This document shows, piece by piece, positions 1 through 64,000 of a stretch of 64,000 bases of DNA. Position numbers and translations under genes: made by a program. Positions within the stretch are counted from its first letter, which is position 1. Every line of letters starts with the position of its first letter. The stretch is taken from the NCBI GenBank assembly GCA_002269645.1, contig NIVC01001822.1, forward strand, positions 62,178-126,177, in the 5' to 3' direction. Origin of the DNA: Macrostomum lignano (taxonomy: Eukaryota). Under the pieces are notes generated by a model that was not told the DNA's origin, searched no databases, and saw only the letters and a list, made by a program, of their open reading frames with translations.

Positions 1-11902: not shown

Positions 11903-14900
11903 TCAACGCGCGCCAGGGAAGGCTTTTTGAAAACGCTCCTTGTACTCGAATGACACCTGTTTGAAGGCGCACACCACCGGATCGTCGGGATCAGCGGCCA
12001 GCTGAGCCAGCAAAGTGGACACAGCCCTGCAGGCCAGCAGGAAGTCTTTAAGCAGGTCGAACAAATCGCCAACTCGAATACCATTGTCGCGAACAATCGA
12101 AGCCAGACTGCAGTGAGTGAAAAAGTCCAAAGCGTAGGCGTTTAACAGTCGTTTGGTAGGCAACAGCGGAATCAAATTCGCATCGGTGACGATCTCCAAT
12201 GGCAGCAGGCGACGCAACTGTTCCGAGCTGTTGTTACCGCCGTTCAATAGCACGCGACCGAGTGCTTTGTTCGAGTCCGGAGTAGTGGGACCCCAGGACA
12301 GCCGGGCCAGGGGGGCCACCGCTGACACTTGGAGTTGGCTATTGCTGCTAGGCACAATGGGAGCGGACCGGCTGAACGGCAGAGCGGTGGAGAATTTCAA
12401 CAGGCCAGACTTGGCAATGCAGCGCAGGTAATTGGTGTAAGTCACAGCTGTGGCAGCGTTGTAGTCACGGACTGCCGATCTGATGTCGGTTGGCAGCGGC
12501 TTCAGAAGCACCTTGGAGTTCTCGGTTGGCCTGGAAATCAGAGAGGGAGAGATTACAATGTACGCAGGCACGCACTGCGGCCCTGAGGAATGTACACTAA
12601 CTAAAATAAGTAATAAGGCGCCTCAGCCATTGAACAGGCTCTTACGCCACTAGGAATGAATTAGGATCCAAGTTGGGAGTGTACTAATGTACACTAGGTT
12701 TCTAAGCTAGGCTAAGAGAAACTGTGGCCATCAAGCCGAGCAGGCGACACCAGTCGGGCTGAGGGCGGGCCCTACCCCCTACCGTCGCTCAAATCACTCC
12801 AAGCTCAAATCAAAACCTCCCCGGGGCTAGAGGGTTTGAGTGGACCAATCAGAGAAGCCCGTGCCTTCTCCGGGTTGGTAAGCCAATAAAATTGGTCATT
12901 TGACCAATGCCCCCACGGCCGTGGCGACCCGAAGGAACCTCCCCACCCACTAAACCCCGGGTACTCTTTGCCAGACGGTCTCTTATCTCTGAAGCGGCAG
13001 GAGGGCTATTCGCCGGGACTATTTCACCCTTTGCTTCGCCAACCCGCCATTTTTATAAGGCCGTGCTAACGGCCCCGTCCTGCTCAGACTCAGTCCTGGT
13101 TTTGGCACACTCCAGCTTTAATAGAATCTCTGGTCTGTTCACCAGAGGACACTCCGAGGGAGACCGTCAGAGCATCAACTGGAACAGGTATAGGCCTGCC
13201 TTCCTATACAGCTACCCACAGCCCTTCCTGATCGACTATTACCCTCCAACCCAGCCTACTAACTCATTACAAGCTTTCGGCCAGGCAGAGACAAGTGTCA
13301 CAGGGGTACTGCGGTTAGGCGTTTCTATGCGAGACAAAACCATACCCCTGAGGAATGTACACTCTGTGTCTTAACTGCTCTATATTTGTAGAGAAACTCC
13401 CTGTCTATCCCCGTCGCAAACATTTTCCAAGCATGAACTACTACTAGTAGGGTAAAAGCATATCAGCAAAGATAAACGTATTTTGTCAGAGGTTTACCAA
13501 TCGGCATCAATGATTCTAGCGGAAAAACGGCAGGTATTTTATTACCTTAAATAATGCAGAGCTCCATCAGCCGTCCTTTTAACCAGAGACCGGGCCAGCT
13601 CCATCTTAGTGAACAGGTGGCACAGGATTCGAACCAATTTTCTCAACGTCTCATCGGAGAATTGCACTCGCAACGGCGGCAATTGACGCTCAAAATCGGC
13701 GGCCGTGTGCTGCTGCCGGCCCCGGCTGTGATTGGGTCGGCCGGAGTAGCAGTTGGAGCACAGGCTGTAGTCAGACCAGCACTTGGTGCACTTGAATCGC
13801 TGACCAACTATCGGTTCGCCAGTCTGACAGCCCTCGCAATAGAATCCGTAGTGAATTGGCGGCAGCTGTTTGCTAGCCGGCTCGCACAGCTGGCGCAGAG
13901 CGGGAGATCGAAGCAGATAGGTGAGCACGAAGTTGCCAGGCTGCTGGTAGCCCATGTGGCATACTAAGCCGGCCAGGTCCTGAAGAATGGCCGAGAGCGA
14001 GTCACGTGAGTTGCAGAGAATCGTAAAACAAGGAGTCGCAAAAAAGTCGTTGTTAAAGCTTAACTTTCTACTAACACAAGTAGACTAAATGTACACAGTT
14101 GTTAGTTTCAAAGTCGCGGGTAATAAAACGCCTCAAATTGACTCTCGTCGTTTTATAGTCGTCTAGAGAGTCACTTCTTTCACTATTTTACCTGTGTTAC
14201 CTGCAACGACTGTGAAAGGACTCTTAGACTAAATGGCATCCAGCTTGGGAAAAACACACGGTGCCAAATTGTTACTCAATGAGACTCACCAGAGGAGCGC
14301 CCAACTCATTAATAAGATCCTGCCTGTGCAGAAACTCCGCACTGAACAGGAAGAACAATCGCAATTGCTGCATCATATCCGGCTTCTGGTGCGCAGCAAA
14401 CGGGTGCTCCAAAACCGTAGCAGCTTTAGCGTGGGCCACCTCCGGATCAGTGGCATTCCCAGTCAGAAGCAACAGTCTGAGAACGAAAGCGCAGGTGAGC
14501 GGAAAGCCGCCCTTGAGTTCGGGCAGGTCGGCTTGGATCAGGTGAGCAATCTTAGAGGCGGGCACGCCGTAGAACACAATGTTGCCGATGTTGTCGAAGC
14601 CACGCCGGCCGGACCGACCGGCCATCTGGTGATAGTTGAGCGCGTCCAGAAACTTGTCATCGCCAGCGAATACGACAGTTTTGCAGGGCATGTGAACGCC
14701 CAGAGCCAGGGTGGCAGTTGCTGTGACCACCTGCACGGGGCGCGAGAGAGATTCCAAAGTAAAACACTATGGGATTTTATAGTGGGAAGAGGGGATAAAG
14801 CCAAGAATTCTACATGTACATGACTAAATTCCTACATGCAAATTATTTTGGGAATCGGTATTGTTAGCGCTCATTTTCGCGCCACAGGCGCACATTTTTG

Positions 14901-17900
14901 CACCGCAGGCACTCATTTTACTATCACAGGCACTCGTTTTGGCGCCGCAGACAGGCGCTCATTTTGGCGCCAAAGACACTCATATTGGCGCCGCAGGCAC
15001 TCATTTTAGCGCCGCAGGCACTCATTTTAGCGCCGCAGGCACTCATTTTAGCGCCGCAGGCACTCATTTTAACGCCGCAGGCACTCATTTTAACGCCGCA
15101 GGCACTCATTTTAACGCCGCAGGCACTCATTTTAGCGCCGCAGGCACTCATTTTAGCACCGCAAGCACTCACTTTAGCGCCGCAAGCACTCACTTTAGCG
15201 CCGCAAGCACTCACTTTAACGCCGCAAGCACTCACTTTAGCGCCGCAAGCACTCACTTTAACGCCGCAGGCACTCACATTATCGCCGCATGCACTCATTT
15301 TAGCGCCGCAGGCACTCATTTTAGCGCCGCAGGCAAGCGCCGCAAGCACTCACTTTAACGCCGCAGGCACTCATTTTAGCGCCGCAGGCAAGCGCCGCAA
15401 GCACTCACTTTAACGCCGCAGGCACTCATTTTAGCGCCGCAGGCAAGCGCCGCAAGCACTCACTTTAACGCCGCAGGCACTCATTTTAGCGCCGCAGGCA
15501 AGCGCCGCAAGCACTCACTTTAACGCCGCAGGCACTCATTTTAGCGCCGCAGGCAAGCGCCGCAAGCACTCACTTTAACGCCGCAGGCACTCATTTTAGC
15601 GCCGCAGGCAAGCGCCGCAAGCACTCACTTTAACGCCGCAGGCACTCATTTTAGCGCCGCAGGCAAGCGCCGCAAGCACTCACTTTAACGCCGCAGGCAC
15701 TCATTTTAGCGCCGCAGGCAAGCGCCGCAAGCACTCACTTTAACGCCGCAGGCACTCACATTATCGCCGCATGCACTCATTTTAGCGCCGCAGGCACTCA
15801 TTTTAGCGCCGCAGGCAAGCGCCGCAAGCACTCACTTTAACGCCGCAGGCACTCATTTTAGCGCCGCAGGCAAGCGCCGCAAGCACTCACTTTAACGCCG
15901 CAGGCACTCATTTTAGCGCCGCAGGCAAGCGCCGCAAGCACTCACTTTAACGCCGCAGGCACTCATTTTAGCGCCGCAGGCAAGCGCCGCAAGCACTCAC
16001 TTTAACGCCGCAGGCACTCATTTTAGCGCCGCAGGCAAGCGCCGCAAGCACTCACTTTAACGCCGCAGGCACTCATTTTAGCGCCGCAGGCAAGCGCCGC
16101 AAGCACTCACTTTAACGCCGCAGGCACTCATTTTAGCGCCGCAGGCAAGCGCCGCAAGCACTCACTTTAACGCCGCAGGCACTCATTTTAGCGCCGCAGG
16201 CAAGCGCCGCAAGCACTCACTTTAACGCCGCAGGCACTCATTTTAGCGCCGCAGGCAAGCGCCGCAAGCACTCACTTTAACGCCGCAGGCACTCATTTTA
16301 GCGCCGCAGGCAAGCGCCGCAAGCACTCACTTTAACGCCGCAGGCACTCATTTTAGCGCCGCAGGCAAGCGCCGCAAGCACTCACTTTAACGCCGCAGGC
16401 ACTCATTTTAGCGCCGCAGGCAAGCGCCGCAAGCACTCACTTTAACGCCGCAGGCACTCATTTTAGCGCCGCAGGCAAGCGCCGCAAGCACTCACTTTAA
16501 CGCCGCAGGCACTATATTTCAGCGACCTGATGCAAAATGATTGATTTCCATAACGGCTTACAAGGTGGGGTGAGGGGAACAAAGCAGCTACTCAGAGCCA
16601 TGGCCCAAGCTGAACAACAGAAGCAAACAACCCAAACTAACCTGCAAATGACCGCTACGGAACAGCATCTCAACAGCTTGTCGGTGCTTCGAAGAACAAC
16701 CGGCATGATGATAGCAGACGCCCAATTCCAGCATATGCTTCACATCTTCATCAAGCAGCTTCTCCAGCACTTTGTTGAGAAAAGATTCTTGCACAGCCTG
16801 CGGTTTAAAATAAGCGCAGGCCTGAATTTTGCTGCGCAGTTCCAGCCGATCTCTGTAGTAGGACTCCAATTCGATCTCGGCTGGATTCTCATCGTCCGAA
16901 TCCTCTTTGTCGCGATTGCGCTTGGCGGCGATGGCCATCGCTTCGCGAGCTTTCTCCATGCGCTCTAGCAGATTAGGATTAACGGCTTGCTTAATCCGAT
17001 CATTGGCTCGATCGACAAGCGACGCGGCAAGGTTTTCAATGCCTTTACGATCGTTCATAAACACCAAAGCTGGCAAGCGACCCTCGGAACGCAGCCGATC
17101 GATTAGATCGGGAAATTTTTCAATAAGATCAACGTCGGATAGGAACTCAAACTGTTGAGTCACATTCTGCTGCTCCTCAATTGACTGAATTGTAGTTAGC
17201 AGCTGGGTAGACTTGGCATGTGGACTCTGGCGAAGCAGCTCAGACACAGTCGATTTCAGGCCAACTTCCAGTTCCCGAAATTGCGTTCTGCGTTTTTTTT
17301 AAATTGAAGCGGTGGGTGGGAAATGTTTCACAATTTTAGGGCCAAAACCTTACAGGTGCAACACGAGGTCATTATAAAATATCGGAAGCACCTTAAAAAA
17401 TATTAGTTCTTTTTTTTCTTCTGAGATTTAATTTGAGAGAATGAGAGTTTAAATCGCTATTTTGGCTATTGTCATGGAAAATATCCAATCGCCTCGTGTT
17501 GCTCAAGTATGCTTTTGTCTTTTCGGCATCAAGTCCGATATAGTCTTACTCAGGGGTTGGCTGGCAAACTTTTTACCTCAAGGGCCAGACAGGAGAGAGG
17601 ATAGAAGGGAGAGAAGGGAGAGAAGGGAGAAGAAAGCTAAGAAGAGACGCAAACCTTGAGCGGGCCGGATAGAAAGGCTTGGCGGGCCGGGGTTTGCTGA
17701 CCCCTGCTTTAACTGGTAGGCTAAAGACATTAAAAAATGATTGGTCATTAATTAATTACCTAGTAATTGGCTCGGTGCCAAAAAACGATTGCGGTTTAAA
17801 TTTCTGCAGAGCCTTAGCTGCAGCTGGATCGTCCGTGAAGCACTGCAAAGCGGCTGACCAAACCTCGGTAGATTCCTTCGGTGACAGCTTTAAATTCCTT

Positions 17901-20900
17901 GGGAATCCGTTGATTCGCAATAGTTTGTCGCTAAGAAAAGCGCACGGATTAACTTCAGCAATAAATTCACTCTTAGGCAGATAAACGGAAGTGCGAATGT
18001 CTGAATAGCGCTCAGAGTAGGTTACCAGATTCACTTTGTAACCTTCTACAGCAGCAGGAGCGGCACCTTTCTGTCGCTGTTGCTTCTTAGGCTGCATCGG
18101 CTGAGATTGCTTCAGAAGAGTCGAGTCTTGAACCTGCACAAACTGCTTGATGGTCTGCAGCCAGTCGTGAAAATAGTCTTTGTTAGAGATAGTTGCCGAC
18201 AGGGCAAGAAACGGACACCGGATTAGGCAGAGCAGATATTCCCAGACAACGCCCCCGATCCCGGTGCCAATGCAGTGAACTTCGTCAAAGATCACATAGC
18301 GAATACGGCTAGCCCAGCCTTGACGCCTGGGACTCAGCAACAGCAGTTCAAGGCACTGCGGCACTGTCACCAAAATCTGACAGCTAGTGGCTTTGTGATT
18401 ATAGTCTCGAGTGAATACTCCGCATAGCTCCATGCCGGGAGTCAGGTTTGGCTTAGAAAACCTGGCACTAATGGAAGCCTGAACCTGATTTACTAAAGCT
18501 TTGGTTGGCGCTACGTAAACAGCGACAGCCTCGTCGCTCATCTCCAGAACCTTTTTCATGCAGTAGTAAGAGCAGAATGTTTTTCCAGACGATGTTGGAG
18601 CAACAATAACGGCAGACTCGCGCCTGTCAACCACATCTAGCAGTTCTCTCTGCCAGGTGTCGGGAATGAATCCCTTCACCCTGGGATCTGGATCGAATCG
18701 AACATTTCTCTGCATCAGGTGGCCCATGTGCTGCATTTGAAAGTCGCGATAATTCAGTGGACAGATGCATTCTTTTTCAACTTGCACATGTTTTAAGCGC
18801 TCCGCGTCTACACTAGAGACAGCGGCAGCCTCTTTGAATCCAACCATGATAAATAATTCGGCAATCTTGACGCGCAATTCAGAACTAATCATGCTAACCA
18901 ACGGCTCAGTTGTGTACTTGTGCAGGGTCCGCACTAGATCTGCCAAGGCGCTGAAAGACTTACCGCTGCCTCCACTACTAGCACAGCTGGTCTTCCACAG
19001 CTTGTACTGCTCTCGCATTACGAAAAGTACCGGCTCCTCGAAAATTCGATCCTGCACTGTGCAGGACTCCGCCATACGCGTGGCCTCAGCGATAGCCTGA
19101 GCCGGTTCCAATTTTTTAACGCCCGGCAACAGATTTTTCCACTGCTCCTTTAGCTTCTTCGTATCTTTGTCGGCTTTGGCGCGCAAATTCTCTTCTTTGA
19201 TGGCGTCAGCCTTAGAAACTGGCTTTGACTTGCCTTTTGGCTGCTTCTGATGCTTCTGCTTTTGCTGGTTAGCAGATTTCGGCTTCTCGTTAGCACCGGC
19301 AGATGCAGCGGACGCGCCGTCAGAACCGGTTGACAGTACGATAGTCTCACTAGTCTCCCCATGCAGCGACTCGCCGTACATGCTGATGTAATTCTTGTAC
19401 TTCTGAATACTCTTCAGCTGTCTCTGCCTTAGAATAGGATTAGAAGACAGCTCAGGCTCGCCTTGCTCTTCTAAATCGTCGCGAAGCTCCCGATTAACGT
19501 GCCAATGACAGCGCTCGTCGAATAGCATCGCCGAGTTCTGTCCAGGCTCGTTAGTTAACGATATGCAACCAGACGAGCCGAGTTTGTCAAGAATTTCGCC
19601 GGCAAATTCTTTCAACAGACGATTGTCGATACGCTGAAGCGGCGCCATTTCAGCCGCCTGCTCAATGAAAGGCTCCTGTGGGAGCGCCTGCTCAGAGATT
19701 GACAGCGACAATAGAGGCGAGGCATCCGATTGATCGGCACTGTTCAGCTTTTGCAGCTCGGTACAAATTTTAGAGGCGTAGCTTTTGTATCTGAAAGAAA
19801 TCGAATGCCGTTATAAAAAAAATTGAAATTAACGTAGCATCACTAAAAATCAGAATTAACAGATACGAGCTATTTACCGTCCTGTTGTTTTTATAGTCAC
19901 GATTAAAACATAGTCATTGTTCAAAATGTCTATGGTAATTTACGTTAAGGCAACGACATTCAAGCAATTCACCGGGATATCATTTTAGAAAACGAACTAG
20001 TCTATGAGCGTAAGATAAAATAGTCTATGGTTGTAAGTGGGGGCTTCACTCCCACACCCCCGCTATCGCCGCTCGTGTCTATGGCCATTACCATGTTTTC
20101 TCGCTTCCAGACAACCCCCATTGCCTAGCTATCTCAGCATAGGGCCATCCAATCTCAACCAACCGCCACTTGTTAGCTGGTTTTTTCGAGACACGTGTCT
20201 ATGGAGTATGGTTGGACCATAGCTGAATTTGCTGGTCCCTAGGCTGACATAGCGTGGCTACAGAGGTCAGTTCTGTCAGTCCCTAGGCTGACATAGTTTG
20301 CCGAAAGCTGTCGTAGAAATATGCAGCGATTGCTGGATAAATAAAAAAATCTATCAACTTAATACTCCGTGTCCGTGACCTCGTCCTCTCTTTGTGCTGG
20401 TCACAATAAGTTAAAAACTCAGCCGGGAAGCCTAAGAAACCGTTTTAATATTGGCCGTACACTATCGTCCGACTTACTCGGAACAATTTGTGTCCTTGAT
20501 TGAGCAAGACACTTAACTCTGCATTGCTTCAGTTCACCCAGCTGTAAAATGGGTGCCAGCATTAGCTGGGGTAATTGAGGCTGTATGGCGACCCCCCCCC
20601 CAGTCCTTGGACTGAACGGCCGTACGCAGCCTTCAGATGCGACTGGGCAGGAAACACACCTGCCCATTTAGGCAGGTGTACTAAAAAATGACAAAAAACT
20701 GTAGCATAATTCAACGGAAAACTGAAGCCTGAACTTACTTAGCCAAAATTTCACGCGCTCGCGGATGCCAACCGGGCAGTTGGTTAATCCAGGCTTGACC
20801 AAATCGACGATAGACAAAAATGTCGATAAGATCGGCGACAGACTCTGGATCGGCGAACTCGTTGAGACCCTTCATTGGCAGCAGTTCGAGCCGCAGGTGC

Positions 20901-22148
20901 TTGGCCAATTCATGCAAAGAAGAGAGCAAATTTTGCTCCTCTACCTTGTCGCCTGCAGCAGCGGCTTGGTTGGCGCTTTTAGTAGCAGCAACAAGCTGAA
21001 GCCGGTCGTCCAGCGTCATGGTGGACATGCAGGCAAAATACAGGCACCAACGGCTCACTTTTTCAATAACTTCGTCGTTGCTTTCGATGTTAGTATCTTT
21101 AACTAGAGCTCGGAGAGCAACTCTAACAGCGAGGTGGTCTTTCAGGCGGCTGCCTGGTTCTGAACAGAAACAAAAATCATACAGTTATTAGCTTAGCAGT
21201 TTAAATAAACAAGCTTATAAACACTTAATCCATACATGCGCAACTGCTGGCCGACCTAGTAAACATACCCACCCAAAAACATACAGGCGTAGTACTAATT
21301 AGATGACGAGACATTTAGCCTTAGTAAGACACTCATAGTGACTCTTGCCGTTTACCCAACATTTCGTTAATTTTTTCTTTAGGGTTTCTTTCACAGGTAA
21401 GTCGCATTTTTGGTCAAAAAGTAAGTCGCATGGCCAGTGTAAATCAGAGGGTTGCACATGTATGACTTAATCAACTAATAAAGAGATTTAAAAACATACC
21501 AATTAACTCGGCCTCAGTCTTTAAAGCTTCAACATGATCATCAGTTTCAGGGACCATTGCCGATCGATCTGTACATGATAGCTTTTGAAATAGTCTGCCA
21601 TACAGTGGCATCCACTGCACATAGGATGCTTGCAGCTTCATGTCATTCTGCTGCAGGCTGCTAACATAAGCAACTGGCACCCTGCGAGCCAGGCTAGACA
21701 AAGCCAAATTCACATGCCGCTGTTCAGCGGATTCGCCATAGCCAACACCGTCGTGAAGCATAAAGAACAGAGGCTTCTCCTCCTTCAAATAGTGAAGCCA
21801 GGCTGGGTCGAAGCAAGACTTGGCCAAGTCGGTGTGCACAGGCACTGAACAGTTGACGGCAAGGTGTAACTGCATAGCGCGCCTAAACAGATCCATCAGT
21901 GGATCATTGCGAAAACCATTAAAGTAAACAACTTGACAGTCACCGCCGTGATCTTTGAGCAGTTTCAGAATGGATTCGGCCAGATAGAACAAATGCAACT
22001 GCTGGCCATATTGCCACCCCACTGTGGCCGCAGCCTCCATCAGTAAAGAGTCGCCATCAAACACGTAGAATTCGCCATCAACCCGATCTTGGAAAAGTGG
22101 CATCAGTTTGGCAGAGAGCGCCACACTAGCCAATGGCGATATGCGCAT
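11903..22148 (-). CDS. DDX60: DDX60-like Ski2-family DExD/H RNA helicase, 1749 aa, 7 exons, with an inserted ZZ zinc finger
   Basis: complement(join(11903..12530,13546..13979,14290..14730,16642..17287,17760..19790,20739..21159,21500..22148)) = 5250 nt; all junctions GT-AG and phase-consistent. Motifs: N-terminal FDGDSLL, PDTWQRELLD, APTSSGKT, IFDEVH, LALSAT, YHHAG, VVTATATLALGVHMPCKTVVF, QMAGRSGRRG, and the DDX60-type tail LNAYALDFF...DDPVVCAF. Confidence 0.92.
12581..13363. mobile_element. 747-bp LTR-like insert flanked by an 18-bp direct repeat, in the last DDX60 intron
   Basis: ccctgaggaatgtacact at 12581-12598 and 13346-13363. The interior is GC-rich with three CCAAT boxes (~12845-12907) and a TATA-like tttataa (~13052). 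Family not identified. Confidence 0.6.
14870..16512. repeat. 21-bp minisatellite evolving into a 55-bp higher-order repeat (DDX60 intron)
   Basis: Monomer ttttagcgccgcaggcactca; from ~15310 a regular 21+13+21 unit. Confidence 0.96.
17551..17706. mobile_element. hAT/Charlie-like MITE remnant with a GA-rich core
   Basis: Ends caggggt..tggcaaac and gtttgctgacccctg, with subterminal gcgggccgg motifs. No clear TSD. Related decayed reverse copies (tctggccyttgagrtaaaa next to CT-rich tracts) at about 23240-23560 and 27460-27600. Confidence 0.55.
20489..20560 (+). mobile_element. CORE-SINE (MIR-core-like) fragment in a DDX60 intron
   Basis: tgtgtccttgattgagcaagacacttaactct...cttcagttcacccagctgtaaaatggg resembles the MIR CORE consensus tgtgaccttgggcaagtcacttaacctct...ctcagtttcctcatctgtaaaatggg (recalled from memory, not searched). 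Confidence 0.5.
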
Positions 22149-23899
22149 TGACTCTGGCTCCTCTGATTCGAACTGGCATTCTTCTAGCAGCTTCAGCTGC
22201 TCTAAATCTTGGCCTAGCTTCTCGCTTGGTTCGTCCAGAAGTTTGAAAAAAACAATTTTGAAGTGAATTTTCGATTTTACTGGCGAAGTTTACAAATTTG
22301 ATTCTATGATTGATGGGCCAACAAATGAGAATTACACTTTAAGTTTCAGATATTTGCCAGTTATGGTTAGAAAGACATAAGTTATTTAGTAAAACATGGT
22401 TATATTCATAATATAATACTTTTCATTTTATTAAAGAATTTGCGCATTCATATGAAGACAATTGCCAATCATATGCGATTCAATTTTTATATGATATATG
22501 GCCCAGACACAGTCCATTGAATTGATAAACAGAGAAGTTAAATGCAGATAATTCATGCCTGCTCAAGTGCCTGTTCACTATGTTTCAGACTTGAAAAAAA
22601 AACTTTGCTATTTCTTTTGTATGAAATTTTGTATAGTAGAATACTGCATTATATTATGCAATACTATCCTATACAAAGTTTTACTACTATATACTATACT
22701 ATATTACATCAGAGACTCTCCTATTTTTTTCCTCTTTACTCACTTATTTTTTATCTTTTTATCTCCTCTCTGTTCTTATCTTCTCTCATGGTCTATACTC
22801 CCTTATCTATTATCTTATCTCTCATCTCTCATCTTTGCACTCTTATATTTAGGGTTTTGTGCCAAATTTGTGCCCTTGCTAAATTTTTCCAAAATGGCAC
22901 AAATCATTAGAAGGCTAGGTGCCACTTTGGCACACATTAAATTTAAATGTGGCATATCCTCTTTTTTTAGCTTTGAGTTGTAAACATTGAAAACATTTAT
23001 TTTTATTTTATACAAGCTATTGAAGCCTGCAGATTTTGAACCTGCTAAAGTCCAATCCCCAGAACTTTTTTGCATGCATTAAAATGTGAAGCTATACTAA
23101 AAAAACTTGTTAATAGTAAGAATAGAGTTAAATAAAAAAATTGGAGTAAATTTGTGTTATATTTAAAAATTTGAGGCAACCATTGATTTTGTTGATTGGG
23201 GTTGCCACAGATTGACAAGTAATATCTGTCTAAAGCATGCACTACTTAATTCTAGTCTCTGATATTTGTTTTCTCCTCTCTCTACTTTTTCCTCTCCTCT
23301 CATCTCATCTCTTCTCTATACTCTCTCATCTGCTCTTTTATCTTTCTTTTCTTTTTTCTCTTTACTCTCACATCTCTTCTTTTTGCTATTCTTTTATTTA
23401 CTCTCTCCTTTTAACTCTTATGTTCTTTCTCATGTTTTATCTCATGTTTTATCAATGTTTTCCTCTATCCCCTTTATTTTCCTCTCATCTGGTCTATAGC
23501 CATGAGCTAAATTCTCTATTGGGCCCTCGAGGTAAAAAATATAAGTCTCGAGTCACCATGCTCCAGAGAGTAGCAGGGTGATACTGATACTATTTAGGGC
23601 AAATCCTATAGCATTAGGTCAAGTGCTTAGAAAGCCAGTTTGTGTGACAAAATACTCTTAATAAGGCAGTGGCTAGAATCTCTCATTAAACTATCATGGC
23701 TAAAAGCCTTTCTATAGAGGTGCAAATAAAGCTATGAGGGAATGAGTAGAGTAGCAAAAAAACTAGAAAAAACAGACAAACTTCACATGCTTATCCTGAT
23801 TGAGTTATAGAGCTGAGACATTACATTTATACAGAGACTAGCAATTAGCAGTCCTCATTAAGGAGCTAAAAAATGCATTACAAGTTTTTTAATAAACTA

Positions 23900-25130
23900 C
23901 ATATAGTGTCTCTTTGCAATATGCCCCATCATGTAGTCTCTTATAAGCCTTGACATGTCAGCAATTCCCTTCACAAGCCTTAAAATATCAACTCTCCCTT
24001 TGACATCTCAGCGATGTCCCCCTTGAAATAAAAAAAATCTCAACCTAACCCTTACCCTAGACTAACACTAACCCTAAAGCATTGACATTTCAGTAATTCT
24101 CTCCAAGTCACTATAGCACTACAGCATTATAATGATTCCCTGCAAGCCTTGACATCGTAGGGATTCGCAAATGAATCTCTAACTTTGACATGAAGCTTCT
24201 TTTATTTTTTAAATTGTTTTTTTCTATCAGCAACCCCCCTATGAGGAGCCAACAAATAATATAATAAAAAGTTTTTAATAAACTATATGTAGCTTCTGAC
24301 TTTAGCTTTGATATCTCAGCTATTTTCCCCATAAGCCTTGACATCTTAGCGATGCCGCCTATAAAACTTGAAACCTGAAAAATCCCCTATCAACCTTGAA
24401 ACCCTCTAAACCCTAACCATAAACCCAAACCTGACCTAAACATAACTTTAACCCAACCCTAAAGCCTTGAAATCTCAGCAATTCTTCTCCTCTAAGCCTT
24501 GACATTTTAGTGATTCCTTCTTTAAGAATCATAGCACTATAATGATTCCCCCCAAGCCTTGACATCATAGCAATTCCCAAATGAATCTTTTAACTCCAAC
24601 ATTACTCTTCTTTTATGTCTACATAGTGCTTTTTTTCTTTTTACATGACTCTTCTTTTATCAGCGCCCCCCTTGTGGCGAGCCAATAAAGAATATAATAA
24701 AAATTGAGTAAACTACATGTACTTTGAAGTAGCTTCTGACTTTTGCTTTGGCATCTTAGAAACCCCCCATAATCATTTATATTTCAGGTATTCTCTGTGA
24801 GCCTTGACATCTCAATAATTCTCCCTAAGAATCAGAGCACAATAGCTTTATTTAATTTTGACATGACATTTACTATTCCATGATGCTTCTATGATTTTTT
24901 AAATTACACTTTTATTAGTTTCTATATGAGGTATGTCATGACATGTCATGTCACGTCATGATTGTTTATATGATGCTTCTATTATTAGTTGCATGATGCT
25001 TCTATGATTTTTATGTGACACTTCTATGATTTTTATATGATGCTTCTATGATTGTTTACATGATGCTTCTATGATTGTTTACATGATGCTTCTATAATTT
25101 TTACATGACACTTCTATGATTTTTTTTACA
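23900..25130. repeat. Decayed repeat block: tandem ~400-bp duplication with aagccttgacat motifs and ctaaccc-like tracts, then ~24-bp atgatgcttctatgatt units
   Basis: Segments ~23900-24300 and ~24280-24740 align by eye; short repeats at 24890-25130. Confidence 0.6.
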
Positions 25131-28100
25131 TAATGCTTTTTTTAAAAAGTTTTTTAGTTTACTTGGCATTAAAAAACTTTAATTAAACAAAACTTATAAT
25201 TCAACATTTTCCAAACTCCAAGCATAGAGTTTGCAAGCAAGATCACACAAAGCAGTTATGATATAATCAATTTCTCAGTCAGTCAATATCAGTTAACAAT
25301 ATGGTTATGCAATCTAAATCAAGTCTGGTGCTACACTTCACACTACATTTTCAATACTGTGACACAATTCAAGTCAGAGCTATATTTCAGTTATGATGCA
25401 ATCTATTTCATAATCAGAATTCAACCAATCAGTTTTTTTTCTAGCATTCTTACAATGCATTTCAAGTCAAAAAGTTTGCTTGACCTTTGCAAAAAAGCAT
25501 GTTTTTGAATATTTAATCCCTTTAGCATTGCAATTTCTTAGCCAAGACAAATATACAGTCACATGAAAATCTGTTAAGCCATTTGAGAGAAAATTGATTG
25601 CACATATACAAGCAAGAAAGATTTTTATTTTTAGTGTAAGTATATAGGAGGAAAAATAAATCAAAGAAAAATTGTGTCAAGTTTGAAGTCATTGCTTTAT
25701 ATAGCCAAACTTATAGTAGCCAAAAGTTAGGTTCAATTGTAAAACCCTGTGGCAAAGTGCCACATTTCATATTTTCAAATGAAAAACCCTGGCATTAATT
25801 TCTATTCTTTTCTTTCTTCTTACTACTTACTGCTGTACTTTTTTCATTTAAACAAATCTTTGCATGTATCAATTTTCCACTATAAATAATATTGGCAAAA
25901 AAGCAGAAAAATGAACCAAATTATCTGTTAAAAGTGTCTTTTATGCAATGAAAAAAGGTTGTTTATTCTCACAATGTAAAAAATGTCATTTATTGTTATC
26001 AATTTTTTGGCTTGCATTTGTACTTATCAATTTTTGTTTGGGCATGCACCCAGCATGATCTATACTATGGCATATATGATTTGAAAATCATAAAAATAAT
26101 AGGACTTTATTTAAAGAAAAATTGCTTTAAAGGGGGGGAGGTACTATTGATGGCCTTCTTAATTTAAAAGTGTAGGAACATGACCATTTTTGACATTCCA
26201 ATACTTAATATTATGTTGATGTATTGATAGTTGATACTTATTACCAATTAATAAAAACAAGAATTTAAATGTATTAGATTTAGGCCTAGGCCTATTCTTA
26301 TCTAGATAAAATATAAGAATAGACAGGAGGGTAAGGAGAGAAAAAAGAGGAGGAAGAGGAGTGCAAGGACAAAAGAGGGGAAGAGGCAAATAAGAGAGAC
26401 AAGAAGAAAGAGGAGAGATAAGATGAGAGAGAGAGGATATAAAAGAAAAGAGAAGAGGAGGAGAGAGGAGAAAGATGTGAGTAAAGATGAGAGAGCAAAG
26501 AACAGATGAAAGAGGAGAGATTAAAGAAAAGAGATAATAAAGAAGAGTTAAAAGAAGAGAAGAGATAGAGGGGATAGCAAAGGAAAGAGAAAAGAAGAAG
26601 GGAGAGATAAGAGGAAAGATAAGAGAGCCTAGAGGATACAGGAAAGAGTAGAAAAATAGAATAGAAATGAGCAAAATAAGAGTGAAAAGAAAAGAGTAAA
26701 GAGTACAGGAGAATGGGAAGAATAGAAAAGAGATAAAATAAGAGAGAGAAGAGAGGAGACAGAAAAAAGATAGAAGTTTTAAAGGACCCAAAGGACATAG
26801 AGATGCAAAGGCAAAAGGCCAGAGTTTGCCTATATAGGCCTTAGATAGACATTGCCTGTCATTGTTACGTTACCAAATTAAATCTCCTTTATTTTGGGAT
26901 CAGTCAAATAGCCTCCTTTATTTTACTTTCTCAAAATGTGCGGGCACCCTGGAAGTGACTTGTTGCCAAAGTGACTGTCACTGAAGTGACTGTCGCCAAA
27001 GTGACTTGTTGCCAAAGTGATTATAATTTGTGTATGCACATGCTCCAAACTCTACTGTCTCTTTCTATCTGTCCATAATCTGAAATGAAATGATGTGTGT
27101 GCCATGTGGGTTTGTTTACTGATGGATATCCATGCATGTTTTCAGAACAATTTCCTATATATTTATTTCAAACTTTTTTTGAGGATATATAGGCCTACTT
27201 ATAGATAGGCTATGGTTTTAAAGAATAAAGAACATTTGTTTTGCCTATTTTTCATTTTTCCTTTTTTGGCTCACTGGACTGCCTTTTTAGTGCACTTAAT
27301 TTGACAAAAAGGCTGCCATTTACTTGATAGCTTTTGTGTGGCAAATTCAATGGTATAATCGGGTATAGGCCTATCTAGCAATCTAGGCCTCTAGGGGTAT
27401 AAGACAAGATAGCCACTCAGTCTCACTCACTAAGATGGATGGCCATAGTTCTGAATGTCTAAATATTTTCTTATCCTTTCTCTTACTTCTTCTTTCTCTT
27501 ATTGTCTATTAATTTTTCTTTCTACTCTCATCTGCCCCTATAGCCATTAGCTAGATTCTTTATCTGGCCTTTGAGATAAAAATCTGCCAATCCCTACTTC
27601 AAAAGCCAGTTGTACTCTCATGTACTCTCCCAGTTGTACTCTCAAAGGATGTAGTACTCTCATAGGCTAATTGTTTCATTCTGTGGCCTATTTATTGACT
27701 GCTTTGATCACATAATCTTTCTAGCCAATTTGCAGTCTTGAAAAAAACTTGTATATTTCTAGCTTGATAGTTACACATATCTAATATTGTGGCTAACCTA
27801 GGGTTGCTACTTTAAAGTTGTTCAAATATTAACTAGTCATATATAGGCCTACAAACCTTTGCTTGGACTTATAAACTATTTTTCTACATAACTTTGCCTA
27901 GGAAAATAATACAAGTTGATAGAATAAATTTTTAAAAGATTATTTATAAGGACCTTAAACTAACAATATATTAAGTACAAGTGAATCCTAGTAGCTAGTG
28001 GCTAAAATAAAGGAGAAAGTCCCTGTCGCAGACAGACCGAATTAAGTTGTCTATGATGGGGTGCCGTCAAAATGGCCACACGCAGAACGGCCACACGACA

Positions 28101-28223
28101 AAGCGGCCATACCATCAAAACAGCCACACAACAAAATGGCCACACAATGTAATAATTTGTAATAATAAGAGATAAGAGAAGTGGAGGGTTGAATGTACAT
28201 TTAAGTAGAAAGATAAATGATGA

Positions 28224-28592
28224 ATGATCGGGGGTGGTATACATGGGGGCCGAGACATTGGTCAATTAAGAATAAAGGTGGATGGTTGCAGAGAGAGAGA
28301 GCAGGCATTTTGGGCAGCTGCGCGTACTGTGCTCAGCACTGCAATGCTGCACAGATGCAACTTCCATTTTTGCCAAGCACTGTATCGCCATCTGCAGCAG
28401 CTTGGCCTTGCATGCAGCTACGCAGTGTCTTACTCATTGCGTAGATTCTGCAGAAAGGTGATGGCCCTGGCTTACCTACCATCAAATGATATTCTGCCAA
28501 ACTTCAAACAGAAACAGCTGCGATCTGCCTGCTCACCTGCTCACCTGAATGGGCCTTTGGGAGAGTGGCTTAAGTATGTAGAGCGCAATTAG
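28224..28592 (+). pseudogene. MULE transposase fragment
   Basis: RCNFHFCQALYRHLQQLGL...RRFCRKVMALAYLP...YVERN* carries the MULE CxFH motif; the expected Trp codon is TAG. Confidence 0.85.
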
Positions 28593-28617
28593 ATCACAGC
28601 AACAGCCAAATAATTAA

Positions 28618-30659
28618 GGGCAATTCCATATAATTATGGTCGTAACATGACAGGCTATTTTTACTTATAAAATGAAATTCCCTATTGGAATAAGTGGTAT
28701 TTTCGCGGACGGCGTCCGGCGCACTTTTTCTTTTTCCTCATAGTCATGGCGCATGGCGCGCTACGCGCGCCATGCGCCATGATGCACAGCAGCTCACAGG
28801 TAAGATGCAAGGAGGACATCACGCGCTACATACAGCGCTGCTGAACAAGGATGAGAAGCATGCATAGGAGAAAGTCAGCAGCACGGTGGAAATTCAGCAA
28901 ACTGTAAGTAAAACTTGTTTTTCTAATTTCTATAACTTTGATAATATTGCTATGGGCTATAGTATAGCATATCTCCTATCATATGTATTGATTGCTGTGT
29001 CATCTAGAATATGCATGCAAGTTAATCGTAAAATTGGAAATTGTAGTTGAAAGATCGCAGCAGAAATGTTCTTTATTGCCTCATAAACATTATAACATAG
29101 TGCCAAATGCTAATTGCTCTTAATGTTCTCTTATAACGCAGTTGCAAGAAATAAAAAAGTAAACTAAATTCTATTAAAAGTCTCAACAAATTTTCTGCTT
29201 TGTTTAATTATCTTTTTGATTGGTTGCGCGTACATTTATTTATGCTGACATTTAAATGTGAAATTATTCTTCGAAACACCATGCTAAATAGTTATCAGAT
29301 TTGATAACCCGACCCGAGCCAAAGTGCTACAACTACTACTGAAAAAGTGTGTGGATAAGGCAAAGACAATTTTGTTTGTTCGTGAACTCTGTGTTGTTCA
29401 TCACGAAGTTTCTTCATTTTGTATTAACCGATTAGCCAAATTGAAGTAAAGGGTTTCAGTGTTCGTAATTATTTTAAGTACTCACTGATGCAATTGCCAC
29501 ACTATTTACATTATTTATTTTTCTTTGAATAGACCAACAATGTAACTTTGTAAGTCAAAAGACGAGTAGACTAAGAATTAAGAAATAGATACAACTACAA
29601 CAGAAGGGGGCAGAAGTACAGTACAGAACAGAGTGCAGTAAAACACAAGTGCGGTAAAACACACAACTTTCTCTCAATCTCTTTAAATCTCTCAAAAACG
29701 AGTGATGCATCATCAGAATGAACATGATAGAGACTGGAGTCATGCACAATATCACCTAAACCTAGAGTGCTATGGCACCCTAGGATTTGAAGATTTGAAT
29801 GACACATCGTCCATACCACCTTAGGATTTGAAGATTGTCATGACGCACTGTCCAGGCCACTTTATGATTGCCATGGCGCACTAGATGCACTGTCCACAGT
29901 GTCTGAAAACTTATTCCAATAGGGATGAAATCTAATAATAGAATACACTAAACCAATATTTTAAATGAAAGATTTTTTTGTCAAGAATATTTTTATAGAG
30001 TTTCATGTAGATATCATCATTAATATAGATGCTATTAAACCTTGAATGGCACTTCTGGTCGTAATGACAGGATTTTTGACAGATAGAAACTAAAAGGTAA
30101 AAGTCTTATAACATTTTTCATTTTTGATATTTTGCAATAAATTTTTTAAAATTCGACTAAGAACATCTTTAGAAATCATACTCTTTTTGTAGAATATATA
30201 AACTCAAAAAGGCAACAAAGATACAAAAGAAAAGGCAGCCTTATGGTCGTAACATTCTGGTCGTAACATATTTTGTTCTGTCAATTCAGTAACTTAGAGG
30301 TACCAATATATTAAAAATATAATTGATTTTTTGTTCATCAATACTTTTATCTGATGATGCAAGTACTATACTTTTATCTATAGTTTGTTTCAACCTTCCA
30401 AAGCTTTCTATTTGTTTTTAAAAGGTTCACAAACTTAATGATGTCTTTTGCTTAAAAAACTGTCCAAATTTTTACAAAAATTACTTTTTGCCACTTGATA
30501 ACATACTAATCTAACATTTTATCATTCATTTATTCTTAGATTGTAGATGTTACACATAAAAAACATTTGGTAAAAAAATTGGCTAATCAGGCAGTGGCAA
30601 GCAAAAATATTGACTTTTTTTCTATTTTCCAAATATGTCCATCTTATATGGAATGAGCC
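28618..30659. mobile_element. Non-autonomous TTAA-target DNA transposon with GG termini (Kolobok-like), 2042 bp
   Basis: TTAA at 28614-28617 and 30660-30663. TIRs gggcaattccatata and tatatggaatgagcc match 12/15. Internal tggtcgtaa motifs lie near both ends. Confidence 0.75.
28679..29925. mobile_element. Non-autonomous TIR element, 1247 bp, superfamily unassigned
   Basis: Perfect 16-bp TIR tccctattggaataag / cttattccaataggga, with tgaaat duplicated on both flanks (28673-28678, 29926-29931). Confidence 0.75.
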
Positions 30660-30909
30660 TTAACATAACGAAGCTTCCTTAACATAACGAATAGAACAGT
30701 CGATCTGCAACCCTTTTATTATGTGGCCGTTTTGTCGTGTGGCCATTTTGTTGTGTAGCTGTTTTGACGGGCATCCGCCTATGACCTTAGCTTTATAATG
30801 TCTTTATAATGTCAGCACAGACAAGACGACCATGCCATAATATAACATTCATATCTAAAACATAACAGTCCCAAAACTCTTTTAAATAAAGGAGATAAAA
30901 GAGGGCATG

Positions 30910-31410
30910 AGCACCTTGCACTTTGGCGACAGTCATTTTGGTGACATTTGGATTGCTTTGGCAACAATTAATAACAACTAAAGGACATATTTTTTTGCCA
31001 ATGAAACTTCACAATTAAAAAGTATGATTTATCCAGATTTATTAAAAAAGCAATACAAATCTTCAGTATTTTGTTATTCATGCTGCCTTTCATACCCCCA
31101 TTCTGATTGGTTAATGTACGAGTACATAGTAATGCATGCACATTTACATCCCCCACTAGAGCTTATGTTAAACTCGCCTTCTGTTTATTAAATTGAGAAT
31201 AAATATAGGCTACCTAACTAAATACCTAAATAGGCCTATACAAAAATATAAATTTGTGTTGCTTTGTAATCGTGAAGTTTGATTGGCAAAAAATACATAC
31301 ATTCTTTAGCTGTTAGGCCTATTAATTGTTGGTTGCTGAAGTGATCCAAACGTGTCACCGAAATGACTGTCACCAAAGCGACTTGTCGCCAAAGTGATCA
31401 GTGACCACAT
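30910..31410. mobile_element. MITE with inverted subterminal ctttggcgacagtca repeats (possibly MULE-type)
   Basis: cactttggcgacagtcattttggtgaca (~30918) is inverted relative to tgtcaccgaaatgactgtcaccaaagcgacttgtcgccaaagtg (~31355-31397). A solitary related end lies at ~26955-27020. No TSD found. Confidence 0.55.
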
Positions 31411-31448
31411 GTGCAGGATAATTTTTTTGAAAGCGAAAAAGGGGTCCC

Positions 31449-31852
31449 ACTAGGAGGCCTCTTTATGGCAATTGGTTCTATTTGCCATGGTTCTAATTGG
31501 AATAAATTCGAGTTCTAGAACCAGTCCAGAACCAGTGTGATTGTGAAATGAGAAGCTTCGAACCTATTTTATGTTTGGCAGTCTTTACAATTTAATTTTG
31601 TCGTTCTATGACCTCGTTTCCTCTTGGATATGACAAAAAAACGGAATAATTATATATCAATAATAAAAAATTGACGATTTCAAATATATTTTACTGTTAA
31701 CGTGTAAACATGACAACGGTTCGAGAAAATTTCTCGAACATTTTCCAGAAACAGAACCATGTTCCGGAACTGGTTCTGTTTTTCAAACCATCGATATGAA
31801 GAGCGTCGAACCGGTTCCATTTTTCGAACTGGCGATATGAAGAGGCTCTAAT
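31449..31852. mobile_element. Possible MITE (Harbinger-like termini)
   Basis: gaggcctctttatggcaatt at the left end and ctggcgatatgaagaggctcta at the right are imperfectly inverted; repeated gaacc/ggttc motifs inside. Confidence 0.35.
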
Positions 31853-34204
31853 CCCAAATCCAGGACTGTGTCACCCAAAAAACACGCGAAAAAGTGTTTT
31901 TCAAAACAGTATGCAAAACGTTTAGTTTCTATTAGTATAGACAAAAAATAACTTTATATGTTTAGCTTTTAATAATTTAATATAGAAAAAGTATACAATT
32001 ACGAATTAATATTAAGGATGTTGTTAAGCTTTTTAAATCGCACGTGTTTGAAAGAGGGAACGGGCTTAAGCCGCGCGAATTAATATTTTTTAAAAACTTG
32101 TATAATAAACGTCACTCATATTGTTGATGTTAAAGCTTAAGATTTTATATTACTAAACGGTATGTAAGATTTTTTTATAATTTAGGCTTCATTAACTTGG
32201 TCGCTGAAAATCAAACTGGGTTACTGAAATGTCATTATGGAGAAGGATGGAATCTCTACAACCAACCAGTGAAGACGAAGAGTCGAGTGAATGAACCAAC
32301 CTCAGAATTTAATGGGCCGATTGGCTCAGTATTAAAGCAAAAACTATACTATAGTAGGTAGGCTTATTTTATATCTAAAGAATTTAATAAATTGACTCTC
32401 TGTGGATCTATGGCTTTTTTAGGGCCTAATATTATATTTATATCTAATCTATGTATTTTTAATTTTAATAGGCATATTCTATAGGCCCTATTATCTAAAT
32501 TAATAAACAATGCTATTTAAATTTTAAATAATGCAAGGGCCTAGCTTAAGCGCACCTTTTTTATAGGGGTTAATTGGACAATATCATGTTTTAGAGATTT
32601 TTTAGACTCAAGATATAGGCCTATGTTTTTGAGATAATCAAGAGCATTCAATTGAGATTCAAGATTAAGCCTAAAATTAGCATCCATGATATTAAATATT
32701 AATTCATTTGCAGTAGTGTTCCGCCCTAAGGAGGGTCCATTTACTATCCTTTTTTAGAGAAACAATACTTAATTGTTACTAAACTCTAAAGTACTAATGC
32801 TGAACTTTTTCACATTTATAAAAATTAGAGTTTGCTAGTGTTTTATTGTACTTTTTTAGGTATATTTTAAAAGTTTCTAAGTTGATAATATAGTTTACTA
32901 AAAGTATCCTTGTTTTACTCTACCTGTTTCTAATATTTTTAAGTTTTTTAACATTAATAAAATAATAATAAGATGAGGAAAAGAGTTAGTTTTTTTGGAA
33001 GTTGGGTGTTTTGAAATTGGTTGCTGACACCAGTGAAGGTGGGGTGGATTCCACATTTGAATTGCTAGGCCTACCGGTGTTGAATTCGCATGAATAAATC
33101 CAGAAATTGCGCAGACAAATCATAACAAAATTCTTTCTCCTGTTTTACTCCATTTGCCAGGTTCTCAAGTCCAAGGGGAGGGTAGTCGTAATTATAGCAA
33201 AGCAGTTGTATAGTGGCGCGGTCATTCAAATGATGAGATGCCATAGATTCTGATACTGTAAAATAATGTGTTGCTTTTACTGAGCTGGTTATTTTCAGTA
33301 GGGTAGTTGCTGCCACCATTGTAATTTATATATTATGGAATGAATAATTCTCAGAGCTTTCTTTGAGATGAGAACTTTGGGTTATTTTACAACCCACGGG
33401 CAAATGACTCAAGAAATTCTATGGCTTATTGTCAACACATAAATATTAGATGATAAATGTTTATTAAGGCATTATTAAATGGTTAGTTATTGAGCAGGCA
33501 AATAGTTAATTCTTACAAACAAGCTGAAAAACAGCAGTACCTAGGTGCTAAAGCAGAATAAAGTAAACTAGTTAAAACTTGTCAGAAATTAGGCAATAGA
33601 AAAAACAGAATGAGAAGGAGAAAGAGAGGGAAAAAGAAGGGCGAAGTATAAAATTTTACAAGAAAAACAAGGAGTTTAAAAAGTAAAGCAAGCTGGTCCA
33701 CAAATGGGAGCAGCTGATGGGAAACACAATGGGCAATGCTGATCAGGGCTTAAAACATTACGCATAAAACTGGGTGGCAAGTGTATTCTAACAAAAGTTC
33801 TTGCACAGGGAAGCAAGCATACAGAGCGTAGAACACTTGATGGAGCATTGGCTGGACAACTCCAAGCCAGGAAAAATAATTTAATGATCAATGCGTAGAC
33901 TGACCAAAATAAAGATTTAGTCATCGATTGTTAAAAAAAAACTACTCAACTCAATGGCATCCCGCCTGCCACAATAACTACGGCTACAGGAATCTATGGA
34001 ATATGACAACAACTATCATATTTCGGCATTCTTTCATTTTACAATCACCTAGCACTGTCCCTATAGGAGTCAATACTTTCGTTATACAATCCCCCCACAG
34101 AGAACGGAAAATTGCTCTTAAAATCGAACTTCAAAATGAGACCACTTCTAAGTTTGCCATTTTAACAAAAAATATTGTGTCTTATAGAAGTTAGAAGCCT
34201 GTCC

Positions 34205-34864
34205 TTATATTCACTTTCGTTATGTGATCATTTAAATGATAAAGTTATATGCAGATGATCGCGGGACGAAACTGAAGGAGCTTCTAGATTTCGACTTACA
34301 ATCACACTAATAGTAAAATTGTATTGGAGGGATTGTATGACGAAATGGTAGGAAATTGTCGCTATAATAGACATTTCAACCAAGCAATCAATTGCAGCCT
34401 CTAATATGTCTGCAAACCAAAAGCCACCTGCTTTTTACATGGCTCTTTTTGCACGGCCTTTTTGGGCGCCGACACTGCCCCATGCCCCCCTCCCCCCTCA
34501 CTTTGGTCATCAGATCACCACTCGGTATAACACAGGTCCAATGAACTGGGAGGATCGTATGACAAAATTAAGGGGGGGGGGTGACGCTTGTGAATCTTAT
34601 AATGAATACAATTTCATTCTTGAACCCTATAGATTGTTGATAGAGATTGATGTAGCAGTTTGTATCCAAAGCTGCTGTGAACTGGTGCAACTTCACCAGG
34701 GATATAATGTATAATCCATTCACTTTCATCATACAACCCCTCTAATACAATTCTACCAATGCGGTGATCGTAATTCAAAACCTATAAGCTCTTTTGGTTT
34801 CATCTTGCAATCATCTACATATAACTTCACCATTTAAATGATTGTATGATGAAAGTGAATATAA
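34205..34864. mobile_element. Foldback/MITE element with 141-bp inverted arms
   Basis: Arms 34205-34345 and 34724-34864 align without gaps; mismatches are mostly transitions. Confidence 0.8.
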
Positions 34865-36385
34865 GCTATGTGCTTTCATAAGTAATGCTACACCAACGAT
34901 CCTCAAGTTGACTAAAAAGTAAGTTGCAGTAATGAATTAGGTTGACTGGAAAGTGAGTTGCAATGATTTTTGAAATGTATGTGAAACATGCTTTTTTTTA
35001 AACTAGAGTGTCTTTTTGACTCTTTTTTAATGAGGATCGTAAGACGAAACTTGACCTGCTCAGGGATCGTAAAATGAAAGAATGCCCATATTTCTATAGT
35101 CATAGCCATTAGAGCAGCTAGCTTACATATTCATATCTATAGCTGACATAGGTACTTATTTTACCATATTTGCCATAGGATCCCTGATCCCATAGCCGTA
35201 GCTACGGCTATGGCAAAACACTAATTTGCAGTATGCTAAACTACTTGCTTGTTTTTTCTTAGCCTAGCTAAACCTTAATGAATATGACATTTGCTAGGCC
35301 TTCTTATAGCCTAGTGCTATGCTTTTGTTCTATAATAGCTAAGCTAGCCTTATCATTTAATCCTTAATGATATACTACATGAATGCTAGGCCCAGCAAAT
35401 ATGATGTATATTCTTAAATATATTGAGTGACAAGGACAAATAAAAATGCAATAGTCCAAGATGCTAGATTAAGATTCTTTGTAACTAAATAAATATATAT
35501 GATTATTAGGGCCTTGATAATAAAGGGTAGCAAACTTATTCATCCCTTTCTTGGTAATAGTGTTTACTATTTGACTAAAAATATGCTTGACTATTGCATT
35601 GTTATAAAGCAAAATTAGCAATGTTCTCACAAGTCTAATGAGAAATAGATAATTGCTAGCTTATAAAACTGCTTCCCAAAAACTTGCAATATTGCAATTG
35701 ACAAAACTTTTAAACTCTAGTTCTATTATCTCTATTTGATACTAACACTCCTCTATTTCTAGGCTACTAATCTCTATATCAATGAAAATTTTCTGGTATC
35801 TCACTAGCCAAGATTGGAATCTAGTTAATATATAAAGAATGATACTGCCAATTTGGATCTAGCATTTGATGTGCCATTGTGCCTAGATGAACCTACTATC
35901 AAAAGGCAAATGTTTTAGCTTCTCAGTTCTAATATGGAAGAAGTCCTTCATGACCTGAAGGCATATTTATTAGTTATTGACATCTATATCAATAAATAAT
36001 TGCTTGGCTAGCTATTGTAAAGCCCAACCCAATGTATAAATTAGTTATGTTTATCTTCCAGTAAGATAATAGAAGCTTGGTCAGTTCTATTAGCAATATG
36101 TAAGTATCAACTTATTTCAATTTATTTCAATTTATTTCAATTTATTCACAGTAAATCTGAGTGCTTTCCTATTAAAAGAGAAACTTTAAACATTAAAAAC
36201 CTGCAGAACTTCTATCAAAAACTAGAACTCTATCTTTGGATCTTTTAGAGCCTTCTTAATGCTACTAGAGTGTTGTCCAGTGGCCTTTATGCTGACTGGT
36301 ACAAACATATAGAGCATTTGCTTAACAATAGGAAGTATTTGAAGCTACCTAGCTTGTAATATCCATTGCCTGGTGCATACATGCA

Positions 36386-36534
36386 CAACCTTTGGATTCA
36401 CCCGGCATTTCTATTGGCAACACATACATGTAAGTCGCTATTGGCTGAGAGCAGTCACGTGACTACTATTCCATCCAATAGTGACTTACATGTGTGTGTT
36501 GCCAATAGAAATGGCCAGGTGAATCCCTAGGTTG
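36386..36534. repeat. ~149-bp near-perfect palindrome (hairpin MITE-like) centred on agtcacgtgact
   Basis: ggattcacccggcatttctattggcaacacatacatgtaagtcgctattgg pairs with ccaatagtgacttacatgtgtgtgttgccaatagaaatggccaggtgaatcc. Confidence 0.85.
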
Positions 36535-37119
36535 CTCCCAAGCATGGTCTGGAGAAATGCAAACTTCTTGATCTCAGTGGAGCTGTTAGCTAGAACTCGT
36601 GCCACTCTTGGCATCATATATGGCATTATAGCTATAATTCTATAGCTCTGGTTATCTTCAAATACTTAGAAGATAATGAATGTTGCCATATCAAAGTGTG
36701 AAAATAATAATAATAATAAGAGTATTTTCAATACTTTACATACGAGTATTTTTAGTTTACCAATTTAGTGCGTTTTTGTTTGACTCAATCAAATAGGACT
36801 TGAAATATTTCAATATTGTTACTAACAGTAGCTAGCTACAAGTTTTATACTATTTGAAAGCTTAATCAGGGACTTCTGCAATATAAATTTATCATAGAAT
36901 AGAAAAAAGAAGGGACTGGAAACTCGGCTTTAGTCAGTAAGAAGTGTGAGGGCTGGTTGATTTTAATGTATCTGTGTATTTGTTAGCTGATTCGTTCCCC
37001 TGTTCTCTTATTCTTCCTTTCTATGGTTCTTCTGTTCTTATGTACACTTGTTCTCTGTTTCTCTGATTTTTGGGTTCCTGTCCACTCGTTTTTTGTTTCT
37101 TCGTTCTCACAGAAATCAC

Positions 37120-37850
37120 CCCTTGCCCGAGGCAATCTCACAGAAATCACCCCTTGCCCGAGGCAATCTCACAGAAATCACCCCTTGCCCTATGGCAATC
37201 TCACAGAAATCACCCCTGTCCCTGAGGCAGTCTCACAGAAATCGCCCCTGTCCCTGAGGCAATCTCACAGAAATCGCCCCTGTCCCTGAGGCAATCTCAC
37301 AGAAATCGCCCCTGTCCCTGAGGCAGTCTCACAGAAATCGCCCCTGTCCCTGAGGCAATCTCACAGAAATCGCCCCTGTCCCTGAGGCAGTCTCACAGAA
37401 ATCGCCCCTGTCCCTGAGGCAATCTCACAGAAATCGCCCCTGTCCCTGAGGCAATCTCACAGAAATCGCCCCTGTCCCTGAGGCAATCTCACAGAAATCG
37501 CCCCTGTCCCTGAGGCAATCTCACAGAAATCGCCCCTGTCCCTGAGGCAATCTCACAGAAATCACCCCTGTCCCTGAGGCAATCTCGCAGAAATCTCCCC
37601 TTGCCCTGAGGCAATCTCGCAGAAATCTCCTCTTGCCCTGAGGCCCTTGCCCTGAGGCAATCTCGCAGAAATCTCCCCTTGCCCTGAGGCCCTTGCCCTG
37701 AGGCAATCTCGCAGAAATCTCCCCTTGCCCTAAGGCAATCTCGCAGAAATCTCCTCTTGCCCTGAGGCAATCTCACAGATATCTCCTCTTGCCCTGAGGC
37801 AAGGCAATCTCACAGAAATCGCCCCTGTCCCTGAGGCAATCTCGCTCAAT
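37120..37850. repeat. 32-bp minisatellite
   Basis: Unit aatctcacagaaatcgcccctgtccctgaggc; period 32. Confidence 0.95.
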
Positions 37851-38689
37851 CCACCACTGTAACTGAGGCAATCTCGCGCTATAGAATCCAGTTCAGTCGA
37901 GGCAAGTTATGTAATTAACTACGAGCGTAACGCGAACAGAGTTTTGGGTTTAGTAATTTCTCATTATGATCTCGAAATTGTGTTAGCATAGCACTGGTGT
38001 AGAAGTCTCTTTACTGTCGCTTCTAAGGCTTAAGCCTCCGCCCTGTGCACACCAACTGCATTCTATTATTACTAGGCCGTTGTCGCCCCCGAGGCCAAAA
38101 AACGTTCTCTTCCTCTTCATCCCTCTTCTTCTTCCTCATTTGCTTCCCTCTTTCTATTCGTCATCTTTCTCTGCCTCTCTTCCCCGCCCCGCATCTCTCC
38201 GGGGGGTACCATTAGGGATTATCGAGCTAGCAAGCTTCTTATCCCGCATCTCTCTCTCTTTGTTGAAGCAGTGCAGTGTATTAACTCATTCGACTTGCTT
38301 AGCGCTTTGGATAGAAGCTTTAGTGAAGATAAGAAAGATTTGATCGTGTTCCAATTTCTTTGCTTTATACTGTTGCCCGCCACCCAGCACTATTTCTGTT
38401 CTATTAGAAGTGACAGTTGCTAAAGCTTAATTTGAACTGATAAAAATCTAAAAGATCGCCCGACATGTTTAACAAGCATAGATTTCAAACGTTTGGTTCA
38501 ACTTTGCGCACCTGTTCCGACAACTTGTTGCAGGGTAATTATTTTGGTTTAAACTATCTGCTGTTTGTCTAGTAAAGTGTTTTGTTAATTTTTAAATTAA
38601 CTAGGTAAAATTTGAAAGATTTATTTTTATATTTTAGATTATTCTGAAGCGATTATTTTTTTAGAGCAATCCACAAATTTTTTATCACC

Positions 38690-39190
38690 ATACAATCCCC
38701 AGCATCTTCATCACCAAACAATCCCAGCATCTTCATCACCAAACTATCCCCAGCATCTTCATCACTAAACTATCCCCAGCATCTTCATCACCAAACTATT
38801 CCCAGCATCTTCATCACTAAACTATCCCCAGCATCTTCATCACTAAACTATCCCCAGCATCTTCATCACCAAACTATTCCCAGCATCTTCATCACCAAAC
38901 TATTCCCAGCATCTTCATCACCAAACTATCCCCAGCATCTTCATCACTAAACTATCCCCAGAATCTTCATCACCAAACTATCCCCAGCATCTTCATCACC
39001 AAACTATCCCCAGCATCTTCATCACCAAACTATCCCCAGCATCTTCATCACCAAACTATCCCCAGCATCTTCATCACCAAACTATCCCCAGCATCTTCAT
39101 CACCAAACTATCCTCAGCATCTTCATCACCAAACTATCCCCAGCATCTTCATCACCAAACTATCCCCAGCATCTTCATTCCCAAACAATC
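38690..39190. repeat. 26-bp minisatellite upstream of the MEK main first exon
   Basis: Unit catcaccaaactatccccagcatctt. Confidence 0.95.
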
Positions 39191-39450
39191 CCCAAAAGTC
39201 TCCAGCATCTCTGCCTCGACAACATAGCAAACTAATACTCAAAGCTGTTAGTACACACGAGCTATTTGTATTTAATCCAGCATTAGCTCAAATAACACAA
39301 AATTCGGCTTCAGTGAAGCGGTCGCTGCAGGTGCCTGGCCAATCCGCTGGTACACCATCGTCGTCGCCTCCGTCTGGCTCGGCGTCGGCAGCAGCGGAAG
39401 GCGCGGCAGCGGCCAGCAGCAGCAACACCAGCGTCAGCAGTTCCGGCAGC

Positions 39451-42400
39451 ATGGAGGCTGGCTCCGGTTCGGGCTGCGGCAGCCGGCGCAACCTGATGAA
39501 TCTCACCATAGCAACCACGCCAAGCGGCGCCGATTTGAATTCGCTAGAGCTTCGTCTGCATCAGCAGCAGCTGCAGGCGAAACAACAGCAGCAGGAGCAG
39601 CAGCAGCGGGGCCATCAGGACCTCGACGAGAGTCAACGCAAGCGTTTGGCAGAATTTGTTCAACGCAAGCGCAGCATAGGCGAATTGCGTCACGAAGACT
39701 TTGACGATATCGCCGAATTGGGCGCCGGATCCTCTGGCGTTGTTCAACGGGTGCTGCACAGGCCCACTAGACAGGCTATGGCTAGGAAGCTTATTCATTT
39801 GGAAATCAAGCCGTCTGTTAGGGCCCAGATTATCAGAGAGTTGGAGGTTCGTGTTCCTCTAGTAGTTGAATTTGTACTTTTATGGAATTTACACTTCTAG
39901 TTTCAGTCTGGGGATGCTACGACGTTAATCTGGGATTTGGGATTTTTAATTAGGATCTGGGAATATGGTATTCGAATTTGTGGGATTTGGGGTTTGTTAT
40001 TGAGATCTGAGAATATGGTTTTCAAATTTGTGACATTTGGGATATCTTATTGGAATCTGGGAATATGGTTTTCAAATTTGTGAGATTTGGTGGATTTCTT
40101 ATTGGGATCTGGGAATATGGTGTTCGAATTTGTGGAATTTGGTGGATTTCTTATTGGGATCTGGGAGTATGGGGTTCGAATTTGTGGGATTTGGTGGATT
40201 TCTTATTGGGATCTGGGAGTATGGTGTTCGAATTTGTGGGATTTGGTGGATTTCTTATTGGGATCTGGGAATATGGTTTTCAAATTTGTGAGATTTGGTG
40301 GATTTCTTATTGGGATCTGGGAGTATGGTGTTCGAATTTGTGGGATTTGGTGGATTTCTTATTGGGATCTGGAAAAGTGGTATTCAAATTTGTGGGATTT
40401 GGGATTTCTTATTGGGATCGAATTTGTTGTGTTTAGGATTTCAACTTAACTAGAGGTAATTGGTTATGGTATTCAAATTCGGGTTTTCGGGAAAATTAGT
40501 GGTTCTTAAAAAAATCACTGCCTAATTGGGTTGAGTTTAATAAAGTTCAATAAGCACTTTTCCAATTCCTCAGGTGCTGCACTCGTGCAACAGTCCCTAC
40601 ATCATCGGCTACTTCGGCGCCTATTTTGTGGACTCCTCCGCCACCATCTGCATCTGCATGGAGTACATGAACGCTGGATCGCTAGATCTGGTGCTCACTA
40701 AAGCTGGCCGACTGCCCGAACCGATTGTGGCCAAGATTAGCTGTTCCGTGCTCAAGGGGCTCATCTATCTGAGGGAGAATATTAACTGTCTGCATAGGTG
40801 AGGCGGTGTGTGCTTTTAATATTTGTTATAAATGATGACAAGAAACTGGTGGTGTAAGTAGCGGAAGCAGATATCAGGATATCAAAGGTAGGTCATTATA
40901 GATATGAGAAGAGACAGTGGTAGATGTGAGAATAGACAGTTGTAGATATGAGAAGAAACAGTGGTAGATATGAGAAGAGAAAGTGGTAGATATGAGAAGA
41001 AACAGTGGTAGATATGAGAAGAGAAAGTGGTAGATATGAGAAGAGACAGTGGTAGATATGAGAATCGACAGTGGTAGATATTAGAATCGACAGTGGTAGA
41101 TATGAGAAAAGACAGTGGTAGATATGAGAAGAGAAAGTGGTAGATATGAGAAGAGACAGTGTGAGTATCGCTTAAGCTTATTAGGTATGTAGATGTTAAG
41201 AGATAAGAGACGAGAGAGGCACTGGGGATATAGTGAAGAGTTACATTGCCACTGCACTGTCTCTGGTTGCATAGGCAAGTTACGACGGTTGTCAATTAGT
41301 CTTTGCTAGGATCCGGATGCTTTGATGGGGGGGGGGTACGAACAGGATGACAGCGCCCGAGATAAGATTATTATTACGATAAGATATTATTACAAAGGAT
41401 GGAAAATGCTCTCATTGAGGCAGTTAGAATTTTTTGTGGTCACAAAAACTCATTGGATATCTCTATTGTGCGTGTAGCCTTTGAGATTTGAATTCAACAG
41501 TAAAAGTTCCAGACGTCTAGCTGCTTATTCTTGAGGTTGCCATGACAACAATCGGCTTAGCAACTTAGGCTTTCACCTACTTGCAACTCTTAGAGATGCA
41601 AAATAGACTGTGTCATGAAATCTGCGCACGCCTTTCTGCTCTGCTTCTGCGATTTCTATAGCCCATAGTGCTTATACAATACAAGCATTTGACGCTTTGA
41701 AAACCAGTCCGACATGACTGCTACTACATGTAACTGCTAGCTCTATAGGGCTCTTTGAGGAATCCTTTCCGGCCAAGTAAATAAAGTTCATCGATGCTCT
41801 CTTTTAATGCTAGAAGTATGGGCAACCCAGGTTTTTATATTCAATTTGCATCAATAGTCAATCTAAATTGGCACCACTAGTCAGCATCATTAGCGTCACA
41901 ATTCAGCATCATCATTAGCGTCACAATTCAGCATCATCATTAGCGTCACAATTCAGCATCATCATTAGCGTCACAATTCAGCATCATCATTAGCGTCACA
42001 ATTCAGCATCATCATTAGCGTCACAATTCAGCATCATCATTAGCGTCACAATTCAGCATCATCATTAGCGTCACAATTCAGCATCATCATTAGCGTCACA
42101 ATTCAGCATCATCATTAGCGTCACAATTCAGCATCATCATTAGCGTCACAATTCAGCATCATCATTAGCGTCACAATTCAGCATCATCATTAGCGTCACA
42201 ATTCAGCATCATCATTAGCGTCACAATTCAGCATCATCATTAGCGTCACAATTCAGCATCATCATTAGCGTCACAATTCAGCATCATCATTAGCGTCACA
42301 ATTCAGCATCATCATTAGCGTCACAATTCAGCATCATCATTAGCGTCACAATTCAGCATCATCATTAGCGTCACAATTCAGCATCATCATTAGCGTCACA

Positions 42401-45400
42401 ATTCAGCATCATCATTAGCGTCACAATTCAGCATCATCATTAGCGTCACAATTCAGCATCATCATTAGCGTCACAATTCAGCATCATCATTAGCGTCATA
42501 ATTGAGAATCATCATTAGCGTCACAATTCAGCATCATCATTAGCGTCATAATTGAGAATCATCATTAGCGTCACAATTCAGCATCATCATTAGCGTCACA
42601 ATTCAGCATCATCATTAGCGTCACAATTCAGCATCATCATTAGCGTCACAATTCAGCATCATTAGCGTCACAATTCAGCATCATCATTAGCGTCACAATT
42701 CAGCATCATCATTAGCGTCAAAATTCAGCATCATCATTAGCGTCACAATTCAGCATCATCATTAGCGTCAAAATTGAGCATCATCATTAGCGTCACAATT
42801 CAGCATCATCATTAGCGTCAAAATTGAGCATCATCATTAGCGTCAAAATTCAGCATCATCATTAGCGTCACAATTCAGCATCATCATTAGCGTCATAATT
42901 GAGAATCATCATTAGCGTCACAATTCAGCATCATCATTAGCGTCATAATTGAGAATCATCATTAGCGTCACAATTCAGCATCATCATTAGCGTCACAATT
43001 CAGCATCATCATTAGCGTCAAAATTCAGCATCATCATTAGCGTCACAATTAAGAATCATCATTAGTGTCATAATTGAGAATCATCATTAGCGTCACAATT
43101 AAGAATCATCATTAGTGTCATAATTGAGAATCATCATTAGCGTCACAATTCAGCATCATCATTAGCGTCACAATTCAGCATCATCATTAGCGTCACAATT
43201 CAGCATCATCATTAGCGTCACAATTCAGCATCATCATTAGCGTCACAATTCAGCATCATCATTAGCGTCACAATTCAGCATCATCATTAGCGTCACAATT
43301 CAGCATCATCATTAGCGTCACAATTCAGCATCATCATTAGCGTCACAATTCAGCATCATTAGCGTCACAATTCAGCATCATCATTAGCGTCACAATTCAG
43401 CATCATCATTAGCGTCAAAATTCAGCATCATCATTAGCGTCACAATTCAGCATCATCATTAGCGTCAAAATTCAGCATCATCATTAGCGTCACAATTCAG
43501 CATCATCATTAGCGTCAAAATTGAGCATCATCATTAGCGTCACAATTCAGCATCATCATTAGCGTCACAATTCAGCATCATTAGCGTCACAATTCAGCAT
43601 CATCATTAGCGTCACAATTCAGCATCATCATTAGCGTCACAATTCAGCATCATCATTAGCGTCACAATTCAGCATCATCATTAGCGTCACAATTCAGCAT
43701 CATCATTAGCGTCACAATTCAGCATCATCATTAGCGTCACAATTCAGCATCATCATTAGCGTCATAATTGAGAATCATCATTAGCGTCACAATTCAGCAT
43801 CATCATTAGCGTCATAATTGGGAATCATCATTAGCGTCACAATTCAGCATCATCATTAGCGTCACAATTCAGCATCATCATTAGCGTCAAAATTCAGCAT
43901 CATCATTAGCGTCACAATTCAGCATCATCATTAGCGTCACAATTCAGCATCATCATTAGCGTCACAATTAAGAATCATCATTAGTGTCATAATTGAGAAT
44001 CATCATTAGCGTCACAATTCAGCATCATCATTAGCGTCACAATTCAGCATCATCATTAGCGTCACAATTCAGCATCATCATTAGCGTCACAATTCAGCAT
44101 CATCATTAGCGTCACAATTCAGCATCATCATTAGCGTCACAATTCAGCATCATCATTAGCGTCACAATTCAGCATCATCATTAGCGTCACAACTGACATC
44201 ATTAGCGTCACAACTGACGACATCATTAGCGACACAATTGACGACATTATTAGCGACACAATTGGCGACATTATTAGCGACACAATTGACGACATTATTA
44301 GCGACACAATTGACGACATTATTAGCGACACAATTGACGACATTATTAGCGACACAATTGACGACATCATTAGCGACACAATTGACAAAATTATTAGCGA
44401 CACAATTGACGACATCATTAGCAACACAATTGACAAAATTATTAGCGACACAATTGACGACATCATTAGCGACACAATTGACGACATTATTAGCGACACA
44501 ATTGACGACATTATTAGCGACACAATTGACGACATCATTAGCGACACAATTGACAAAATTATTAGCGACACAATTGACGACATCATTAGCAACACAATTG
44601 ACAAAATTATTAGCGACACAATTGACGACATCATTAGCGACACAATTGACGACATCATTAGTGACACAATTGACGACATTATTAGAGACACAATTGACGA
44701 CATTATTAGCGACACAATTGACGACATTATTAGCGACACAATTGACGACATTATTAGCGACACAATTGACAAAATTATTAGCGACACAATTGACGACATC
44801 ATTAGCGACACAATTGACAAAATTATTAGCGACACAATTGACGACATCATTAGCGACACAATTGACGACTTCATTAGTGACACAATTGACGACATCATTA
44901 GCGACACAATTGACGATATCATTAGCGACACAATTGACATCATTAGCGACACAAGTCTACAGCATTCCTAATTGGCGTCAGACAGACCTATATGTATATT
45001 AGAGGCAATACAAGATGTCCCTCATAATGGATGCTTCATTCAGGTCTAATCAATATATCCATCATGAATATTTCTAGAGACGTGAAGCCCTCCAACATCC
45101 TGGTTAGTCTGGAAGGCGACTGCAAACTGTGCGATTTTGGCGTCTCCGGCCAGCTAATCGACAGTCTGGCCAACAGTTTCGTTGGCACCCGGTCCTATAT
45201 GGCGCCGGAACGACTCAATGGCGAAGAGTACTCAATATTGTCTGACGTTTGGTCTATAGGCCTAAGCCTGGTCGAGCTGGCCACTGGTCGCTATCCCATT
45301 CCGCAGCCGGATAGCCGGGACTACACCAGCGCTTTCAGCAGCGACCGCCAAAGAAATCTGGCCGAGCATAGGGAGGCCGCTGTTAAGGGCACGCGGCTGA

Positions 45401-48400
45401 GAGGTGAGCGAGAGTATCATCCTGAAATCACATTTAGTATCATCCTGACATCACATTTAGTATCAGCCTGAAATCACATTTAGTATCATACTGACATCAC
45501 ATTTAGTATCATCCTGACATGGCATTTAGTATCATCCTGACATCACATTTAGTATCATCCTGACATCACATTTAGTATCATCCTGACATCACATTTAGTA
45601 GCATACTGACATCACATTTCTTAGCATACTGACATCACATTTCTTAGCATACTGACATCACATTTATTAGCATACTGACATCACATTTAGTATCATCCTG
45701 AAATCACATTTAGTATCATCCTGAAATCACATTTAGTATCATCCTGACATCGCATTTAGTATCATCCTGACATCACATTTCTTAGCATACTGACATCACA
45801 TTTAGTAGCATACTGACATCACATTTAGTATCATCCTGAAATCACATTTAGTATCATCCTGAAATCACATTTAGTATCATCCTGACATCGCATTTAGTAT
45901 CATCCTGACATCACATTTCTTAGCATACTGACATCACATTTATTAGCATACTGACATCACATTTAGTATCATCCTGAAATCACATTTAGTATCATCCTGA
46001 AATCACATTTAGTATCATCCTGACATCACATTTAGTATCATCCTGAAATCACATTTAGTATCATCCTGACATCACATTTAGTATCATCCTGAAATCACAT
46101 TTAGTATCATCCTGACATCACATTTAGTAGCATACTGACATCACATTTAGTATCATCCTGAAATCACATTTAGTATCATCCTGACATCGCATTTAGTATC
46201 ATCCTGACATCACATTTCTTAGCATACTGACATCACATTTATTAGCATACTGACATCACATTTAGTATCATCCTGAAATCACATTTAGTATCATCCTGAC
46301 ATCGCATTTAGTATCATCCTGACATCGCATTTAGTATCATTCTGACATCGCATTTAGTATCATCCTGACATGGCATTTAGTATCATCCTGACATCGCATT
46401 TAGTATCATCCTGACATGGCATTTAGTATCATCCTGACATGGCATTTAGTATCATTCTGACATCGCATTTAGTATCATCCTGAAATCACATTTAGTATCA
46501 TCCTGACATGGCATTTAGTATCATCCTGACATCACATTTAGTAGCATACTGACATCACATTTCTTAGCATACTGACATCACATTTAGTAGCATACTGACA
46601 TCACATTTAGTAGCATACTGACATCGCATTTAGTATCATCCTGAAATCACATTTAGTATCATCCTGACATCGCATTTAGTATCATCCTGACATCACATTT
46701 CTTAGCATACTGACATCACATTTAGTAGCATACTGACATCACATTTAGTATCATCCTGAAATCACATTTAGTATCATCCTGACATCGCATTTAGTATCAT
46801 CCTGACATGGCATTTAGTATCATTCTGACATCGCATTTAGTATCATCCTGAAATCACATTTAGTATCATCCTGACATCGCATTTAGTATCATCCTGAAAT
46901 CACACATTTAGTATCATCCTGACATCGCATTTAGTATCATCCTGACATGGCATTTAGTATCATCCTGACATCACATTTAGTAGCATACTGACATCACATT
47001 TAGTAGCATACTGACATCACATTTATTAGCATACTGACATCACATTTAGTATCATCCTGACATCGCATTTAGTATCATCCTGACATCACATTTAGTAGCA
47101 TACTGACATCACATTTAGTATCATTCTGACATCGCATTTAGTATCATCCTGAAATCACATTTAGTATCATCCTGACATCACATTTAGTAGCATACTGACA
47201 TCACATTTCTTAGCATACTGACATCACATTTAGTATCATCCTGAAATCACATTTCTTAGCATACTAACATCACATTTATTAGCATACTGACATCACATTT
47301 CTTAGCATAATGACATCACATTTAGTATCGATCATCCTGACATCACATTTAGTAGCATACTGACCACATTTCTTACCATACTGACATCACATTTAGTAGC
47401 ATACTGACATCACATTTAGTAGCATACTGACATCGCATTTAGTATCATCCTGACATCACATTTAGTATCATCCTGAAATCGCATTTAGTATCATTCTGAC
47501 ATCACATTTGGTATGATCCTGACATCACATTTAGTATCATACTGACATCACATTTAGTATAATTCTGACATCATATTTAGTATCATACTGACATCGCATT
47601 TAGTATAATTCTGACTGACATCGCATTTAGTATCATCCTGACATCACATTTAGTATCATCCTGAAATCACATTTAGTATCATTCTGACATCACATTTGGT
47701 ATGATCCTGACATCACATTTAGTATCATTCTGACATCACATTTGGTATGATCCTGACATCACATTTAGTATCATACTGACATCACATTTAGTATCATCCT
47801 GACATCACATTTAGTATCATCCTGAAATCACATTTAGTATCATCCTGACATCGCATTTAGTATAATCCTGACATCGCATTTAGTATCATCCTGAAATCAC
47901 ATTTAGTATCATTCTGACATCACATTTGGTATGATCCTGACATCACATTTAGTATCATACTGACATCACATTTAGTATCATCCTGACATCACATTTAGTA
48001 TCATCCTGAAATCACATTTAGTATCATTCTGACATCGCATTTAGTATAATCCTGACATCGCATTTAGTATAATCCTGACATGGCATTTAAAATGATTTAA
48101 AATCAATCTCTTCATTTTAATGACATAGATTTTGCTTGTTAATTAATGCGTCCCGTCACTCTTCATGATCTCAGGACATTGCAAAGAGAATCGATATGCA
48201 ATATTTGTCTGTAGAATTGCCCCTCGAAAAACTCAATCATCCCAGCCTTGTTCGGCACCCGCTGTCGGTTTGGTGTTCAAAATAAAAGTGCGTTCAATAT
48301 GCTCTGTCCGTCTCTCTCGTCATCTTGTGATCATCTTGGCCAGTTCCCATGCTACTCGGCGATTTCTTTTTCGCTTAATCCCCGTTTTACAAAGCTCCAC

Positions 48401-51400
48401 TTCTGCACGCCACTCAGGGCACTGAAAGGACTGGGTAGAAAGCAAGATAAAAATCAGAACTAATCCAGGAAGATGAAAAAGCGCAACGTTGCGAATGTGT
48501 ATGCATTTCTTAGAAATTTAGACTGACATTTTTATGCATAATTTTAAACTGTCTGAAACTTATAATTTATGTGCGAATCTGACATTTTAAAAGCTGTTTT
48601 CATCATCCTTTGACATTGGTTAGTGAGAATCGCCCCTAAAAAGCAGTGAGAATCGCCCCTAAAAAGCAGTGAGAATCACCCCTAAAAAGCAGTGAGAATC
48701 GCCCCAAGAAAACATTGAGAATCGCTCAAAAAGCAGTGAGAATCGCCCCATAAACATTGAGAATCGCTCAAAAAGCAGTGAGAATCGCCCCATAAACATT
48801 GAGAATCGCCCCAGAAATCATTGAGAATCGCCCCAAAAATCATTAAGAATCGCCCAAAAACATTGAGAATCGCCCCAAGAAATCATTGAGAATCGCCCCA
48901 AGAAATCATCGAGAATCGCCCAAAAACATTGAAAATCGTTCCAAGAAATCATTGAGAATCGCCCAAAAACATTGAGAATCGCCCCAAGAAATCATTGAGA
49001 ATCGCCCCAAGAAATCATTGAGAATCGCCCCAAGAAATCATTGAGAATCGCCCCAAAAATCATTAAGAATCGCCCAATAAACATTGAGAATCGCCCCAAA
49101 AACATTGAAATCGCCCCAAGAAATCATTGAGAATCGCCCCAAAAACATCGAGAATCGCCCCAAAAACATTGAGAATCGCCCCAAGAAATCATTGAGAATC
49201 GCCCAAAAACATTGAGAATCGCCCCAAGAAATCATTGAGAATCGCCCCAAGAAATCATTGAGAATCGCCCCAAGAAATCATTGAGAATCGCCCCAAAAAT
49301 CATTAAGAATCGCCCCAAAAATCATTAAGAATCGCCCAATAAACATTGAGAATCGCCCCAAAAACATCGAGAATCGCCTCAAAAACATTGAAAATCGCCC
49401 CAAGAAATCATCGATAATCGCCCCAAAAAATCATCGATAATCGCCCCAAAAACATTGAAAATCGCCCCAAGAAATCATCGATAATCGCCCCAAAAACATT
49501 GAGAATCGCCCCAAGAAATCATTGAGAATCGCCCCAAAAATCATTAAGAATCGCCCAATAAACATTGAGAATCGCCCCAAAAATCATCGAGAATCGCCCA
49601 AGAAATCATCGATAATCGCCCCAAGAAATCATCGATAATCGCCCAAAAACATTGAGAATCGCCCCAAAAACATTGAGAATCGCCCAAGAAATCATTGAGA
49701 ATCGCCCCAAGAAATCATTGAGAATCGCCCCAAAAATCATTGAGAATCGCCCAAGAAATCATCGAGAATCGCCCCAAAAACATTGAAATCGTTCCAAGAA
49801 ATCATTGAGAATCGCCCCAAAAATCATTAAGAATCGCCCAATAAACATTGAGAATCGCCCCAAAAACATTGAAATCGCCCAAGAAATCATTGAGAATCGC
49901 CCCAAAAACATTGAGAATCGCCCCTACAAGCAGTATCATAATACTGTATATCAATACTAAGAATCGCCCCAAAAACATTGAGAATCGCCCCTACAAGCAG
50001 TATCGTAATACTGTATATCAATACTAAGAATCGCCTTAAAAACATTGAGAATCGCCCCTACAAGCAGTATCGTAATACTGTATATCAATACTAAGAATCG
50101 CCCCAAAAACATTGAGAATCGCCCCTACAAGCAGTATCGTAATACTGTATATCAATACTAAGAATCGCCCCAAAAACATTGAGAATCGCCCCTACAAGCA
50201 GTATCGTAATACTGTATATCAATACTAAGAATCGCCCCAAAAACATTGAGAATCGCCCCTACAAGCAGTATCGTAATACTGTATATCAATACTAAGAATC
50301 GCCCCAAAAACATTGAGAATCGCCCCCTACAAGCAGTATCGTAATACTGTATATCAATACTAAGAATCGCCCCAAAAACATTGAGAATCGCCCCTACAAG
50401 CAGTATCGTAATACTGTATATCAATACTAAGAATCGCCCCAAAAACATTGAGAATCGCCCCTACAAGCAGTATCGTAATACTGTATATCAATACTAAGAA
50501 TCGCCCCAAAAACATTGAGAATCGCCCCTACAAGCAGTATCGTAATACTGTATATCAATACTAAGAATCGCCCCAAAAACATTGAGAATCGCCCCTACAA
50601 GCAGTATCGTAATACTGTATATCAATACTAAGAATCGCCCCAAAAACATTGAGAATCGCCCCTACAAGCAGTATCGTAATACTGTATATCAATACTAAGA
50701 ATCGCCCCAAAAACATTGAGAATCGCCCCTACAAGCAGTATCATAATACTGTATATCAATACTAAGAATCGCCCCAAAAACATTGAGAATCGCCCCTACA
50801 AGCAGTATCATAATACTGTATATCAATACTAAGAATCGCCCCAAAAACATTGAGAATCGCCCCTACAAGCAGTATCATAATACTGTATATCAATACTAAG
50901 AATCGCCCCAAAAACATTGAGAATCGCCCCTACAAGCAGTATCGTAATACTGTATATCAATACTAAGAATCGCCCCAAAAACATTGAGAATCGCCCCTAC
51001 AAGCAGTATCATAATACTGTATATCAATACTAAGAATCGCCCCAAAAACATTGAGAATCGCCCCTACAAGCAGTATCGTAATACTGTATATCAATACTAA
51101 GAATCGCCCCAAAAACATTGAGAATCGCCCCTACAAGCAGTATCGTAATACTGTATATCAATACTAAGAATCGCCCCAAAAACATTGAGAATCGCCCCTA
51201 CAAGCAGTATCGTAATACTGTATATCAATACTAAGAATCGCCCCCCTCGCTACCGCAGGCATGGAGCCGCCCCAGAACGGGCCGAAGCAGATGGCCATAT
51301 TCGAGCTGCTATCCTACATTGTCTATCAGCAGCCGCCGAAGCTGCCCAGCTTTGCTTTCAGTGAAAATATCTGCGACTTTGTGGATTGTTGTCTGCGCAA

Positions 51401-64000: not shown

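Follow-up and report, generated by a model that had tools for sequence, protein, structure and literature searches.

A ZZ-type zinc finger module in the C-terminal region of a predicted DDX60-family helicase of Macrostomum

The helicase gene and the predicted fold of its product

The window analysed here, a 64,000-nucleotide stretch of Macrostomum DNA, carries on its minus strand a gene for a DDX60-family (Ski2-like) helicase. Its exons and the domains that they encode are as follows (aa, amino acid positions in the predicted protein):

11903..22148, minus strand: DDX60-family (Ski2-like) helicase gene of Macrostomum, 7 exons, 1749 codons plus stop
21500..22148, minus strand: exon 1, aa 1-216
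22115..21582, minus strand: PIN-like_DDX60 domain, aa 12-189, in exon 1
20739..21159, minus strand: exon 2, aa 217-356
17760..19790, minus strand: exon 3, aa 357-1033
18652..18179, minus strand: DEAD/RecA1, aa 737-894, in exon 3
16642..17287, minus strand: exon 4, aa 1034-1249; Helicase_C starts at aa 1216 (position 16743)
14290..14730, minus strand: exon 5, aa 1250-1396, remainder of RecA2 and start of the C-terminal region
13546..13979, minus strand: exon 6, aa 1397-1540, N-flank (…LRQLCEP), ZZ insert and C-flank (VQFSDETLRKLVRILCHLF…) in one frame
11903..12530, minus strand: exon 7, encoding the C-terminal helical bundle, aa 1541-1749 plus stop

All six introns of this seven-exon model are GT-AG, and the model reproduces the 1749-aa protein of the original prediction, which had been made from the sequence of the window. 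The same exons are matched by tblastn with the Stylophora, Gavialis and JGI DDX60 proteins. The Pfam domains of the protein are PIN-like_DDX60 (PF23002, 92.1 bits, cutoff 27), DEAD (80 bits on the full protein), Helicase_C (37.7 bits, likewise on the full protein) and ZZ. The SF2 core is complete: motifs I (GKT, within APTSSGKT at aa 754), II (DExH, present as DEVH at aa 859) and III (SAT, aa 888) are encoded in exon 3, and motif VI (QxxGRxGRRG) is found as QMAGRSGRRG at aa 1284, in exon 5. The best full-length matches are proteins named DDX60 by their sources, of Branchiostoma, Ptychodera, insect, reptile, shark and coral origin. As judged from its sequence, the host protein is a DDX60-family Ski2-like RNA helicase with its ATPase/helicase motifs intact. 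The original prediction had called it a DDX60 antiviral helicase. The family assignment stands on the domains; the word 'antiviral' is borrowed from work on vertebrates. Even there the role of DDX60 is disputed (PMC4833184 versus PMC9724679), being described as that of an interferon-pathway cofactor on the one hand and as that of an inhibitor of IRES-driven translation on the other. Induction by interferon, like antiviral activity, has been observed in vertebrates and need not hold for a flatworm, and the DDX60 family extends to fungi, amoebozoa and kinetoplastids.

For aa 700-1749, AF2 gave a model with a pLDDT of 82 and a pTM of 0.81. Beside the ZZ insert the confidence is high, with pLDDT blocks of 90 and 82-95, and it falls to 51-56 exactly over the insert block; the isolated ZZ segment, modelled with a four-sequence alignment, reached a pLDDT of 38. 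In a Foldseek search with the host model, kDDX60 (7ase_f) ranked first, followed by Ski2 and then by MTR4 chain 6c90_A, and the E-values for 7ase_f, Ski2 and Mtr4 ran from 1e-27 to 1e-20. Chain 6c90_A (734 residues, in two segments), which we take to be an arch-deleted MTR4 construct, gave a TMt of 0.66, as compared with 0.43-0.46 for full-length Mtr4 chains. The host core and the C-terminal domains, as modelled, have a DDX60/Ski2-like fold.

The ZZ insert in exon 6

Translated on the minus strand, positions 13542-14000 read ...LRQLCEP-ASKQLPPIHYGFYCEGCQTGEPIVGQRFKCTKCWSDYSLCSNCYSGRPNHSRGRQQHTAADFERQLPPLR-VQFSDETLRKLVRILCHLF..., with no stop. Two nested features are located in this segment:

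13668..13877, minus strand: lineage-specific 70-aa insert, aa 1431-1500, internal to exon 6; its ZZ core is bracketed by the Pro-rich arms KQLPPI … RQLPPL
13692..13853, minus strand: ZZ core, aa 1439-1492, 54 codons, HYGFY...AADF

The ligand pattern of the core consists of three C-x2-C pairs and two His, the putative zinc ligands being C1444, C1447, C1460, C1463, C1470, C1473, H1480 and H1487. The Pfam ZZ family (PF00569, gathering threshold 21.4 bits) matches aa 1438-1476, scoring 30.4 bits on the exon ORF (E 3.4e-07) and 25.9 bits when the full protein is used. When the ZZ segment was searched against PDB sequences, the matches were ZZ domains exclusively, with HERC2 (2.5e-07), PRT1 (8e-07), MIB1 (1.4e-06), p62 (9e-06) and KCMF1 (9e-05) among them. 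A ZZ-type finger at 13692-13853 had been the core of the original prediction; these coordinates are precisely the 54 codons above, and the above-threshold Pfam scores and the PDB matches to ZZ domains alone bear the finger out. That the finger lies in frame inside a DDX60-family helicase is likewise confirmed, the flanks and the ZZ sharing the exon 13979..13546 in one frame. In the DDX60 proteins of Gavialis, Elephas, Xenopus, Stylophora and Porites the two flanks are joined by a linker of approximately 10 residues or fewer, so the earlier remark that the flanking segments are nearly adjacent in vertebrate DDX60 (here Gavialis, Elephas and Xenopus) was right.

Solved ZZ domains fall into the His spacing classes HxH, HxxH and HxxxH (PMC12370974). 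The DDX60 ZZ has H-x6-H, outside these classes, and all three ZZ-bearing DDX60 sequences described below keep both His; the second zinc site may therefore be built differently. In the same three sequences an Asp or Glu is conserved four residues after the second His, which renders the true ligand set less certain: in the window protein the second zinc might be bound by H1480 and H1487, or by H1487 and D1491.

The ends of the insert carry a QLPPI/QLPPL repeat, which we considered as a target-site duplication and rejected, as the identity at the DNA level is 10 of 18 bases. The GC and GC3 of the insert are similar to those of the flanks; for this reason, and because the insert is shared with a relative that is 34% identical, a recent insertion or a foreign origin was also rejected. 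A cryptic intron excising the ZZ was rejected on splice-signal quality.

Distribution and origin of the insert

Among 264 fetched proteins searched with the insert sequence, the insert was found solely in P0121 and P0122. The former is an M. lignano protein (UniRef100_A0A1I8FWF1), 88.6% identical to the window protein; the latter is a marine-metagenome DDX60 from TARA/ENA contigs, 34% identical overall to the window protein. Flank spacing, surveyed in the 153 of 282 proteins in which both flanks could be placed, revealed the insert in P0121, P0122 and P0265, a 90% cluster mate of P0122. In all three it lies at the same site and adds 69 aa relative to other DDX60 proteins. In 147 of the 153 relatives the length of the site departs from the ZZ-less state by no more than 10 residues, and three others have linkers longer by 16, 17 and 29 residues. 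The ZZ insert is absent from the other fetched DDX60 proteins of vertebrates, amphioxus, a hemichordate, cnidarians, insects, rotifers, fungi and amoebozoa. The fetched relatives thus agree with the earlier proposal of a domain acquisition as opposed to an ancestral state. The Pfam ZZ score is 22.6 bits in P0121, above the 21.4-bit threshold, and 15.1 bits in P0122, below it. The ZZ architecture is present in three separately assembled contigs, two from ENA and one from Logan; the TARA/ENA/Logan contigs are ERZ27293408 k119_695526, TARA_SAMEA4397500 scaffold_4967 and ERR6349624_19792. The P0122 contigs are ~6 kb long, with a single gene and 44% GC. Judging from the sequences collected, few DDX60 proteins have the ZZ insert, but the gene described here is not the only one.

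Additional searches were negative. A word-indexed protein search returned no match to the ZZ exon alone or to the three-sequence ZZ alignment; in that collection the 120 matches listed were all shorter than 1200 aa, and full-length DDX60 is apparently missing there. The ZZ-region alignment, run against JGI metagenome contigs, gave one locus (L004), which is without the ZZ. A literature search for DDX60 with a ZZ-type finger, or for DDX60 in Macrostomum, flatworms or planarians, returned nothing relevant.

We then compared the three ZZ-bearing sequences, i.e. the window protein, P0121 and P0122. The eight zinc ligands are invariant in all of them, as are a Y, the motifs R-(F/Y)-K-C and L-C-x-x-C-Y, and a trailing F. 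Insert identity is 86% between the window and M. lignano P0121 (88.6% for the whole protein) and 29% between Macrostomum and P0122, with the non-ligand surface residues differing widely. These comparisons bear on the possibility that the insert is a neutral module, one that folds and binds zinc without having a ligand and that persists because clean removal from a loop is rare. Such a module would accord with the length variation of the loop in other lineages (+16, +17 and +29 in three relatives) and with the divergence of the non-ligand surface, as reflected in the 29% insert identity. However, the insert has a constant length (+69), the eight ligands and several scaffold residues are kept while the host is only 34% identical, and its rate of evolution between the window protein and the M. 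lignano counterpart is no higher than that of the protein as a whole (86% vs 88.6%). We therefore regard a neutral module as unlikely. The pattern of conservation indicates that the zinc scaffold has been kept by purifying selection since its gain.

In a neighbour-joining tree computed without the ZZ columns, the window protein, P0121 and P0122 formed a clade in 100 of 100 bootstraps, suggesting that the insert was gained once, with the qualification that the tree (86 sequences, 1292 columns) uses a simple distance correction, under which long branches can mislead. Taking the module identity and its history jointly, the sequences make it very probable that the insert is a ZZ-type finger module and that it was gained a single time, in the common ancestor of Macrostomum and the marine source organism of P0122.

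As to the manner of the gain, a phase-1 intron is located exactly in the linker in Branchiostoma (L006), in Ptychodera (L005) and in the JGI contig with locus L004. The DDX60 of Hydra has no intron at the linker site. A ZZ-coding exon could have been inserted into the phase-1 intron that occupies the linker in other animals, and the introns flanking the inserted exon would have been lost later, leaving the single exon 6. The position and phase of the intron fit such an exon insertion, to which we give an even chance. With Hydra lacking the intron, the proposed origin at an intron is drawn from the deuterostome genes and one contig.

What the ZZ module may do, and comparison with known systems

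A ~55-aa, putatively double-zinc ZZ module, with two short Pro-rich arms, has been inserted into a short surface linker between the post-RecA2 region and the C-terminal helical bundle. We propose that, as a zinc-stabilised, solvent-exposed knob, it would add a protein-contact (adaptor) surface to the helicase. Docking of this kind would bypass the canonical acidic pocket by which free N-termini are read in p62, HERC2 and PRT1. A precedent is the ZZ of Orb2, an RNA-binding protein in which the ZZ serves to dock partners (PMC12774597). The docking mechanism is put forward tentatively, at odds somewhat short of even. Taken as a whole, i.e. as a ZZ insertion that was gained once, originated as an exon and serves in docking, this is our best explanation of the locus, with a probability of about 0.55.

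An alternative is that the ZZ reads N-degrons or N-termini, as the ZZ domains of p62, HERC2, PRT1 and KCMF1 do, and couples the helicase to ubiquitin, proteasome or autophagy partners or substrates. Its appeal comes from the closest solved ZZ domains by sequence (HERC2, PRT1, MIB1, p62 and KCMF1), several of which bind free N-termini. We compared the pocket by residue-level alignments to HERC2 and PRT1, supplemented with published work, and considered p62 through publications. In HERC2, either D2709A or D2730A abolishes binding of both known ligands (PMC9001736). In PRT1, D312 and D336 hold the alpha-NH3+ of the ligand, and Fig. 4 of PMC12370974 gives 'two conserved Asp' as common to PRT1 and p62. 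E1445, D1466 and S1468 of the window protein align to HERC2 D2709, D2728 and D2730, in line with the earlier statement that the acidic positions are partly kept. At the equivalent of D2728 each of the three ZZ-bearing DDX60 sequences has an acidic residue (D/D/E), and at that of D2709 the window protein carries a Glu. Together with the N-terminus-binding nearest ZZ domains, these residues make a modified N-terminus reader possible. In contrast, the Asp pair that holds the alpha-NH3+ is replaced in the DDX60 ZZ: the residues at the two positions are E1445 and S1468 in the window protein, Val and Ser in its M. lignano counterpart, Thr and Cys in P0122. As these positions (E/V/T and S/S/C) differ even within a pair of proteins that are 89% identical, the pocket does not appear to be under selection. 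The replacement of the pair needed by HERC2 and PRT1 also speaks against the link to proteolysis or autophagy that had originally been suggested. We consider a reader of the p62 type improbable. More generally, the presence of a ZZ does not by itself signify N-degron recognition; the Asp pair must be checked.

It is conceivable, although we would call it a long shot, that the DDX60 ZZ represents an undescribed functional class of ZZ domain, characterised by H-x6-H, the absence of the Asp pair and one conserved acidic residue, which on a ribosome- or 43S-associated helicase recognises a modified terminus of a protein or some specific partner. If this were true, it would constitute a direct physical link between an RNA-surveillance helicase and protein recognition in one invertebrate lineage, as well as a datable exon insertion at a conserved phase-1 intron.

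Even less probable is that the ZZ is a nucleic-acid finger which helps the helicase to hold or select its RNA substrate. A zinc finger on an RNA helicase invites this reading, as does the action of kDDX60 on the RNA-rich 43S pre-initiation complex (7ase); however, the net charge of the ZZ core is only about +2 in the window protein and in P0122 by our own count, and the PDB search, for the solved ZZ domains that it matched, gives no description of nucleic-acid binding. Finally, it is very improbable that the insert is an artefact, whether a chimera of the assembly or gene model or a stretch removed from the mRNA by splicing: the exact 1749-aa model was not found in the protein collection, but the flanks and the ZZ are in one uninterrupted frame of one exon, the GC and GC3 of the insert are like those of the flanks, the in-frame GT…AG pairs of the exon have poor donors and no polypyrimidine tracts and would delete conserved flank residues, and the architecture recurs in an M. 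lignano protein of UniProt as well as in the two ENA contigs and the Logan contig, each assembled separately.

DDX60 is a large and poorly understood helicase, and the gain of a ZZ marks its linker loop as an accessible and functionally usable face. The ZZ-bearing DDX60 also offers a handle for learning what the DDX60 family contacts. It is, moreover, a compact case, open to checking, of a domain gained where the intron position is conserved.

Metazoan DDX60/DDX60L proteins have PIN-like_DDX60, DEAD, Helicase_C and the C-terminal helical region in common with the window protein, with 32-42% identity from end to end. At the insertion site they also conserve the flanks LC.P and FS.E…L..LF. They differ in having a short linker, no more than ~10 residues away from the ZZ-less length, in place of the 70-aa ZZ insert. 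The Trypanosoma cruzi kDDX60 (7ase/7ask), solved on the 43S pre-initiation complex, gives the top hit to the window protein both by structure (Foldseek E 2.9e-27) and by PDB profile (E 2.4e-246), and it is the sole solved member of the family. It is a protein of 2174 aa with lineage-specific additions of its own, and it gave no match in the ZZ-segment search.

The ZZ domains of HERC2 (6ww3/6ww4), PRT1 (8zg8-8zgb), p62/SQSTM1 (6miu, 5yp7 and others) and KCMF1 have the pattern C-x2-C…C-x2-C…C-x2-C…H…H and the R-F-K-C strand in common with the DDX60 ZZ, and differ from it by their Asp pair and by a His spacing shorter than H-x6-H. In Drosophila Orb2/CPEB2-4, a ZZ is similarly found on an RNA-binding protein and interacts with translational co-repressors, according to PMC12774597. 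The likeness is one of description, since that ZZ is C-terminal and set on RRMs, whereas the DDX60 ZZ is placed in a helicase loop. Similarly to the insert described here, the arch/KOW of Mtr4 and the arch of Ski2 are extra modules on a Ski2-like core. They differ from it in fold, being a coiled stalk with a beta-barrel and not a small zinc module; the analogy lies in the role, as in Mtr4 and Ski2 these additions dock adaptors.

A ZZ finger within a DDX60-type helicase

On the minus strand, between 22289 and 11906, there are six open segments that contain DDX60-type domains or align to DDX60 proteins; joined at canonical GT-AG sites, the segments give a seven-exon gene, reproducing the originally predicted length of 1749 aa.

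Exons of the DDX60 gene (GT-AG model) and Pfam domains of the whole protein
22148-21500, minus strand, exon 1
21159-20739, minus strand, exon 2
19790-17760, minus strand, exon 3
17287-16642, minus strand, exon 4
14730-14290, minus strand, exon 5
13979-13546, minus strand, exon 6
12530-11903, minus strand, exon 7
aa 12-189, PIN-like_DDX60, 92 bits
aa 737-894, DEAD
aa 1216-1293, Helicase_C
aa 1438-1476, ZZ, 25.9 bits (gathering score 21.4)

In agreement with the claim of an in-frame ZZ-type finger, the translation of 13542-14000 (minus strand) is a single open frame shared with the flanks, …DLAGLVCHMGYQQPGNFVLTYLLRSPALRQLCEP ASKQLPPIHYGFYCEGCQTGEPIVGQRFKCTKCWSDYSLCSNCYSGRPNHSRGRQQHTAADFERQLPPLR VQFSDETLRKLVRILCHLFTKMELARS…, in which 13692-13853 is exactly HYGFY…AADF. 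Since the ZZ match lies above its gathering score and the helicase motifs are all intact, the presence of a ZZ finger within DDX60 is confirmed at the sequence level as real, far beyond chance. A PDB sequence search with the 70-residue insert (aa 1431-1500; 13668-13877, minus strand) returned ZZ domains only, with HERC2 at the top (2.5e-07), followed by PRT1, MIB1, p62 and KCMF1.

The AF2 model of aa 700-1749 (47-row alignment) has a pLDDT of 82 and a pTM of 0.81. The top Foldseek match in the PDB is kDDX60 (7ase_f, bound to the 43S pre-initiation complex of Trypanosoma cruzi), followed by Ski2 and then by the 734-residue two-segment MTR4 chain 6c90_A, which we take to be an arch-deleted construct; its TMt is 0.66, as compared with 0.43-0.46 for full-length Mtr4 chains. 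The DDX60 family profile matches kDDX60 at 2.4e-246. With kDDX60 leading in both fold and profile, the host is, as modelled, a bona fide DDX60-type Ski2-like helicase, and neither the AF2 model nor Foldseek gives any sign of an Mtr4/Ski2-type arch in its core. The pLDDT drops to 51-56 at model residues 731-800 (aa 1430-1499) between adjoining blocks at 90 and 82-95, which suggests that the host fold closes confidently round an insert whose position AF2 leaves unplaced.

While the helicase assignment holds, the label 'antiviral' is an extrapolation for a flatworm: the vertebrate evidence is mixed, with mouse DDX60 reported dispensable for interferon induction (PMC4833184) and human DDX60 reported to lower type II IRES translation (PMC9724679), and the family, with members in Mortierella and Phalansterium, is older than animals.

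The window is exceptionally dense in minisatellite arrays (repeat units of 20-70 bp, as many as ~125 copies; e.g. 5129-6263, 6935-7936, 8252-9647, 41885-44954, 45413-48089 and 48624-51244), one of which, 1.6 kb long, lies within intron 4 of the DDX60 gene (14870-16513). An extreme minisatellite load fits the genus Macrostomum. An open segment with a short partial DDE_3 (Tc1/mariner-type transposase) match appears to be a transposable-element fragment, and the neighbouring exons belong to ordinary genes without evident tie to the helicase.

Other features of the window
2-643, plus strand, SET-domain exon, truncated at the window's left edge
3036-3611, minus strand, DDE_3 match, 35 bits
45028-45468, plus strand, protein-kinase exon (Pkinase 92 bits, MAP2K-like, DFGVSGQL…)
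55467-56126, plus strand, SRP receptor beta subunit (SRPRB 126 bits)

Rarity and origin of the insert

In vertebrate DDX60 the segments on either side of the insertion site, …F(H)KLC.P and FS.EVM…L..LF, are nearly adjacent, as originally stated: they lie ~10 residues or fewer apart in crocodilian, elephant and frog, and also in coral. With aa 1250-1749 as query, 1777 matches were obtained from 1.84 billion representative proteins; among the best 150, only two span the insert in one stretch, the others being split in two at query ~180-185 (the insertion point) or stopping short of it. In 147 of 153 fetched DDX60-family proteins with both flanks placed, the linker departs from the ZZ-less length by 10 residues or fewer; in three others it is longer by 16, 17 or 29 residues (the last Cys-free there), and in a further three by exactly 69, namely a M. 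lignano protein (P0121) and two marine-metagenome proteins (P0122 and its 90% cluster mate P0265). Neither phmmer with the insert nor a ligand-pattern regular expression found any beyond P0121 and P0122 among 264 proteins from the DDX60 searches. Named relatives lacking the ZZ include Branchiostoma, Ptychodera, orthopteran/phasmid insects, reptiles, amphibians, cartilaginous fishes, corals, Hydra, rotifers, a Mortierella fungus and the amoebozoan Phalansterium; the finger is thus absent from most invertebrate orthologues in a sample drawn from outside the other flatworms and most Spiralia. A sea urchin protein named DDX60 (P0118, Lytechinus pictus) is listed with both PIN-like_DDX60 and a Death domain (PF00531), so DDX60 genes of other invertebrate lineages may have acquired other signalling modules.

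P0121 (UniRef100_A0A1I8FWF1, deposited under an automatic name only) shares 88.6% identity with the window protein across 1255 residues, which places the window in Macrostomum. PMC5704211 describes M. lignano as a hidden tetraploid, and the two genes could be homeologues; alternatively, the window could come from a close congener. P0122 and P0265 originate in assemblies of marine sequence (ENA ERZ27293408, a scaffold of a TARA Oceans metagenome and a Logan assembly of ERR6349624); they share only 34% identity with the window protein, and their insert is identical in site and length. C1444, C1447, C1460, C1463, C1470, C1473, H1480 and H1487 are invariant in the window protein, P0121 and P0122, as are several scaffold residues; Pfam ZZ scores are 22.6 bits for P0121 (over threshold) and 15.1 for P0122 (under it). 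When a neighbour-joining tree is built from 86 full-length proteins over 1292 columns, with the ZZ columns left out, the three form one group in 100/100 bootstraps. The simplest reading of these sequences is that the ZZ was gained once, in their common ancestor.

Two contigs of the ZZ-bearing marine gene, L001 (TARA/ENA) and L003 (Logan), are 99.8% identical from ~290 on and have unrelated 5' ends (1-286 and 1-292), the Logan contig encoding 26 additional residues at the N-terminus. The difference resembles that between a transcript-like contig with a spliced 5' exon and genomic DNA; the other ~5 kb of the gene is intron-free.

In the window, the ZZ and both flanks lie within one exon. A phase-1 intron falls exactly in the linker in Branchiostoma (37979/38562, between …VPKD and DSSNEFSDE…) and Ptychodera (48692/52800, between …NRRN and EAYSDEE…), and a phase-1 intron is also present in the linker of a 2-kb metagenome contig (about 1220-1350, between …LCERTS and GKITEEVM…); Hydra has none at this site. 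This suggests that the ZZ was acquired at an old intron position: because the in-frame ZZ occupies a place taken in other animals by a phase-1 intron, a symmetric exon may have been inserted into that intron, with later intron loss. Similar Pro-rich peptides flank the core, KQLPPI (aa 1433-1438, 13859-13876, minus strand) and RQLPPL (aa 1495-1500, 13673-13690, minus strand). A duplication scar is disfavoured by their DNA, matching at 10/18 bases, and by their absence from P0122; they are probably linker arms.

Ligand pocket and possible role

The HERC2 pocket comprises D2709, D2728 and D2730, and with either D2709A or D2730A neither histone H3 nor an Arg N-degron mimic is bound any longer (PMC9001736). 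In PRT1, D312 and D336 hold the ligand alpha-NH3+, 'two conserved Asp' common to p62 (PMC12370974). Equivalents were counted along the PDB-search alignments of the window insert, with P0121 and P0122 residues read from the ZZ alignment.

Pocket equivalents (window; M. lignano P0121; P0122)
HERC2 D2709 / PRT1 D312: E1445; V; T
HERC2 D2728: D1466; D; E
HERC2 D2730 / PRT1 D336: S1468; S; C

For the window gene, 'only partly kept' was an accurate description of the acidic pocket. Given E/V/T and S/S/C across the three proteins, the two critical positions are unconstrained, which makes a canonical N-terminus reader unlikely.

A zinc scaffold kept at 34% host identity, equal insert length and an insert evolving no faster than its host (86% versus 88.6% identity between the window and M. 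lignano proteins) argue for a maintained, folded module. Together with its location on a core that shows no arch and the ZZ of the RNA-binding protein Orb2, a partner-docking module according to PMC12774597, this favours, as the best-supported mechanism (probability about 0.35), a protein-docking knob: Pro-rich arms would hold the ZZ within a surface linker of the helicase core. A neutral structural module, consistent with the variable loop length of the three relatives with 16, 17 or 29 extra residues, is rather unlikely, as scaffold and insert length have been kept at such host divergence. A modified N-terminus reader could still use the HERC2 D2728 equivalent, acidic in all three (D/D/E), but the drift at D2709 and D2730 makes this improbable; RNA contact by the finger is more doubtful again. 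That the insert is an artefact is scarcely credible given its one open frame, GC/GC3 near that of the flanks (0.59/0.70 versus 0.55/0.66) and, with regard to the splicing-out of the segment envisaged in the original prediction, an exon in which credible internal splice sites were sought at the DNA level and none found.

Our literature search found no paper linking DDX60 either to a ZZ finger or to flatworms. Unlike Mtr4 and Ski2, the DDX60 host core shows no arch. While the ZZ domains of HERC2, PRT1 and p62 keep the Asp pair, the DDX60 ZZ lacks it, and its two invariant His, six residues apart, match none of the spacings (HxH, HxxH, HxxxH) that define the classes of solved ZZ domains. The case is a real and tidy one, to which the coincidence with an intron position adds: rather than a new kind of system, it represents an insertion gained once, and restricted to one lineage, in a helicase family already known.
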